DNA of 64,000 nucleotides from NCBI GenBank assembly GCA_964600695.1, contig CAZRKK010000001.1, forward strand, positions 63,043 to 127,042, written 5' to 3'. Of the stretch, positions 1-64,000 are shown piece after piece. A model generated the notes under the pieces. The model searched no databases and had not been told where the DNA came from. It was given only the letters and a program-made list of their open reading frames with translations. The number at the start of each line of letters is the position of its first letter. Position 1 is the first letter of the stretch. A program made the position numbers and the translations under genes. This DNA is from an uncultured Candidatus Saccharibacteria bacterium (GTDB taxonomy: Bacteria > Patescibacteriota > Doudnabacteria > UBA920).

Positions 1-571
1 GACTGATGCTGATGTAGATGGTGCTCACATTCGCACACTTCTACTTACTTTATTCTATCGCTACTTCCCAGAAATTATTCGTGATGGCCATCTGTACATT
101 GCTCAACCTCCGCTGTTTCGTGTTCAGGTTGGTAAGAATTTTCAATATGCTTTTTCTGATACCGAACGTGATGAGATCTTAGATGATTTAATTGGTGAAG
201 CCGAAGCCAAGCGTGGTGCTAGCGCTGCCCAAAAGAAGATCAATAAAAAGAAGGAAGCAGACCAAGCTAACGCTGCAGAAAACTTAGATCTAGGTGACGA
301 CGAACCAGAAGACGGAAGCGAAGCAGTCGAACAAGGAAGCAAGGGTGGAGTTAAATATAACATTCAACGTTACAAAGGTTTGGGAGAAATGAACGCAGGC
401 CAACTTTGGGAAACTACTATGGACCCAGAAAATCGCGTCATGCTTAAAGTTGAAATTGAAGATGCAGAAAAAGTCAGTGAAGTCTTCGAAACCCTAATGG
501 GTGATGAAGTTCCTCCTCGTAAGAGATTTATTACCACTCACGCCAAGACAGTAAAGAATTTGGATATTTAA
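1..571 (+). CDS. gyrB: DNA gyrase subunit B, C-terminal part (5' end lies outside the window)
   Basis: The frame beginning at nt 2 reads ...[38 protein letters not shown]...[22 protein letters not shown]...[17 protein letters not shown]. These are the canonical Toprim/C-terminal GyrB motifs. An acidic, Lys-rich linker precedes the RYKGLGEM motif. Confidence 0.9.
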
Positions 572-593
572 TTTGGAATTAAATTGAAAATAT

Positions 594-1160
594 ATGGGTG
601 AATTCGAAAACGATGACAAGAATAATAAAGAGTTTAGAACTCCATCAACTGAGACTCAAACTCCTAAAGTAGAAGACAAAGCAGAAGTAGATCCAGAATC
701 TAGGATTGGTAAACCAGATGAATCACGTGAGGCCACATCTCAAGAAAAAAGTGAGGCACAACGTGTCTTGGTAGAAAAGATTCAAAAGCGAGTTGATGGA
801 ATGAAAGCTGATTTATCAAAAATGGAAGAAATGTACCCAGCTGTTAAATCTGTGGAAACGAATACACAACAAGCAGACAAGAAAGAAGCAGAGTTAATCA
901 CTCTTATCCGTGATCAATTGCAGTCTGGCCAAGAAGGTTACGAAGAAAATATTAAAGAACAAGAAAGAATACAAACAGAAATCACTGAGCTCAGACGACA
1001 AGCTGACGACACCAGAAAAGAAGTCTTCAGTAAATTACCCAATGGCCAAAGAGATACGACTGAGCTGAACCAGAAGATATATAATCTAAAAGAAGATATA
1101 GCAAAAGAAGAAGATATACTAGAAGCTAACAAAAAAGAGCTAGCAAAAATGTCAAAATAA
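594..1160 (+). CDS. hypothetical acidic coiled-coil protein
   Basis: 188-aa ORF, E/K/Q-rich with heptad-like periodicity, no recognisable catalytic motif. A perfect 17-bp stem terminator follows it. Confidence 0.55.
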   Translation: MGEFENDDKNNKEFRTPSTETQTPKVEDKAEVDPESRIGKPDESREATSQEKSEAQRVLVEKIQKRVDGMKADLSKMEEMYPAVKSVETNTQQADKKEAELITLIRDQLQSGQEGYEENIKEQERIQTEITELRRQADDTRKEVFSKLPNGQRDTTELNQKIYNLKEDIAKEEDILEANKKELAKMSK

Positions 1161-1172
1161 CATAAATCAAAC

Positions 1173-1208
1173 ATAAATCCGCGAGAAAAGGTTTTCTCGC
1201 GGATTTAT
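1173..1208 (+). terminator. perfect 17-bp stem hairpin (ATAAATCCGCGAGAAAA / TTTTCTCGCGGATTTAT) after ORF 594-1160
   Basis: Inverted repeat read directly from the sequence. The loop is 2 nt and no long U-tract follows. Confidence 0.6.
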
Positions 1209-1228
1209 GTCATTGAACACTAAAATAA

Positions 1229-1257
1229 TTGACTTTCTGCCAAAAAACTAGTATTAT
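1229..1257 (+). promoter_or_regulatory. sigma70-like promoter TTGACT-N17-TATTAT upstream of secE-nusG
   Basis: TTGACT at 1229-1234, a 17-nt spacer, then TATTAT at 1252-1257, about 70 nt upstream of the secE start. Confidence 0.5.
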
Positions 1258-1327
1258 TTAAGAAAGCCCTGCGAAGGGTTTTAAAAAAGCCTTTATTTTG
1301 ATAATAAACGCTTAATTAAAGGATAAT

Positions 1328-1510
1328 ATGTCAAGAATCATCAAATATTTTCGTGATGTACGAAGCGAAGTTTCTAAAGTAATCTGGCCATCTCGCCAAG
1401 ATGCTATTCGCTATACCATCACAGTTATCGTATTCTCATTAGTGCTAGCCGCTATTTTAGGGGCAGCAGACTTTGGATTATTAAAAGGCTTCGAAGCCCT
1501 TATTAAGTAA
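1328..1510 (+). CDS. secE: preprotein translocase subunit SecE
   Basis: 60-aa single-TM protein (MSRIIKYFRDVRSEVSKVIWPSRQDAIRYTITVIVFSLVLAAILG...) lying directly upstream of nusG, the conserved secE-nusG-rplK context. Confidence 0.85.
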   Translation: MSRIIKYFRDVRSEVSKVIWPSRQDAIRYTITVIVFSLVLAAILGAADFGLLKGFEALIK

Positions 1511-1514
1511 AAAT

Positions 1515-2060
1515 ATGTCTAAACAACAAGTCACCGGCGAACAACACTGGTACGTACTTCACACATATAGTGGATACGAAGATAGTGTCGCCATCAACTT
1601 AAAACAACGTATCGAAAACTTGAATATGCAAGATAAAATCTTTGATGCGATTGTTCCTAAAGAAAAAAAGATTAAGATCCGTGATGGCAAACGTACAACC
1701 TTCGAAGAAAAGATCTTCCCAGGTTACGTACTTGTTAACATGATTGTAACCGATGACTCTTGGTATGTAGTTCGTAACACTCCTAACGTAACAGGGTTCG
1801 TAGGTAGTGGAACAATTCCAACTCCAGTCGCAGCAGAAGAGTGGGCATTCTTACAAAAGCGAATGGGTGCCGAAGAACCAAAGTTCAAAGTTGACTTTGA
1901 AGTTGGTGAACTGGTTCAAATCAACGACGGACCGTTCAAGGATTACGAAGGTAAAATTGGTGAATTAGACCAAGCTAAAGGTAAAGTGAAAGTAATGGTA
2001 ACAATCTTTGGTCGCGAAACTCCAGTTGAACTCGATTTTCTTCAGATTAAAAAGTTATAG
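1515..2060 (+). CDS. nusG: transcription antitermination factor NusG
   Basis: 181 aa with an NGN domain (WYVLHTYSGYE) and a C-terminal KOW motif (GELVQINDGPFKDYEGKIGELD...KVKVMVTIFGRETPVELD). Confidence 0.9.
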   Translation: MSKQQVTGEQHWYVLHTYSGYEDSVAINLKQRIENLNMQDKIFDAIVPKEKKIKIRDGKRTTFEEKIFPGYVLVNMIVTDDSWYVVRNTPNVTGFVGSGTIPTPVAAEEWAFLQKRMGAEEPKFKVDFEVGELVQINDGPFKDYEGKIGELDQAKGKVKVMVTIFGRETPVELDFLQIKKL

Positions 2061-2086
2061 CTTAGTTATTATATTTTAGATTTTTT

Positions 2087-2115
2087 CAGAGCCTCAATAT
2101 TTTATTTAGGCTCTG
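2087..2115 (+). terminator. hairpin CAGAGCC...GGCTCTG after nusG
   Basis: 7-bp GC-containing stem with an AT-rich loop. The U-tract is weak. Confidence 0.4.
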
Positions 2116-2209
2116 TGCTAAATCCAAAATTGGATTCAATCATTAACAAGTAGTCGGTCGCGGTTATGACTTGCGATCTCGTCCCTAATAAGGATTACTA
2201 CTCTACAAA

Positions 2210-2635
2210 ATGGCAAAGAAGATAAAGACAATGGTAAAGTTGCAGCTCCCAGCCGGAAAAGCAACTCCAGCACCTCCTGTCGGTACAGCCCTTGGGCCCC
2301 ACGGGATTAACATTGGTGATTTCACCAAGCAGTTCAACGAACAGACAGCCCCATTAGGAGACACAATCATTCCGGTCGAAATGACCATTTATGAAGATCG
2401 TTCGTTCACATTCATTCTTAAGACTCCTCCAGCATCTGTGTTAATTCGCAAAGCTGCTGGTCTAGCTAAAGGTTCTAGCAATCCTTTGACTACAAAAGTA
2501 GGAAAAATTTCTACTGCACAGTTAAAAGAAATTGCCGAGACCAAAATGCCCGATCTTAACGCCGTCGACTTAGACGCTGCAGAAAAGATCATCCGCGGCA
2601 CAGCCCGAAGCATGGGTATCGAAATTAAAGATTAA
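2210..2635 (+). CDS. rplK: 50S ribosomal protein L11
   Basis: [47 protein letters not shown]... is the classic L11 N-terminal domain, in the secE-nusG-rplK arrangement. Confidence 0.95.
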
Positions 2636-2658
2636 TAAAATCATTAATCAATAAATAC

Positions 2659-3006
2659 ATGAACTTATCATGGATTAAAAAGGTTTACCTATATTTGGTA
2701 TCCTTGATCTCTCTAGTAATCTTTGTGATTGCTGGAATTATGCTCATCAATTTAGGATTAAAGACTTGGGTCTTCCCAAAAGCTGACACTAATTACTACA
2801 GTAATTTTTGTTCTAAAATTACCCCTATTGCTGCGCCTAATGGTGAGGTGATTAGTGGCGACCCGACCGAATGTGCAAATAGCCAACAAGCCCAAGATGA
2901 ACGCTCTGCCCAAAAGCAGCGCGATGCATCCCAAGCACTAGCTATGATTATAGTCGCAACTCCAGTATTCTTCTATCACTGGAGGCTGGCACGAAAAGAA
3001 GTATAG
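2659..3006 (+). CDS. small two-TM membrane protein inserted between rplK and rplA
   Basis: 115-aa ORF with N- and C-terminal hydrophobic segments and a Cys-containing extracytoplasmic loop. It is not part of the canonical L11-L1 operon. Confidence 0.5.
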   Translation: MNLSWIKKVYLYLVSLISLVIFVIAGIMLINLGLKTWVFPKADTNYYSNFCSKITPIAAPNGEVISGDPTECANSQQAQDERSAQKQRDASQALAMIIVATPVFFYHWRLARKEV

Positions 3007-3017
3007 GTTAGTTAATT

Positions 3018-3111
3018 AGAGTACAGGAATATTTGTTAAGTAGGTAGTCTGCTAGCGCCAGACCGCACAGCGGTCGAGAGCGCTACCTACGTACAAATAT
3101 TCCTGTACTCT
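3018..3111 (+). ncRNA. long nested stem-loop structure upstream of rplA (possible ribosomal-protein leader or attenuator)
   Basis: The outer arms AGAGTACAGGAATATTTGT (3018-3036) and ACAAATATTCCTGTACTCT (3093-3111) are perfectly complementary. Nested inside are GTAGGTAG/CTACCTAC and GACCGC-ACAG-GCGGTC helices. Confidence 0.45.
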
Positions 3112-3168
3112 CAATAAACAATTAATTTGTGGGAGAGCATTAGCTCGATTACCACGAAAGGAATTCAA

Positions 3169-3852
3169 ATGAAGAAATTATCAAAGCGCACCAAAGCTAA
3201 TTTGGAAAATGTAGAAAAAGACAAAGTCTATTCTATCGAAGAAGCCTTAGAGCTTGCAAAGAAAACTGCTACAACTAAATTTGTAGGTTCAGTAGAGGTT
3301 CATATTAAGACTGCAATTGATGCTAAAAAAACAGATCAAGCTATTCGTGGATCTGTTACTTTACCTCACGGTACTGGTAAGACCAAGAGAATCGCAGCAT
3401 TTGTAAGCGAAGGCAAAGAAGCAGAGGCAAAAGCTGCTGGAGCTGCTATCGTTGGTGGCGAAGAGCTAATCAAACAAATCAAAGAATCAGAAAAGACTGA
3501 CTTCGATGTAGCTATTGCAGAGCCTAGCATGATGCCAAAATTGGCTGCTATCGCTAAAATCCTGGGAACTCGAGGAATGATGCCTAATCCAAAAACTGGC
3601 ACGATCTCTGACAATATCACAGGAGCTATCGCTGAAATCGCAGGTGGTAAAATCAACTTTAAAAATGACAATACTGGTAACGTTCACCAAATCATTGGTA
3701 AGACTGATTTTGAAGCTCCAAAACTTTTAGAAAACTTAAAAAAGTTTATGGAAGCACTACACGCTGCTAAGCCATCTACTGTTAAGAAGCAGTTTATTGA
3801 AAGCTGTACAATCAATTCAACAATGGGTCCTGGAATCAAATTTAAAGCTTAG
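3169..3852 (+). CDS. rplA: 50S ribosomal protein L1
   Basis: Starting at MKKLSKRTKANLENV..., the translation gives ...GSVTLPHGTGKTKRIAAF...MPKLAAIAKILGTRGMMPNPKTGT..., which are L1 hallmark motifs. A GGA RBS lies upstream of this ATG. The ORF-track start at 3127 is probably too early. Confidence 0.9.
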   Translation: MKKLSKRTKANLENVEKDKVYSIEEALELAKKTATTKFVGSVEVHIKTAIDAKKTDQAIRGSVTLPHGTGKTKRIAAFVSEGKEAEAKAAGAAIVGGEELIKQIKESEKTDFDVAIAEPSMMPKLAAIAKILGTRGMMPNPKTGTISDNITGAIAEIAGGKINFKNDNTGNVHQIIGKTDFEAPKLLENLKKFMEALHAAKPSTVKKQFIESCTINSTMGPGIKFKA

Positions 3853-3967
3853 TCAATTTGCATTTCTAATAAGAAGTATAAAGCAGTGCCGCAAGGTGCT
3901 GTTTTATTTTGACAAAGTTAACTCAATCAGTTATGATTCGCTTAGTTTAAAACCACAGGAGGTAGTG

Positions 3968-4531
3968 ATGCAAAACACACAAGCAATTTTACAAGACCGA
4001 GAGCTGGCAAGTAAAATTGCCAGTGGAGATGTATATGCCTTCGAAGACTTGTACAAACGAGACCATAGTAGAGTCTATGCAATCTGTTTTCGAATGACAA
4101 AAAATAAGTCTATGGCCGAAGATCTAACTCAAGATGTGTTCATTCATATCTGGAAAAAGATCAGTACCTACAAAGGTGATTCCCAACTTTCAACTTGGAT
4201 CTTTCGTATGACCGTCAATGCAGTCTTAATGCACTTTAGGAAAAAGCATGTGCGTCTAGAAAAAGATTCGCTAGAAGATAACACTCCAGAGATAAACATT
4301 GCCAGAAGTAAGGGTTACAACGACCCTGACAATCTTTCAATGCTCGAACTATTGAAAGCAATCAGTAGCTTAGCTCCAGGATATAAGAGTGTTTTGATCC
4401 TTAAGGATGTTTATGGCTTTAAGGAACAAGAAGCTGCAGAGATTCTCGGTTGTTCCAAGGGAACCATAAAATCCCAAGTGCATAAGGCAAGAATTAAAGT
4501 TCGTCAGTATCTCACTGAAAAGGCGATTTAA
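3968..4531 (+). CDS. ECF-type RNA polymerase sigma factor (sigma-70 family)
   Basis: Region 2 (DLTQDVFIHIWKKISTYKGDSQLSTWIFRMTVNAV) and a region-4 HTH (KDVYGFKEQEAAEILGCSKGTIKSQVHKARIKVRQYL) are present. A GGAGG RBS sits 6 nt before the ATG at 3968. The ORF-track start at 3797 is likely upstream read-through. Confidence 0.8.
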   Translation: MQNTQAILQDRELASKIASGDVYAFEDLYKRDHSRVYAICFRMTKNKSMAEDLTQDVFIHIWKKISTYKGDSQLSTWIFRMTVNAVLMHFRKKHVRLEKDSLEDNTPEINIARSKGYNDPDNLSMLELLKAISSLAPGYKSVLILKDVYGFKEQEAAEILGCSKGTIKSQVHKARIKVRQYLTEKAI

Positions 4532-4536
4532 AGCCG

Positions 4537-4561
4537 ACCGTCCAAAATGGGCGGTTTTTTC
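4537..4561 (+). terminator. rho-independent terminator ACCGTCC-AAAAT-GGGCGGT followed by TTTTTT
   Basis: 7-bp stem including one G-U pair, then a T6 run, immediately after the sigma-factor stop codon. Confidence 0.6.
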
Positions 4562-4645
4562 TTGCTAAAAACAGCCTTTGCCTGAGCCTAAAGTTATAGT
4601 AGAATAATTCAAGAATGGTAATATTGAGTGGAAAGTATCAAATTT

Positions 4646-5278
4646 ATGGCTATATTTAAAAAATCTGAACCAGCTCCTAAACCAATTGGTAAGTTTATTG
4701 TTATAGAAGGGTCTGGGAGTACAGACAAAAATACTCAGGTTGAACTTCTAGCAAAGACCCTGGGTAGTTATGATTATGACGGGATGGTTTTTGACTTTCC
4801 TCAATATTCATCAGTCTCTGCCGAAATGTTGACTAATTACTCAGAAGGTAAGTATGGCGATCTAAACCCCGAAGCCACTTCAATACTTTTTGCGCTCGAT
4901 AGATTCGATGCTGGTTTTGATATTCGACAACACCTTTCTGACGGTAAAATTGTTTTAGCTAACCGTTACACGAGCTCCAGTGCAGCCCATCAAGGATCGA
5001 AAATATTTGATCGCGCTGATAGAATAAAATTTTATAAATGGTTAGACAACTTAGAACATTCAATTTTTAATATTCCAAAACCTGACCTCACTATTATCTT
5101 ACACAGCAGTCCAGACAAAAGTGAAGCCGACACAGCTTATACCGAAATTGCCAGCCTGTTTCCTAATACTAAACTAGTAGAGTGTTCCGAACAGGGAGTA
5201 ATTCTTTCTGCCCAAGAAATTCATGCTAAAGTCTGGGAATTAGTACGGAGGATGGTTTTACGCAACAATTCTTTTTAA
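4646..5278 (+). CDS. thymidylate kinase-like protein with degenerate P-loop
   Basis: GKFIVIEGSGSTDKNTQ aligns with the Tmk motif GKFIVIEGLEGAGKST. LANRYTSSSAAHQG matches the Tmk DRYxxSSxAYQG lid motif. Walker A, however, reads G-S-G-S-T-D-K-N-T, so the Gly that normally precedes the Lys is an Asp. Confidence 0.6.
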   Translation: MAIFKKSEPAPKPIGKFIVIEGSGSTDKNTQVELLAKTLGSYDYDGMVFDFPQYSSVSAEMLTNYSEGKYGDLNPEATSILFALDRFDAGFDIRQHLSDGKIVLANRYTSSSAAHQGSKIFDRADRIKFYKWLDNLEHSIFNIPKPDLTIILHSSPDKSEADTAYTEIASLFPNTKLVECSEQGVILSAQEIHAKVWELVRRMVLRNNSF

Positions 5279-5316
5279 TACCTGTATAAATATTCCAAGG
5301 AGGAATGATACTTTAT

Positions 5317-5901
5317 ATGCTAAGTATAATTGCTGCGCGAGCAGCTAATAACGTGATTGGTAACAACAATGAACTACCATGGGAATTACCAGAGGACCTA
5401 AAATGGTTTAAAGCAAAAACCGAAAAACACCCAGTAATCATGGGTCTGAATACTTTCTTTTCTATCCTAGCTAGACTCAAAAGACCACTACCAAATCGAC
5501 CCAATTTTATTCTGAGTGGAAAGAAACCATCAGAAATTATCGAACTGATAGAAAGTAATCCATTGTACGGAATACCCAATTTTGAGCAAAGCGTGTTTTC
5601 TCAGACTACTCATTTCCACAATTCTTTAGAGTCAGCAATCCTTGATGTCGAAATTCTGAACACCGAAGTCTTCGTTATCGGAGGAGCTCGAGTTTACCAA
5701 GAAGCCCTACCTTATGCTTCGAGAATGTACCTAACAGAAATTCAACAAGAATTTAATGGTGATGTATTTTTTCCAACATTTAACCAAAGCGAATGGCGTC
5801 TCATTCCAAATCTTGAGGATAATAGAGTGAGAACGGTCAATAACATCGATTATTACTTTGCAACCTATTTTCGAAACTGGCTTAAACAAAAGGCTGCCTA
5901 A
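5317..5901 (+). CDS. folA: dihydrofolate reductase
   Basis: MLSIIAARAANNVIGNNNELPWELPEDLKWFKAKT...PVIMG...VFVIGGARVYQEALPYASRMYLTEI...GDVFFP are the canonical DHFR motifs. Confidence 0.85.
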   Translation: MLSIIAARAANNVIGNNNELPWELPEDLKWFKAKTEKHPVIMGLNTFFSILARLKRPLPNRPNFILSGKKPSEIIELIESNPLYGIPNFEQSVFSQTTHFHNSLESAILDVEILNTEVFVIGGARVYQEALPYASRMYLTEIQQEFNGDVFFPTFNQSEWRLIPNLEDNRVRTVNNIDYYFATYFRNWLKQKAA

Positions 5902-5960
5902 TTATTCCCTGCAAAATTTGCAGGGTTCTTTTTTTAACCCAAATTGGCTATAATTAGCTA

Positions 5961-7064
5961 ATGAATCAAAGCCTTTCGGAGCTCTTAACTGAGCTCAATA
6001 ACTTAAACCAGGAAGCTAAGAGCTTAACTAGTAAACTCAATCTCGAACAGAAACAGCAACAGGCTTTAGAACTACAAGATCGCATGCAAGCTGCGGATTT
6101 TTGGTCAGACCAAGAGTCTGCCCAGCAAGTTTCGCAAAGCTATAACTCCATCCAAGATTTTGTGAATTTCTGGACGGCATTGGAAAATAAGATCACAGAG
6201 TTACAAGAACTAATTACTAGCAACACAGATGAATCGGAAGAAACGATTAGCTATCTTAATCAACAAGTTAAAGATTTACAAGAACAATTCAACCAAAACC
6301 GATTAACAGTGATGATGTCCGGCAAATATGATAATCATAACGCGATCTTTGCGTTACACGCCGGAGCTGGTGGTACTGATGCTCAAGACTGGACAGAAAT
6401 TTTGCTCAGACAATTTTTACGTTACGCAGAAAAGCATAATTTAAAAACAGAAATTATAGACCAAAGTAAAGGTTCCGAAGCGGGTATAAAGTCTGTGACG
6501 GTTCATGTTAAAGGATTGAATGCTTACGGATTATTTAAAAGCGAGGCCGGTGTGCATCGCCTTGTTAGACTATCTCCGTTTAACCCAGCTCATACCCGAG
6601 AGACTTCTTTTGCTTTACTAGAACTTATTCCAGAACTTGCCGAACAAGAAAGTTTAAAGTTAGATCCAAAAGATATAGAAATCGAAGCCAACACATCATC
6701 TGGGCATGGCGGCCAGAGTGTGAACACAACATATAGTGCTATTAGGATTACTCATATTCCTACGGGGATCCGGGTAAGTATCCAAAACGAACGAAGCCAA
6801 CATCAAAATAAAGAATTGGCTATGAAGATCTTACTAGGAAAACTCCAAGCCTTAGAGGACAAAAAATTAGCCGAGGAGAAAAAAGAACTTCGCGGCGAAT
6901 TCAAATCGGCCGAGTGGGGAAATCAGATTCGTTCTTATGTTTTGCATCCGTATAAAATGGTTAAAGACCATCGCACTGACTACGAAGAAAGTGACCCCGA
7001 CAGAGTTTTAGATGGTGGTTTAGATAACTTTGTAGAAAAATATTTAGAAAGCCAAATTAAATAG
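5961..7064 (+). CDS. prfB: peptide chain release factor 2, encoded in one uninterrupted frame
   Basis: 367 aa with the SPF tripeptide (RLSPFNPAH) and the GGQ motif (SGHGGQSVNTT). There is no internal +1 frameshift site. Confidence 0.9.
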   Translation: MNQSLSELLTELNNLNQEAKSLTSKLNLEQKQQQALELQDRMQAADFWSDQESAQQVSQSYNSIQDFVNFWTALENKITELQELITSNTDESEETISYLNQQVKDLQEQFNQNRLTVMMSGKYDNHNAIFALHAGAGGTDAQDWTEILLRQFLRYAEKHNLKTEIIDQSKGSEAGIKSVTVHVKGLNAYGLFKSEAGVHRLVRLSPFNPAHTRETSFALLELIPELAEQESLKLDPKDIEIEANTSSGHGGQSVNTTYSAIRITHIPTGIRVSIQNERSQHQNKELAMKILLGKLQALEDKKLAEEKKELRGEFKSAEWGNQIRSYVLHPYKMVKDHRTDYEESDPDRVLDGGLDNFVEKYLESQIK

Positions 7065-7074
7065 GATAAAAATA

Positions 7075-7098
7075 AAAGACGACTGAAATGTCGTCTTT
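7075..7098. terminator. bidirectional terminator AAAGACGAC-TGAAAT-GTCGTCTTT between prfB (+) and ORF 7120-7497 (-)
   Basis: Perfect 9-bp stem flanked by an A-run and a T-run. Confidence 0.65.
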
Positions 7099-7119
7099 AG
7101 TTAAAGTTGTTGATGAATG

Positions 7120-7497
7120 TTATGTATAGAAGTTACCGCTTCCCAAACTACTAGAACGCAAAGCATGCGAAGAAGATCTTCTCGCAATTGCTGGGGGTGT
7201 TCGATGTAACTTTAGAATAGAGGAAGTATCTGTTTTATCTGTCTTCATTCCTGGAATTACATCAAAATCATTGTTAAGATAGGGAATTTCATTTTTCTCT
7301 ATCGCTTCTATGATTTGTTTTAAACACTGCAATGTGATTAAGACGTTCATCTTTTCACAACTACGTTTGTGTTTAAGTAATGACATCGCTGCGAGTTGTT
7401 GCCGCTCGACACACAACTCTTTAAAGCGATTTAGAAGTTTTTCGCCACCCACCTTGTTAATACATTGCAAAACTTCATCTAACGAACTTACTTGCAT
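7120..7497 (-). CDS. hypothetical protein
   Basis: 125-aa ORF with no recognisable motif. It sits between convergent terminators and the ftsE promoter region. Confidence 0.4.
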   Translation of the reverse strand: MQVSSLDEVLQCINKVGGEKLLNRFKELCVERQQLAAMSLLKHKRSCEKMNVLITLQCLKQIIEAIEKNEIPYLNNDFDVIPGMKTDKTDTSSILKLHRTPPAIARRSSSHALRSSSLGSGNFYT

Positions 7498-7572
7498 ATA
7501 TTTCTCCTCCTAGAAAAATCAACTTTAACTGATTTTTAATATACCAAAAATAATGGATCTAGTCTAGCCTGG

Positions 7573-7583
7573 TGTGGTATAAT
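7573..7583 (+). promoter_or_regulatory. extended -10 element (TGgTATAAT) upstream of ftsE
   Basis: TGGTATAAT at 7575-7583, ending 8 nt before the ftsE ATG. The -35 element is weak. Confidence 0.35.
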
Positions 7584-7590
7584 AAATGCA

Positions 7591-8268
7591 ATGATTCAAT
7601 TCAAAAAAGTTACAAAATATTACGGCAACCATAAAGCCTTAAACAACATTAACCTCCAAATCGACCAGGGGGAGTTTATTTCTTTAGTAGGAATGAGTGG
7701 CGCAGGGAAGTCTACTTTAATGAAGTTAATTGTAGGAGAGGAAGAACTAGACGATGGTAGCATCCTAATCGACGACATAGACATGACTCGTATTCGCAAG
7801 AGTGATCTGCCTTATTTACGCAGAAAAATTGGGGTAGTTTTTCAAGATATAAAATTGCTTCCCCGTCGCACAGCTTTCGAGAATGTAGCTTTTGCGATGG
7901 AAGTTTCCGGTCACCGCAAGGAACAAATCAACAAAGATGTCCCTCGCATTTTAGATTTGGTAGGGTTAACTCATAAGAGCAATAATTTTCCTAACGAGAT
8001 GAGCGGTGGAGAAAAGCAACGAGTGGCAATTGCACGAAGCTTAGCTCATCGCCCAGTACTACTTCTTGCAGATGAACCAACTGGTAACTTAGACGAAGTC
8101 AACGCTGCAGAAGTAATCGATTTATTATTGAAGATCAATGAACTAGGCACCACTGTAATTTTAGCTACTCACGCTTCCGACTTAGTAAACAAAATTAAAC
8201 GACGAGTAATTACCATCGAAGGTGGTCAAGTAACCCTAGAACAACAAAAAGGAAAGTATAAACTGTAA
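7591..8268 (+). CDS. ftsE: cell-division ABC transporter ATP-binding protein FtsE
   Basis: Walker A (GMSGAGKST), ABC signature (LSGGEKQRVAIARSL) and Walker B (LLLADEPTGNLD), followed directly by an FtsX-like permease. Confidence 0.9.
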   Translation: MIQFKKVTKYYGNHKALNNINLQIDQGEFISLVGMSGAGKSTLMKLIVGEEELDDGSILIDDIDMTRIRKSDLPYLRRKIGVVFQDIKLLPRRTAFENVAFAMEVSGHRKEQINKDVPRILDLVGLTHKSNNFPNEMSGGEKQRVAIARSLAHRPVLLLADEPTGNLDEVNAAEVIDLLLKINELGTTVILATHASDLVNKIKRRVITIEGGQVTLEQQKGKYKL

Positions 8269-8273
8269 ACTCT

Positions 8274-9191
8274 ATGCGAGGATTAATTTCATTTTTTAGA
8301 ATCGTTAAAAGCGGTACTACTAATTTACGCCGCAACTTATGGCTCGCTGGAGCTTCTACTTTAGTAATGACAGTGACACTGATTATTTTGTCGGTGTTGA
8401 CTTTACTATTCATCATCACCAGCTATTCAGTAGCCTCTATTCAGCAAAGAGTTGATATTAGCGCCTATTTCAAGAGTGATGTTACCGAGGCTAAAGTTCT
8501 AACAATCCGGGATGAAATTAAGCAAGATTCCAGAATCAAAGAGATTAATTACGTTTCTTCAGATCAAGCCCAAGCAGCATTTAAAGAAAAACATAAAGGT
8601 GACCAATTAATAATCGACTCCTTAGGCGAACTTACAGAAAATCCTTTCCCAGCAACTTTGCAAATCAAAGCAACTAATTTGGAAGATTTTCCTGCTATAG
8701 CTGAATCACTCAACAGCGACAAGTACAAGAGTGTAATTCAAGAGGTAAACTTCGAAGACAACAGAGTTATTATCGAAAGACTAAACTCCTTATTAAAATT
8801 TATTATTACCTTTGGTTCGGTTCTAATGGTCGTGTTCTGTTTAATTGCAATTTTGGTAATGTTTAACACGATTGCTCTAACAATTTATAATCGCCGTGAG
8901 GAAGTCGAAATTATGAGACTTGTAGGTGCTACAAACTGGTATATCCGTGGTCCTTTTATTGTCGAAGCCTTCACATATAGTATTATCGCTGCCATTATCA
9001 CCAGCGCCTTACTAATACCGATCTATTTCAACATGCTTCCCAAGATCAGTAACTATCTTACCCCAGGAGCTAATATATTCAACGGTAATGTCACTGTATT
9101 CCTAGGTGTGATTGCTATTCAATTAGGTATCGCCTTTGTACTAAGCACAATCTCAAGCTTATTAGCCATGAGAAAGTACTTACGCATCTAG
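8274..9191 (+). CDS. ftsX: cell-division permease FtsX
   Basis: 305 aa with an N-terminal TM segment, a periplasmic domain, and three C-terminal TM segments (FtsX topology), immediately after ftsE. Confidence 0.85.
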   Translation: MRGLISFFRIVKSGTTNLRRNLWLAGASTLVMTVTLIILSVLTLLFIITSYSVASIQQRVDISAYFKSDVTEAKVLTIRDEIKQDSRIKEINYVSSDQAQAAFKEKHKGDQLIIDSLGELTENPFPATLQIKATNLEDFPAIAESLNSDKYKSVIQEVNFEDNRVIIERLNSLLKFIITFGSVLMVVFCLIAILVMFNTIALTIYNRREEVEIMRLVGATNWYIRGPFIVEAFTYSIIAAIITSALLIPIYFNMLPKISNYLTPGANIFNGNVTVFLGVIAIQLGIAFVLSTISSLLAMRKYLRI

Positions 9192-9208
9192 AGATATCCA
9201 CAGTAAGA

Positions 9209-9236
9209 TTGACATTTCTCAAATTTCGTGTATAAT
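9209..9236 (+). promoter_or_regulatory. consensus sigma70 promoter TTGACA-N16-TATAAT upstream of rplI
   Basis: TTGACA at 9209-9214 and TATAAT at 9231-9236. A hairpin with a long T-tract lies immediately downstream at about 9252-9285. Confidence 0.5.
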
Positions 9237-9251
9237 AAGAAAGAGCCAAAA

Positions 9252-9285
9252 CTCTCGGAAGAGGGTTTTTTATTTTTTTATAACT
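9252..9285 (+). terminator. hairpin plus T-rich tract (AACTCTC-GGAA-GAGGGTT then TTTTTTATTTTTTTAT): ftsX terminator or rplI leader attenuator
   Basis: 7-bp stem including a G-U pair, followed by a T-rich run of 14 or more nt. Confidence 0.5.
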
Positions 9286-9305
9286 AAAAGCTTAAAAACA
9301 ATCAC

Positions 9306-9752
9306 ATGAAAGTCATACTAATAAAGGACGTACCCAAGGTTGGTCGAAGCGGCGAAATTAAAGAAGTTAACGCTGGTTTTGCTACCAATTTTTTAATTAA
9401 AAAAGGTTTAGCTAAGTTAGCAACAGCTGATGCCCAAAAGGACCTAGAAAAAGGTAAGAAAGAATTAACCGCTAAAAAACAAAAAGAGTTAGATAAATTG
9501 CATCTAGCCAAAAAAGAACTGGAACGCAGAACCTTCACAGTAAAAATCAAAACAGGTGATAAAGGGCAAATCTTTGGAGGGGTTCACGAAAAAGATATTG
9601 CCTCTGCAATATTCCAGAAAACAAAAATACAGCTAGATAAATCACAAATTGGAGCTAACAAAGGAATAAAAGAGTTAGGGGAACATATTATAAGCATTAA
9701 GCTAGGGCAGGGAATAACTGCAAATACTAAAATTAATATAGAAAGTCTATGA
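9306..9752 (+). CDS. rplI: 50S ribosomal protein L9
   Basis: MKVILIKDVPKVGRSGEIKEVNAGFATNFLIKKGLA... is the L9 N-domain. The length is 148 aa. Confidence 0.9.
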   Translation: MKVILIKDVPKVGRSGEIKEVNAGFATNFLIKKGLAKLATADAQKDLEKGKKELTAKKQKELDKLHLAKKELERRTFTVKIKTGDKGQIFGGVHEKDIASAIFQKTKIQLDKSQIGANKGIKELGEHIISIKLGQGITANTKINIESL

Positions 9753-10564
9753 TCGAATCAAAAAAATTAGTTGTGCCATTAATTATTTTAATTGTTTTAG
9801 TCCTGCTTTATATCGGAAGCATGGTTCTTAAGACTAAAACTGAAACAGAGACCACAACAAACCAAACTAATCAACAAGATACGATAAAAGATGAATCAAA
9901 TGTAAACGAAGAACCGAAGAATGAAACTTTAAAATTTAAATACGAACTGGTGAGCTTCTATAATGGTGGGAATCCAGAACCTAACCAGAGCTATGATGGT
10001 CAAATCATCCAGACTGACATTATGACTGGCAAAAAAACTACAGTCGTAAAAAGCATTAAATCTGCTTATCCAGCGTTAAAAGAAAATCAGTACAAAAGCT
10101 TTATTCAACTTAATCAATCCACTACCAAGCCTTACCTATACTTAGGAATAGTTTACTATGCCGGAGACGCTCCAATTGGTGGAATTGTTCGGTATGATGG
10201 TGATGCTAACAAGTTTACAGAATTAAAGATTAGCAAGAACTTTAATAGTTTCACTAGCACTGCAAGTAAAGAAAGTGCTTATGCTGCTAGTATTTATAAC
10301 ATTAATGATGGTGATGATACACGATCCCTATTTTTGCTAGATTTTGATGAAGATGCTGTTAAAAGTTTAGCAACATTACCAAGCAATGAAACTTTTAATT
10401 TATGTGAGAAAGTTGGTTGTTTGATGCCATCAGCTCCAGAAATAGAATGGTTATCCGGAGATACTTTTAGAATATCTATCTTTGATCCAGAAAAAGTTGT
10501 GAAAGACAAAAATGGTAACGAAACACAAAAACTTATTGAAACTCGCAAATTTATAATTAAATAG
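9749..10564 (+). CDS. hypothetical secreted or membrane-anchored protein
   Basis: 271 aa with an N-terminal TM/signal-anchor (LVVPLIILIVLVLLYIGSMVL), then a Thr/Asn-rich linker and a beta-rich body. It overlaps the rplI stop by 4 nt. Confidence 0.5.
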   Translation: MIESKKLVVPLIILIVLVLLYIGSMVLKTKTETETTTNQTNQQDTIKDESNVNEEPKNETLKFKYELVSFYNGGNPEPNQSYDGQIIQTDIMTGKKTTVVKSIKSAYPALKENQYKSFIQLNQSTTKPYLYLGIVYYAGDAPIGGIVRYDGDANKFTELKISKNFNSFTSTASKESAYAASIYNINDGDDTRSLFLLDFDEDAVKSLATLPSNETFNLCEKVGCLMPSAPEIEWLSGDTFRISIFDPEKVVKDKNGNETQKLIETRKFIIK

Positions 10565-10577
10565 ACTGAAGTAACTC

Positions 10578-12287
10578 ATGTCATACCAACTCAAAACAAG
10601 AAAAGCTAAAAAGTTAAATACAAAATTCATCTTTGTCTCTGGTGGGGTTATCTCTGGAGTAGGAAAAGGTGTGACGACTTCATCTATAGCCGCACTATTA
10701 CAGTCTAGAGGTTACATTGTTGCTCCAGTTAAATGTGACGCCTATTTAAATGTTGATGCAGGGACTATCCGCCCTCAAGAGCACGGCGAAGTTTTCGTCA
10801 CAGACGATGGCATGGAAACCGATCAAGACTTAGGAAACTACGAACGTTTTTTAAATATTGATCTGTCTAAAGCTAACTATGTAACTAATGGTCAATTGTT
10901 TCAAACTATAATTCAGAAGGAAAGAAATTTTGAATATGACGGTGAAGACGTCGAAGTCGCTCTGCATGTTCCAGAAGAAATTATTAATAGATTAGAACAA
11001 GCGGCTCGAGCTCTTAAAGCTGACTTTGTAATTTGTGAAATTGGCGGCACAGTGGGTGAGTATCAAAACATTTTGTTTATAGAAGCTAATCGAATTATGA
11101 AGTACCGTGACGGTCGCGACACTGCCCATGTGCACGTGGGTTATTTACCAACTCCACCAAGTATCGGTGAAATGAAGTCAAAGCCTACACAAAACTCTGT
11201 GAAGCAATTAATTTCTTCCGGTATTCAACCAGACTTCTTAGTAGCGCGAGCCGAAGGACAATTAGATGATCGTCGTAAAGAAACATTAGCTTGGACTACA
11301 AATATTCCTGTTGAGCATATTATTTCTGCACCTAATGTAGATACAATTTACCGAGTACCAAGTAACTTTGATAAAGAAGGATTTACAGACCAACTGCTGG
11401 AGCACTTTGATATGCCTAACAAAAAGCGCGACCTTAGAAAGTGGAACAACTTTGTTACGAAAATAACAAGAGTTCAGAATTCTAATAAAACTGTGAATGT
11501 TGCTGTTGTTGGTAAATACTTTGATACGGGTGATTTTAAATTGTCGGATGTTTATGTTTCGGTAATCGAAGCTTTAAAGCATGGTTGTTGGGCAAATAAT
11601 ACCAATGTAAAATTAGAATGGATATCTAGTAACACCATAGAAAAGCAGGGTGCCAAAAAAATCCTAGCTGGCTATGATGGAATTTGTGTTCCAGGTGGAT
11701 TTGGAAGTCGGGGAGTAGAAGGTATTATTCAAGCTATCGAATATGCCCGAAAACAAAAAGTTCCTTACCTTGGTTTATGTTACGGAATGCAATTAGCAAC
11801 AATCGAATTTGCTCGCAATGTGGTTCGTTTAAAAACCGCTCACACTACTGAGGTTGATCCTAAAACTCGTCATGCGGTAATTCATATTATGCCAGAACAA
11901 GAAAAGTTACTGCTTGCTCGTGAATATGGTGCAACTATGCGCTTGGGTGCATGGGATTGTGTTTTAGAAAAAGGAACCAAAACAGAGCGCGCTTATGCTA
12001 AAGCTGGTTGGGTAAATCCAAATGGTCGTGGTAAAAATAAGAACACTATTTCGGAGCGTCATCGCCACCGTTATGAATTTAATAATGAATACCGTGAACG
12101 TTTAGAAGCTAAAGGTTTAATCGTTTCTGGTACTACTCCAGACGGCCAACTTGTGGAGATTATAGAATTAAAAGACCATCCATTCTTTGTGGGAACCCAA
12201 TTCCACCCAGAATTTAAATCTCGACCCCTAGACCCACATCCCTTGTTTGTGGAATTTGTTCGTGCTATCCTAAAGCAACAAAAATAG
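10578..12287 (+). CDS. pyrG: CTP synthase
   Basis: N-terminal synthetase motif KFIFVSGGVISGVGKG and a C-terminal class-I glutamine amidotransferase domain (GICVPGGFGSRG...LGLCYGMQL). Confidence 0.92.
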   Translation: MSYQLKTRKAKKLNTKFIFVSGGVISGVGKGVTTSSIAALLQSRGYIVAPVKCDAYLNVDAGTIRPQEHGEVFVTDDGMETDQDLGNYERFLNIDLSKANYVTNGQLFQTIIQKERNFEYDGEDVEVALHVPEEIINRLEQAARALKADFVICEIGGTVGEYQNILFIEANRIMKYRDGRDTAHVHVGYLPTPPSIGEMKSKPTQNSVKQLISSGIQPDFLVARAEGQLDDRRKETLAWTTNIPVEHIISAPNVDTIYRVPSNFDKEGFTDQLLEHFDMPNKKRDLRKWNNFVTKITRVQNSNKTVNVAVVGKYFDTGDFKLSDVYVSVIEALKHGCWANNTNVKLEWISSNTIEKQGAKKILAGYDGICVPGGFGSRGVEGIIQAIEYARKQKVPYLGLCYGMQLATIEFARNVVRLKTAHTTEVDPKTRHAVIHIMPEQEKLLLAREYGATMRLGAWDCVLEKGTKTERAYAKAGWVNPNGRGKNKNTISERHRHRYEFNNEYRERLEAKGLIVSGTTPDGQLVEIIELKDHPFFVGTQFHPEFKSRPLDPHPLFVEFVRAILKQQK

Positions 12288-12292
12288 CTTTT

Positions 12293-12330
12293 AAAAAACC
12301 GCCCCGATTACTCGAGGCGGTCTTTTATTT
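12293..12330. terminator. bidirectional terminator ACCGCC...GGCGGT between pyrG (+) and rpmA (-)
   Basis: 6-bp GC stem with an A-run upstream and TCTTTTATTT downstream. Confidence 0.55.
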
Positions 12331-12337
12331 GTGTGAG

Positions 12338-12643
12338 TTACTTTAGTGTTACTGGTTTTACAGTATCAACTGGTTCAACTTTTACAACACGTGTACTGCG
12401 AAGGTTGCCATGGAACTTTCTTAACATCTTGGTTTGGAATTTTACAATTCCAGTAACAAGAGAATAGAGAGTATCATTGCCACCTTTTTTTACATTAGCA
12501 CCAGCGTGCCATTTGCTACCGTGTTGGCGAACTATAATTTCACCTTTTTGAACGTACTGGTCACCGAAGACCTTTACGCCTAATCGTTTTGATACGGAGT
12601 CTCTACCTAAACCGGTTGAGCCTCCAGCTTTCTTATGAGCCAT
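12338..12643 (-). CDS. rpmA: 50S ribosomal protein L27 with a C-terminal extension
   Basis: [31 protein letters not shown]...[16 protein letters not shown] is the L27 signature. The protein is 101 aa, against about 85 aa typically. Confidence 0.9.
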
Positions 12644-12652
12644 ATATGGAAG

Positions 12653-13942
12653 TTAATTCTTTTCAAAAATGATGATTTCTCTGGCGACGACTTGGTCTTT
12701 GCGATCATATATTGCCGTTCCACGATCCGTTAGTTTTAGGAAAGGCAGATTTGCAGCCAATTCGAGAGGAATCAAATCTATAAAATTATAGCCAATTTTC
12801 TTAATAAAGTCAAGGTTTTCTAGCTGAACATAAGTAGAGCCCTTTTTATAGGCAGGTAAGCACATTACGACTTTTCCACCGCTCGGCAAAAACTTGAGAA
12901 AATCTTGAAATGCACCTGTATATAATTTAGCTAGGTCATCAAAGTTCTTTTTAATATCAGCCTGAGAAGGGAACTCTCCGTACATTGGCCCAAGATAACC
13001 TTCGGTTACAACGGCGTCAACTTGCTTGAATGCATCTACCTTTTTTAGATGCTCAACTACCTTAGAAACTTCTTTGACGTCCGCAACTTCAATATGAAAC
13101 TTGCCTTTAGGAATCTTGTAACGATTTCGGAACCACTCTAAGTTTTTCTCACTACCTGCGATAGCAATTGGGTTAATGTCTGTGCCAAGAACTCTGTAAC
13201 CTTGTAGTACACCTTCTTGAACAATCGTTCCTATCCCACATAGCGGGTCGAGTAGGGTACTGCCAGCTTTTTGGCCAGCTAAGTTGATCATAATCTGAGC
13301 AACTTTTGGAGGAATCATACCTTGCTTTTCATCACGTACAGGACGCTGATAATCTCGACGACCATAATCTTCGAAGTCTTGAACAACTAAAGTTTTAGCG
13401 ACATACAATTTAGTTGGTGCTGCCAAGATACAAATCTCGGCACCTTTTTCTAATAGGTGATTGTGAGTTACTACAACAGAAGCAAGTGCAAGGCCATTAA
13501 ATTTTGGTAGCACTAATCGAATACTAGAACCACCTTCTTGCATGCCTCGCTTGATGAACATTCCTAAACGTTTTGGTTCTTCAAAAGCTTTAATACTTTC
13601 ATCAAGTAAGTAGACACTAATACCAAATTGAATTTTTCCTTTAGCAGAACCAAGGAAGTCCTTCTTCAATTTACTAGGCTTGAAATAATTTTGTAATGCA
13701 AAGTTAATATAGTCTGTATCTTTCTTCTTGACCTCATTAATAACTTTTAGAATCTTAACTACTCCACCCAATTCTTTCTGAATTTTACGAAAATCTAATT
13801 CTTGATCTGTTTCTACAACTAAGACTTCATGAGACAAATCTAAAACCTTGAGTGTCCAATCATGATTTTGAAAATAAAAAAACAGCTCAGCTAAAGAAAG
13901 TGTATAAACCCGTCCTAAAACAAAAGCATATTTGTGTGCCAT
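12653..13942 (-). CDS. class I SAM-dependent methyltransferase, Trm11/RlmL-like putative RNA methyltransferase with atypical motif IV
   Basis: SAM-binding motif I is LLDPLCGIGTIVQEG. The expected (D/N)PPY motif IV reads VDAVVTEGYLG. The N-terminal approximately 150 aa may be a substrate-binding (THUMP-like) domain. Confidence 0.5.
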   Translation of the reverse strand: MAHKYAFVLGRVYTLSLAELFFYFQNHDWTLKVLDLSHEVLVVETDQELDFRKIQKELGGVVKILKVINEVKKKDTDYINFALQNYFKPSKLKKDFLGSAKGKIQFGISVYLLDESIKAFEEPKRLGMFIKRGMQEGGSSIRLVLPKFNGLALASVVVTHNHLLEKGAEICILAAPTKLYVAKTLVVQDFEDYGRRDYQRPVRDEKQGMIPPKVAQIMINLAGQKAGSTLLDPLCGIGTIVQEGVLQGYRVLGTDINPIAIAGSEKNLEWFRNRYKIPKGKFHIEVADVKEVSKVVEHLKKVDAFKQVDAVVTEGYLGPMYGEFPSQADIKKNFDDLAKLYTGAFQDFLKFLPSGGKVVMCLPAYKKGSTYVQLENLDFIKKIGYNFIDLIPLELAANLPFLKLTDRGTAIYDRKDQVVAREIIIFEKN

Positions 13943-13969
13943 AAATTAAGCCTTAATTATCCTCATATT

Positions 13970-14356
13970 ATGTTGACTAAAATAGAAATAAACTTAGAAA
14001 AAATTAGATTATGGTTTGTGATAATTTTGATTCAAGCAGGGAGCTTTGGAATGGGTATGTACACAGCTCACACTTACTGGATTCCAAAATCACAACCTTT
14101 AAGTACTGTTAATTATACCACAAATCAGGATGAAGCCAAAAATTTAGAGATACCAAGCAAAGATAGCCCTGCCAGTGCAACAACCCCAAACTCTCTCGAT
14201 TTAGACAATTGTACAAGTGTAAAAGGTAACATCTCTGGGACATCCAAGACATATCATATTCCTGGTGGTTCATTCTATGATCGGACAACCCCAGAAATGT
14301 GTTTTGCCACCGAAGCAGAAGCTCAATCAGCTGGTTTTGCAAAATCTTCAAAATAG
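13970..14356 (+). CDS. small membrane-anchored protein with Cys-bracketed C-terminal domain
   Basis: An N-terminal TM segment (LWFVIILIQAGSFGMGMY) is followed by a C-terminal CTSVKGNISGTSKTYHIPGGSFYDRTTPEMCFATEAEAQSAGF module. The ATG lies at 13970. Confidence 0.45.
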   Translation: MLTKIEINLEKIRLWFVIILIQAGSFGMGMYTAHTYWIPKSQPLSTVNYTTNQDEAKNLEIPSKDSPASATTPNSLDLDNCTSVKGNISGTSKTYHIPGGSFYDRTTPEMCFATEAEAQSAGFAKSSK

Positions 14357-14384
14357 CTTCGAAGTAGTTTTGATATAGCCCTAA

Positions 14385-14413
14385 TTGACAAAATAGAATG
14401 TATACAGTATAGT
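14385..14413 (+). promoter_or_regulatory. sigma70-like promoter TTGACA-N17-TATAGT upstream of ORF 14447
   Basis: TTGACA at 14385-14390 and TATAGT at 14408-14413. A GGAGG RBS lies before the ATG at 14447. Confidence 0.45.
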
Positions 14414-14446
14414 GTTGGGTTAGATAAAACCAACCGGAGGAAAAAC

Positions 14447-14710
14447 ATGTGCATGCCAACTCTGCCGTCTAGTGCTTATAATTATAAAATTAAGTTCGAG
14501 TACGAGCAAAACCACTACGAAACCGACTTGTCGTCATTTTTCAAAGAACTGGTCGTGCTACCAGATGGAACAATGCTGGCCATCGAAGGCTGGAACAAAA
14601 TGGAACCGCCTCAAGTAGTTAACATGAGGAAAATCGAACACACGCTCGATAGGTCCAACCCGACCTTCATCGCAATGAGTTTCAACGCTTGTTTGGCAGT
14701 GAAAATTTAA
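14447..14710 (+). CDS. hypothetical small protein
   Basis: 87-aa ORF with a strong GGAGG RBS 8 nt upstream and its own promoter and terminator. Confidence 0.45.
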   Translation: MCMPTLPSSAYNYKIKFEYEQNHYETDLSSFFKELVVLPDGTMLAIEGWNKMEPPQVVNMRKIEHTLDRSNPTFIAMSFNACLAVKI

Positions 14711-14778
14711 ATGGTAATGTTTCTCATTATAGCTTGTACTTTGTACAAGCTTTTTATTTTGCAAATTTTAAAAGAAAA

Positions 14779-14800
14779 GAGTAGGAAACTTTCCTACTCA
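14779..14800. terminator. hairpin GAGTAGGAAA/TTTCCTACTC between convergent genes
   Basis: Perfect 10-bp inverted repeat with A/T runs on either side. Confidence 0.5.
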
Positions 14801-14860
14801 AAAACTAATTTAACAACACATAATGATTAGCCACATCTAATGCTTAACCTCGCACAATGA

Positions 14861-15493
14861 TTAACAACACAGCTTTTTATTGTTGATAATCATACAGCCG
14901 GCGATGAACATAAGAATCGCAATTACAATGTCACCATATAAATGACTTTGAGGAATTCTATGTTCTAACATTCCAGCAACAGCAGCCACTACTCCAGACA
15001 AAACACAAAACACGGACTGCAGAGCTTCGGCCCAACGAGGATCATGCTTGTCGGTACTTTGTTGCCACTTCAAGAACCCCATTGTTCCAGTGGTCAATGT
15101 GAATACCCCCAACATTACCGTTGGCCAAATTACTGTCGATGGAGTTGGTTCTGTTCCTGTCAGTAAGGGCCAAATCAAAGTTGAAAGAGCTAGACCAAAG
15201 AATACAAATGCTACATACTGCGAAGCTTTTCCTTCCCGTTCATGAAATTCATGTTCATGGGGAGTTGTCCCAGCATGCTTATGACTATCTTTGTGTTTAA
15301 TAATATTGCCCAAATAAAATAGTACAACTAAATTTGAGACAAGCTCACCAACACTATCGTGACCAAATGCAAGATAAGCAAACCCTCCATACATTGCAAA
15401 TACAATTGCTGCGAAAATAATTTCGCAAATTATTAAAGTAAGATCCACGCGCCATATCCATTGGGAGGTGCGCTCATTGTCTGTCTTATTCAT
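14861..15493 (-). CDS. integral membrane protein with His-rich loop (possible metal-cation transporter)
   Basis: 210 aa with about 5-6 TM segments and the loop HKDSHKHAGTTPHEHEFHE. Family assignment (CDF-like) is uncertain. Confidence 0.4.
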   Translation of the reverse strand: MNKTDNERTSQWIWRVDLTLIICEIIFAAIVFAMYGGFAYLAFGHDSVGELVSNLVVLFYLGNIIKHKDSHKHAGTTPHEHEFHEREGKASQYVAFVFFGLALSTLIWPLLTGTEPTPSTVIWPTVMLGVFTLTTGTMGFLKWQQSTDKHDPRWAEALQSVFCVLSGVVAAVAGMLEHRIPQSHLYGDIVIAILMFIAGCMIINNKKLCC

Positions 15494-15548
15494 TTTGCTT
15501 CCTCCTAAGGAAATCTAATACTTTACACTATCACACATTTTTGGTACA

Positions 15549-16808
15549 ATGTCAAATATGAACAATAGGATTGGCAAGAATAAAAAACAGGTCTATTTAG
15601 ACAATGCAGCCTCAACACCGCTCCAGAAAGCCATTTTTTTAGCAATGAAGCCATATCTAGAAGGCAAGTTCGGCAACCCATCTAGCTTACATGACCAAGG
15701 TAGAGAATCCAGAACTGCTATAGATGAAAGTCGTTCAAAAGTTGCCCAACTTTTAGGGACGAACCCTAAAGAAATTATATTTACAGCTGGTGGTACCGAA
15801 AGTATCAACCTAGCTATTTTTGGAATCGCTAAAGCCTATCAAGCCAAACATTCAAAGCCTGGAAGAATTATAGTTTCTAAAATTGAGCACGAAGCAGTTT
15901 TAGAATGCGCCAAGGCCCTTCAACAATGGGGATGGAAAATTGATTACCTAGAAGTTAACGACGAAGGATTTATTGATCCACAAGATCTTAAGAAAAAGAT
16001 AAAACCAGATACAGCTTTAATTTCTGTGATGTACGCTAATAATGAAGTTGGAACAATCCAGCCTATAACAGAGATTGGTAAAATTATTACCGGAATAAAT
16101 AAAGTTCGTAACCAAAAAGGATTAGGCCCAATTTATTTTCATACCGATGCTTGCCAAGCCGGGGGAGTGTTGGAGCTAGAAATAAATAAATTAAAAGTTG
16201 ATCTGTTAACCTTGAATGGCTCCAAAATAAATGGCCCTAAAGGTTCCGGAATTTTATCTGTCCGCGCAGGCATTAAATTAGAACCAATCATTTATGGTGG
16301 GGGACAAGAGCGAGGCTTACGCAGTGGCACAGAGAATACTCCAGCCATAGTAGGTTTTGCTACAGCCTTGGAGCTCAGCCAAAAAATGCGCAAACAAACT
16401 ATTACTAAACTCTTAACATTACAACAATACTTAGAATCGCTCTTGCAAAAGAATAAACTCGTAACTATTAACGGTCCTCAGAATAAAAAGCTTAACACAA
16501 CCGAATTTAATGATGGTTTAAAAAAACTACCAGGAACAACAAATTTTTCTGTACGCGGTATCGAAGGTGAAGCTTTAATGTATTATTTAAATAGTGATGG
16601 TTTTGAAGTAGCAACCGGCAGTGCTTGCACCACAGCCTCCGAGGAAGCTTCTCATGTTTTACTGGCTATGAAAGTTAATCCCAAACTCGCTAAGTCGACA
16701 ATAAGATTAAGTCTTAACACAAATATCACCAAACAGGATCTCAAAGCTTTTGTAGACGCTTTAAACCGCTCTATCAAAATAATTGGACGTACAGTTCAGG
16801 ATCTATAG
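15549..16808 (+). CDS. cysteine desulfurase / class V aminotransferase (IscS/NifS family)
   Basis: YLDNAASTPL...GNPSSLHDQG...SGTENTPAIVGF are family motifs. The PLP Lys lies in LTLNGSKINGPKG. Confidence 0.8.
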   Translation: MSNMNNRIGKNKKQVYLDNAASTPLQKAIFLAMKPYLEGKFGNPSSLHDQGRESRTAIDESRSKVAQLLGTNPKEIIFTAGGTESINLAIFGIAKAYQAKHSKPGRIIVSKIEHEAVLECAKALQQWGWKIDYLEVNDEGFIDPQDLKKKIKPDTALISVMYANNEVGTIQPITEIGKIITGINKVRNQKGLGPIYFHTDACQAGGVLELEINKLKVDLLTLNGSKINGPKGSGILSVRAGIKLEPIIYGGGQERGLRSGTENTPAIVGFATALELSQKMRKQTITKLLTLQQYLESLLQKNKLVTINGPQNKKLNTTEFNDGLKKLPGTTNFSVRGIEGEALMYYLNSDGFEVATGSACTTASEEASHVLLAMKVNPKLAKSTIRLSLNTNITKQDLKAFVDALNRSIKIIGRTVQDL

Positions 16809-16813
16809 AAGAC

Positions 16814-16845
16814 TAAAAAATCCCTTGCCTAGCAAGGGTTTTTTG
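16814..16845 (+). terminator. rho-independent terminator CCCTTGC-CTA-GCAAGGG followed by TTTTTT
   Basis: Perfect 7-bp stem and a T6 run after the desulfurase gene. Confidence 0.7.
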
Positions 16846-16894
16846 TAGTATATTAAGCAGTGATTTAAACAATTTTTTGGAGGAAAAATATATA

Positions 16895-17839
16895 ATGACT
16901 GAACAAATCGCGCCTGATATGACAGGCAAAATTAGTGTTGTTGACTATTTACCGTTTGAACAAAGACTGCCAGATAATCAGTATCAAAAGCTACTTTTGA
17001 ATATTAGTTGGAACGGTGAAAATTCTGAATCATTCCATGCTGAGAAATCTAAATCTCTTATGGCTCCGAACCCGTTACGCTATAATTTACGGAATGGGAT
17101 ACCTCTCGGAACAGAACGAAGCATGAAGCAAATTGGCATGTCTGCTGTTGCAGAAATTTTAGAATTTGCTAAAGGTGCAACTACCCAAGATGAATTAGTC
17201 GCTGGGGGAGTAAGCCCACGCTTCTGGGGTGACTTTGTCACTGCAAAAAAATGCGCAGACTTTGGTCTCGAAGCAGGGGACTTAGGACCTGGTTCTTACG
17301 GTGGCGCTTTTGGACATTTTCCAACAGCAGAAGGAAAAGAAGTGAATCAGTTCAAAAATGTGATCGCACAAATCAAAAGAGCTCCACATTTAAGAACACA
17401 CTTTATATCTCCGTGGATTCCACAATACTGTGTCTCTGGAGAAAACGCAGAACGTAAAGTAGTGGTTGCACCATGTCATGGTTGGGTTCACATCCGCGTG
17501 ATGAACAACGAACTTCATCTGCATATGTTCCAAAGGTCGGGTGATGTACCAATCGGAGTACCATCGAATATTTTTCAATACTCAATTCTCACTCTAGCCT
17601 TAGCCTATGTTCTGGACATGAAAGCTTCTCACTACTATCACTCCTTTTCTGACGCTCACTTTTATGAAAATCAAACGGAAGCGATTGCAGAAATAGTAAG
17701 CAGAATCCCGACTCGATTTCCAACTGTCTACTTAAGTAAAGATACTCCGAAAGATTTATTTCAAATCAGACCGGAACACTTCATTATAGAAGACTATCAC
17801 CCAAATCCCGCCATCAAAGGCATACCGGTGGCAATATAG
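16895..17839 (+). CDS. thyA: thymidylate synthase family protein (ThyA-like, divergent N-terminus)
   Basis: The C-terminal half aligns convincingly with E. coli ThyA. Matching stretches are VVAPCHGWVHIRV (catalytic Cys), QRSGDVPIGVPSNIFQYSILTLALA, SDAHFYENQ, and a tail ending HPNPAIKGIPVAI that parallels DPHPGIKAPVAI. The DRTGTGT motif and the ELLWFL folate-site Trp residues are not conserved. A GGAGG RBS precedes the ATG at 16895. Confidence 0.75.
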   Translation: MTEQIAPDMTGKISVVDYLPFEQRLPDNQYQKLLLNISWNGENSESFHAEKSKSLMAPNPLRYNLRNGIPLGTERSMKQIGMSAVAEILEFAKGATTQDELVAGGVSPRFWGDFVTAKKCADFGLEAGDLGPGSYGGAFGHFPTAEGKEVNQFKNVIAQIKRAPHLRTHFISPWIPQYCVSGENAERKVVVAPCHGWVHIRVMNNELHLHMFQRSGDVPIGVPSNIFQYSILTLALAYVLDMKASHYYHSFSDAHFYENQTEAIAEIVSRIPTRFPTVYLSKDTPKDLFQIRPEHFIIEDYHPNPAIKGIPVAI

Positions 17840-17861
17840 GGGCGGAACAACAGGAGAAGAA

Positions 17862-18341
17862 ATGGATACTAAAGAAACTGAACCTGTAGATGTAAACAAC
17901 GCGTTTACCCCAGAATACAAAAAAGTTCTTGAAGAGATCAACAAGGATGGAGCTTGCCCAGCACCTTTCTGTCTCGAGACAGCTCCGTATCATAAACATC
18001 CTAGAGTCTTTAGCTTTGTATATTGGAAAGTTACTAGAAATAGTTTCAACTACCAAAACGCCAAGCATGCCTTTCTAATTGTTTTAAATAGACATGAAGA
18101 AGACTTCATGAATATCAAACCAGAGGAGTGGGCCGATCTGGGATTTGCGATTCGCACTTTGGTATATTACTTCAAACTCGAAGGCTACACCTTAGTCTGG
18201 AGAATGGGGGAGAAGTCTCACACCGGAGCTAGCGTCAGCCATCTTCATGCTCACCTAATCTGTGGCGGCCCAAGACCAGACAAGGCCCCTCAAGACATGG
18301 ACGAGTCAGAAGTAATTAAAGCACTTGTTGGGTTTGCATAA
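17862..18341 (+). CDS. HIT-family nucleotide hydrolase (Hint-like)
   Basis: An N-terminal CPAPFC zinc-knuckle-like motif, the HAFLIVLNRHEE stretch, and the histidine triad HLHAHLICGG. Confidence 0.75.
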   Translation: MDTKETEPVDVNNAFTPEYKKVLEEINKDGACPAPFCLETAPYHKHPRVFSFVYWKVTRNSFNYQNAKHAFLIVLNRHEEDFMNIKPEEWADLGFAIRTLVYYFKLEGYTLVWRMGEKSHTGASVSHLHAHLICGGPRPDKAPQDMDESEVIKALVGFA

Positions 18342-18401
18342 AATCAAACCTATATAAACAAATACCCGTGTAATCATGATTAATGATTTACACGGGTTCT
18401 T

Positions 18402-19232
18402 TTATTTAACTTGGATAATCTCTATGCCATGTTTTCGAAAAGTTTCTTGGGCCTCTAGAGCAGAGTATCCTTCTGAGTAGTAAACTTTAGCAATGCCGGC
18501 TGTTGCCACATCGTAAGCACAGCCTGGGCATGGAAAAGTTGATACATAGATAGAAGCACCTTTTGTCGAAACGCCATTGGCAGCTGCTCTGGAGATTAAA
18601 ACTTTCTCAGCATGATGAGCACTAGATATTTCTAAGTGCTCTCCTGGTTGAAAATTATTTCTTGGGTCACCCAAAGCATACAGACTTTGTTGAGCTGGCA
18701 TATGCTTGTTATAAGCAACATCCAGAACCTTTCCGTCTTTTACCAAAACTACACCAACTTGTCGCCACCAATCCGGACTCTTTTGGGCAGTGGATTTTGC
18801 TAAGGCCATAAATTCAAAATCTAATTGCTCCAGATCTATTTGACGATCCGATTCAACAGGATTCTGACTAAAGGTCTTAGGCATATCGTACCGTAAGAAG
18901 ACAGACTCAAAAGTTATATTCCGAGTAGAGAAGTACTTTTCGGCTACATGCCTACAAATATCTTCGTCTGGCATGGTGATCTTATACCCTCGATCAAGTT
19001 GCTGTAAGCGCTGTTGGCCAACTACAGCCACCTTAGAGAATATTTGCAATGAAGATATAACAGTCCTCATAAGATTCGGGTCGAGTGCTCGAATCTCGCG
19101 AGTTAGCTGTTCAAGCTCACCGTAGACATCGCTATCCAATAAATATAATTTACTTCGGCGATGCCTGTTAAAAAAATTTATATACCCAGAGTGGAGGATT
19201 GGTACAAAGGCAACGACAATTTTATTGTTCAT
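18402..19232 (-). CDS. deoxycytidylate/cytidine deaminase domain protein with N-terminal extension of unknown function
   Basis: The C-terminal part carries zinc-ligand motifs HAEKVLI and STFPCPGCAYDVATAGIAKVYY, like dCMP deaminase/ComEB. The N-terminal approximately 130 aa are unassigned. Confidence 0.65.
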   Translation of the reverse strand: MNNKIVVAFVPILHSGYINFFNRHRRSKLYLLDSDVYGELEQLTREIRALDPNLMRTVISSLQIFSKVAVVGQQRLQQLDRGYKITMPDEDICRHVAEKYFSTRNITFESVFLRYDMPKTFSQNPVESDRQIDLEQLDFEFMALAKSTAQKSPDWWRQVGVVLVKDGKVLDVAYNKHMPAQQSLYALGDPRNNFQPGEHLEISSAHHAEKVLISRAAANGVSTKGASIYVSTFPCPGCAYDVATAGIAKVYYSEGYSALEAQETFRKHGIEIIQVK

Positions 19233-19834
19233 AGCTTTGATTCAATCTCATCAAAGGTTGAATTAACAACCTTGAGGATTTTCTCCCGTGATTTTTGAGT
19301 ACCCTTGATCATCAGATCTCGAACTCGAGCTGTGGTAGAAATTTTGTCAGGCGGTGCTTGGGGCTCCAAGAATATAATCTCCGCAGAATATTTTTTGTAC
19401 TCCGTAAGATTGTCTGGATTCATGTCTTTAGTAGACTTAGAAAACACCAACTTGTCTGGCTGAACAGCCTTAAGGACAGAAATAAAATCTTCACCGACAG
19501 AAGTGACAATATCAACCGCTCGTAAGTACGAAAGTATTCTCGAACGTTCCTCGAATGGGACAATTGGACGATCAATATCATCCGTTGCTTTGCGGCTCCT
19601 AGTAAGTTCGTCTGTATCAGAACCAACTATTAGTAAGTCGACACCATCCTTGGCTTTTTCTATATAAGCCATATGGCCGAGGTGGATCAAATCCCAAACG
19701 CCGCTGACAAAACCAACTTTAGCTTTCGGATGCAACTTTCGATATATTGCTAGGAAGTCTGCCAAGACCGTATAGTCCGCTATAAACCTTTCCTCGTAAC
19801 AAGATTGACTGGTATCGAATATGCCATTCAACAT
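19229..19834 (-). CDS. cytidylyltransferase-like nucleotidyltransferase (HxGH)
   Basis: GFVSGVWDLIHLGHMAY is the (T/H)xGH Rossmann nucleotidyltransferase motif found in TagD, RfaE-II and PPAT-like enzymes. It overlaps the downstream deaminase gene by 4 nt. Confidence 0.6.
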   Translation of the reverse strand: MLNGIFDTSQSCYEERFIADYTVLADFLAIYRKLHPKAKVGFVSGVWDLIHLGHMAYIEKAKDGVDLLIVGSDTDELTRSRKATDDIDRPIVPFEERSRILSYLRAVDIVTSVGEDFISVLKAVQPDKLVFSKSTKDMNPDNLTEYKKYSAEIIFLEPQAPPDKISTTARVRDLMIKGTQKSREKILKVVNSTFDEIESKL

Positions 19835-20394
19835 AGCTTCTAATTCCTCCTTAGAATAAACTTATATCTATACTAACTGACTACTATGATCAGTACAAGA
19901 GGCAATAATACTTTTTATATCTAACGAACGTTTATTATGGCATAGGTAAATATTAAGAGAATTATGAATACATATTAAATAGAAAAGAATAGAAAGATAC
20001 AGTAGAGAGTGGCAGGCAGTTAAAGGGAATAGTAAAGAACAATTACAATTAATTTCAAAACATCAAAATATACAAGGGGATATAAGCTTTTGAGATTGAT
20101 ACCGCGTCGCACAATGTATCTTATGCGACATGGTATACCATAGAAACCTTTTGATTGGTCTTAAGTAATGTTTAGATTCCATCCTAGAAAAGAAAAATTT
20201 TAAATTGGATTTCTATATCTACTTATATACAAATCTTTTAATCTGCCGGGCAAATTCTCTACTTTGAACTATTTAATAATTAAGTATTCGCAAACTAATT
20301 CTTATTTAAATGGTTTCTCCTTTATTCTCTATCCCCTAACTTCTATAGTATCCACTTTTTATGATTGACGATCGAAGATATATCCCCTAATATA

Positions 20395-20425
20395 AAACCC
20401 CTTCACAGGATACTCGAAGGGGTTT
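20395..20425 (-). terminator. hairpin AAACCCCTTC...GAAGGGGTTT downstream of gene 20444-21529
   Basis: Perfect 10-bp stem about 20 nt after the stop codon on the minus strand. Confidence 0.5.
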
Positions 20426-20443
20426 AAATATATATTATTAAAT

Positions 20444-21529
20444 TTATTTATAGGTGTTGATGTGTATATGGGCACCGGTTCCGAAAGTGGTGGATTTGGC
20501 GGGACCACATTCCGTTGCCTGGCTAGAAGCTTCATTTAAGAAGCTTGTAATACCAACGGCTTTTAAGGCCTTACAGTAATTATTAAAGTTTTGTACATTT
20601 TTATCAGCAGGACTTATATCAAAACATCTCCCATTAAAATGACATGTGCTTGAATGCATTGATGTTGGAGGATACGCTTCTGTTACTCGTAGTGCTGGCC
20701 CACCATTTTTATCCAAGTAAGCTTTAAGGGCTTTCATTTTTTCAACTACCGAAGGATCGGCATAACTGTTATTCTTGAATGTTGCCCCACTAGACTTCAA
20801 GTCCGCTAAAGGTGGTGAAAATGTACTTGGTGCCGGACAAGCTTTCCCCAAACATTTACCCCCAGGCGGTAATTTTCCTGGATCACCAGTACTTACAGCT
20901 CCACCATTACCAGTACTTACTCCAAACTTACCTGGCTCAATCAAACACTCTTGGCCGAATCCTACCTGTTCGCAACTTGGTAAATCTGCTGCATCAAATA
21001 TCGGTGGTTGAATAGGTTTAAATGCAACCAATGATGGGTTAATAAAATTTAACAAAACATAACTACCGAGCAAGATTGCCATTCCTGTCAGTGAATTTTT
21101 TATATAACCCTTAGCTTTAGTTTTTCCAGATTCGTCTGAGGTTATATAAATGTATCCGGCGTAAATGATTAAGAATACAAGCACCAAAGCTCCTGCTGAT
21201 ATTCCAAATCTATATAGTCGATTAACACACCTTTCTAAATCATGACCATCAGCTGGCTGACTTGGAGTACATAAGTAATCTTGGATACTTCTATCGACCC
21301 CAGCGTTATAGACCGGTAATTCTGTGGGTGTTTGAGCTGGAGGTGTGGTTGTAGCACTATTAGGTTTTGGTGATGTAGTAGCTGGTTTGGTTGCGGGTTC
21401 ATTTACACCAGGAATCGGTAATTGCAATGGTGCACCAATTGGATTTGTTTGAGCGTAAACCAATAATGGACTCGCTGCCAGAGCAACAAAGCCTAAAACA
21501 ACAATAAGTTTTGAAATTTTATTTAGCAA
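20444..21529 (-). CDS. secreted protein: signal peptide + Pro/Thr-rich linker + two-TM pilin-like hairpin + C-terminal LAS/M15-like zinc peptidase domain
   Basis: Signal peptide (MLNKISKLIVVLGFVALAASPLLVYA), then conserved LPVYNAGVDRSIQDYLCTP...RLYRFGISAGALVLVFLIIYAGYIYI...LTGMAILLGSYVLLNFINP. The C-terminal domain carries H-x6-D (HFNGRCFD) and HxH (GAHIH) zinc-ligand motifs. Confidence 0.55.
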   Translation of the reverse strand: MLNKISKLIVVLGFVALAASPLLVYAQTNPIGAPLQLPIPGVNEPATKPATTSPKPNSATTTPPAQTPTELPVYNAGVDRSIQDYLCTPSQPADGHDLERCVNRLYRFGISAGALVLVFLIIYAGYIYITSDESGKTKAKGYIKNSLTGMAILLGSYVLLNFINPSLVAFKPIQPPIFDAADLPSCEQVGFGQECLIEPGKFGVSTGNGGAVSTGDPGKLPPGGKCLGKACPAPSTFSPPLADLKSSGATFKNNSYADPSVVEKMKALKAYLDKNGGPALRVTEAYPPTSMHSSTCHFNGRCFDISPADKNVQNFNNYCKALKAVGITSFLNEASSQATECGPAKSTTFGTGAHIHINTYK

Positions 21530-22256
21530 GTTCGGATTCGATTATTTGTTTAAAACTTTGCCAGTCAAATACCTGATTAATCTTTAGACCATTAATAAAT
21601 ACGGTTGGTGTAGAATCTACACCATACGAAGTTCCACTATTAACAGATTCTTCTATTTGAGCCTTATATATTCTTTGATCAAAACAGTTATCAAAAGCCT
21701 TAGTGTCTAAACCTAAATCTTTGGCAAACTTCTTTAAGTTAATATCACTGAACGCACCGTTATTTTCTTGATTTTGATTTTTGAAAACGTAATCATGATA
21801 ATCCCAAAATTTGTTTTGATCTTTTGAACACAATGCAGCTTCTGCGGCCTTAAATGATTCTTCACCTAAGAAAGGGTAATCCCAGTAAACAAACCTAATC
21901 TTACCTTGGTCAATATATTCTTCCTTTAATTTTGGGAAGATTGTTTTTTGCCATTCGCCACAGTACGGACATTGGAAATCAGCGAATTCAACAATAGTAA
22001 CTTTTGATTCCCTACTCCCCTGTTGCGGTTTATTTTCTGGAATTTGAATATCAACAGGATTATTTACCACAGGATCAACAAGATTAGTATTTTGAGTAAT
22101 ATTTTGTTTTGCAATTTCTCTAGAAATTAACCACCCTGCCCCTAAAATACTCATCGCGATTAACCAAGCAGACAAAAGCGCAGTTAATATCCATGGTGAA
22201 TAGCTTGTAGTCTTAGTGATTTTTATATTTTCCTGCGGGTTAAATTCTTCTGACAT
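21519..22256 (-). CDS. DsbA-family thiol:disulfide oxidoreductase, membrane-anchored
   Basis: An N-terminal TM segment and a thioredoxin fold with active site FQCPYCGEW. Confidence 0.8.
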   Translation of the reverse strand: MSEEFNPQENIKITKTTSYSPWILTALLSAWLIAMSILGAGWLISREIAKQNITQNTNLVDPVVNNPVDIQIPENKPQQGSRESKVTIVEFADFQCPYCGEWQKTIFPKLKEEYIDQGKIRFVYWDYPFLGEESFKAAEAALCSKDQNKFWDYHDYVFKNQNQENNGAFSDINLKKFAKDLGLDTKAFDNCFDQRIYKAQIEESVNSGTSYGVDSTPTVFINGLKINQVFDWQSFKQIIESELAK

Positions 22257-22257
22257 A

Positions 22258-22716
22258 TTATTTACAAAAACTTAATGAAAAAACTTCTCCGGACAGCTTG
22301 GGATCAAAAGAACCACCATTTAATACTTCAACATTTAGATTACATGCTTGTTCTTCGGTCACTCCAAGTAATTTAAGGAACTCTTGCTCTGCCAATGGTT
22401 TCTTTTTAGTAAAATCTTCGAAGGTGGCTTCATTCAAAGTAATAGTAAATTTATTTCCAATCTCGTTGTAAAAGTAAGTAGCTAAATCTGTATCCCTGTT
22501 GATTGTAACCATTCCGGTAGAAGTCTCGACAGGGTTAGCATAAAAATTATTTACAGTTACTTTTGAGCTATCTTTACCATATATAGATATCTCGGTAAGA
22601 TTTTTCCCTGGGGCTGATGGTTCGGATCTAAATGCAAAATAAGCAAGTAATGAAATTATCAGCAAGACCATTAGAGAAACTACGGCAATAATAATTCTTC
22701 TATCTATTTGTTGCAT
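22258..22716 (-). CDS. hypothetical single-TM protein
   Basis: 152 aa with an N-terminal TM (IIIAVVSLMVLLIISLLAYFAF) and a beta-rich extracytoplasmic part. It is tightly packed between DsbA and the pilin-like paralog. Confidence 0.45.
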   Translation of the reverse strand: MQQIDRRIIIAVVSLMVLLIISLLAYFAFRSEPSAPGKNLTEISIYGKDSSKVTVNNFYANPVETSTGMVTINRDTDLATYFYNEIGNKFTITLNEATFEDFTKKKPLAEQEFLKLLGVTEEQACNLNVEVLNGGSFDPKLSGEVFSLSFCK

Positions 22717-23846
22717 GTTTTTGATGTTAATTTGCTTCTAGTTGACCATGGTTGCCAACATTGTTTTTTCCAAGCACTACAAGCCGAATTAATATTTCCT
22801 TCTTTGCTCTTAAGTAAATTTAAGCACTTGTTAAGAGCATCCATACCACTCGGAGCGGTACACTTTCTTTTTGGACAATACTTCATACCATTACTCAGTA
22901 CTTTGATTGGCACCATACAAAATGCAGGATCAGACGCGCCCCCATATGTTAGTACATTTTTACATTCAGGAACACCGTTATCACCTGCTAATGCTGGGGA
23001 CATTTGAAATAAACCCATAGTGATTGGAACCGTGATCTGCGTAGTTGTACCTGTTTTGGAATCAGTAACTTGCCCACAAGGATCAGCTTTCCCTTCAATC
23101 CCTGTATTACCCCCACTTTCTGCCTTACAAATAGTTAATGCCTCGTTTACATTCCAAGAACAACTTTTTAAGTTAGCTTCTGTACATTGTCCGGTTTCAC
23201 CACCACCACCTCCAGCATTATAGACTTGACCGGCACTGCTTCCGCTGGTTATAAGACAGTTTTCAGAAAAACCAATTACTTCACAACTTGGTAAATCGGC
23301 AGCATTAAAAATTGGAGGTTGAATGGTTTTTATTTGAACTAAACTTGGATTGATAAAATTCAACAAGATAAAACTTCCTAACATGATTCCCATGCCAGTA
23401 AATGCAGCGTACAGAGTTTGCTTGGCTTTGGTCTTCGAAGCTTCCCCTCCAGTTATGTAAATATATCCAGCGTAGATTATAAAAAACACGACCATAATCG
23501 CTCCGGCAGAAATTCCAAAGCGATATAATCTATCTACGCAATCATATAAATCTGTGCCTGTGCCAGTTGGAGTACATAAATAATCTTGGATACTTCTATC
23601 TACCCCAGCATTATACACAGGGAGTTCGGTTGGGGCTTGCTTAGTCACATCAATTGCGTCAGGTACCAAAGGCTTTGAGGCTGGAGTCGTAGCTGGTTCA
23701 TTTACACCTGGAATCGGTAATTGCAAAGGCCCACCGATTGGATTAGGCTGGGCTTGGACTTGTGTAGGAGACAGAAAAACAAACAGTTGCATCAAAACCA
23801 CAACACTTAAAAATGCAATCTGAATTTTGTTTGACCAGTTTTTCAT
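22704..23846 (-). CDS. paralog of 20444-21529: signal peptide + two-TM pilin-like hairpin + Cys-rich C-terminal lysozyme/SLT-like domain
   Basis: It shares the LPVYNAGVDRSIQDYLCTP...RLYRFGISAGA...FINPSLV module with the paralog. The C-terminal domain carries ES (ICKAESGGN) and GLFQMSPA motifs and at least 14 Cys. Confidence 0.5.
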   Translation of the reverse strand: MKNWSNKIQIAFLSVVVLMQLFVFLSPTQVQAQPNPIGGPLQLPIPGVNEPATTPASKPLVPDAIDVTKQAPTELPVYNAGVDRSIQDYLCTPTGTGTDLYDCVDRLYRFGISAGAIMVVFFIIYAGYIYITGGEASKTKAKQTLYAAFTGMGIMLGSFILLNFINPSLVQIKTIQPPIFNAADLPSCEVIGFSENCLITSGSSAGQVYNAGGGGGETGQCTEANLKSCSWNVNEALTICKAESGGNTGIEGKADPCGQVTDSKTGTTTQITVPITMGLFQMSPALAGDNGVPECKNVLTYGGASDPAFCMVPIKVLSNGMKYCPKRKCTAPSGMDALNKCLNLLKSKEGNINSACSAWKKQCWQPWSTRSKLTSKTCNK

Positions 23847-23861
23847 TTTTATTTCTAAAAT

Positions 23862-25184
23862 CTAGTTACCCAAAAACGTCATTGGGTTATAAGTATATCC
23901 TGATGGCACAGAATACGAACCATAAACATTTGAATACTTACCGGCAGTCACAGTGTAGCCGTCGCAATCAAAAATACTAAAATGCAAATGATAACCTCTC
24001 TCTGGACCATATAATAAACGAGTAGTATTTCCTGTATTACCTTCGTAACCGATCAAATCCCCTTTTTCTACAGCTGTACCTTTTTTAACTTTAACCGAAC
24101 GCATGTGAGCGTAGAGGCTAACAATACAACGCTTCCCAGACTTGGTTTCGATATTATGTTTAACTGTACACCAGTTGCCGTAAGCCGCTTCGCCTGTGTC
24201 ACAATTTGCCACTGTACCATCTGCTGCTGAGTAAATTGGTTTACCTGCTGGAGCTGCTATGTCGATACCATTATGGGAATTGTAGCCAAGTGACTTAAAG
24301 CCAGTGTTACCATATCCTTGCGTTAACACACCATCCATTGGCCAAGCCAAAACACCTTTACTAACAGAAATAGATTTTTTACCACCCTTTGACTGAGCAG
24401 CAGAATCGAGATCGCTTAGTTCCTCTAAAATTTTGTACTCTTCATTTTTAGTTTGACCCAATAGGTTCTGATAATTTTTTTCTGCGCCTTTAGTTTGTGC
24501 TAGCAATTGCTCTTTAGCACCTCGTTGGCTTTCTAAGGTGTCCTGACTGATATTTAATTGCTCTTTAAGAGATTGGAGTTTTGCTAAAGAGGCCTTTAAA
24601 TCTGCTTGTTGAGTTTCTAATTTCTTTTTAATTTCTTTGATTCGAGTGACTAATGAATAGACTTGATCCTGAACGCTACGCACATACTGAACCTGATCTA
24701 GGAAACTAGAAAAATCATCTGTGCCTAAACCAATTTGCAAAAATGAACTGTTATCCAACTTAGCTAATTGAACAATTAGCTGGGAGAGGATAGTTTTGTT
24801 TTCTTCGATTTCTTCTTGGCGACGTTGAATTTGGATTTCGAGTTCATTGATCTGTAAAGTTGTGTCTTCTGTCTGAGTGTTATTAGCTTCGATTTGCAAC
24901 TCTAAAGACTTTATCTGATTATCATAAATAGAAATTTCATTTTTCAAACTAGCTGCCTGGCTTCGGGTTTGACTGATTTGAGTTTGATAATTATTGATCT
25001 GATTCTTGAGCTGATCTAGCTTTAACTGAAGACGGTCTCGTTCGTTAGCGCTAAAAACTTTTGGCACAGATGGAGCAATAAAAACAGCCGCGACAGAAAT
25101 CGCAACAGTTAAAATAGTCATACCGACTAAAACCAATTTTTTGTTGGTTTTTGTTATTTTTGTTTCGAAGTTGGAGTTACTCAT
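23862..25184 (-). CDS. M23/LytM-family peptidase with N-terminal TM and long coiled-coil (EnvC-like)
   Basis: The C-terminal part carries HNGIDIAAP, LYAHM and GNTGNTTRLLYGPERGYHLHF. Upstream is an approximately 250-aa Q/L/E-rich coiled-coil. Confidence 0.8.
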   Translation of the reverse strand: MSNSNFETKITKTNKKLVLVGMTILTVAISVAAVFIAPSVPKVFSANERDRLQLKLDQLKNQINNYQTQISQTRSQAASLKNEISIYDNQIKSLELQIEANNTQTEDTTLQINELEIQIQRRQEEIEENKTILSQLIVQLAKLDNSSFLQIGLGTDDFSSFLDQVQYVRSVQDQVYSLVTRIKEIKKKLETQQADLKASLAKLQSLKEQLNISQDTLESQRGAKEQLLAQTKGAEKNYQNLLGQTKNEEYKILEELSDLDSAAQSKGGKKSISVSKGVLAWPMDGVLTQGYGNTGFKSLGYNSHNGIDIAAPAGKPIYSAADGTVANCDTGEAAYGNWCTVKHNIETKSGKRCIVSLYAHMRSVKVKKGTAVEKGDLIGYEGNTGNTTRLLYGPERGYHLHFSIFDCDGYTVTAGKYSNVYGSYSVPSGYTYNPMTFLGN

Positions 25185-25247
25185 TAGACTAATTATACCA
25201 TAAAATAAAAGACTTTTTACCGATTTGGCGAAAGTCTTTTAAGTTAT

Positions 25248-26813
25248 TTATGATAATAAATTTATTGCCTTATTTAAGCGTTTTATAACAGCGTCTTTGC
25301 CGCCATTTAAGCTCAAACAGCTAGCTACCTCGAATGGGCTCGGACTCTTCGCAAGCCCGGTTAAGGCTACACGCATAGGCCAAAGCACATTGCCGGTCTC
25401 GTAGCCCTGTTCGGAAATCCATGCCTTAACTTTCTCTTCCAAAATTGAAGTCGAAGCAAGGTCTGAATCTGGTAGGTTTGATAGAAATTCGACTAGACTA
25501 GAAAGTTTCTGAACAGCATCGGCTTTGTCAGCTTTTTTCCAAATCAGCATTTCTGGAGTGGAATCTTCAGAATCAAACTTTGGCGCATCGACAAAATAAA
25601 AATCTGTATTCTCTGTAATTTGCGAAAGGGTTTTGAGACGTTCTTTTTCGATATTAATCATGGCTAGTAAAAACTCTGATGGGAAACTAGATAACTCTAT
25701 CCCCTGCTCTGCCAAAAACGGTTTTAGCCAAGGCTCAACTAATTGTAAAAGTTCTTGGTTAGATTTTTCTTTAATGTAACTGGCGTTCATCCAGTCTAGT
25801 TTATTCACATCAAAGACAGCACCCGCCTTGTTAACCTTAGCAAGATCAAAGGCCTCGATCAGTCCATCCATAGAAAAAATTTCTTGTTCAGTTTTAGGAT
25901 TCCAACCTAGTAATGCCACAAAGTTAACTAGTGCTTCTGGTAAGTAACCTTTTTGCAAAAAGTCTTCAACAGAAACATCACCTTGACGTTTAGACAATTT
26001 GGTTTTGTCCGGATTCAAAATTAACGGCAAATGAGCAAAAGCAGGTGGTGTCCACCCAAAAGCTTGGTACAACAATAAATGCTTAGGTGTAGATGGAATC
26101 CACTCTTCAGCCCTAATTACATGAGTGATTTCCATATAATGATCGTCAATAACAACAGCTAAATGGTAAGTAGGAAAACCATCCGACTTTAATAAAACTT
26201 GGTCATCTAATAAATTGTGTTCGTATGCAATATCGCCGTAGACTAAATCGTGAATAACAGTTTGTCCTTGATCTGGATTTGCCTGACGGATAACCGCATT
26301 AGGATTTTCTTGTAATTTAGCAGTGACCTCTTCTGCAGAAAGTTTCTTACAATGACGATCGTACATTGGCGGCTTCTTTAAAGCCACTTGCTCTTTGCGA
26401 AGTTCATCTAAACGTTCCTGTGAACAAAAACAATAATAAGCTTTCCCCTGCTCTACTAATTGTTTGGCGTGACTTTGATACATACCCAAACGCTCTGATT
26501 GCACATAAGGACCAACATCGCCCTTAAACTTTATAGTTGCAGAATCAAAATTTACACCGTCATAATTTTCTAAGTAAGCACCTTCATCAAAAGACACTCC
26601 CATTTTAGACATTACAGCTAAGAGATTTTCTACAGCGCCATCTGTTTTACGAGTTTGATCTGTGTCTTCGATTCGCAAAATATTCACACCATTAAAATGC
26701 CGCGCATACAAAAATGCAAACAAGGCGGTGCGAAAATTGCCAACATGAACAAACCCTGTTGGGCTAGGAGCAAAGCGTGTGCGAACTTGTTTATTTTGTG
26801 TGGAGTCTGTCAT
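25248..26813 (-). CDS. gltX: glutamyl-tRNA synthetase
   Basis: RFAPSPTGFVHVGNFRTALFAFLYAR (HIGH-type HVGN), LRIEDTD and TKLSKRQG (KMSKS). Confidence 0.88.
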   Translation of the reverse strand: MTDSTQNKQVRTRFAPSPTGFVHVGNFRTALFAFLYARHFNGVNILRIEDTDQTRKTDGAVENLLAVMSKMGVSFDEGAYLENYDGVNFDSATIKFKGDVGPYVQSERLGMYQSHAKQLVEQGKAYYCFCSQERLDELRKEQVALKKPPMYDRHCKKLSAEEVTAKLQENPNAVIRQANPDQGQTVIHDLVYGDIAYEHNLLDDQVLLKSDGFPTYHLAVVIDDHYMEITHVIRAEEWIPSTPKHLLLYQAFGWTPPAFAHLPLILNPDKTKLSKRQGDVSVEDFLQKGYLPEALVNFVALLGWNPKTEQEIFSMDGLIEAFDLAKVNKAGAVFDVNKLDWMNASYIKEKSNQELLQLVEPWLKPFLAEQGIELSSFPSEFLLAMINIEKERLKTLSQITENTDFYFVDAPKFDSEDSTPEMLIWKKADKADAVQKLSSLVEFLSNLPDSDLASTSILEEKVKAWISEQGYETGNVLWPMRVALTGLAKSPSPFEVASCLSLNGGKDAVIKRLNKAINLLS

Positions 26814-26865
26814 GTTGATAAATTATTGATTCTAATTTTCTACCTTCGTAAGGAAAATACCATAT

Positions 26866-28206
26866 TTATGCGTTTTTTTCAAGCGCTTCCGTTAGCTCAG
26901 CGACGACTTTTTTTAGATGATCTTGACGTGGACCAGAAACTACGGATTGAGCTTTATCTAAATCGACCCATTGCCATCGACTAAAAACTTTTGGATCTAA
27001 AATTATTTCTGAATCTTGACCAGTAAATCTAAAAAAGGCTGTTTGTTGCTTTTGACCTCGAAACAATCTTTTAGTACTGAACAAACCTCGAATACCGTTT
27101 GGCCAGTCGAAAGTATTAATATGCTTAGCGGTTCCCAAGTATTGCACTGAAGAAATGTTGACCTCTTCTTTTAATTCTCGCAGCGCAGAAGCTTGTAAAT
27201 CCTCACCAGGTTTAACACCTCCCTGTGGAGGAAGCCATTCACCTTGTGGGTTATATCTTTGCGCATAACCAACCTTAGAAATTTTGTTTGGGTTATTCTC
27301 GCATAATAAAATTTGATTTTGATTGTTGATGACAATAATCGAAACATTATTACGGTAGCCATAACTAGAAAAGACTTTGTACCGTACTAAAGAAAGGATT
27401 AAACCCCAAGTAGCTCGATAAATTCTAGGTAATCGACTAGGTTGTGTTACTAAACGAAACAACCATTCCAACCCAATTGATCGAATCCAAACAGGTGGTG
27501 GAGTCTTAAAACCAGAAGCATAATCAAAAGTCCCTCCGACCCCCATCGCAACTGTAACAGGTAAATTTTTTAAATGATTGGCAATCCATTGCTCTTGCTT
27601 AGGTTGGCCATAAGCTAAAAATAAAAGATCCGGTTTCGCCTGCTGAATATCCTCAAGTAAGGACAAGTTGTTCCAGTTTTTTCTAGACAATCCCACTATC
27701 TGCAATCGAGGATATCTTTCTTTAAGTAACTCTGCAGTTTTTTCTGCAGAATCACTGCGGTGATTTACAAAATAGACAGTCTTGTTATTTTCAGATGCCA
27801 ATTTGATTAAATCAAAAAACACATCTGCTCCAGTAATCTTCTCTGGTATATTTTTATACAAATAACTAGGTGTGAGCAAAATCCGAGCCCCAGAAACTAC
27901 AACATGCGCCCAAGTCTCTATGATCTTGCCCCAAAAACCAGTCGAACGAAGGGGAATGTCTAAGTATCGCTCTGCCCACATTATTGCTATACCATCTGCC
28001 AAAGCAATGTCGGCAGAATTAAATAAATCTCGCAATGAAGACTCAGTCAAACTTGCGTACAAAAACTCCGAATTAGGTGTAGTAATAAAAGTTTGCTGTT
28101 TTGATTCCAGCAAACTTTTGACTTCCGACAAAAATTGAGATTTTGTAATTGCGGAAATATTTAAATTAGCAACTAAAACTTTATGAATCATAAATTTATT
28201 TGTCAC
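26866..28206 (-). CDS. fusion protein: WecB/TagA/CpsF-family glycosyltransferase (N) + NUDIX hydrolase (C)
   Basis: The N-terminal half carries ADGIAIMWA, VGLSRK, LLFLAYGQPKQEQW and GLEWLFRLVTQPSRLPRIYR (PF03808-like). The C-terminal 150 aa carry the Nudix box GGVKPGEDLQASALRELKEEVN. Confidence 0.7.
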   Translation of the reverse strand: MTNKFMIHKVLVANLNISAITKSQFLSEVKSLLESKQQTFITTPNSEFLYASLTESSLRDLFNSADIALADGIAIMWAERYLDIPLRSTGFWGKIIETWAHVVVSGARILLTPSYLYKNIPEKITGADVFFDLIKLASENNKTVYFVNHRSDSAEKTAELLKERYPRLQIVGLSRKNWNNLSLLEDIQQAKPDLLFLAYGQPKQEQWIANHLKNLPVTVAMGVGGTFDYASGFKTPPPVWIRSIGLEWLFRLVTQPSRLPRIYRATWGLILSLVRYKVFSSYGYRNNVSIIVINNQNQILLCENNPNKISKVGYAQRYNPQGEWLPPQGGVKPGEDLQASALRELKEEVNISSVQYLGTAKHINTFDWPNGIRGLFSTKRLFRGQKQQTAFFRFTGQDSEIILDPKVFSRWQWVDLDKAQSVVSGPRQDHLKKVVAELTEALEKNA

Positions 28207-29074
28207 TTTCTAAACATCTATTAAAAGAGTTAACCTGAGAATTATAATCATTAACCAACGCTTTGGTTTTATCTATCAACACATTGAGTGCATCTGCTCG
28301 GCGGTTGTACTCTGCAACTGCATTATCATATTCTTCTCGGGTTCGATACTTATTAGCTTCGATCTGCTTCTTTAACGTAGCTAAAGAGGTTTCTTCTGCT
28401 TGAATACTTAAACGGTTTTGTTCAATTTGAGATTTTATACCTGCACCAGGATTTGGACAGCTAGATGATGGTGTACCAAACTCTTGAACAGCCAGCCAAA
28501 CTTCTTTACCTTCAAACATTCCCTTCCCTACTGCTACGCCAATTTCTTCAAATTTACCATCTAAAATATTAGCGCGGTGACCAGGGCTATTCATCCAGGC
28601 CTCAACCAATACTTGGTCATTTTCGTAATTACCCAAAGCAAGGTTTTCGCCTACAACTAAGTAATCATAGCCAGTGGCTTTAATTACATCTGCAGGATGT
28701 TTACCATCAGGTGATTCATGTTCAAAATACTGCTGACGAAACATATCATCCAGCTTAGCTTTAGCTGCCAAATTCAACTTTGAGTTTGTATGCAAAGGTG
28801 TCTTACTGTATAGCTCGCGCTGTTTATTAGTTTGTTCTACCACCCCAGACAGGGTTAAATTGCTATACCCCTCTAATGGACCACGCAACGGGCCAGACAA
28901 GGACTCTGGCAAGGCGACTTGATCCATAAATCCTTTAAAATTTTGGTCACTTTTCACCCAATTTCCAAAACGTTGAGGTAATCCTTCTAAGATTGCTATC
29001 CCAACAAATACGACTATTAATAAAATTGACCAAAATTTACTCATATATTCACAATTATACCTAGAAATAAGCAA
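28196..29074 (-). CDS. CAP/SCP (YkwD-like) domain secreted protein with C-terminal coiled-coil
   Basis: An N-terminal TM/signal sequence, then CAP motifs GENLALGNY...WMNSPGHRANIL...EIGVAV, then a K/E/Q-rich helical tail. Confidence 0.65.
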   Translation of the reverse strand: MLISRYNCEYMSKFWSILLIVVFVGIAILEGLPQRFGNWVKSDQNFKGFMDQVALPESLSGPLRGPLEGYSNLTLSGVVEQTNKQRELYSKTPLHTNSKLNLAAKAKLDDMFRQQYFEHESPDGKHPADVIKATGYDYLVVGENLALGNYENDQVLVEAWMNSPGHRANILDGKFEEIGVAVGKGMFEGKEVWLAVQEFGTPSSSCPNPGAGIKSQIEQNRLSIQAEETSLATLKKQIEANKYRTREEYDNAVAEYNRRADALNVLIDKTKALVNDYNSQVNSFNRCLESDK

Positions 29075-29096
29075 AAATTCTAGGTATAATAACTAT

Positions 29097-29366
29097 ATGG
29101 ACTCCCTAAAAGACTTAGCTATTGGCAAAAAATTTCCTAAGAAAAAGGACCCAAAACTTCACTCTGCAGCTCATGTTCTGGCAGATGAACTTGCCACTCA
29201 ATTGTCAGATCCAAAACACTTTGGATTTTATTTAAAAATGGCTGTGACAATGTCACCTGCTGTATTAAGAGGTATAGCAGGAAAAGTTTTAGAAAACCCC
29301 AATGTCGATAATAAAGGCAGACTGTTTGCCTATTTAATAAAGAAACATAACGAAGAAAATAAATGA
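29097..29366 (+). CDS. hypothetical small protein upstream of def
   Basis: 89-aa basic ORF overlapping the def start by 4 nt. Confidence 0.4.
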   Translation: MDSLKDLAIGKKFPKKKDPKLHSAAHVLADELATQLSDPKHFGFYLKMAVTMSPAVLRGIAGKVLENPNVDNKGRLFAYLIKKHNEENK

Positions 29367-29860
29367 TTTTACCTATCTCTAAACTTCCAGCCAAGATTTT
29401 AAGAACCCCAACCGAAGCTATCACTTTTCCTCCTGATAAGCAGTTTTTAAAATTACTTAAAAATATGGTGAGCACCTGCAAAGCTGCTAACGGTGTTGGG
29501 TTGGCTGCTCCTCAAATTGGATTGAATTTACAAGTTGCGATTATTTACTTGGAAGAAATGGGCTTGCCTGTCTTCCCGATCATCAATCCAAAAATTATTA
29601 AACAATCTAAAGAAACCGAAGAGATGGAAGAAGGATGTTTATCCCTTCCACAATTATTTGGCAAAGTAACTCGTCCTAAAAAAATCACCATGGAAGCATA
29701 TAATCTACAAGGTGAGAAATTTGAAATTACCGACGACACTTTTTTAGCTCGTGTTCTTCAACATGAAATTGACCACTTAAACAATATTTTGATTATCGAC
29801 AAATTTTCCGAGATCACCGCAGGGCAAGAACTAGTAAAATCGTTTAAGGAGCGTAAGTAA
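29363..29860 (+). CDS. def: peptide deformylase
   Basis: GVGLAAPQIG, EGCLSLPQ and HEIDHLNN, the three PDF metal-site motifs. Confidence 0.9.
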   Translation: MILPISKLPAKILRTPTEAITFPPDKQFLKLLKNMVSTCKAANGVGLAAPQIGLNLQVAIIYLEEMGLPVFPIINPKIIKQSKETEEMEEGCLSLPQLFGKVTRPKKITMEAYNLQGEKFEITDDTFLARVLQHEIDHLNNILIIDKFSEITAGQELVKSFKERK

Positions 29861-29866
29861 TTATTC

Positions 29867-30400
29867 ATGAAGTTAATTAAAGATATATTAATCTTTCAAA
29901 TTGAAGCCACTGGAACAGATGTTGAGCGCGATCATATCATTCAACTTTCTGGAATACTTTTAGATAAAGATAGTTTACTAGAAAAAAACTTTTTTAATTC
30001 ATATATTAAAGTTAGTTTTTTAGATGGCACTGTTCAAGCCCATGCTAATCATTTAGGTATTACTTTCGATCAACTCCGTAAGAGTCCAAAACTGGCTGAG
30101 ACCATCAAGAACTTTGTAAATACTTTTGGTTATGAACCATTACTAGCAACACAGTCTGTACCAAACTACTTATTTCTCAAGCAAGCCTTTAAAAAGACTC
30201 TAACCCCGTTTAATTACGACAAGCATTTATTAGATATCTGGTCGCTAAGCTACATCTACATTATTCATTATGGAATAAAAAAGATTCCTACTCTGCAAAC
30301 TATGGCCACTCATTTTAATCTAAAACTTTCTCGAGCCAATGATGCTCTAGCCAAAGCACGTTTAACAGCAGAAGTTTTTAAAAAAATTATTAACGGTTAG
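29867..30400 (+). CDS. DnaQ-like DEDD 3'-5' exonuclease domain protein (paralog 1, degenerate Exo II)
   Basis: Exo I is FQIEATGTD and Exo III is ANDALAKARLTAEVF (H-x4-D absent, N present). The Exo II region YLFLKQAF lacks the Asp. Confidence 0.55.
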   Translation: MKLIKDILIFQIEATGTDVERDHIIQLSGILLDKDSLLEKNFFNSYIKVSFLDGTVQAHANHLGITFDQLRKSPKLAETIKNFVNTFGYEPLLATQSVPNYLFLKQAFKKTLTPFNYDKHLLDIWSLSYIYIIHYGIKKIPTLQTMATHFNLKLSRANDALAKARLTAEVFKKIING

Positions 30401-30413
30401 AACTTATAAACTT

Positions 30414-30977
30414 ATGTTCCATAAAGATATTTTAATTATTGATGTAGAAGCCACAGGCTTAGACTACCAAAACAACGAGCTCATTCAGTTAGCTGGAGTT
30501 TTGTTAGACAAAAAAACTTTGAAAGAGAAGAAGCACTTTGAATCATTAATTAAACCAGTAAAATGGCGGAATCGCGACCCAGAAGCTATGGCTGTTAACA
30601 AAATCGACTGGAAAGATTTAGCAAAAGCTCCGTCTTTAAAAACAGTTATCGGAAAGTTCGAAAAAACTTTTGGAACCAATGTTATTCTGGCACCATACGG
30701 CACAATCATGGACACAGCTATGTTGCGCGTAGCTTACAAGAAACTTGGTAAGCAATACAAATACGATTACCATGTGTTTGATGTTTGGCCACTCTGTTTT
30801 ACTTACATGGCAAAAAAGAAATTATTAGTAAACAAAAAACGTTTTTCTGGATTTTCATTAAATGATATTGCTAACCATTTCAAAATTAAAGTCCCAACTA
30901 ACCGACACACTGCTTTAGCTGATTGCCGTCTCGAAGCTGAAGTCCTCCGCAAACTTGTTAAAGCATTTAAAGTTTAA
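30414..30977 (+). CDS. DnaQ-like DEDDh 3'-5' exonuclease domain protein (paralog 2)
   Basis: Exo I is IIDVEATGLD, Exo II is PYGTIMDTAML and Exo III is HTALADCRLEAEVL. Confidence 0.65.
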   Translation: MFHKDILIIDVEATGLDYQNNELIQLAGVLLDKKTLKEKKHFESLIKPVKWRNRDPEAMAVNKIDWKDLAKAPSLKTVIGKFEKTFGTNVILAPYGTIMDTAMLRVAYKKLGKQYKYDYHVFDVWPLCFTYMAKKKLLVNKKRFSGFSLNDIANHFKIKVPTNRHTALADCRLEAEVLRKLVKAFKV

Positions 30978-30980
30978 TCT

Positions 30981-31856
30981 ATGAAGATTGTTTTCTTTGG
31001 AACATCAGATATTGGCTTACCCATTTTAGAAGATTTAATTGCGAATCATCAAGTTTTAGCTGTGGTTACTTCTCCCGATAAACCAGTAGGTCGCAAACAA
31101 GAGCTTACCCCTACTCCCATTGCCGAACTTGCCAAGCAACATAAAATTCAAATTTTAAAACCAAAAAAAGTTCGAGATAATCCCGACTTTTTAAGTGAAC
31201 TGGCAGAAATTGTAGATTCTAGATATATCGATATTTTTATTGTGGTTTCCTATGGAAAGATCCTCCCTGCTGAATTACTAGAATTGCCACCTCTGAAAAC
31301 AATCAATGTCCACTTTTCTGTGCTACCAAAATATCGTGGTGCGGCCCCTGTTCAATTTGCCTTACTCAATGGCGAAACCACCACTGGCACCAGTATATTT
31401 ATACTAGACGCAGAAGTTGATCACGGTCCTATCTTAGCTACAAAAAATCTTGCCATTGACGATGACGATACTAATACAACTCTACAAACCAAACTTGCGG
31501 AGTTGTCCAGTACTTTACTATTAGAAACTTTACCAAAATATGCTGACGGCTCGCTGACCCCTGTACAACAAGACCACAGCCAAGCCACTTTTACTAAACT
31601 TATTTCGAAGGAAGATGGCTTAGTAGATTGGTCTAAACCAGCTCAAGAAATTTATAATCAATTTAGAGCTTACCAACCTTGGCCAGGGATTTACACAACA
31701 TGGCAGGATAAAAAATTGAAAATTATTGACTGTAAACTTTCTAAAGACAAAACTACACTCGAACTAATCACAGTCCAATTAGAAGGAAAAAATCCTACTA
31801 GCATGAAGGATTTTTTGAACGGTTACCCAGACTTCGAGATGTCGCAACTAAAATAG
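30981..31856 (+). CDS. fmt: methionyl-tRNA formyltransferase
   Basis: MKIVFFGTSDIG...NVHFSVLPKYRGAAPVQFALLNGETTTGTSIF..., the formyltransferase N-domain (HxSLLP...RG) plus C-domain, after def. Confidence 0.9.
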   Translation: MKIVFFGTSDIGLPILEDLIANHQVLAVVTSPDKPVGRKQELTPTPIAELAKQHKIQILKPKKVRDNPDFLSELAEIVDSRYIDIFIVVSYGKILPAELLELPPLKTINVHFSVLPKYRGAAPVQFALLNGETTTGTSIFILDAEVDHGPILATKNLAIDDDDTNTTLQTKLAELSSTLLLETLPKYADGSLTPVQQDHSQATFTKLISKEDGLVDWSKPAQEIYNQFRAYQPWPGIYTTWQDKKLKIIDCKLSKDKTTLELITVQLEGKNPTSMKDFLNGYPDFEMSQLK

Positions 31857-31861
31857 TCTTC

Positions 31862-32737
31862 TTAGTCTTTTTGACGAATATGTTCAGCAAAAGTTTTGCT
31901 AAAGACTGCTTCGCCTGATGGTTGTTTATGTAAAAAGTAGAAGAAGTCAGATTTTGTAGGTCGCAAAGCAGCTTCAATACTACCTAGAGACGGATTCCCA
32001 ATGGGCCCTGGAGTTAGTCCTGCATATTTATAGGTGTTATAAGGTGAATTAACTTTGGTGTCATTCAAGCTTACACCAGGGTCATTCTTGCCAGTAACAT
32101 AATTTACCGTAGCATCACTTTCCAAAGCTTGACCGATCTCTAACCGGTTATAAAATACTCCAGCAACTAGAGCGCGTTCTTCCGCTAGACTCATATTACT
32201 ACTGTTGCCACTTTCTACTTCGATAATCGAAGCGAGTGTTAAGATATCATACAATGACATTCCTGCTTGATTATCCCCACCAATAGGTTGCAAGTTTTCA
32301 TAACCAGGGATTGTAAATTTTGTCTGATTGATTGTAACTCCGATTGTCGACATACGCTTGGTAAAATTCTCTAACATTTTTTCTATCACTTGGTTCGGAG
32401 TAGAATCTTTGGCAAATCTATAAGTATCTGGAAATAAATAACCTTCTAAGCCTGTGCCTTTTGGCTTAACAACTAATGGATAGTTTGTGTAGTCAAAATC
32501 TTCAACAGCTTGCAAAAACTTTTTGCTAGAAAACATTCCCGCATCGTCCAGCTTCTTAGCAATATCATCAGTAGTCCAACCTTCAATAATTGTGACTTGA
32601 GTCTCGGCGGCTTTTTCTTGTAATTTACTTACCTTCAGAGCTTGATCGGCTCGATAATCTTTAAAAACTACCCACAAGCCTAATAAGCCAGCGATCATTA
32701 TTATTAATATTATAAACGGCCAATACTTTTTTATCAT
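31862..32737 (-). CDS. mltG: endolytic murein transglycosylase MltG (YceG-like)
   Basis: An N-terminal TM and YceG motifs EGYLFPDTYRF, LASIIEVESG and PGPIGNPSL. Confidence 0.85.
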   Translation of the reverse strand: MIKKYWPFIILIIMIAGLLGLWVVFKDYRADQALKVSKLQEKAAETQVTIIEGWTTDDIAKKLDDAGMFSSKKFLQAVEDFDYTNYPLVVKPKGTGLEGYLFPDTYRFAKDSTPNQVIEKMLENFTKRMSTIGVTINQTKFTIPGYENLQPIGGDNQAGMSLYDILTLASIIEVESGNSSNMSLAEERALVAGVFYNRLEIGQALESDATVNYVTGKNDPGVSLNDTKVNSPYNTYKYAGLTPGPIGNPSLGSIEAALRPTKSDFFYFLHKQPSGEAVFSKTFAEHIRQKD

Positions 32738-32817
32738 GTAGATATTATAGCAGAAAAAACCACCCCTTTCGGGGCGGCTTTTGATATCAAATTTATTTGT
32801 TTTTATTTTATTCTGAA

Positions 32818-33510
32818 CTAGTCTTTCTTTTTGATGCCGTCCTCTACGTAGTCCAATACCTTTTTGGCATGGTCTTTACCGCCGAGGCCAAAGGCCAAAC
32901 CACCAGCTACGGCTAACATGGCGATTACAGCACGGAACAGATCAAGCAAGAATGCTTGTGCAATTTGCAATTCAGAAAGAGCTGCGATGATCGCAAAAGT
33001 AATAATAGCCCAACGTGTTAATGAACCAAGCATATTGCCAGATTCAAAACCACCAGCTTTAACAGTACCTTTGATTACATCACCTAAGAAGTTAGCAGCA
33101 ATAATACCTAGTAAGATAATTACCATTGCGATAATTACATGACCAGCGTAACCAAATACATCTGCATAGAAGAAGTTGGTAATGTTTGATAGCCCTAAGA
33201 TATCTGCAGCAGCAATAATGCTAGCTAAGATAAAGAACCATTTTACAATCCATTGAACGATTCCAGAGATTCTAATACTGCGACCACTGCGTTCGGATAA
33301 ACGCTTTAGTCCTAATTGATCACCTAATCCATCGATACCGACAGATACTAACGCTCGCTTGAGTACATTACTCAAGAAAATACCAATAATCCAACCGAGC
33401 AATAATACAATTGCTGCAGCTAGAACGTTTGGCAAAAACTGAATTACCCGGTCGTACAAGTTGTATACAGAATCTTGTACCACAGTTGGATAATCGTTGT
33501 AATAATTCAT
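32818..33510 (-). CDS. multi-pass membrane protein with repeated 'conserved TM helix' units
   Basis: 230 aa with four similar hydrophobic repeats (..FL..VL.AAIVLLLGWIIG.., ..KWFFILASIIAAADILGL.., etc.) resembling TM_helix repeats found N-terminal to MscS-type channels. Confidence 0.45.
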   Translation of the reverse strand: MNYYNDYPTVVQDSVYNLYDRVIQFLPNVLAAAIVLLLGWIIGIFLSNVLKRALVSVGIDGLGDQLGLKRLSERSGRSIRISGIVQWIVKWFFILASIIAAADILGLSNITNFFYADVFGYAGHVIIAMVIILLGIIAANFLGDVIKGTVKAGGFESGNMLGSLTRWAIITFAIIAALSELQIAQAFLLDLFRAVIAMLAVAGGLAFGLGGKDHAKKVLDYVEDGIKKKD

Positions 33511-33616
33511 TTATTGTTCCTTTCGTGCATAACATCATCAATTAAATAACTGAGACATGATGCGAATTTTTTAGCCTCCGGTAATCGACCTTGCCGGAAA
33601 ATTAACATAAATAAAA

Positions 33617-33640
33617 ACAATAGGAAATTACCTATTGTTC
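33617..33640 (-). terminator. hairpin AACAATAGG-AAATTA-CCTATTGTT overlapping the stop of yjbQ-like gene, followed by T-rich tract on the minus strand
   Basis: Perfect 9-bp stem. The minus-strand downstream sequence is TTTTATTTATGTT. Confidence 0.55.
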
Positions 33641-34075
33641 GCCGTAGATAAGAATAGAAAAATCACGCGCTCTACCACCGTCACATTCAACAAAAAACAA
33701 ACTTTGTTTTTTACCGATAGCTAACTGACCATCTATAACTGGCAAAGTTTCTGATGAACCCAGCAAGAAGGCCTTAACATGAGCATGCCCATTGGAACGC
33801 TCGTTGGTATCAACTTCACTTCGCAATTCGAAGACATCATGACCATAACTGTCTTCTATGGGTACAGTTTTGTACAACATCTTCATAATATCTTGTTGCA
33901 ACATTTCTTCGTTATGATTAAGACGAATACTAGCCGTTGTGTGAGGATTATAAATTAAAGCCATCCCCTGTTTGATACCACTCTCTGTTAGGGCGGTTTT
34001 TGCGTGGCTAGTTATATCTATTAACTCAAATTGTTTACGAGACATCACTTCGACTAACTTGTGAAAGGTTGCCAT
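33632..34075 (-). CDS. YjbQ/UPF0047 family protein
   Basis: DITSHAKTALTESGIKQGMALIYNPHTTASIRLNHNE...DGHAHVKAFLLGSSETLPVIDGQLAIGKKQSLFFVECDG. Confidence 0.7.
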   Translation of the reverse strand: MATFHKLVEVMSRKQFELIDITSHAKTALTESGIKQGMALIYNPHTTASIRLNHNEEMLQQDIMKMLYKTVPIEDSYGHDVFELRSEVDTNERSNGHAHVKAFLLGSSETLPVIDGQLAIGKKQSLFFVECDGGRARDFSILIYGEQ

Positions 34076-34112
34076 ATATATATTATACCAAAAAATGAGT
34101 GAATTTCCAAAG

Positions 34113-35780
34113 TTATCCCAGTGATTTTGTCAAATCCACGGTTGATGTAGGTTGAATTTTACTATGAATTGGCAGGCTAAAGGCAAATGTGGCTCCTTTG
34201 CCAATTCCTTCGCTCTCGGCCCAAATTTTGCCGTTATGCTGCTCGATAATGACCTTAGCAACATACATACCTAAGCCTAACCCAGTGGCGTGAGTAGCTG
34301 AATCTTTGCCTCTAGAATACTTTTGGAAGAGACCTTCGATTTCTGATGGTTCTATGCCCTTTCCAGTGTCTTTAACCTTAACTACTACGTTTTGAGGGTC
34401 TGTAGCTGAGTCTAATTCAAGACTAATATGAATATCGCCTTTCTTAGAATACTTTATCGCGTTATCCACCATGTTGTTGATAACTTGGCGGACCTTTTCG
34501 TTATCCACTAAGATGTCTGGGATAGGAGTGGTTGGAGGTGTATAAACTAAATGCTGCTTCTTCATCTGAGCTAATGGTTCTAATTGCTCTACTAAAGTTT
34601 TTAACATTGGTGCAATATTTCCCATTTCGAAGAAGAATTCTAACTTCCCTCTTTCTATACGTGAAGCATTGAGAAGATCATCAATAGTAGAAATCTGTGC
34701 TTCGTTAGTGACGTTGGTTCGTAAGAGAGCGGCTTTTAATTCTTCGCTTAATGGACCAAAGTCTCCATTAAGAATCGCGCCTACATACCACTTAATTGTG
34801 GCTGGAGGAGTACGTAACTGATGACTAGCAATAGATATGAACTCTGCCCGAGCTTTATCGAGGGCTTTGAGTTGTTCGTTAGCTTCTGCTAATTGTTTGG
34901 ACAAAACTTCAAGTTCTTCGCGTTGTTTGACTTCTTTAAGTACGCTTCGGATTAACAAAATGCTTGTTATGAGAGTAAAAATAGTCGCTAATACAGCGAG
35001 AATTCTACCAAAAGAAGTCGTGGTAACTAATATATTTATAAAACTAACAAGTAATAACGTGAAGGAAATTAATTCTGTTGTTATAACTTTTACACTAAAA
35101 AGTCTGTGCTTAAGAATCGCATAACCAATACCCACAAAGATTGGAAGAATAAACAGTGCAGAGTAGCGAACATAAGTAATGTCATTTAAAACGACCACAT
35201 GCAAAAATACAAACACTATCAACAAAGTATATGCAGTACCTAACCCAATCCCAATAGACAACCATTGTCCTTTTACAGACTGCTCTGCCAATCTATACCG
35301 CTTTATTACAATAAAAAGTGATATTAAGAAAAAAGTGACCAAAGAAATTCCAAAGAATGGAATTAGAACACCAGGAATCGGGATAGCGTGTCCATCAATA
35401 GGGTCAATAGACAAAGATCTAAATACATAAGGTGTCAGTGTGAGCCCCATTAAGATAAAAACCAAAACAAGATACCAAAACCACTCCTTGGATTTATAAA
35501 CAAACCTGGAATTTGGGAAATTGGAAACAAAAAGAAAAAACAAAGCAACATACGGCACTGCAAAGAACATTACTAGCCTAATCCAAAGCAGCAGAGTATT
35601 TTCATCAGCTACAATAGATTTATAATTTACTAATGCCCAAATAGAACCTATTAAAGAATGTAAAATGAAAATTTTGTTCGATGCGCTTTTTCTCTCATGA
35701 ATAAAAACCAGCAACCCTAAAAAGGTAGTAACTGCAGCTGCAACAATTGCATAAAATAAATCTGTGTTTAATGAACCCAT
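34113..35780 (-). CDS. sensor histidine kinase with polytopic N-terminal membrane domain
   Basis: About 8 TM segments, then HisKA (FISIASHQLRTP) and HATPase_c (NAIKYSKKGD...DTGKGIEPSE...GLGLGMYVAK). Confidence 0.85.
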   Translation of the reverse strand: MGSLNTDLFYAIVAAAVTTFLGLLVFIHERKSASNKIFILHSLIGSIWALVNYKSIVADENTLLLWIRLVMFFAVPYVALFFLFVSNFPNSRFVYKSKEWFWYLVLVFILMGLTLTPYVFRSLSIDPIDGHAIPIPGVLIPFFGISLVTFFLISLFIVIKRYRLAEQSVKGQWLSIGIGLGTAYTLLIVFVFLHVVVLNDITYVRYSALFILPIFVGIGYAILKHRLFSVKVITTELISFTLLLVSFINILVTTTSFGRILAVLATIFTLITSILLIRSVLKEVKQREELEVLSKQLAEANEQLKALDKARAEFISIASHQLRTPPATIKWYVGAILNGDFGPLSEELKAALLRTNVTNEAQISTIDDLLNASRIERGKLEFFFEMGNIAPMLKTLVEQLEPLAQMKKQHLVYTPPTTPIPDILVDNEKVRQVINNMVDNAIKYSKKGDIHISLELDSATDPQNVVVKVKDTGKGIEPSEIEGLFQKYSRGKDSATHATGLGLGMYVAKVIIEQHNGKIWAESEGIGKGATFAFSLPIHSKIQPTSTVDLTKSLG

Positions 35781-35788
35781 TTAAATTA

Positions 35789-37270
35789 TTATTTTGAAAC
35801 CCATTTTTGTTTCACACCACTTTGAAAATATTTACGGTGCCCATTTTCCCATAAAATAACCTTAGGCTTTACTCGTTTTACCCCAATCATCTTGGTTAGC
35901 TCTCTAAATTCTGAACTAGCGTCTAACAAAGCCTTAATTACATACTGTTCCAATTTAGTTTTAAGAGCTTTGTTATTCTTTTTACCTTTTATTAACTCTA
36001 TGTTAACTTCTAAATATTGATCGTGACGTTTATTGTACTTAGTGAGTAGATTAAATTTCCCAGTAATTTGGCTGAAAAAAATCTTATTCTCTAAAGCCTG
36101 CTTAATAGTTTGAGGGTAAACCTGTAAGCCATAAATTGTAGTGGAAAAATCTGCCCTTTCATAGATATAAACAAAAGGTAGTTCGAAAAGTTTTATACCT
36201 AATCTATTTGCTTCCTTTATCAAGTCTAACCCTAACTCTTTAAATTTATTTTTCACTTCTTCATAATGATAAACACCTCCGTTATCACCGATATCATACC
36301 GAATTAAATTGGTCGAACTATGACCGGAAATTAGTATTCGTTTTTGTTTGATTTCAAAGTTTGTAAAACGTGGATCATATTGAACCAACGTAGGGATTTT
36401 TTTATCTTCAAAGAAACTATCGTGTAAATCTGGGTTACTCAATATCAATTTTCTAATCAAAATAGTGCCGGGATTCTCGAAAGCCATAGCCCCTAACTCA
36501 GCACTACCGTAAATATTCATGGTGTCATAATATGCGCTCTGAATTCCACATTTTTCTACTAAATAATCCCTAAACTTTTCGGTAAAACTTTCTGCAGCAA
36601 AGACCAGCCTTATAGGGATTTTTTTAAGATCTATACCCATTAATTCTGATTCATCGACAATATCCTTTATGAATGGCGGATAGCCACTAAGTATAACGTT
36701 ATCAAACATTGGTGCGAGTTTTTGTAAAGCATTGAATATTTCTTTTTTATTTATCCCTGGAGTAATTATTGTAACGGGATTACCACGCAATGATGCCATG
36801 CGAAAAGCTTGATAAGTAATCAAGCCACCTATCCAAACTCCCATGCCGAAACAATTAATGAGTAAAGTTGATCCTTTTTTCCCATTATTTAAAAAGTTTT
36901 CTGCAATGATTGAGTAGTGGTAATCGACTAACTCATCTCTTAAAAAATATGTCGGTTCAGATGTAGAACCAGAGGTTGAAGTCAGGACAAACCCTTTTTT
37001 CTTCAATTGTTCTTTGGGGAGTATTGATTGAAGGCTATATTTTTTAAAAAAGTCTTTTTTATTGACCTGAGGAACTTCTGAAGAATCAAATTTTTTGGGA
37101 AATTTATATTTTTTCCTTACTAAAAAATCTCGATAGTTCGGTATCGATTTAATTATCTCTAAGAATAATTTTTTTATATTCTCCTTTTGCTGTCTAACCC
37201 AAAAGCCCTGCTTTTTTACTGACCACTCGGCTATAACTTGTTTAGAATCGATAAATTTAGGTGTTGGCAT
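35789..37270 (-). CDS. PaaK/F390-synthetase-like adenylate-forming enzyme
   Basis: LTSTSGSTSEPTYF aligns with the PaaK P-loop SSGTTGKPT. GMGVWIGGL aligns with GYGLFTGGL. RLVFAAESFTEKFRDYLVEKCGIQSAYYDTMNIYGSAELG aligns with the PaaK A8 region. The P-loop Lys is replaced by Glu. Confidence 0.6.
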   Translation of the reverse strand: MPTPKFIDSKQVIAEWSVKKQGFWVRQQKENIKKLFLEIIKSIPNYRDFLVRKKYKFPKKFDSSEVPQVNKKDFFKKYSLQSILPKEQLKKKGFVLTSTSGSTSEPTYFLRDELVDYHYSIIAENFLNNGKKGSTLLINCFGMGVWIGGLITYQAFRMASLRGNPVTIITPGINKKEIFNALQKLAPMFDNVILSGYPPFIKDIVDESELMGIDLKKIPIRLVFAAESFTEKFRDYLVEKCGIQSAYYDTMNIYGSAELGAMAFENPGTILIRKLILSNPDLHDSFFEDKKIPTLVQYDPRFTNFEIKQKRILISGHSSTNLIRYDIGDNGGVYHYEEVKNKFKELGLDLIKEANRLGIKLFELPFVYIYERADFSTTIYGLQVYPQTIKQALENKIFFSQITGKFNLLTKYNKRHDQYLEVNIELIKGKKNNKALKTKLEQYVIKALLDASSEFRELTKMIGVKRVKPKVILWENGHRKYFQSGVKQKWVSK

Positions 37271-38291
37271 GTTTTGATATAAAGGTTTTTTCTACTATCT
37301 TATTAGCTATTCTATCCATGGACTCACTAGAATTCATAGAACTCAAATATACTCTCTTCAATGTGGGTTTTAACTTACTAATATTTCGCAATACTCGAGA
37401 TTTCTTATACCCACCTGCAAGCAATTCATCTGCGACATTAAGAACACCTCCGGCATTAGCAATGTAGTCGGGCACGTGCAGAATACCCTTTAATTTCAAC
37501 TTATCGGATAATTTAATATCACCGAGCTGATTATTAGCTGTACCTATAATCATTTTACTACATATTTGATTAATATTCTTCTTATTTATATCATTTCCCA
37601 TTGCGCAGGGAGCGAAGATGGTAAATTCGTATTTTTCAAATTTCTTTAAGGGTAAGTATGTAGCTTTGGGATACTTTTTTTTAACAATATTTATCCTACT
37701 CTGGTCTATGTCATAATAGAAAACTCTGGCTTTATCTTTTTGTAATAGTCTTAATAATTCAATTCCAGTTTTTCCAACACCCTTTATTCCTATACTTACA
37801 CTCTTAAGAGTCTTAAGTTTTAGGTGTAATTGTGTCATCCATTTGATACAGTAATAAGCACTTAAGGCCGCAAACTCTGATGGATCACCTGCTTGACCAG
37901 CCTTGCCAATAAAATAAGGTGAGTACTTCAACATCCTTTGAACCTGCTTGAAGGTTAATCCCACATCTTCTCCAGTATAAAATCTTCCATTTAACTTCTT
38001 AACTTGTTGCGCATAATTTCTTAGTATCTGGTCCAACTTAGAACTTTTGGGATCCGCAATTATCACACCCTTACCACCGCCAAACTTCAAACCAGCAATA
38101 CAGGTTTTATAAGTCATTGCTTTTGATAATCTTTTTGCATCAAGTAATGCAGATTTTTTATCCTTATAATTGAAAATTCTAGTACCGCCAAGAGCTGGAC
38201 CCAGTTTTGTATTAAACAAAACGATATAACCTTTCAATGGATACTCTTTATCTTTGGATAAATCAATTATTTTTTCTGGTCGATTTTTCAT
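37257..38291 (-). CDS. Glu/Leu/Phe/Val dehydrogenase-family amino-acid dehydrogenase (short Leu/Phe/Val-type)
   Basis: GPALGGTRIFNY...KTCIAGLKFGGGKGVI is the catalytic-Lys motif. An NAD Rossmann GIKGVGKTG is also present. Confidence 0.7.
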   Translation of the reverse strand: MKNRPEKIIDLSKDKEYPLKGYIVLFNTKLGPALGGTRIFNYKDKKSALLDAKRLSKAMTYKTCIAGLKFGGGKGVIIADPKSSKLDQILRNYAQQVKKLNGRFYTGEDVGLTFKQVQRMLKYSPYFIGKAGQAGDPSEFAALSAYYCIKWMTQLHLKLKTLKSVSIGIKGVGKTGIELLRLLQKDKARVFYYDIDQSRINIVKKKYPKATYLPLKKFEKYEFTIFAPCAMGNDINKKNINQICSKMIIGTANNQLGDIKLSDKLKLKGILHVPDYIANAGGVLNVADELLAGGYKKSRVLRNISKLKPTLKRVYLSSMNSSESMDRIANKIVEKTFISKHANT

Positions 38292-39355
38292 TTAAGCAAA
38301 TAATCATCGAAAACAATTCTAGTACGACCACTTTTAATTTTTTCTCCCAATATAATTTTCCTAGCTATCATTGCCGCAATACCACCTCCGATTGTTACGG
38401 TACTCATTAACTGTGGTCTCCCTACTAAAGTTTTATTAACTTGCATGACTGAATCCAAAACCCGTTTTGGAACATTTTGTATACCAACAATTTGAACAGC
38501 ATACTTTTGCTTATCTGCTTCTGTGATAGGTTTTGATAAAATATCCTTCGCTGCGTTGCCAATTAAACCATTGAAAACCTGAACATTTTTTTCTGTATCA
38601 TACCTTTCTATATCAATCAGTAAACTATCTCCTAAATTAGTTAACATCACGACAGGTACCTTAGACTTTTTTGCTTCTAGTCGAATACGAATCTTCATTT
38701 CAAAGTCATCAATGGCTTCAAAAATTACTTGGGGTTTATGCTTCCCATTAAGGAACTTGTCTAACTCTTTAGCTTTTAGACCGTTCTGGTATAAATCTAA
38801 TTTTATATATGGATTAATCTCATATATCTGTTGGGAGGTTATTTCAATCTTAGGTTTACCTACATAACCTATTCCTGCGCGAATTCTATTTAAATTAGAA
38901 GTAGATAATACATCAAAGTCTGACATCTTAATTACTCCACCAACACCCGTATATGCCATACTTACAGCCATAGCGTTGCCGATTGATAGCCCAACAACTC
39001 CCACCACTGATTGGGATAATTTTTTTTGCTCTTCCGAAGTGATAATATTTTGGTTACGGTTGGTATGAATGATTTCATACTGGTTCTTGTTGACCATATG
39101 TATCAATTGACCATTCCAAGGGTAAAAAATCCAATCCCCTAAATTGGACCTATCCTTACTGCTAGTAGAATTTATAAATTCCCGAGACTTCTTTGCAAAA
39201 TCAGGGTCAAACTTTTCTGATGGGTGTTCAATTTCATATAACTCTTCCAGTTGCTCTTTATAAAGATCAATTACCTCTCTTACCTTTGTAGACTTTTTAA
39301 GCTTGGTAATTTCAGTAAAAGAATATTTATTTTCTCTAAATATAATTGGTTTCAT
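38288..39355 (-). CDS. ThiF/MoeB/E1-like adenylyltransferase-fold protein with N-terminal extension
   Basis: VVGVVGLSIGNAMAVSMAYTGVGGVIKMSDFDVLSTSNLNRI is the E1-like nucleotide-binding motif (GxGxxG...D.D.V..SNLNR). About 110 aa of unknown N-terminal sequence precede it. Confidence 0.6.
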   Translation of the reverse strand: MKPIIFRENKYSFTEITKLKKSTKVREVIDLYKEQLEELYEIEHPSEKFDPDFAKKSREFINSTSSKDRSNLGDWIFYPWNGQLIHMVNKNQYEIIHTNRNQNIITSEEQKKLSQSVVGVVGLSIGNAMAVSMAYTGVGGVIKMSDFDVLSTSNLNRIRAGIGYVGKPKIEITSQQIYEINPYIKLDLYQNGLKAKELDKFLNGKHKPQVIFEAIDDFEMKIRIRLEAKKSKVPVVMLTNLGDSLLIDIERYDTEKNVQVFNGLIGNAAKDILSKPITEADKQKYAVQIVGIQNVPKRVLDSVMQVNKTLVGRPQLMSTVTIGGGIAAMIARKIILGEKIKSGRTRIVFDDYLLK

Positions 39356-39356
39356 T

Positions 39357-40370
39357 TTATTTCATTACTTTTTTTAGATCTAGTCTAGGAGTGAATATTG
39401 GTTTCTTATCTGCGTATCCAATTCTAAAAAACATCTGAGGCCTTAAGTTTGTATTTAAGACTTTCTGTAAATCCTTATAATAGTCGCCAATCTCAGTAGG
39501 TGCTGCCATCACGGCATACTTTAAATTCTGCTTAGTTGCTTCTAAAACTATTTTCTCAAATAACTCCCCAACTGCTAACCAGTCTTGGACATCATCACCT
39601 TTTGAACTAATTACAATAACCGCTGGACTATGTTGTAGCCATAGCTTATGACGTCCCATCTGTAATTTTGCAGTGTTGAAAGTTCTGATGATAAATGGAA
39701 TAAAAAATGATAATAGTTTTGGGAAACCTAAATTATAAGCAGGCATGCCATCTCGGTATTTTTGAAGGCTTGGCCGTACCCAATCTGCTGCCTCTTTAGA
39801 AAAATCTTTATTAGAAAAGGCTACGTCTGTTGACTCCACTACTATATCTGTGATTTTGTCTAATTTATTTTTTTCAGTCACTACAAAGCTATGTAGATTT
39901 TCTGTGTCCCAAGTCTTAATTAAATTAATGAAATCCTGAGGCAGTGTTTGTTCAGTGTATAATTCTCTATTGTTATGTCTGTCCAAAATTGCTTGCAAAT
40001 CCGTACGATTCACTATTGAATTACTTTTTAGATTAGAAAATTTAACGGTGACCTTAAAATTTTCTAGATTACCAGTATTGTAATGGGTTTCAAACTCTAG
40101 ACCATATGCTAAGGCAGCTATTTTAAAATTATAAACCGCAGCACCAATGCTAATGGTCACTTGCCTACCTACAAAATCTGAAAAAGGCAAGATTCGATCC
40201 CGATTTGCAGTAATCTCTACACCTTGATCTATTAACTTAAAAAACCACGGTTGAACATTTCTAGTTGATGGGGCTAGGTGCGCATACCGCAATAAAAATT
40301 CTAACTTTTCACTATTTTCACTAAGTTTTAAGAAATCCTCAGGAATAATATTATCTCTAAGAGGTTTCAT
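39357..40370 (-). CDS. two-domain nitroreductase-superfamily (SagB/McbC-like) putative FMN dehydrogenase
   Basis: RYAHLAPSTRNVQPWFF is the nitroreductase motif. The 337-aa length implies duplicated halves as in SagB-type dehydrogenases. It lies 2 nt from the E1-like gene. Confidence 0.6.
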   Translation of the reverse strand: MKPLRDNIIPEDFLKLSENSEKLEFLLRYAHLAPSTRNVQPWFFKLIDQGVEITANRDRILPFSDFVGRQVTISIGAAVYNFKIAALAYGLEFETHYNTGNLENFKVTVKFSNLKSNSIVNRTDLQAILDRHNNRELYTEQTLPQDFINLIKTWDTENLHSFVVTEKNKLDKITDIVVESTDVAFSNKDFSKEAADWVRPSLQKYRDGMPAYNLGFPKLLSFFIPFIIRTFNTAKLQMGRHKLWLQHSPAVIVISSKGDDVQDWLAVGELFEKIVLEATKQNLKYAVMAAPTEIGDYYKDLQKVLNTNLRPQMFFRIGYADKKPIFTPRLDLKKVMK

Positions 40371-40456
40371 ATGATTAAATTCATAAGAATCAATAACTAC
40401 TAAAAAAATACCATGGCAATATAATTTCTCCTTTTAATTATACCACATTTAAATAA

Positions 40457-40484
40457 AATCACTTGCATATGCAAGTGATTTTGG
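40457..40484 (-). terminator. perfect palindrome AAAATCACTTGCATATGCAAGTGATTTT between HAL-like gene and nitroreductase gene
   Basis: 12-bp perfect inverted repeat with no loop or a 2-4-nt loop. The minus-strand sequence after it is TGtGGTATAAT plus an AAGGAG RBS and a 4-codon mini-ORF. Confidence 0.5.
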
Positions 40485-40491
40485 ATAATAA

Positions 40492-42000
40492 CTATTTTGA
40501 TTTAATTGCTTTCGACAGGCTCTCTATAAATGGGTAAAATACGGAATCTTTCTCGAAGAAAGGCACGACTTGCCGAATCTGATTATGTATCTGCTGGGTG
40601 CCGAAACCAGGCTTAAGTGGGTTTCTGATATCTACAGCCTGAGCTGCACAGATTAACTCTATAGTTATGATTTGGTAAACCATTTCTATAATATCTCGAC
40701 ACTTTCTAGAAGCTGTTGTGGCAAAGCTTACATAATCTTCCTGGTTAGCAGAAGTTGGTATGGAATCAATAACTACTGGATGAGCAAGTACCTTGATTTC
40801 TGCAAGCATTGCAGCTGCAGTATATTGCAAAATCATAAACCCACTATTCAAACCAGTTTGATGGGTTCCAATCAAATATGGAGGAAGACCATTATTGTGA
40901 TTAGAATCCATAAACTTAGCAGTACGTCGTTCAGAAATATTTGCAAGCTCAGTGAGTGCTATAGACAATGAATCCATAACGAGACCTATTGGCTCACCAT
41001 GGAAGTTACCACCGGATATAATATCTCCACTTTCTGGAAAGACTAAAGGATTGTCTGTAACTGAATTTAACTCCACTTCTACAACAGAGGTAACATACTC
41101 GAGTATTTGTTTGACTGGTCCATGAACCTGAGGGGAACATCTTAGTGAGTAAGAATCTTGAACACTATTGTATCCATTATCTGGACCAACTAGCTGACTC
41201 CCTTCGCACAATTCTCTAATTATTCTAGCTGTTTCAATTTGTCCTTTATGTGGGCGAATTTCATGGACCCTTTTATCGAAAGCTGTTAAGGTTCCTCGCA
41301 TACCTTCTAAACTTAAAGCTAAGCTCTTATCAGACCAGTGAATGATATTTTTCGCGTCGTATACATTCAGACTCGCAACAGCAGTTAAAAAAGCAGTGCC
41401 GTTATTTAAAGCCAGGCCTTCCTTTGCTTGCAACTTTAATGGAGTAAAGTCGTAAGCATACATCGCATCTTTTGTGAGTTTTCTTTGACCATTCACAATT
41501 AGCTCCCCTTCACCCATGATTACTAATGCTAAATGGGAAAGCGGTGCTAAATCTCCACTAGCCCCACAGGAACCACGCTCAGGAATATATGGATAAATTC
41601 CCTTATTTAAAATTTCCAAAAACTTTTCTACTAATTCTAATCGTACGCCTGAGTGGCCGTTTGCCAATGAGTTAGCCCGAATTAAAATAGCAGCCCTTAC
41701 CTCAGCTTCCGAAAAGGGTGACCCAGTACCCGCAGCATGACTACGGATTAAATTTTCTTGTAATTCTTCAAGCTGGGTTTGATCTATGCTTTTGTCCTTT
41801 AAACTACCAAAGCCGGTATTCAGACCATATACGATCTTACCGGCTTTGATTATGTCTTCTACAACTTTACGCGATTTTAAAATAGCAGTCTTTGCCTCTA
41901 CAGACAAAACTATATGATAATGCTTATGATGAGCAATGTCGTGAACCAAATCGATTGACAGGCTCTTGCCGTCTATCTCTATGGTTTTTACGTGGTCCAT
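40492..42000 (-). CDS. MIO-dependent aromatic amino-acid ammonia-lyase/aminomutase family (histidine ammonia-lyase-like)
   Basis: The MIO-forming tripeptide lies within GSCGASGDLAPLSHLA. YGLNTGFG is present. The selectivity positions read S-H (IRSHAAGTG) as in HutH. Confidence 0.8.
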   Translation of the reverse strand: MDHVKTIEIDGKSLSIDLVHDIAHHKHYHIVLSVEAKTAILKSRKVVEDIIKAGKIVYGLNTGFGSLKDKSIDQTQLEELQENLIRSHAAGTGSPFSEAEVRAAILIRANSLANGHSGVRLELVEKFLEILNKGIYPYIPERGSCGASGDLAPLSHLALVIMGEGELIVNGQRKLTKDAMYAYDFTPLKLQAKEGLALNNGTAFLTAVASLNVYDAKNIIHWSDKSLALSLEGMRGTLTAFDKRVHEIRPHKGQIETARIIRELCEGSQLVGPDNGYNSVQDSYSLRCSPQVHGPVKQILEYVTSVVEVELNSVTDNPLVFPESGDIISGGNFHGEPIGLVMDSLSIALTELANISERRTAKFMDSNHNNGLPPYLIGTHQTGLNSGFMILQYTAAAMLAEIKVLAHPVVIDSIPTSANQEDYVSFATTASRKCRDIIEMVYQIITIELICAAQAVDIRNPLKPGFGTQQIHNQIRQVVPFFEKDSVFYPFIESLSKAIKSK

Positions 42001-42028
42001 AAAAAATATTAATTAATTAGTGGTGTTT

Positions 42029-42562
42029 TTATTTTTTTATTAGAGATAAAGCTTTTATAACTGCTTCTTCCGCTGTTGCGGCAGGTTCGACTACTAACCT
42101 ATGTCTTGGGTCAAAAAACTCTCCAGCCATTTTGTCTGCCCACCCACCAGTACCTTTTATAGCTACCATAGGGATATTAGCTTGATAAGCAATTGCTAAC
42201 TCTGTTAGGGTGCCACTCCCACCATTTATAGCAATTACAGCATCGCAAGACAAAACTAAATTCAATTCTCTACCACCCCCTCTTTCCATCCCGCTTACAA
42301 TAATCACATCAACATTTTCTTCCACTATATCTTTGCCTTTGCCATAAGTGACTCCAACTGTTAAACCACCTGCTTTTTTTGCTCCTCTACAAGCAGCGGT
42401 GGAAAGTGAGTCGAAATCTTTTTCTGCCCCAAAGAACAAAATTGCTCCCGATTTGGCAATATGATAGCCAGTCTCTTCAGCGATTCGTTCAAATTCCTTA
42501 CTATAATTTAAATCACTGCAACTTCCCATTACCCCTATTTGGGGCTTTCTATTTGATTCCAT
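42029..42562 (-). CDS. LOG/TIGR00725-family Rossmann-fold protein (putative nucleotide N-glycosidase-like)
   Basis: GVMGS... and AINGGSGTLTELA (the PGGxGTxxE LOG motif). Confidence 0.6.
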   Translation of the reverse strand: MESNRKPQIGVMGSCSDLNYSKEFERIAEETGYHIAKSGAILFFGAEKDFDSLSTAACRGAKKAGGLTVGVTYGKGKDIVEENVDVIIVSGMERGGGRELNLVLSCDAVIAINGGSGTLTELAIAYQANIPMVAIKGTGGWADKMAGEFFDPRHRLVVEPAATAEEAVIKALSLIKK

Positions 42563-42605
42563 GGATAATAATTATACTTAATTAACGCTATTATAGTCTA
42601 AATAA

Positions 42606-42635
42606 AAGCCGACTTCAAGTCCTGAAATCGGCTTA
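42606..42635 (-). terminator. hairpin AAAGCCGA...TCGGCTT between the kinase-like gene and LOG-like gene
   Basis: 7-8-bp stem with T/A-rich flanks. Confidence 0.45.
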
Positions 42636-42705
42636 TTCTGTAGCTCGCAAATGCCCATATTATTCCACTTCAATCTCAACTGTGTCGAATATGGTAAAAC
42701 TGGGA

Positions 42706-43638
42706 TCAATTAAAATTAAAATTTTCATAGCGGTTTCCTTGTAAGATTTCCAAGGAAGATATGGCTCTTTTTGCATATATCGCCGACTGTACAGGGTCTG
42801 CATTGCGTACGAATGCAGAAAGAACATTCTGCAAAATGCTTCCTAACCAAAGAAGGAAATTGGCATCAGATGGACTAATCCCCATTTTAGAAGCTAATGA
42901 GTCCTTGCAAAAATTTGTTAACATTTTACACCCAATTTTTGAACCTGGTAAATTATAAACATCTTTTGCAATGGTAATAAATTGACCAAAACTAATTAAA
43001 GTATTACCCAAATAAGTTGATTGCCTCCAAGGATCAATGAAATTTACCCCATCCTTCACTAAAAATAAATTATCCGGTGTGAAATCTAAAAGAAATAACG
43101 ATACATACCTGCACTCGACAGTTAAATCTAAACCTTTTAAATCTTGAATGAAAGTACTCCGCAAAAGCATTTGTGTTTGCTTAGCAAAATAATTAATCTT
43201 ATTTAGAGTTTCGTTAATAGATTTGATACCCATGCCACTATGGTCAGGAATTCTAACTAAATCTATAATTGGAATTAATCCATCGCAGAGTACCTGGTAA
43301 GCAAGTTCGGGATGTTCATTAGCATAATCACGAAAACTATTTTCTAAATAATCTAGACAAAGAATTACACCCTGCTCTGATTCAACTACTTTATAATTGG
43401 GTAATATTTTACCTGCCCCAATTTTTTCGAGCTCTGTAAAACCAAAAATATTGTCAGACAAATCATCAGACTGAAGATGAGAATTAGAATCTACAAATTT
43501 CGCAACGAAAAAAGTCCTTTTCTGCTTATCGTAAAACTTTACTAAGCGAGTATCTGTGTGACCTTTTTTAAGTTCCGAATTATAACGAGAATTTAGCAAA
43601 CTTTCGATCAGACTAATCTTACAATCACTATTTTCCAT
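42706..43638 (-). CDS. hypothetical protein, possible protein-kinase-like (APH/choline-kinase) fold
   Basis: LLDFTPDNLFLV resembles the H/xDxxxxN catalytic loop and FIDPW a DFG/IDxE-like motif. There is no P-loop, so the assignment is weak. Confidence 0.35.
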   Translation of the reverse strand: MENSDCKISLIESLLNSRYNSELKKGHTDTRLVKFYDKQKRTFFVAKFVDSNSHLQSDDLSDNIFGFTELEKIGAGKILPNYKVVESEQGVILCLDYLENSFRDYANEHPELAYQVLCDGLIPIIDLVRIPDHSGMGIKSINETLNKINYFAKQTQMLLRSTFIQDLKGLDLTVECRYVSLFLLDFTPDNLFLVKDGVNFIDPWRQSTYLGNTLISFGQFITIAKDVYNLPGSKIGCKMLTNFCKDSLASKMGISPSDANFLLWLGSILQNVLSAFVRNADPVQSAIYAKRAISSLEILQGNRYENFNFN

Positions 43639-43663
43639 TTATTTATCCTCCTACTGATTTCTA

Positions 43664-44470
43664 TTAAGTATGTGCAATTTTGTTCAAGATTTCTTCAACC
43701 CCTTTTGTATATTTTGCTCTAGAAACATAATAAGCTTTTCTTTTTATTTGGATCTCGGCGTTGCCTACGGCGTAAAATTTATCTACAATATTTAGTGCTG
43801 GAACATCAGCATAATCATCGCCAATCATAAAAATCTTAGCTTTGGGAAAATATTTCTTTTTTAACATATCAATTGCACGACCCTTATCTATATTTTTAGG
43901 AGATACTAATACATTAGCAAATATTTCTGAGACATTAACATTATAACGATTCCCTAAAAAACTTTTTAGATTGTCTGCCAATTCCATTGCTGAGTTAAAA
44001 TCCTTCTTACCATTTTTCTTAACATGAATACTCATCGTCCATCTTCTAAATTTGTTTACCGACCAACTTAAGTTCAGTGAAATCTTTTTAGACTTTTTAG
44101 ATAATTTCACCGTATCAACAAAATTCATATTTGCTTTCATTGATTTAGCCAATTTTTTCAAATATGGAGCAGTATCATTTCTTAAATCTAATAATTTTTT
44201 AAGCATCTCTATCTTACCATTAAAAAAAATAAATGCTCCATTTTCCCCTATGACCGGTCCGTTAATTTTGAATTTTTGTATAATTGGTCTTAAATCATGC
44301 AACGATCTATTAGAATTTAGACAGAAAAAATAGCCATACTTTGACATATTTTTTATTATACTCGTGACATTATTCGAATTTGTGGAATAATTAGGCTTGA
44401 GCAATGTTCCATCAATGTCCAAAAAGATTAGAGTATGTGGCTCACCATTGAGATCCTGTTTATTTATCAT
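43664..44470 (-). CDS. HAD-superfamily (Cof/IIB-like) phosphatase
   Basis: Motif I is LIFLDIDGTLL and motif IV is MIGDDYADVPALN. Confidence 0.75.
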   Translation of the reverse strand: MINKQDLNGEPHTLIFLDIDGTLLKPNYSTNSNNVTSIIKNMSKYGYFFCLNSNRSLHDLRPIIQKFKINGPVIGENGAFIFFNGKIEMLKKLLDLRNDTAPYLKKLAKSMKANMNFVDTVKLSKKSKKISLNLSWSVNKFRRWTMSIHVKKNGKKDFNSAMELADNLKSFLGNRYNVNVSEIFANVLVSPKNIDKGRAIDMLKKKYFPKAKIFMIGDDYADVPALNIVDKFYAVGNAEIQIKRKAYYVSRAKYTKGVEEILNKIAHT

Positions 44471-44506
44471 AAAATTTTTTATACATCAATTATAGAATAT
44501 ATAAAA

Positions 44507-44536
44507 TCCGACTTCAAGGGCAAGCTCAAAGTCGGA
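44507..44536 (-). terminator. hairpin TCCGACTT...AAGTCGGA between AstE-like and HAD genes
   Basis: Perfect 8-bp stem. Confidence 0.4.
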
Positions 44537-44548
44537 ACATAATTTTTT

Positions 44549-45376
44549 CTACAAATACTCCCCCAAGAGGAATGCCTCCTCCCCTACTTTATTACGGTTG
44601 TGTGCAAACAAAATGATACTCTTCCGTTCAGCAACCACAGCCAGACTTCCATCATAGCCAATAATTTGACCAGCTTCGACTTCAGTAAAATCTGCCAAAG
44701 GTTTGACCAAACGAAATTTCTTAGTTTTTGTGAGGTACAACTCATACATCTGGATTTGTTCTTTTTTAGAACGATTGAGTCTACCACTGATATGCTGTCT
44801 TGCCTTTAAAAAGGAGAATATGCTTTCCAAGGCAGTGTCAAAAGCTTTATCTGAACCAATAATTCCACACTCCACGCAAATCCCAACCTTTCCAATGGAG
44901 TTCATGTAATAATCTGTTCCGCCAGGTTCTACATCGTCAAAACCATAGACGATGGTTTGAATGGGCAGTACGTCCGTGATTTTTTTTGCGTTCCTTTCAC
45001 ATATAACAAACTCCCTACTTTCTGGATTAGAACTTGCATGGACATCCAATAACACATCACACTGATCAAGATATGTTTTAAGATACAGAGCCCTTTGGAA
45101 TTCGTAACTTCTTAACTCTTGAACTGATAATTGACCAATTGGTCTAAACAACCGGTTTAAGTTCTGCTCAGTTGACCTAACACCTCTAAGGATCGCATTA
45201 GGATTAGCGTAAGCGATCAACAGCCGACCTCTTTCAATTTTGAGTTCAGGAAGAAGATAATCCATTGCCAGTGGTCCACAAGTTTCATTCCCATGAACAC
45301 CAACGAGAACCATGCTAGTACCACCAGGTTCTTCTCCTAAAATTTCAACTACTTCACCGCTAAATTTCTTATTCAT
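44549..45376 (-). CDS. succinylglutamate desuccinylase/aspartoacylase (AstE/AspA) family zinc hydrolase
   Basis: LVGVHGNETCGP (the H-G-N-E zinc motif) plus a downstream His/Glu-containing core. The length is 275 aa. Confidence 0.65.
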   Translation of the reverse strand: MNKKFSGEVVEILGEEPGGTSMVLVGVHGNETCGPLAMDYLLPELKIERGRLLIAYANPNAILRGVRSTEQNLNRLFRPIGQLSVQELRSYEFQRALYLKTYLDQCDVLLDVHASSNPESREFVICERNAKKITDVLPIQTIVYGFDDVEPGGTDYYMNSIGKVGICVECGIIGSDKAFDTALESIFSFLKARQHISGRLNRSKKEQIQMYELYLTKTKKFRLVKPLADFTEVEAGQIIGYDGSLAVVAERKSIILFAHNRNKVGEEAFLLGEYL

Positions 45377-45398
45377 ATCTTACTCCTTTAGAGAAATG

Positions 45399-45426
45399 CG
45401 GCTTATGTTATTTCTAACATAAGCCG
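45399..45426 (-). terminator. perfect 12-bp hairpin CGGCTTATGTTA-TTTC-TAACATAAGCCG between PRTase-domain and AstE-like genes
   Basis: Perfect inverted repeat read from the sequence. Confidence 0.5.
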
Positions 45427-45432
45427 GCTACA

Positions 45433-46395
45433 TCACACTAACTTCAAGAGATCAACAAGAAACTCTCTAATACTCTGATCCATATTTGGCTCTGATCCCA
45501 CCATATACGGAATAGAGTGCAAGGTCGAAAGCTTAGCCAAGTCTGCAACCTTCACAGGGCCAGCTATATCTTCGAGCTTAGAAAACAGATCTATATGCCA
45601 CTCTAAGATAAACCGCGACAGATCATCTACATGCCCAGCCGGAATACTTGCAGAGTCCCCCAGAGCGCCAGTTGGCCTAGGGTAAGGCCTTGAAAAGTAG
45701 AAAGGCTGTCCATTGTGCGAGATAGAAAGCAACTGACCATCGTCAGCTCTAATCGGTTTACCGGTACGGGCAATAAAGTACCTTAGGTCTCGCTCGCAAA
45801 CCCAATCTATTGGCTCATCGAGCGAAATCAATTGGCAGACCTTTACTCCCATTTTACGAAACTTCCTAAAACCTTTTTTCGTCGCAACGGGCACGTAAAT
45901 TACAAACTCCGTTTTCCCTAAGCTTCGAAGCTGTTGAATTACCCACTCCACTGTTCCGCCGCTAAACAATCCGTCATCGGTAATGATGATCTTCTTGTCG
46001 CCAGACAGACGAGCTGCTTCTTGAAGTTGGACCATAGGATCCGGATAACCCGGTCGAGCACAATACGGATCAGCACCTTCTATTTTATTATCAGGTCGAC
46101 AAATCTGTAATTTATAACCATCTTCACCCAACCAATCCTCTTCTAGCGATACAACGTAATATTCCGAGAGATCCAATTCACTCTCCATTTTCTCCACTAG
46201 CCGAGGCTGCAGTTCTGCCAAGTTGATAATCTTCACATCAACATCATCAAACATTTGTTCGATTTTATCTTTGATTAACTGCAAAAAACCGGCCGATTTA
46301 GTGCGAAGGTCATCACAACTCACCCCTAACAAACCAAAATATGGCGCCAAATGGCTCACATCAGAATGCGTCAAAAAATACTCTCTTTTAGCCAT
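45433..46395 (-). CDS. phosphoribosyltransferase (type I PRTase)-domain protein with unassigned N- and C-terminal regions
   Basis: The PRPP-binding motif is KKIIITDDGLFSGGT. The flanking approximately 130-aa and 150-aa regions have no recognisable motifs. Confidence 0.5.
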   Translation of the reverse strand: MAKREYFLTHSDVSHLAPYFGLLGVSCDDLRTKSAGFLQLIKDKIEQMFDDVDVKIINLAELQPRLVEKMESELDLSEYYVVSLEEDWLGEDGYKLQICRPDNKIEGADPYCARPGYPDPMVQLQEAARLSGDKKIIITDDGLFSGGTVEWVIQQLRSLGKTEFVIYVPVATKKGFRKFRKMGVKVCQLISLDEPIDWVCERDLRYFIARTGKPIRADDGQLLSISHNGQPFYFSRPYPRPTGALGDSASIPAGHVDDLSRFILEWHIDLFSKLEDIAGPVKVADLAKLSTLHSIPYMVGSEPNMDQSIREFLVDLLKLV

Positions 46396-46512
46396 ACAAA
46401 CCTCCTATGAACTTTCACTAACTCAAAACTTTATGATGTTGCTTAGACCTATTTTCTACCGCAACCTTCTATCTACCATTTCGGTGATAAACAAAAAGTT
46501 ATTGAAGAAAGT

Positions 46513-46532
46513 GGGGGAATTTTACATCCCCC
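46513..46532 (-). terminator. hairpin GGGGGA...TCCCCC after hisS
   Basis: 6-bp G/C stem immediately past the hisS TGA stop on the minus strand. Confidence 0.45.
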
Positions 46533-46537
46533 TAGTA

Positions 46538-47881
46538 TCAATTATTCACACTATCAGACTGTATAATCTGGATCGCCTCTTGTATACCTAAGGTTAGTTG
46601 ACCATCACCAAATTGACTATTCATTTTTTTTAAAATGACTTTATCATCAGATAATTCAGCCTCACTAATAAGTACCACAAAAGGAATCCCCAAATCATTT
46701 GCATATTTCAGCTGCTTCTTTAGCTTAGCGACTTCAAAATAAACTTCACAGTTTATCCTGCTTTCACGTAACTCATTTGCAACCTCCATGCAACGTTTCC
46801 TAGAAGAATCATCCAACCCGACCACTAAAACACTAGAAATATGTTGTGGTATATTGGGAAGCAATTCCACTTCTTTAAGCTGAGAGAACAACCGAGATAA
46901 ACCGATTGATATCCCAACACCGGGAAGATTCTTGTCAGTATAGTATTTACACAGATCATCATACCGACCACCCGAACAAATACTTCCTACTTTAGGAAAA
47001 TCATCCAAAAGTGTTTCATAAACTGTACCAGTATAATAATCAAGCCCTCGCGCAACGCTTAGATCGATACGTACGAAGTCTGATGGAACACCAAACGACA
47101 ACACCCCATTATAGACTGCTTCTAACTCAGATAGACCATCACGAACTAATTGATTAGAAAATTTCCAATCGGAAAACTTATCCATTAGCTCTGAGTAGTT
47201 ACCTTTAAACGACAAAAGCCTAATTATAAAGTTGGCATCCGTAGTTTCTACACCTAGCCCAACGAGTTGATCTCGAACTTCAGTTTCGCCGATTTTATCC
47301 AGCTTATCGACGATTGTTAAAAACTCTTTCGTCGAACCTTCTTTCGAAATTTCTCCAAATACTCCAGAAATAAACTTTCGGTTATTTAAACCTATAGTAA
47401 ATTTTGGGATTCTAAGCCTTTTGAACACCTCGTAGATCACACTGGGAATCTCTGCGTCAGTCAAAGGATTATTTGTCCCGATCACATCAATGTCGCATTG
47501 ATAAAATTCTCTGTAACGACCCTTTTGAGCCCTTTCACCACGCCAAACTTTTTGCATTTGATAGCGTCTAAAAGGAAAAGTTAACTCATTAAAGTGTTCG
47601 ACAACATATCGAGCCAAAGGCACTGTAAGATCAAAGTGCAGACACATCCCAGTATCACCAGCTCGACTAGAGAGACCGTAGACCTGCTTTTCTGTTTCAC
47701 CACCACCCTTAGCCAGCAGAACTTCCTTAAGCTCTACTGCTGGTGTTTCGATTGGGAGATAACCAAAAAGCTCGAAAATGCTTTTGATCTGCCCAAACAT
47801 CCAGTTGAATATAATTTGATCCTTTGGAAGCAATTCCAAAAAGCCACTCGGGGTGCGAGCTTCTACCTTATTATTACCCAT
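46538..47881 (-). CDS. hisS: histidyl-tRNA synthetase
   Basis: Motif 2 is FRRYQMQKVWRGERAQKGRYREFYQCDIDVIG and motif 3 is GSICSGGRYDDL. A C-terminal anticodon-binding domain follows. The gene ends with TGA. Confidence 0.88.
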   Translation of the reverse strand: MGNNKVEARTPSGFLELLPKDQIIFNWMFGQIKSIFELFGYLPIETPAVELKEVLLAKGGGETEKQVYGLSSRAGDTGMCLHFDLTVPLARYVVEHFNELTFPFRRYQMQKVWRGERAQKGRYREFYQCDIDVIGTNNPLTDAEIPSVIYEVFKRLRIPKFTIGLNNRKFISGVFGEISKEGSTKEFLTIVDKLDKIGETEVRDQLVGLGVETTDANFIIRLLSFKGNYSELMDKFSDWKFSNQLVRDGLSELEAVYNGVLSFGVPSDFVRIDLSVARGLDYYTGTVYETLLDDFPKVGSICSGGRYDDLCKYYTDKNLPGVGISIGLSRLFSQLKEVELLPNIPQHISSVLVVGLDDSSRKRCMEVANELRESRINCEVYFEVAKLKKQLKYANDLGIPFVVLISEAELSDDKVILKKMNSQFGDGQLTLGIQEAIQIIQSDSVNN

Positions 47882-47944
47882 AATTCCTCCTATTTGAGCA
47901 CTAAATCACTTTGAGGGATTTAGCTAATCATCATGCATGAACTA

Positions 47945-47978
47945 AAAAAAGTTGTCAAATGAAATTGACAACTTTTTT
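47945..47978. promoter_or_regulatory. perfect 14-6-14 palindrome AAAAAAGTTGTCAA-ATGAAA-TTGACAACTTTTTT in the divergent hisS / response-regulator promoter region
   Basis: Read directly from the sequence. It contains TTGACA hexamers on both strands. It lies between divergent starts, so a terminator role is unlikely and it is more likely an operator or shared -35 elements. Confidence 0.45.
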
Positions 47979-48027
47979 GGTACTGACTACCTAATTCTGC
48001 TATTTACCACTCCCCCAAGGACTCAAT

Positions 48028-48531
48028 ATGTTCGTTCATGAAAATTATGGTATAATAGACTTAACAAATATGGAAACTACTCCAACCCAACAACCTAATC
48101 AAACTATAGTTATTGTTGAGGATGATGTCGCGATGCGCGAAATTGTTGCTCATAAACTCTCTACCAACGGCTTTTCTGTTAAAGAAGCAGAAGATGGCCA
48201 AGAAGGTATAGACCTTATCATCTCTAGCAAACCCAATTTGGTGTTGTTAGATTTGATGCTACCGGAAGTAGATGGTTTTAAAGTTCTAGAAACAATCCGT
48301 AAGAATCCAGACCCGCAAATTGCCAAAACTCCAATTATTATTTTAAGCAACCTCTGGAGCAACAAAGACATCCTCAAGACTAAGGCACTCAATGTGCAAG
48401 CTTATCTTGTGAAGGCCTATTTTACTACCGAGGAGATTATGAAGAAAGTTCAAGAGGTTCTAGCTAATCCAGAAAAATCTGCCGAGCTATCAGTAAGTAA
48501 CCAAGAAGGTTCACCTACTATTAATCAATAA
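48028..48531 (+). CDS. stand-alone response-regulator receiver (CheY-like) protein
   Basis: IVIVEDD...LVLLDLMLPEVDGF...TPIIILSN...K: receiver Asp pocket, phospho-acceptor D, T and K. There is no output domain. The true start may be the internal Met (METTPTQ). Confidence 0.75.
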   Translation: MFVHENYGIIDLTNMETTPTQQPNQTIVIVEDDVAMREIVAHKLSTNGFSVKEAEDGQEGIDLIISSKPNLVLLDLMLPEVDGFKVLETIRKNPDPQIAKTPIIILSNLWSNKDILKTKALNVQAYLVKAYFTTEEIMKKVQEVLANPEKSAELSVSNQEGSPTINQ

Positions 48532-48544
48532 TTACTGTATAAAA

Positions 48545-48590
48545 TCAAATAAAGGGCCAGGCCAACCACATCGGAAAGCCTAGCCCTTTT
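48545..48590. terminator. hairpin AAAGGGCCAGGC...GCCTAGCCCTTT between response regulator (+) and HU (-)
   Basis: 11-bp stem with one mismatch, then TTTT. Confidence 0.5.
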
Positions 48591-48597
48591 ATTATGA

Positions 48598-48870
48598 TTA
48601 AAGAATAGAATCTTTAGCAGCTTTAGCGACTGTAAATTTAACTACAGTTTTTGCTGGAATAGAAATAGATTCACCAGTTGCAGGGTTACGGCCCATACGA
48701 GCGTCACGGTGCTTCTTCTTAAGCTTACCAAGACCAGGGATAGAAAATTCTCCGCTAGACTTAGTTTCTTTGTAAGCTAATTCGACCATGGCATCCATGA
48801 ATTCGATTACTTCTTTTTTGGTCTTGCCAGTTTTTTCGGCAAGGTGCTGCAAGATTTCTGACTTAGTCAT
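48598..48870 (-). CDS. DNA-binding protein HU/IHF family
   Basis: MTKSEILQHLAEKTGKTKKEVIEFMDAMVE...FSIPGLGKLKKKHRDARMGRNPATGESISIPAKTVVKF. The ATG lies at 48870 with an AAAGGA RBS. The ORF-track start at 48915 is upstream read-through. Confidence 0.85.
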   Translation of the reverse strand: MTKSEILQHLAEKTGKTKKEVIEFMDAMVELAYKETKSSGEFSIPGLGKLKKKHRDARMGRNPATGESISIPAKTVVKFTVAKAAKDSIL

Positions 48871-49003
48871 TCTTGTATTCCTTTTATCTTCGCCCCGCGG
48901 TTGATATAAGACCAACTAGCTTTTCAGCCTGCGCAGTATAAAGATAATTATTTAATTAAATTGCCCGTTCACTGATTCGCTTCAGGGCTCTTATGTATAA
49001 ATT

Positions 49004-49031
49004 AATAGTATCTAAAAACCCTATGTTTTAC
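49004..49031. terminator. hairpin AAAACCCT-ATGTTTTAC-AAGGGTTTT downstream of sortase-like gene
   Basis: Perfect 8-bp stem flanked by A- and T-runs on both strands. Confidence 0.45.
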
Positions 49032-49142
49032 AAGGGTTTTTAAAGATTCGTCAAGGGTTTGTGGGGAAAAGTTCAATGTTTTCGGTACTAGGGTTTTAAA
49101 CAAAGTCAATAAGGGCAAAATTACCGCTTAAATAAGCAAGGT

Positions 49143-49748
49143 TTACTCCTCAACCAACCTCGCCTTAACAATATATCTTTTCAAGGCTGTGCCAATTGGG
49201 TAAGAAGTTTGGAGGGTTAAAATGGCCTTGCCGTTAGTTTCTTGGCTCAGTAAATCTGTACGATTCTTTTCGGCCACAAACTTGTCATACACCTTATATG
49301 TATATTTCGTCCCCTCTTTATCAGAAACAATAATAGGAGCACCGATTTCTATTTGAGGAAGTAATGCAAAAACAGTTTTAAAGTTGCCTTTACTAAAAGC
49401 AAAGTCGGAAGAATGACCAAAGATATATGTATTACCTGCCTGCCCTACCTCTGCTGTTCCAGGGAAAAGCACAACTCCATTAACTAAAGCTGTTTGATAA
49501 GCTGTCTCGTTTGCTTCTGTGACAAACTGAATCGGCGCAACTATGTCTAAACTTTCGATAACTAATTGATTTGGTTCGTACTTAATTGGGTTTTCTTTAC
49601 GAAGTTCTTGACGTTGAACCTCTGTAATAAACACCTTACCTAAATGGAACCGAGCTTGCTTAGTAAAGTAAGTGAAGTTTAACAAACCAAACACTAACAA
49701 TCCTAGCACAACAATAATTAATAAATATTTAATAAATTTAATACCCAT
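49143..49748 (-). CDS. sortase-fold protein lacking the catalytic cysteine (TLQTS instead of TLXTC)
   Basis: An N-terminal TM anchor, the conserved His (YIFGHSS) and Arg (RYIVKARL), and a C-terminal ILTLQTSYPIG. The Ser is encoded by TCT (AGA on the plus strand at 49203-49205). The whole protein contains no Cys. Confidence 0.65.
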   Translation of the reverse strand: MGIKFIKYLLIIVVLGLLVFGLLNFTYFTKQARFHLGKVFITEVQRQELRKENPIKYEPNQLVIESLDIVAPIQFVTEANETAYQTALVNGVVLFPGTAEVGQAGNTYIFGHSSDFAFSKGNFKTVFALLPQIEIGAPIIVSDKEGTKYTYKVYDKFVAEKNRTDLLSQETNGKAILTLQTSYPIGTALKRYIVKARLVEE

Positions 49749-49813
49749 ATTTTTAAGATTAGTAACTAAAAACTACCCGCAGGATAACCTTTGGGTAGTT
49801 TTATTATATCACT

Positions 49814-52800
49814 TTAGTTGTTTTGTTTAGCTATGTATTTTGGTAAAAGAATAATACCAAGAGTAGCTAGCATAACCATTACCACATAAGCAGGAGTTCC
49901 TGTTCGAGGTAACTCTGTAGTAGCACCAAGTACAGTTCCTGTTGTTGGGGTACTTGGGATATTTGTACTATCACCAAGGACTCGTCCAACTGTAGGGTTT
50001 GGTACTTCTGGAGCTGGCCCGCCGCCAGTGCTTCCACCACCGCCAGTGCTTCCACCACCGCCGCCTCGATAGATATTCCCAAAGTCTAGACCAGAAGCAT
50101 CACCAGAATAATTTGGATAAACATCAACTGATGCATTGGCTGTTTTAAACATAAAGTCTGTCCAAGAAGAATCTTTATTAGATTCTAGAGTAACTGCTTC
50201 GCAAGGCCAAATTGCACCACCAATAGCAATGTTGTATTCAGTCAAAACAGGTTCTGTCTCTGCCCAATTAGATTGTAAGACTTCTCTAACTGAGTAACAA
50301 CCAGCTACTAAACCAGTAAATTGATAATTCCCGTTGCTATCAGATATAGTTGAGGTTTCTTCGTTATTTAGAGTATTACTTCCATCCTGGTCAAGGTACA
50401 CAACCCAACCTTCAAGCTCATCTTCTACTTCACCATCATGATCACCATTATTGCTGTTATTATCATGATAAACTGTACCGCTTATCTTGAATCCACCATT
50501 ACCACCACCATCTTCATCATCACGGTTATAGAAGTTTTGACCAGTTTCAATTGAATCAGTAACTAATACTTGATTAGCGCCGTTGTCTGCTGGGGTCATT
50601 TGTGTCCAACCTTCTTGACCAACTTCGCGAACGAAATATGTTCCTGTAGGTAAATCTGCAAATGAATAATTACCATCTTTGTCGGTTTTATCATATGGCT
50701 CATTATCATCAAGTTCACCATTTTTATTTAGGTCCAGATAAATTACCCATCCACCTAATGTGATTGGTGTTAACTCTTCATTGCCAGACTGATATTTATA
50801 CTTTGTTCCTGAGATTCCATTTCCACAAGTTGGGAGTTCTGGCTCATCATTAATAATCTGGGTAAAGATACTAAATAATGATTTACGAACTTTTTCCTCT
50901 TGTCGTTGTACACAAACTTGATGGTTACCAAAATCATTATTGATACTATCTGCGTTAGCAGGGACTACATTTAGACTACCTTCTGGAGCACTTTGTTGCC
51001 ATCCAGTTTGCATACCTTCAACAATAGCAAGATTACCGGTTAGATCAGTCACATCAAAACTATAATTACCGTTGGAATCTGTTGTTGTTGAAGATAAGAC
51101 TTCGAAAATTTCTACATCTAGAGTTCCAGTATTATTACCTGGAGCAATATCATTAATTGCGAAATTAACAGCAGCCCCAGTACCAGTTAATGTTTTCCAA
51201 TAAATATGAGAGCTAGTGTATGGACCCCAGTAAGAAGAGTTGCCATCTATTTGCAGGTCCAATAAGTCTGGACCATATATTTCATAATTCTGAACTAAGT
51301 CAGTCCAATCAGGGTTTAAATTTCGAGATGAATATTGAGCATCGGATAGAATTCCATCGTTAGCGTCATAAGTTCCGGAAGCTTTTACTAAATAGGTAGC
51401 GCCATTGGTTAAAGGCAAGCTATCAACACCTGTAACACTAGTTGAATCAACTTCATACTCTGCTACTTTTTTAGTTAAGTAGATAGTCCAATCTTGAATT
51501 CCATTTTCCCCTTGTTCTCTTTCACCGTCACCATCAAGATCATTCCACTTTGTTCCTGTAGCATGATAAGTAGGCTCTCCTTGGCCAGTTTCATCACCAC
51601 AGTAATTAAAGTCTAGGTTGTAAATTAATCCGGTTGGATTGTTGGTTGGTTGGTATGCCCAGTTCTTTACAGCAAATTTTAGAACATGTGTACCTGGTGT
51701 TAGTGCTAATGGAGAGCTATCAGAAACTACGGCATAATCATTGCTAAATCCTACCTGAACTCCATCTAAGAAAGCAGTTACTTCATTGTCAGCGGTAAAA
51801 TGTAAGATTGCAGGAGAAATGCTTGTTGCCCCGGCAGGAATAGTAAAGGTATGGCTATACAGTCTCCATGTATCAATAGAACCATCCCCACCTGCGCCTG
51901 GTGGATTTGTTGGTTGAGCTGCGCTATTGCTGACCCATACCCCGGACCCCTCTGTTATATCTGGATCATTTTGCGGCCCATCCCATGCACCTGGATGACC
52001 AGTAGGACCAGCTAATACAGCTGGAGCATCAATACCTAATGGGTAATTAGCTTCATCACTTAAATCACTCGGTGCTGTATTTTCCTTTAGACCTTCAAAC
52101 TTAGTAAACATACCACTAGCGATAGCTGGGTCTTGCTCCACACAAGGAGTTAGTGACCCAATATTATACGCGATACAGTAGATATGCTCTGGTTGATTAT
52201 TACCTAAGCTAATATACTCTAGATTATCACCATTTAAAGCGTCGTTAAAACATCGAATTGCGGCAAATTCGTAACCATATTTTTCTTGTTCACTCACCCA
52301 CATTTGCCCGTTAACAATTGCTGACTGCATGGCTGGGTTAAGCGCAGAATCTTCTCCAGAAATAGGAGTTACGAATTCACCATCTTCGGTAGCACCTAGA
52401 ACTTGTGCATCATCACTTGTAAAACTACTCTCATTGGAAACGTTAAACTTCCACCCATCGGCACGAACACAATTAGAGTCCTTGCCAGGGATTTCACTTG
52501 GATTTACCAGACCATTCACTAAAGGTGATGGTAAGAACATCCCGTTATTATAGTTATTAAAGTAAACATAATTACCATTGGTTTCATCAGCAGAGCTTCC
52601 AGACTCGTTCCCTGCAACATCACCATATTCTTCACAGACGACTTTGATTAAATGAAGTTTAGGAATCGGTCGATCACAACCATTTTCACTACATTGGTTC
52701 ACGAGTGTAAATGATTCATTTTGAGTATCAACCATTTTAGTTTCATTCTTTCCAGAAATATTGGTCCAGCCATCCTTCATGATTTCATCTAGTTTATATG

Positions 52801-55702
52801 AGCCAAATGGAACATTTTCGATTGTCACACATCCATCCTGACCTGTGGTGCCAGAATAAACAGGATAAATATCCACAGTCATGGTTCCATTGTTATCACC
52901 AAACCAATCAGGATACTGAGTATTAGTTAATGTATCACCGTCAAAGACGCGGAAATTGACAGTCGAGCCAGTTCCAGAAGTTACTAAACTATATGCATGA
53001 GAAGTAGCATATGGACCCCAAGAAACAAATTGACCATCAACTTGCATTTCTAGTAATCCATTCGGGTAACCACCTTGTGGTCCATCAAGAACCGTAGTCC
53101 AACCATCTGGTGTAGTAAAGCGTGGATCTACAGTTTCAAAACCCCGATTTTGCCATGTACCACTAGCGACAATTAAATAATTCTGACCACTAGTTAAGGT
53201 GTTTGTAGAATTAAAACCTGTAGATGAATTTGAATTTACAGAAACTGTTTCTAGTTTAGGACCCTTTAACATGACTTGCCAGTTAGATAGTGGATTTTGA
53301 TTACTATCCAATTTACAAATTTTTACAGTAGAAACACAGCCTGTGTTACATCGATTGACCAAAGTGAAGGTTTCTTTTGGTTGATCAACAACAGCGGAAG
53401 TGTTTTTCCCTGAGTCGTTGCTCCAACCATCTTTCATAAGTTCATCCAATTTGTATGTGCCGTAATCGATATTTTCGAAAGTCACACAACCGTCTTCACC
53501 AGTAGTACCTTTAATGACAGGATAAATATCCACGGTTAAAGTACCGCTATTATCAGAATAGTTGTTGTCTAAAATTCGGAAACCAATTGAACCTGGTACT
53601 GCTAATGTTTTGAATGCAGCATAATTATGAGAAGCGTTAAAGCTCATTGCCCAATTAAAATTGGCATCATCTACTTGAATACCCAAGTATCCTTCATAGC
53701 CAACTAAATCTAGGTTACGAACCCAAGGCAAATCTGCACCAGAGTAAAAACTTGGGTGAATACCAGCATCACTAGCAATTCTCTTAGAGAAAGCTGCGTC
53801 ACTAATATCGCCTTCACTGCCTGGTCGATAAACATAGGTTCCACTTGCTTCTAATACATAATCACCTGCTGGCAAACTATCAGAAAGAGTGCTTAAACCA
53901 GTAGTAGAGTCAACAGTCACGGAGTCTACCATGTCGCCTTTTAAGAATACACTCCATCCCGATAAAGGATTTTGATGATTGTCTAATTTACAAATTGTAA
54001 CATCAGATTCACAATCTTCTTTTACACTTACGTCATCGACAAAACCACCGAGTGTGTTTCCTTCACCAAGATCGGTAATACTTAAACGAGTTACTCCACT
54101 TGTCGCAGTGAATGAATAAGTATGTTGAGTCCAAACTGTGTTGCTGTTTGATGTGCCGTTTTCTGTAATAGTACCTAAAACGGTTGCACCCATTTTTACC
54201 TGAGTGATATTTTCAGACAAGCCCTGTCCTGGACGAGGTGATGTCCAAAGGCTTACTGTATAGTTGCTTCCAACTTTAGTAATTAAATCTTGAAAAAGAC
54301 TAACTGAAGCATCCTCACTACCACCGCCTGATGGGCCTTCCCAATCTGAATCTAACTCTGTGTACTGAGACCCACTCTTTGGATTCCAACCATTTACACC
54401 TCGGTGAAGCTCGGCTTTAGCTATTGCAGGTGCTCCACTTGGATTAACCCAATCAACACTCCATGCTAAACCGGCAGTACCAGAATCTCGAATATCCCAC
54501 GAATTCCCTATTGCAGGAGATTCAAAGCCACCGTTCGCCACCATTTCGGTACCACAAGGCACTGGATTTTTTAACTTATTTACAACTTTATGTGTACAAG
54601 TATTATTTGGTGAACATACAGGAGACACTGTACCGACAGTACTATCGTCTACTTGCCAACCTGCCGGAAGACCTGTTTCTGTAACAGTAATGTCTTCATC
54701 TGTAAAACTATTAATAGTTTCGTCACAAACTAAAGCAGATTGTTGATTATACTTACATACTATTGTATCTTGTCCTGCGTTTACTGTAATTGTAATATCA
54801 TCTTTATTATCAGGAGCATCAATAACCTGTCCATTTGCATCCTGCCATTCTTTAGAGATAGTAACCGTGGTTGGACATCGCAATACTGCTGAATCATCAT
54901 CTTGAGCAACTTTAAGATCTTGCCCAATTAAACATGGATCCGGGGGTGTAACTGGAATATTACAACCTTTGCCTTGTTGATCTTTTGTATTGTATATAGT
55001 TTGCCCGTCAGTCCAGTTATACCCAGCAAACGAACCACCAGAATATGTGAACGGTGGAATAATATCTCCCCAATCTTCTGTAATTCCAGAGAACCATACA
55101 GGACCTGTGTGAGTAGCATGACCATTTGGTCCCTTCATAATACTATTTACACTAACTTCTAACTCTACATAAGGATTTGTGCCATTATTTTCGTGACAGA
55201 TAACTACCTTTTTGGTCTCATCATTTTCACAAAGTCCATTAACAGAAAGGTAATCTTTGTCATGATCCTCATGATCATCTTCATAGTCTTCCTGTTTCAT
55301 TAACTTTCTTTCATACTTACCATTTTTTTCGTGACAAACAATAACCATTTTACTATCACCTGTACCCTGACCAGGACACTTCTTGTTTTCACCATCAATC
55401 ACAAAATCTGAATCATGAGCATCATGAACACCTACCTCACTCTTCTTCATTTGAAGATTATCCCAAGTTGCGCCGTTATAGTGACAAACTGTGACTTTCT
55501 TGTCGTTATCATTATCCCTGGCAACAGCAGTAGTAGGAATACTAAAACTTGAAAGCACTAACGAAAAAACCGCAACTACCGCTAAACCACGAGCTGTAAA
55601 AGCTTTGATTCTACGGATATTTGCAGTTTTAGGAAAACCTCTCAAAATAGCCACATTTGCCCATAATTGAGATATATTTTTGAAAAACTTGTTTTCTGTC
55701 AT
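49814..55702 (-). CDS. giant (1962 aa) LPxTG-anchored surface protein with internal tandem repeats
   Basis: An N-terminal signal region, then three tandem V-x-V/I-C-H-x-x-NG repeats. Three approximately 200-aa repeats follow (CKLD..QNPLS..., each ending GTTG.DGCVT.EN...KLDE.MKDGW). SdrD/Cna-B-like Asp-rich repeats (DGEREQGENGIQDWTIYL; DDNEPYDKTDKDGNYSF) come next. A Gly-rich tract (GGGGGSTGGGGSTGGG) is present. The C-terminus ends LPRTG + hydrophobic TM + KQNN. Confidence 0.8.
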   Translation of the reverse strand: MTENKFFKNISQLWANVAILRGFPKTANIRRIKAFTARGLAVVAVFSLVLSSFSIPTTAVARDNDNDKKVTVCHYNGATWDNLQMKKSEVGVHDAHDSDFVIDGENKKCPGQGTGDSKMVIVCHEKNGKYERKLMKQEDYEDDHEDHDKDYLSVNGLCENDETKKVVICHENNGTNPYVELEVSVNSIMKGPNGHATHTGPVWFSGITEDWGDIIPPFTYSGGSFAGYNWTDGQTIYNTKDQQGKGCNIPVTPPDPCLIGQDLKVAQDDDSAVLRCPTTVTISKEWQDANGQVIDAPDNKDDITITVNAGQDTIVCKYNQQSALVCDETINSFTDEDITVTETGLPAGWQVDDSTVGTVSPVCSPNNTCTHKVVNKLKNPVPCGTEMVANGGFESPAIGNSWDIRDSGTAGLAWSVDWVNPSGAPAIAKAELHRGVNGWNPKSGSQYTELDSDWEGPSGGGSEDASVSLFQDLITKVGSNYTVSLWTSPRPGQGLSENITQVKMGATVLGTITENGTSNSNTVWTQHTYSFTATSGVTRLSITDLGEGNTLGGFVDDVSVKEDCESDVTICKLDNHQNPLSGWSVFLKGDMVDSVTVDSTTGLSTLSDSLPAGDYVLEASGTYVYRPGSEGDISDAAFSKRIASDAGIHPSFYSGADLPWVRNLDLVGYEGYLGIQVDDANFNWAMSFNASHNYAAFKTLAVPGSIGFRILDNNYSDNSGTLTVDIYPVIKGTTGEDGCVTFENIDYGTYKLDELMKDGWSNDSGKNTSAVVDQPKETFTLVNRCNTGCVSTVKICKLDSNQNPLSNWQVMLKGPKLETVSVNSNSSTGFNSTNTLTSGQNYLIVASGTWQNRGFETVDPRFTTPDGWTTVLDGPQGGYPNGLLEMQVDGQFVSWGPYATSHAYSLVTSGTGSTVNFRVFDGDTLTNTQYPDWFGDNNGTMTVDIYPVYSGTTGQDGCVTIENVPFGSYKLDEIMKDGWTNISGKNETKMVDTQNESFTLVNQCSENGCDRPIPKLHLIKVVCEEYGDVAGNESGSSADETNGNYVYFNNYNNGMFLPSPLVNGLVNPSEIPGKDSNCVRADGWKFNVSNESSFTSDDAQVLGATEDGEFVTPISGEDSALNPAMQSAIVNGQMWVSEQEKYGYEFAAIRCFNDALNGDNLEYISLGNNQPEHIYCIAYNIGSLTPCVEQDPAIASGMFTKFEGLKENTAPSDLSDEANYPLGIDAPAVLAGPTGHPGAWDGPQNDPDITEGSGVWVSNSAAQPTNPPGAGGDGSIDTWRLYSHTFTIPAGATSISPAILHFTADNEVTAFLDGVQVGFSNDYAVVSDSSPLALTPGTHVLKFAVKNWAYQPTNNPTGLIYNLDFNYCGDETGQGEPTYHATGTKWNDLDGDGEREQGENGIQDWTIYLTKKVAEYEVDSTSVTGVDSLPLTNGATYLVKASGTYDANDGILSDAQYSSRNLNPDWTDLVQNYEIYGPDLLDLQIDGNSSYWGPYTSSHIYWKTLTGTGAAVNFAINDIAPGNNTGTLDVEIFEVLSSTTTDSNGNYSFDVTDLTGNLAIVEGMQTGWQQSAPEGSLNVVPANADSINNDFGNHQVCVQRQEEKVRKSLFSIFTQIINDEPELPTCGNGISGTKYKYQSGNEELTPITLGGWVIYLDLNKNGELDDNEPYDKTDKDGNYSFADLPTGTYFVREVGQEGWTQMTPADNGANQVLVTDSIETGQNFYNRDDEDGGGNGGFKISGTVYHDNNSNNGDHDGEVEDELEGWVVYLDQDGSNTLNNEETSTISDSNGNYQFTGLVAGCYSVREVLQSNWAETEPVLTEYNIAIGGAIWPCEAVTLESNKDSSWTDFMFKTANASVDVYPNYSGDASGLDFGNIYRGGGGGSTGGGGSTGGGPAPEVPNPTVGRVLGDSTNIPSTPTTGTVLGATTELPRTGTPAYVVMVMLATLGIILLPKYIAKQNN

Positions 55703-55756
55703 ATATTTTAATTAATTAGTTGTTTAACAGTTAATAATAAAGGAAATAATTATATA

Positions 55757-55785
55757 AATATAACTAAAACATCACTTCCTGTCAA
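55757..55785 (-). promoter_or_regulatory. sigma70-like promoter TTGACA-N17-TATATT for the giant LPxTG gene (minus strand)
   Basis: On the minus strand, TTGACA (plus-strand 55780-55785) is followed by a 17-nt spacer and TATATT (plus-strand 55757-55762), about 50 nt upstream of the ATG at 55702. Confidence 0.45.
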
Positions 55786-55869
55786 TTGAGTATTAACAGA
55801 TAAAGCTATGATTAGATTAATTATAAACCTCGCACAAATAAAAGGCAAATCGGGAAAAAGCAAACAAAA

Positions 55870-55896
55870 AAGGCCTAGACTAAATGTCTAGACCTT
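55870..55896 (-). terminator. hairpin GGCCTAGAC-TAAAT-GTCTAGACC with T-run on the minus strand, downstream of ORF 55916-57019
   Basis: 9-bp stem with one mismatch. The plus-strand AAAAAA upstream gives a U-tract on the minus strand. Confidence 0.5.
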
Positions 55897-55915
55897 GTAA
55901 AACTACAAAAACAAC

Positions 55916-57019
55916 TTACTGCTTCTTAGGGTTGATTTTAAGAATCAAACCCAGCACCATCAGGTCCGATGGTGAAGTTTTTACTTTACTGGAGTGCTCA
56001 AGCCTAGCTAGTTTTTTCTCCAGAGAAAGTTCAATGTTAATCAAAACACTTTTAACCATATTGTTTTCTCTGGTCAAAGCCATAGGTTTACGATCTACAA
56101 CCAAAAATTGATTGTCGATTATATATGGACTTAATTCACCAGCGACCTTACTCAATGATAAGAAAATATTTCTATTTGTATTAACACCAGCTTTCGCTAT
56201 CCCAGCACCAGACAATGTCCCGATTATTCGGCAACCCTTGGTTTCGTAAACTCGTTTAGCAATCCTGCCCTTCTGAACATTGAGCCTTTCGAAACCGATA
56301 ATTACATAATGACTGGGATTAACATACCGATCTATAAAATCAACCAACTTTCCCCATTGATACAGATCGAGAATACTTCCTAACTCTCGGAATATACCCG
56401 TAGGTGCATTACGAACCAAATCACCAGCTAAATAACTAAGCTCATTTGGTCTTAGCCGGCCGGGTTTTTTGGACGATCCAGATAATCTGATACTAAGGAG
56501 GTCCAAAGATTTAACTCCGTACAAGTTTGAAGCAAAAACATCATTATTGGTTGATCGATTATATATCTCGACACCAGCAGAAGCTATGTACTTCATCAAA
56601 TTGGTATTGATCTCAGCCAGCTTCTCCACTCCATGACCGCGAAACTCGGAAGATTTTTGTAGGCGTTCAACCTCAGCACGTAAGCCTTGATTGATACCTT
56701 TTAACTTCTGCACCTCTTCCGAATCGGCCCTCTTTTGAATATTGCGTTCCTGACGGAACTCATTTAGAGCTTCTTTGAATTGCTCCACGTCCTTAATAGC
56801 CGTGTGCGCAGCATTAAAGTGTTGAGAAATATCTTTCCTTTCGGTTCGATCTTCGTGCTTTATTGCGGCCAAAGTCTGAGCCGTTCTTAATGCCAACTTA
56901 TGATATTCATCCTCGGTTAGCTTAAGTTTTAAGATGGAGTAATCCCACCCAATTACCTCTAAAGGATTTTTGGATACAATTACTCCGTCCGAATTTTGCA
57001 ACGCTGTTACAGTGGTCAT
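55916..57019 (-). CDS. hypothetical protein (N-terminal coiled-coil + C-terminal globular domain), second gene of orphan two-gene operon
   Basis: 367-aa ORF with no recognisable catalytic motif. Its start overlaps the upstream ORF's stop by 4 nt. Confidence 0.5.
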   Translation of the reverse strand: MTTVTALQNSDGVIVSKNPLEVIGWDYSILKLKLTEDEYHKLALRTAQTLAAIKHEDRTERKDISQHFNAAHTAIKDVEQFKEALNEFRQERNIQKRADSEEVQKLKGINQGLRAEVERLQKSSEFRGHGVEKLAEINTNLMKYIASAGVEIYNRSTNNDVFASNLYGVKSLDLLSIRLSGSSKKPGRLRPNELSYLAGDLVRNAPTGIFRELGSILDLYQWGKLVDFIDRYVNPSHYVIIGFERLNVQKGRIAKRVYETKGCRIIGTLSGAGIAKAGVNTNRNIFLSLSKVAGELSPYIIDNQFLVVDRKPMALTRENNMVKSVLINIELSLEKKLARLEHSSKVKTSPSDLMVLGLILKINPKKQ

Positions 57020-57681
57020 AAATTATACCTCTCGCGCAGATCTTCCCAAGTGATGTTTTGATACATCTCCTTGCGCTCTGTAAAGTCCATTTCCCGGATG
57101 CGTTCGACATAATCCGTCCCTAGATAGGAAATCGAAACTCCTCTATCCATGTCTGCCCAAGCACAACGCACTAAGGCTAACACTGCTTGACGCAGGACAT
57201 TTCTATCAATCGCAGCATCGGGCATGAAGAACAATTCTCGAATATCTTCCAAGTACCCGTAAAGATCCGAGATCAAAGATTCAGCTGAATCGCCAAACAC
57301 AATAACCAAAGCCACGGCTGTGGGTTTATTTATCTCCAAGCCGTCAAACTCTCGTGCCGTCGGGCCGTTGAGTTCCAAAGCGATAACCAATTCGTTCCGA
57401 ATCTTATCGGCTTTGTTGGCGACCAAATTTTCGCCCACACTTACCCATTCATCGTCGCCGTCTCGTAACCGGTTTGGACACGAAATGACTTCCAACATCT
57501 TGGCACAATCCTGAACGTTAAGCTTGTAGTCAACCGCCAAGCCAAAATAGATATTTTGAGCGATTGCATCAGGCAAATACTTCTCCAGGTTTTTTTCGAT
57601 CGTTGCAGGCTTAATACCTAAACCATAACCAATTTTGATGATGGCCAAATGCCGCTCATCACTAACAATTAATTTTTTCAT
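57016..57681 (-). CDS. hypothetical acidic cytoplasmic protein, first gene of orphan two-gene operon
   Basis: The ATG lies at 57681, preceded by a GAGGGAAAT RBS. The protein is 222 aa with no recognisable motif. The ORF-track start at 57750 is likely too early. Confidence 0.5.
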   Translation of the reverse strand: MKKLIVSDERHLAIIKIGYGLGIKPATIEKNLEKYLPDAIAQNIYFGLAVDYKLNVQDCAKMLEVISCPNRLRDGDDEWVSVGENLVANKADKIRNELVIALELNGPTAREFDGLEINKPTAVALVIVFGDSAESLISDLYGYLEDIRELFFMPDAAIDRNVLRQAVLALVRCAWADMDRGVSISYLGTDYVERIREMDFTERKEMYQNITWEDLRERYNL

Positions 57682-57771
57682 ATTTCCCTCTTCTTCAGTT
57701 GTAATAGAACAAAGCAAAGAATAACACGTTTTCTGTTTTCTGTCAACCAAATATCCATATAAACATTGGTC

Positions 57772-57812
57772 AAAAAAAACAGTGGAACCAAATCTTGGTA
57801 TCCACTGTTTTT
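57772..57812 (-). terminator. strong rho-independent terminator after rpsI (AACAGTGGA...TCCACTGTT + T8 on the minus strand)
   Basis: Perfect 9-bp stem. The plus-strand AAAAAAAA before it becomes a U8 tract on the minus strand. Confidence 0.75.
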
Positions 57813-57852
57813 AAAATATATATTAACGTTTTGCTCTTCCAAACGTGCAAAA

Positions 57853-58422
57853 TTAACGTTTTGCCCATTGAGGAGCGCGACGAGCGCCACGCAAACCTGG
57901 CTTTTTACGTTCCTTTTTACGGTCATCACGAGTGAGGAATCCATTCTTCTTAAGAACGTTTTGTAAATCAGCATTTAGTGTAGCTAAAGCTTGAGCAACA
58001 CCATGACGGACTGCTTCTACCTGAGACATGCGTCCACCACCAGCAACGTGAGAAGTAAAATAGTATTCACCAAGTAATCCACTCACAGCTAACGGACGTA
58101 AAGCTGTATCTTGTTGAGGTTTTTCGGAAAAATAAACTTCCAAAGCTTTCTTGTTAACAATGTTTTCGCCACTACCAGCAAACATCCGAACATTGGCGAT
58201 TGCAGTCTTACGACGACCTGTAGCAAAAATATAACGGCCAGTAGCTAACTTTTTGTGGTCAGCAGTCTTAGCAGCTTTTGCAATTGGATTAGCAACAGCT
58301 TCTGTTTCTGTAACTTCTTTAGCAACCACAGCTTTTTTAGCTACTGGGGCTTTCTTAACAACAGCCTTCTTGACTGCTGGCTTGTCTGCTACTTTTTTAG
58401 TTGTAGGTTTCTTAGTTTCCAT
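57853..58422 (-). CDS. rpsI: 30S ribosomal protein S9 with Lys/Ala-rich N-terminal extension
   Basis: The C-terminal part ...GGGRMSQVEAVRHGVAQAL...RDDRKKERKKPGLRGARRAPQWAKR is the S9 signature. The N-terminal approximately 60 aa are AKK/KKA repeats. The start METKK sits at a TAAtATG junction with the rplM stop. Confidence 0.88.
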   Translation of the reverse strand: METKKPTTKKVADKPAVKKAVVKKAPVAKKAVVAKEVTETEAVANPIAKAAKTADHKKLATGRYIFATGRRKTAIANVRMFAGSGENIVNKKALEVYFSEKPQQDTALRPLAVSGLLGEYYFTSHVAGGGRMSQVEAVRHGVAQALATLNADLQNVLKKNGFLTRDDRKKERKKPGLRGARRAPQWAKR

Positions 58423-58423
58423 A

Positions 58424-58855
58424 TTATTTAATCTCTTTATCAATCTTATAAGTGTGCTTATCGCCCTTAATTAACTTTAAGCGAGAAACTAACTTTTTAC
58501 GAAACTTAATGTCATCAATCATAGAAAATACTGCGCGTTGTAAAACCTTCTCTGGGTTACGAATATTTTCGTCACGAAGAGTTTTGGTTTTTAAACCACC
58601 TAAGTAACCAGAGTGATGGTAGTACTTCTTTTGTTCAACTTTGCGACCAGTGAATTTAAGCTTATCAACATTAATAGCTACAACAAAGTCACCCATATCC
58701 ATATGAGGAGTGAAGTTACGCTTGTGCTTACCACGGAGCAAGTTAGCAATTTGAGTTGCTACACGACCCATTGGCAAACCACTAGCATCAATTTGATGCC
58801 AAGTGCGAGTTACTTCGCTAACTTTTGGGAGTGAAATTTTTTGATTCTTTAACAT
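58424..58855 (-). CDS. rplM: 50S ribosomal protein L13
   Basis: ...TWHQIDASGLPMGRVATQIANLLRGKHKRNFTPHMDMGDFVVAINVDKLKFTG... is the L13 signature. Confidence 0.9.
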   Translation of the reverse strand: MLKNQKISLPKVSEVTRTWHQIDASGLPMGRVATQIANLLRGKHKRNFTPHMDMGDFVVAINVDKLKFTGRKVEQKKYYHHSGYLGGLKTKTLRDENIRNPEKVLQRAVFSMIDDIKFRKKLVSRLKLIKGDKHTYKIDKEIK

Positions 58856-58882
58856 ATATTCTTCTATCTGATTATTGGCAAT

Positions 58883-59227
58883 TTATTCAACAAATTCTAT
58901 CACTGCTTTAGACAGACCAGCTTTAGGGTTGTTCAGCTTGGTTAATCGCAAGTATCCGCCATTACGTTCTGCGTAGCGTGGGCCATAGACTTCTAGAGCC
59001 TTAGCTGTAGCATTCTTAGAAATCTTGGATAGCAACATACGACGATTGTGCAAACTTGGATCCTTAGCTCGGGTAATCAATTTTTCTAAATATGGCTTAA
59101 CGGCACGAGCATATGAGTAGCTTGTTTCGATTCTTTCATACAGAATAGCTGAAGAAGCCAACGCTCGTAACAGTTTACGACGGTGGTCCATACCTTTTCC
59201 AAATTTTTTCTTTTTCTGGTGTCTCAT
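58883..59227 (-). CDS. rplQ: 50S ribosomal protein L17
   Basis: MRHQKKKKFGKGMDHRRKLLRALASSAILYERIETSYSYARAVKPYLEKLITRAK. It lies downstream of rpoA. Confidence 0.9.
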   Translation of the reverse strand: MRHQKKKKFGKGMDHRRKLLRALASSAILYERIETSYSYARAVKPYLEKLITRAKDPSLHNRRMLLSKISKNATAKALEVYGPRYAERNGGYLRLTKLNNPKAGLSKAVIEFVE

Positions 59228-59252
59228 ATAATTATAATTAAATTCTTAAGCC

Positions 59253-60221
59253 TTAGGCCTGATTTCTTCCTAGCATTTCTAGAATTTCGGTAATTGTCTT
59301 TTCACCTAATCCGGAAATATTATTAATATCATCATTTGTCATAGCAGTCAACGATTCGATAGTAGTGATGCCAGACTTCTGTAAAGCATTCTTCGCGCGG
59401 TTAGAAAGAGTTGTGTCATCAATCGGAGTTCCAGTAGCAACAGCTTCGGTAGGTTCTGTAGCAACTTCTGCAGGAGCTTCTAGCTCGGCTGCTTCTTCCA
59501 AAGCTGCTTGATTCATCATTTCTAAACGATCAGCTCCTTCATTGTTGAATAACATTGAGAAGTGATCCACTAAGATATGAGAAGCAATGTCGATAGCTTC
59601 ACCACCGGTGATTGTGCCATCAGTTTCCATGCGAACTACCAATTTATCAAAGTTAGTCATTCCACCTACACGAACGTTAGATACATCAAAGTAAACTGAA
59701 CGAACTGGTGTGTAGATTGCATCGATAGCTAGCATACCAGCTTCGAGGTTAGAATTCTGACGAACTTCTACTGGTTCGTAACCACGACCTTGTTCAACAA
59801 TTAATTCCATTTCTAAATCGGAATTTTTGTTGTCCAAAGTACAAATATATAGATCTTTGTTCATTACTTCGACCTGATCAGTTTCTTCGATCATGTCGGC
59901 AGTAACTACACCTTCACCTTTAGATACAAGCTTCAAACGAACCGGCTCAGTAGAAAAACTACGCAAGCGAAGTTGTTTTAGATTCAAAATGATTTGAATC
60001 ACATCTTCTTTAACATTTGGTACAGATGCAAATTCGTGATCCACGAATTTAATCTTTACCGCAGTTACTGCTGCACCTGGCATAGAAGATAGTAATACAC
60101 GGCGTAGTGTATTACCAATAGTAACACCATAGCCAGGATAAAGTGGCTCGAGTGTGACTTCGTAAGAGTTGCCCTCTAAGTGGGTAATCTTAGCCTGATT
60201 AGGTAATGGGATTGGTTGCAT
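59253..60221 (-). CDS. rpoA: DNA-directed RNA polymerase subunit alpha
   Basis: GYGVTIGNTLRRVLLSSMPGAAVTAVKI... is the N-terminal domain and ...NALQKSGITTIESL... is the C-terminal domain HhH. Confidence 0.92.
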   Translation of the reverse strand: MQPIPLPNQAKITHLEGNSYEVTLEPLYPGYGVTIGNTLRRVLLSSMPGAAVTAVKIKFVDHEFASVPNVKEDVIQIILNLKQLRLRSFSTEPVRLKLVSKGEGVVTADMIEETDQVEVMNKDLYICTLDNKNSDLEMELIVEQGRGYEPVEVRQNSNLEAGMLAIDAIYTPVRSVYFDVSNVRVGGMTNFDKLVVRMETDGTITGGEAIDIASHILVDHFSMLFNNEGADRLEMMNQAALEEAAELEAPAEVATEPTEAVATGTPIDDTTLSNRAKNALQKSGITTIESLTAMTNDDINNISGLGEKTITEILEMLGRNQA

Positions 60222-60287
60222 AATGCCCCTTTTTACTGTTCGCTTTGTCCAAAAATCATGTGTCTGCGAAGAGTAGATTAATTAATA

Positions 60288-60896
60288 TTAAATTCTAGAA
60301 TAATGTTCAACGATCAACTGGGTATCAATTAAGTTACCGATTTGATCTGGTGTTGGTGTGGATAATACTTTACCCGAGAAATCTGCTGCTTTTAGCTCTA
60401 CCCAGTCTTGAGTTTTGAAATTCTTCAAAACTTCTTTATGAGTTTGCATGTACTTAGAAGCTTTCTTGTTTTCGCGAACCGCGATTACATCTCCAGGTTT
60501 AGTAGCGTAAGAAGGAATATCAACTTTTTTGCCATTAACTTGGAAGAATCCATGGTTAACTAATTGACGAGCTTGGGCTCTAGTCACTGCAAATCCTAAA
60601 CGGAATGCAATATTATCGAGACGAAGTTCCAATTGAGCTAATAAGGAATCACCGGTTACACCAGCGCTGTTATATGCTTTATCGAAGTAACGTAAGAACT
60701 GACGTTCTGTAATACCATAATTGATTTTAGCTTTTTGCTTTTCACGCAACTGAGTTCCGTATTCCGAAATTCGAACGCGATTCTGACCGTGTTGTCCAGG
60801 TGGAAAACCACGCTTTTGCAAAATCTTGGCATCTTTGTCTGTGAAGGCAAAGCCTAAACGACGAGCTCTTTTAACTTTTGGTCCTGTGTATCTCAT
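60288..60896 (-). CDS. rpsD: 30S ribosomal protein S4
   Basis: MRYTGPKVKRARRLG...REKQKAKINYGITERQFLRYF... and an S4 domain. Confidence 0.92.
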   Translation of the reverse strand: MRYTGPKVKRARRLGFAFTDKDAKILQKRGFPPGQHGQNRVRISEYGTQLREKQKAKINYGITERQFLRYFDKAYNSAGVTGDSLLAQLELRLDNIAFRLGFAVTRAQARQLVNHGFFQVNGKKVDIPSYATKPGDVIAVRENKKASKYMQTHKEVLKNFKTQDWVELKAADFSGKVLSTPTPDQIGNLIDTQLIVEHYSRI

Positions 60897-60899
60897 ATA

Positions 60900-61397
60900 T
60901 TAAACCCTTCTTACTTTCTTAGGGCGAACTCCGCCATGAGGTGTTGGGGTGCGATCTTTAATAGTTAAAACGGTTAAGCCAGCACCTAATAGTGCGCGAA
61001 TAGCTTGTTCACGGCCGGAGCCAATTCCTTTGATGAAAATATCAACTTCTTGTAAACCACGATCTTTAACTCGGGACAAAACGTCTTCCATAGTCTTACC
61101 ACCAGCATAAGGAGTTGATTTCTTTGAACCCTTAAAACCAGCTTTACCAGCACTACCCCAAGCAATTACGTTACCAGTTAAATCTGTTACAGAAACGATA
61201 GTGTTGTTGTAAGTGGAATTAATAAAGATCTTACCTTTAGTGACTTTGATCTTGTTCTTCTTTTTCTTGCCGCCTTTGATCTTTGATGCAATGTCGGCAG
61301 TAGCAGTCTCACCCTTAGCCGCAGCTAATTCGGCACTAACCTGTTCGGCAGCACTTGCAGTAGAAACTTCTTCAGTTGTAGTTGTGTCGTTTTCCAT
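60900..61397 (-). CDS. rpsK: 30S ribosomal protein S11 with N-terminal approximately 35-aa acidic/Ala-rich extension
   Basis: ...GKIFINSTYNNTIVSVTDLTGNVIAWGSAGKAGFKGSKKSTPYA...KGIGSGREQAIRAL.... Confidence 0.9.
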   Translation of the reverse strand: MENDTTTTEEVSTASAAEQVSAELAAAKGETATADIASKIKGGKKKKNKIKVTKGKIFINSTYNNTIVSVTDLTGNVIAWGSAGKAGFKGSKKSTPYAGGKTMEDVLSRVKDRGLQEVDIFIKGIGSGREQAIRALLGAGLTVLTIKDRTPTPHGGVRPKKVRRV

Positions 61398-61400
61398 AGT

Positions 61401-61790
61401 TTAGGTCTTATCTGATGACTTCTTACGTCCGCTACCAGCTGTACGACGAACGTTACCGTGTCGAGTTCGGGAGTTTGTTTTGGTTCGTTGTCCACGAACT
61501 GGCAAACTCTTTTTGTGACGACTTCCTCGGTATGAACCAATTTCTTTAAGTCGCTTGATATTTAGCAATACTTGCTGTTTAAGGTTACCTTCGGTTTTAA
61601 AGTTTTTATCAATAAAATCGCGTAGCTTGGTTAAATCTTCTTCGGTTAAATCTTTAGTACGGATGTCTGGGCTAACTTTAGTCTCTGCTAATGCTTTTTT
61701 AGCTAAAGTTGCACCAACTCCGTAGATATACTGAAGAGAGGCTTCTATTCTTTTTTCTGTAGGAATGTTTACTCCGGCAATACGTGCCAT
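61401..61790 (-). CDS. rpsM: 30S ribosomal protein S13
   Basis: [26 protein letters not shown].... Confidence 0.92.
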
Positions 61791-61810
61791 ACTTTATAAT
61801 TTAATAACAA

Positions 61811-61830
61811 TAAAAACGCCAAAGGCGTTC
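61811..61830 (-). terminator. hairpin AACGCC-AAA-GGCGTT + T-run between rpmJ and rpsM (attenuator or terminator)
   Basis: The minus strand reads GAACGCCTTTGGCGTTTTTATTGTT. Confidence 0.5.
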
Positions 61831-61846
61831 GTTCTAATAAATAGAA

Positions 61847-61960
61847 CTAGCCTTGACGTTGCTTGTGCTTAGGTACTTCGCAGATAACAAAGACTCGACC
61901 GAATCTTTTAACGACCTTACACTTCTTACAAATAGGTTTTGCAGATGCTCTAACTTTCAT
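61847..61960 (-). CDS. rpmJ: 50S ribosomal protein L36
   Basis: The reverse-complement translation is [37 protein letters not shown] (37 aa) with a zinc-ribbon CxxC...C...H. It is absent from the ORF track because of its length. Confidence 0.85.
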
Positions 61961-62085
61961 AAATATTTATCCTTGAACTTTGAACCGAATTAATTAATCG
62001 GGTTAAAAGTCAATTTAGGGAGTTTTGGGGTCCCACAGCCATTAAGACTGGTTCTAATAAAATTGTTTAAACTTACTTGAGGTTA

Positions 62086-62313
62086 TTACTTTAACCGCCG
62101 TGTGATGCGACCCTTAGAAAGATCATATGGCGTAACTTCGATTAGCACTTTGTCTCCGAGTAAAACTCGAATACGATGCAATCTCATCTTGCCAGATAAG
62201 TGACCAAGGATTACTTGGCCGCCTTCTAATTGAACGCGAAAAACAGTGTTAGGTAAACTTTCGATTACTTTACCCTCAAGTTCAATAGTTTGATTTTGTT
62301 CGGAACTTCCCAA
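62086..62313 (-). CDS. infA: translation initiation factor IF-1
   Basis: ...[62 protein letters not shown]. Confidence 0.92.
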
Positions 62314-62485
62314 ATTCTTGTATTTCCTTACGGAATTTATCTAATTTACAGATTTCTCTAATCTTAACACAGTTGTAGCTTTTGTCAACATATTTTGCAG
62401 AATTTAACCAGAAAATCCAAGATATTGACAAAAGTAGTAATTTGTTCTGTAATAAAACAATACCAGCGAGGCCAATTTATGTTTT

Positions 62486-62524
62486 CCAAAAACCGCCAAC
62501 TTTATGTTGGCGGCTTTTTTTATT
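62486..62524. terminator. bidirectional terminator CCGCCAAC-TTTAT-GTTGGCGG with T-runs on both strands
   Basis: 8-bp stem with a U-tract on the minus strand after gene 62535-63953. Confidence 0.6.
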
Positions 62525-62534
62525 CAATTATTTG

Positions 62535-63953
62535 TTATTCAACTATTTCGATATGAACTTTGGAGGTAATCCTAGGGAATGACTTTTGCCACGAAGGAGC
62601 AAGGTTTATAGTTACCCTTTCTATATTCGGATTGGTTAACAAAATATCACTAGCCTGCTCTTTAGACTTTCCTGCCAATTGAGTAACCAGACTATTTTTA
62701 TCAATAGTAGGCTTAGCCTGGCTTTCGTAATGAATCGACAACTGCATTAAGCCAGTAGCTAAATCTAGATTTTTAATTTTGTACACCACGGAATCTTTAT
62801 CTGGGACTTGTAAAGTTTTGTCGGTACCAAGGGTTTGAGTTAAACGGCCACGCACCATAGATTTTAGATCATTTTCATTAAACGCTAACCCAGTAATTTT
62901 TACATTCGCACTTGCTACAAAAACTGTACTTTCTGCTCCTTCTGGTTTATCTGGAGTGAAGTTAGTTACTTCAACATTATATGCACCATCGACTAGCTTT
63001 CTTCCGTCAGATAGATTTTTGTTTACTTCTTCAACAGCTTTATTAATCAATGTTTTTTGGGCTGCCTCTATATCTTCTTTAGCTACTACAGAAACAAAAC
63101 GAGATGACCCACCAATAACCTGAGTAACTGTTTTGGCGTACAAGCGTTGTGGTTGGCTACCAAAAGATTGGTTGCTAATTTCGACTCGTGTTCCAGCCGG
63201 TAAATTGAAGTCTTCCCCACCGTCTGCGGCGACGATATCGGCTGTTGTAGCATTACTGTCTTTACTTGGGCTTTCTAAAGAATTTATGCCATTGATATCT
63301 GAGACAAAATAGTAAGTCTTATTCCCTACTGTTAACACAGTTGTACTACTTCTAAGATTCATGGCACTGCCTGTAAGGTTGTAAATAGCAATTCGTCCTT
63401 GTGCCTTACTCCCAACTTCCTTTTTACCATTAACATTAAACGAATCTGAAACTTGTTTAACCTCATCAACTTTAGTGGCAGGTAAAGTTAAACTACCAGC
63501 GTTAATAGAATCCTGATTGGAATCAATAACCAATTCGAGGTCGCGCGCCACTGTTTGAGAACGAGCATAAATCGTAACATTAGAACTTGGTAAAACTACT
63601 ACTACTAAAGCAACTACGGTGATCAAAGCTAAAGCTACAAAAACCATTGCTAATTTTTTATACGAACGGCGTTGTGGTGGCTTATTAGTCTTACTATTAG
63701 GAGGCATGAACATATTGTCCTGCCTATCATTTAAATTAATTGGAGTTGGAGTAAGCCAAGTGTTGTTTTCTAATCTTGATTTTCTAACTGCAGTTTTTGA
63801 AGCTACTGATGGAGAGCTGTGTCTCACAGCAGTGCGTGGCTGACTGGGTCTCTGCTGATTAGTTCGTGGAGTGACAGCTGGAGCTGTTTTTCTAATAAGT
63901 TTTCTAGTTGGTTGAGTTGGTGCTTTAAAAGTTGTCACAGATGCAGCAGCCAT
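62535..63953 (-). CDS. hypothetical membrane-anchored protein with basic Pro-rich N-terminus and large extracytoplasmic domain (5' end may extend beyond window)
   Basis: 472 aa with a single TM (LAMVFVALALITVVALVVVVL) after an R/K/P-rich N-region. The frame remains open upstream of the Met at 63953 to the window edge. Confidence 0.5.
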   Translation of the reverse strand: MAAASVTTFKAPTQPTRKLIRKTAPAVTPRTNQQRPSQPRTAVRHSSPSVASKTAVRKSRLENNTWLTPTPINLNDRQDNMFMPPNSKTNKPPQRRSYKKLAMVFVALALITVVALVVVVLPSSNVTIYARSQTVARDLELVIDSNQDSINAGSLTLPATKVDEVKQVSDSFNVNGKKEVGSKAQGRIAIYNLTGSAMNLRSSTTVLTVGNKTYYFVSDINGINSLESPSKDSNATTADIVAADGGEDFNLPAGTRVEISNQSFGSQPQRLYAKTVTQVIGGSSRFVSVVAKEDIEAAQKTLINKAVEEVNKNLSDGRKLVDGAYNVEVTNFTPDKPEGAESTVFVASANVKITGLAFNENDLKSMVRGRLTQTLGTDKTLQVPDKDSVVYKIKNLDLATGLMQLSIHYESQAKPTIDKNSLVTQLAGKSKEQASDILLTNPNIERVTINLAPSWQKSFPRITSKVHIEIVE

Positions 63954-64000
63954 AATAGGTTCGGAATACTGTGGTACTCCGGCTGGGCGAATATCGGAAA

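Follow-up and report, generated by a model that had tools for sequence, protein, structure and literature searches.

A conserved gene pair of small-genome bacteria that codes for an acidic protein and a putative J-domain protein

Class C (type III) J-domain proteins (PF00226) join a four-helix J-domain of about 63 residues, whose helices I and II are followed by the H-x-D loop and helix III, to an unrelated targeting region, and J-domain proteins whose C-terminal domains have no assignment are common. The cbpA-cbpM operon of E. coli provides a precedent for a J-protein that is encoded together with a modulator, the MerR-like CbpM. J-like proteins that lack the HPD motif are also known, e.g. 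Tim16, and do not stimulate Hsp70. CPR/Patescibacteria genomes are rich in conserved genes without an assigned function, and the present analysis turns one such gene pair, here named A and B, into a testable hypothesis, in which a predicted J-domain protein (B) would be expected to act via DnaK together with an acidic partner (A).

The pair is located in a stretch of 64,000 nucleotides of Saccharibacteria DNA, which was analysed as a whole and is referred to as the window. B resembles class C proteins in the order of its predicted J-domain helices, in its profile homology to their J-domains and in the absence of a G/F region, a zinc finger and DnaJ_C, and is ordinary among them in carrying an unassigned C-terminal domain. 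It differs from them in that the B family varies the middle residue of the HPD motif, with Glu at this place in the window protein, in a 9-residue insert between helices I and II that forms an extra short helix in the AF2 model, in a coiled coil and a C-terminal domain for which Pfam, NCBIfam and the PDB have no matching family, and in an obligate upstream partner gene. The G/F linker and the beta-sandwich DnaJ_C domains of class A and class B DnaJ proteins, and the zinc finger of class A, were not found: B has only one Cys and lacks a CxxCxGxG motif, its G+F fraction after the J-domain is 0.11, and none of 82 B relatives matched DnaJ_C. With CbpA-CbpM the pair shares the layout of a two-gene operon in which a J-domain protein is encoded beside a small partner that is not an enzyme and, by analogy, A could modulate B; however, A has no detectable similarity to CbpM and is twice its size, the two genes stand in the opposite order, and the class-B C-terminal domains that CbpA possesses are missing from B. 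B also differs from HscB/Hsc20 (with IscU and HscA), since it has neither HSCB_C nor an isc context nor a nearby dedicated Hsp70; a dnaK motif was absent from the window, and dnaK adjoined none of the 11 A-B loci read.

Layout of the gene pair and its flanking signals

Table 1. Features of the A-B locus, in positions of the window.
Feature	Position	Strand	Description
Terminator after B	55860..55896	minus	11-bp stem AAGGUCUAGAC/GUCUAGGCCUU, then U-rich tail/T-tract (terminator scan)
Gene B	55916..57019	minus	367 aa, pI 9.59, GAGAGG upstream of start
Dimorphic cassette, C-terminal coding segment of B (residues ~135-362)	55935..56620	minus	Sliding identity
Central long-helix/coiled-coil segment of B (residues 78-148)	56576..56788	minus	AF2 helices 78-123 and 130-148
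Predicted J-domain of B (residues 17-77)	56789..56971	minus	KNPLEVIGW...KHEDR...FNAAHTAIKD
H55-E56-D57 codons of B	56849..56857	minus	CAC GAA GAT, canonical HPD position (translation)
Gene A	57016..57681	minus	221 aa (222 codons including stop), pI 4.72, ATG start, GAGGG Shine-Dalgarno 5 nt upstream
Promoter-like site for A-B	57718..57746	minus	Predicted; TTGACA-17-TGnTATTCT (extended -10), between rpsI terminator and A
rplM-rpsI intrinsic terminator	57772..57812	minus	Hairpin AAAAACAGUGGA-U-ACCAA/GAU/UUGGU-UCCACUGUUUUU, then U8 run

As listed in Table 1, both genes, the terminators and the promoter-like site lie on the same strand. This layout confirmed the compact, insulated two-gene operon of the original prediction, with a promoter-like site of its own, terminators after rpsI and after B, and the 4-nt overlap, in which the stop of A and the start of B share ATGA; the 222 residues given at that time for A counted the stop codon. 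A and B are presumably co-transcribed. The hairpin after rpsI, read from 57812 to 57772, has G/C-containing stems of 7 and 5 bp that are lengthened by A/U pairs. Its fold (-20.5 kcal/mol, z -3.98) was equalled by one of 200 shuffles, its sequence is unchanged in the related locus L003, and an A-tract upstream of it suggests that the terminator may be bidirectional. The terminator after B, whose stem and T-tract were read from 55896 to 55870, folds at -18 kcal/mol (z -4.18). In a consensus scan the predicted promoter matched 10 of 12 consensus positions, and its -35 box and TG-extended -10 are also kept in L003. An Rfam scan of the window revealed no RNA family. Compared with relatives, A and B have dN/dS values of 0.07-0.14, as expected under purifying selection, and these values, together with homologues in other genomes, argue that both are real genes.

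Domains of protein B and exchange of its C-terminal segment

A profile search with B at a threshold of E ≤ 1e-3 yielded 108 relatives, nearly all of them aligned over residues 17-125. Throughout the B family, NPLxxIG is followed by H[P/E/S/T]D at a constant spacing of 30 residues; the tripeptide is HPD in 71 of 111 sequences, HED in 19, HSD in 9 and HTD in 4. Across 82 relatives H55 is invariant and D57 is at least 90% conserved. The motif is followed by a basic residue, as in E. coli DnaJ (HEDR in B, HPDR in DnaJ), and helix III retains the pattern F..A..A...L.D. Pfam DnaJ, the sole recurrent family, was matched by 28 of the 82 relatives (best E 2.3e-5), and the profile of the 82 sequences (A6) matched the J-domain of E. 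coli DnaJ with an E of 4.6e-5, HPD aligned on HPD, as well as about 35 other J-domains. Against an HMM restricted to distant relatives, the B of the window scored 82 bits, and its AF2 helices fit the J-domain topology in a poor model with a pLDDT of 50.

Smaller queries gave no such match. Neither B of the window alone nor the first 83 residues from three members of the clade (searched to E ≤ 10) matched Pfam DnaJ, a 10-sequence profile of HPD-type members (A7) found no J-domain in the PDB at E ≤ 0.01, and hhalign of a 6-sequence B profile against the E. coli J-domain placed HED on HPD with a non-significant E of 0.13. Homology is reached transitively, via the family profile, and the window protein carries HED where the HPD motif of the J-domain superfamily is invariant. 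By this profile homology, the N-terminus of B is assigned to the J-domain (DnaJ/Hsp40) superfamily, and the H-x-D motif of the relatives, their Pfam DnaJ matches and the profile match to E. coli DnaJ together lead us to classify B as a putative class C J-domain protein. This assignment overturns the initial statement that neither protein shows a motif, for the first 60 residues of B; placement in a well-known housekeeping family applies to this one domain and does not extend to the rest of the pair. Since P, E, S or T is tolerated between the conserved H and D, and since helices I and II are separated by an insert, the family could provide a natural test of the J-domain features that Hsp70 activation requires.

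The coiled coil, which had been placed at the N-terminus, is predicted in the centre of B, behind the J-domain. This segment gave weak matches to coiled-coil families, the alignment of relatives extends into it to about residue 125, and it probably serves for dimerisation or as a spacer. The remainder (residues ~150-367) is predicted to form a fast-evolving alpha/beta domain without a catalytic signature: outside the J-domain, P206 and G267 are the only near-invariant residues, and no conserved polar or catalytic-type residues were found in the C-terminal domain across the 82 relatives.

Comparison with L003 revealed a sharply bounded segment in the C-terminal coding part of B, with a nucleotide identity of 56-74% and flanks of 88-100%. 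dS reaches 3.7 in this cassette versus 0.21 in the N-terminal part of B, and dN/dS is 0.12 in the cassette and 0.06-0.11 in the N-terminal part. Two homologous alleles of the C-terminal domain, about 48% identical, occur in strains that are otherwise about 97% identical, and in L017, L003 and L001 the allele that is carried does not agree with the flanks; the alleles have been swapped between strains by recombination. Both evolve under purifying selection, with no sign of positive selection. Gene A is 95% identical where the C-terminal domain of B is exchanged, which suggests that A touches the conserved N-terminal half of B.

Protein A, conserved pairing and distribution

Protein A, an acidic protein with a predicted all-alpha structure, is not a member of any known family. 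Its AF2 model is poor (pLDDT 47) except for a four-helix N-terminus (pLDDT 66-87), only P25, P37, Y45 and L125 are near-invariant, which gives no signature of an enzyme, and its dN/dS is 0.11-0.14. No match for A was found in Pfam, NCBIfam or PADLOC, and three A profiles (A3, A8 and A9) gave nothing better than E 0.13 against the PDB, CbpM included. Several candidates were discarded: a Ner-type helix-turn-helix (E 0.71) was not repeated with a larger profile, and matches to a kleisin N-terminal domain (E 0.2-0.5) and to designed helical repeats were not significant.

The conserved pairing that the original prediction had asked to see in other genomes was observed in all 11 contexts with DNA, where a homologue of A (E 8e-10 to 9e-37) lies immediately upstream of B; neighbouring genes at the paired loci, used as negative controls, did not match A. 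The junction between the two genes ranges from -4 to +69 nt, and the ATGA overlap is present in the window and in L001, L003, L006, L007, L010 and L017. All A proteins are acidic (pI 4.6-5.8), and B has a pI above 8 in 74 of 82 sequences (median 9.2). The genomes with the pair range from 37 to 58% GC, and within the Saccharibacteria lineage its synteny is vertical. The genes around it code for ribosomal proteins, RF, IF3, tRNA synthetases, purine synthesis, a penicillin-binding protein and type IV pilus genes, and no integrase, transposase or mobile element was found beside the loci read. The ribosomal-protein neighbours were not taken as meaningful context, since chance alone would put such genes beside the pair in genomes of this size, and a radical-SAM gene beside the pair in L004 and L013 was rejected as a third conserved gene because the two share only the generic core (21% identity). 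A variable giant surface adhesin gene adjoins the A-B locus. A contig scan with a narrow profile found one Saccharibacteria locus, the four matches of a metagenome scan all came from one organism, and a word-indexed search with the 82-sequence alignment gave only known members among the matches listed. Judging taxonomic breadth from context, the small-genome bacteria that carry the pair are probably CPR/Patescibacteria.

Proposed function and alternative readings

With moderate confidence, we propose that the A-B pair is a conserved module of the chromosome, in which B would be a specialised co-chaperone of DnaK and A its obligate partner. The J-domain of B would dock on ATP-bound DnaK and trigger ATP hydrolysis, DnaK would then clamp whatever B presents, and the C-terminal domain would pick the target or the location. 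By translational coupling, the acidic, all-helical A would be made in step with the basic B, and could bind it, most likely on the half that comprises the J-domain and the coiled coil, as its dedicated client, adaptor or modulator. It is gene pairing and charge that point to an A-B complex; the stimulation of DnaK, client selection through the C-terminal domain and the physiological role are presumed parts of the proposal.

The HED motif and the 9-residue insert of this Saccharibacteria clade could also be taken as signs of a degenerate J-like scaffold that no longer activates Hsp70, so that A and B would form a DnaK-independent structural or regulatory complex, such as a coiled-coil cytoskeletal or assembly factor. 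HED in place of HPD, the behaviour of Tim16-like proteins, the lack of a direct Pfam DnaJ match for B of the window and the absence of dnaK next to the pair weigh against recruitment of DnaK; however, H and D are both kept and variation is confined to the middle residue (P, E, S or T), which suggests a maintained interface and not decay, and the basic residue after the motif, the helix III pattern and the strong purifying selection on the N-terminal part of B also argue against degeneration, a reading that we regard as rather unlikely. A more specific form of the co-chaperone proposal takes CbpA and CbpM as its model: besides assisting DnaK, B would use its coiled coil and C-terminal domain to bind nucleic acid or the nucleoid, and A would be an inhibitor or modulator that masks the J-domain or the binding surface. 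It would fit with the conserved charge complementarity of A and B, with the tight stoichiometric coupling implied by an ATGA overlap in seven loci (the window among them), with the constancy of A, despite the C-terminal swap, that suggests a contact in the N-terminal half, and with the presence of the CbpA J-domain among the matches of the B-family profile (3UCS, the entry of its complex with CbpM). Nevertheless, A resembles no PDB chain at E ≤ 0.1, CbpM in 3UCS included, no nucleic-acid-binding motif was found, and gene order and the C-terminal domains deviate from the E. coli operon as noted above, so that we consider this form doubtful and less probable than a degenerate scaffold. The co-chaperone proposal can be carried further in another direction, to a previously unrecognised chaperone-coupled module for sensing or targeting in small-genome, probably CPR/Patescibacteria, bacteria. 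The dimorphic C-terminal domain would recognise a fast-evolving partner (for instance a protein from phage, a factor derived from the host, or the adjacent surface adhesin), and the relaxed H-x-D J-domain would pass it to DnaK, making Hsp70 the effector arm of a system for strain-specific recognition and not part of general proteostasis. Diverged client-side alleles among near-identical Saccharibacteria, beside a variable surface protein, point to a strain-specific interaction, and the full reading is speculative and very unlikely as it stands.

We attach the lowest probability, as a highly improbable explanation, to a toxin-antitoxin, abortive-infection or polymorphic-toxin-like system, in which the variable C-terminal part of B would be an effector and A would neutralise it. 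A compact, insulated operon with an acidic-basic pair would suit it, and a conserved N-terminus followed by a sharply bounded, diverged C-terminal domain that recombines among close strains is a pattern also of polymorphic toxins and immune sensors. In those systems, unlike in A-B, one would look for a secretion signal, a downstream immunity gene and a toxin domain: neither A nor B has a signal peptide or a transmembrane segment, no gene lies between B and its terminator, the putative immunity gene A is upstream and does not co-vary with the C-terminal domain, and this domain has no conserved polar or catalytic residues. Its two alleles are moreover homologous and both under purifying selection, and, in contrast to patchy, mobile type II toxin-antitoxin systems, the pair is vertically inherited in a conserved syntenic position among housekeeping neighbours. 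Toxin and antitoxin families in Pfam, NCBIfam and PADLOC gave no match for A or B, the defence-system models of PADLOC-DB 2.0 matched neither protein and gave a single chance-level match, to LmuB (E 0.063), for ten distant B relatives, a PHROGs scan of both proteins gave nothing, and no relatives were present in 50,697 phage records, 72,556 plasmids and IMG/VR. These searches speak against toxin-antitoxin and defence functions among the accessory systems of the original prediction, of which a role in stress is retained, loosely, in the sense of a candidate Hsp70 co-chaperone.

Organization and conservation of the A-B gene pair

Genes A and B, which lie on the minus strand downstream of rpsI, overlap in an ATGA sequence formed by the stop codon of A and the start codon of B. 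The pair is flanked by two hairpins, and a promoter-like site that is kept in the close Saccharibacteria relative L003 lies between the first of them and A. Upstream, on the same strand, is the block rpsM, rpsK, rpsD, rpoA, rplQ, rplM and rpsI, named by the Pfam labels of the syntenic L003 genes. Coordinates, folds and the promoter-like site bear out the original prediction of two overlapping genes with flanking terminators and a promoter region of their own, from which A and B would be co-transcribed; A is one residue shorter than the 222 predicted, and the coiled coil placed at the N terminus of B is central instead. An Rfam scan of the whole 64 kb (1-64000) at gathering thresholds returned zero families, hence no tRNA, rRNA, riboswitch or ribosomal-protein leader.

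Coordinates of the A-B pair, its signals and other genes of the window
Feature	Position	Strand	Properties
Gene A	57016..57681	-	ATG start, GAGGG Shine-Dalgarno, 221 aa, pI 4.72
Gene B	55916..57019	-	367 aa, pI 9.59
Terminator hairpin with eight U, between rpsI and A	57812..57772	-	-20.5 kcal/mol, z = -4.0 vs shuffles
Promoter-like site, between first terminator and A	57746..57718	-	TTGACA-17-TGnTATTCT
11-bp hairpin with T-tract, 3' of B	55896..55870	-	z = -4.2
Block of B diverged from L003	56713..55935
Ribosomal protein S9 gene (rpsI)	57853-58443	-	stop codon at 57853
Gene of 1962-aa protein	49814-55702	-	directly downstream of B
Sortase gene	49143-49748	-
Release-factor-2-like gene	5961-7064	+	single uninterrupted 367-aa ORF

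A word-indexed search of 5.8 billion proteins returned only five relatives of B and three of A, all lacking a name or Pfam domain, on contigs with the conserved order rplM, rpsI, A, B, giant LPXTG surface protein, sortase, HU. Codon-level comparison with these relatives gave dN/dS values of 0.07-0.14 for A and for each half of B, so both ORFs encode proteins under purifying selection. In L002, a more distant Saccharibacteria relative, an additional 279-aa gene (2031-2870) lies between rpsI and the A homologue, which indicates that this junction tolerates insertions; its product, with a signal peptide and a low-complexity region rich in Asn, Ser and Asp, is unrelated to A (E 0.4).

In every context with readable DNA, the gene directly upstream of the B homologue was an A homologue, so that the expected conservation of the pairing was found and A is an obligate partner of B. 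This held for the Saccharibacteria loci L001, L002, L003, L004 and L017, for the distant loci L006 (58% GC), L007 (49% GC), L012 (811-kb contig), L013/L014 and L015/L016, and for L008-L011, all from one organism, beside a type IV pilus cluster. The upstream genes matched A by hmmsearch with E values from 8e-10 to 9e-37, and the other neighbours, used as controls, gave E > 0.1. On one more contig, known without its DNA, a 245-aa gene with no Pfam matches occupies the A position. The spacing ranged from a 4-nt overlap, the commonest arrangement, to a 69-nt gap. The pI was 4.6-5.8 for all A proteins and above 8 in 74 of 82 B proteins, and transmembrane segments were absent from both families. The apparent breadth of the pair beyond Saccharibacteria rests on genomic context, not classification, namely small-genome features, type IV pili, a diversity-generating retroelement and the 811-kb contig.

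The J-domain of B

Direct scans of window A and B against Pfam, NCBIfam, PADLOC and PHROGs gave no matches, and the original prediction had found no assignable motif in either protein. A J-domain-like pattern was first noticed in the B alignment, where NPLEVIGW is followed by an invariant H55-E56-D57 and then by F..A..A...IKD. Searched exhaustively with a B profile, 1.84 billion cluster representatives yielded 108 proteins of ~350-475 aa at E <= 1e-3; B residues 17-125 were the sole region matched by nearly all of them, and the relatives carry NPLxxIG(L/F)s..IL.LGL...H-x-D with a fixed 30-residue spacing. When 82 relatives were scanned singly, Pfam DnaJ (PF00226) was the only recurrent family (28 members, best E 2.3e-5), every other family matching at most three. 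The 82-sequence profile matched the NMR structure of the E. coli DnaJ J-domain (1BQZ, E 4.6e-5), HPD being aligned onto HPD, as well as ~35 more J-domain structures. Window B scored 82 bits against an HMM built from only the 75 distant members, which leaves its homology to HPD-bearing proteins not in doubt. B thus does carry an assignable motif.

Neither a G/F linker nor a zinc finger was present in window B, nor a DnaJ_C domain there or in the 82 relatives, which ruled out class A and class B DnaJ; profile homology places B in the J-domain superfamily as a class-C protein. The HPD tripeptide that serves as a criterion of the superfamily is absent from B in the window's clade. Among 111 family members the tripeptide was HPD in 71, HED in 19, HSD in nine and HTD in four, and in the 82 relatives H55 never varied and D57 was kept in at least 90%. 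According to a published J-domain paper, HPD is characteristically conserved and HPE occurs in about 1% of J-domains; the freely varying middle residue of the B family is unusual.

Beyond the J-domain, B is near-invariant at P206 and G267 alone, and the conserved positions of A (P25, P37, Y45 and L125) are not catalytic-looking, so the J-domain is the one "active" element that can be recognised in the pair. The structure models, too weak for fold assignment in A and in the C-terminal domain of B, predict an all-helical A, and profiles of up to 10 A sequences had no Pfam or PDB match.

The B homologue of L011 (1180-2355), a metagenome copy, diverges after ...PGRA from the otherwise identical L010 protein (391 vs 418 aa), which suggests a frameshift or assembly variant.

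Exchange of the C-terminal domain of B

Over 8.2 kb the window and L003 were 88-100% identical in each 200-nt bin, mostly 95-100%, with a single exception within B where identity fell to 56-74%. Bins of 60 nt put one breakpoint close to 56620, where the coiled coil ends (~residue 135-141), and the other at the B stop codon. Between the two genomes dS was 0.21 for B residues 1-140 (dN/dS 0.11), 3.7 and hence saturated from residue 141 to the end (dN/dS 0.12), and 0.28 for A (dN/dS 0.11). The block is an old, diverged allele acquired by homologous recombination; it did not arise by positive selection in place.

The type I allele is carried by the window and its relative L017 (94% identical over the C-terminal part) and by proteins P0001 and P0002 (98% identical overall), and type II by L003 and L001, with ~48% protein identity between types. 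This distribution disagrees with the flanks, the N-terminal part being 96% identical between window and L003 and 91% between window and L017. A was ~95% identical throughout and did not co-vary with the swapped domain; any contact of A with B would most likely involve the conserved half made up of J-domain and coiled coil. Family-wide, the C-terminal part of B evolves much faster than the J-domain, and to judge from these patterns it behaves like an exchangeable specificity module.

The 1962-aa protein encoded next to B has an N-terminal signal/TM segment and ends like a sortase substrate, in an LPRTG motif, a hydrophobic stretch and a basic tail. Its gene is only ~70-79% identical to the L001 counterpart at the nucleotide level, with some parts unalignable, and L002 has a 1515-aa SdrD_B/SpaA-like protein in its place; the protein probably serves the epibiont as a variable adhesin for attachment to its host.

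Candidate function, rival readings and further window genes

On the evidence of the sequences, B is best read as a specialised DnaK co-chaperone. The J-domain would make DnaK hydrolyse ATP, the coiled coil would dimerise the protein or space its domains, the C-terminal domain would pick the target, and A would form a complex with B as a stoichiometric client, adaptor or modulator. Another reading makes B a degenerate J-like scaffold that has lost its interaction with Hsp70; HED in place of HPD favours it, and the conservation of H, D and the following Arg speaks against it. A CbpA/CbpM-like reading has B as a nucleic-acid-binding J-protein and A as its acidic inhibitor; since A is not homologous to CbpM, the comparison is no more than an analogy.

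The original prediction suggested an accessory system, such as a toxin-antitoxin, defence or stress module; for toxin-antitoxin or defence, the only points are the compactness of the operon and the variability of B at its C terminus. A-B sits among housekeeping genes (ribosomal proteins, release factor, initiation factor IF3, EF-Ts, tRNA synthetases, purine synthesis genes, penicillin-binding protein, GAPDH and type IV pili), and the contexts read contained no integrase, transposase or phage gene. PADLOC matched neither window A/B nor ten distant relatives, tblastn found nothing in phage and plasmid collections, and IMG/VR scans gave no relative. A-B does not look like an accessory or mobile system, and the toxin-antitoxin or defence reading is an unlikely rival of the co-chaperone. 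A radical-SAM gene, considered as a third conserved member, adjoins the pair in two loci, the two proteins sharing only the generic core.

For the B coiled coil and C-terminal domain, and for A over its full length, Pfam (2025), NCBIfam (2026), PADLOC and PHROGs offer no model and the solved structures no relative, and such a pair was not found described in the literature searched. It would represent a class-C J-domain family with an obligate, previously undescribed partner and a recombining client-side domain.

In the distant genome of L013, a cluster at 1-1548, ~6 kb from A-B, with an RVT_1 reverse transcriptase and a bAvd-like gene beside an Lcl_C-domain protein, looks like a diversity-generating retroelement; we draw no link to A-B. 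In the window, S9 is extended at its N terminus by ~60 residues in which Lys, Ala and Val abound (KKPTTKKVADKPAVKKAVVKKAPVAKKAVV...), a stretch that recalls the tails of histone H1; its ORF was listed with a TTG start and a 20-nt overlap with rplM, and the L003 and L017 calls (189 aa) begin at an internal METKKP start. Release factor 2 is made by programmed +1 frameshift in many bacteria. The release-factor-2-like gene of the window, with SPF and GGQ motifs, has no such frameshift, and the equal length of its product and the unrelated B is a coincidence.
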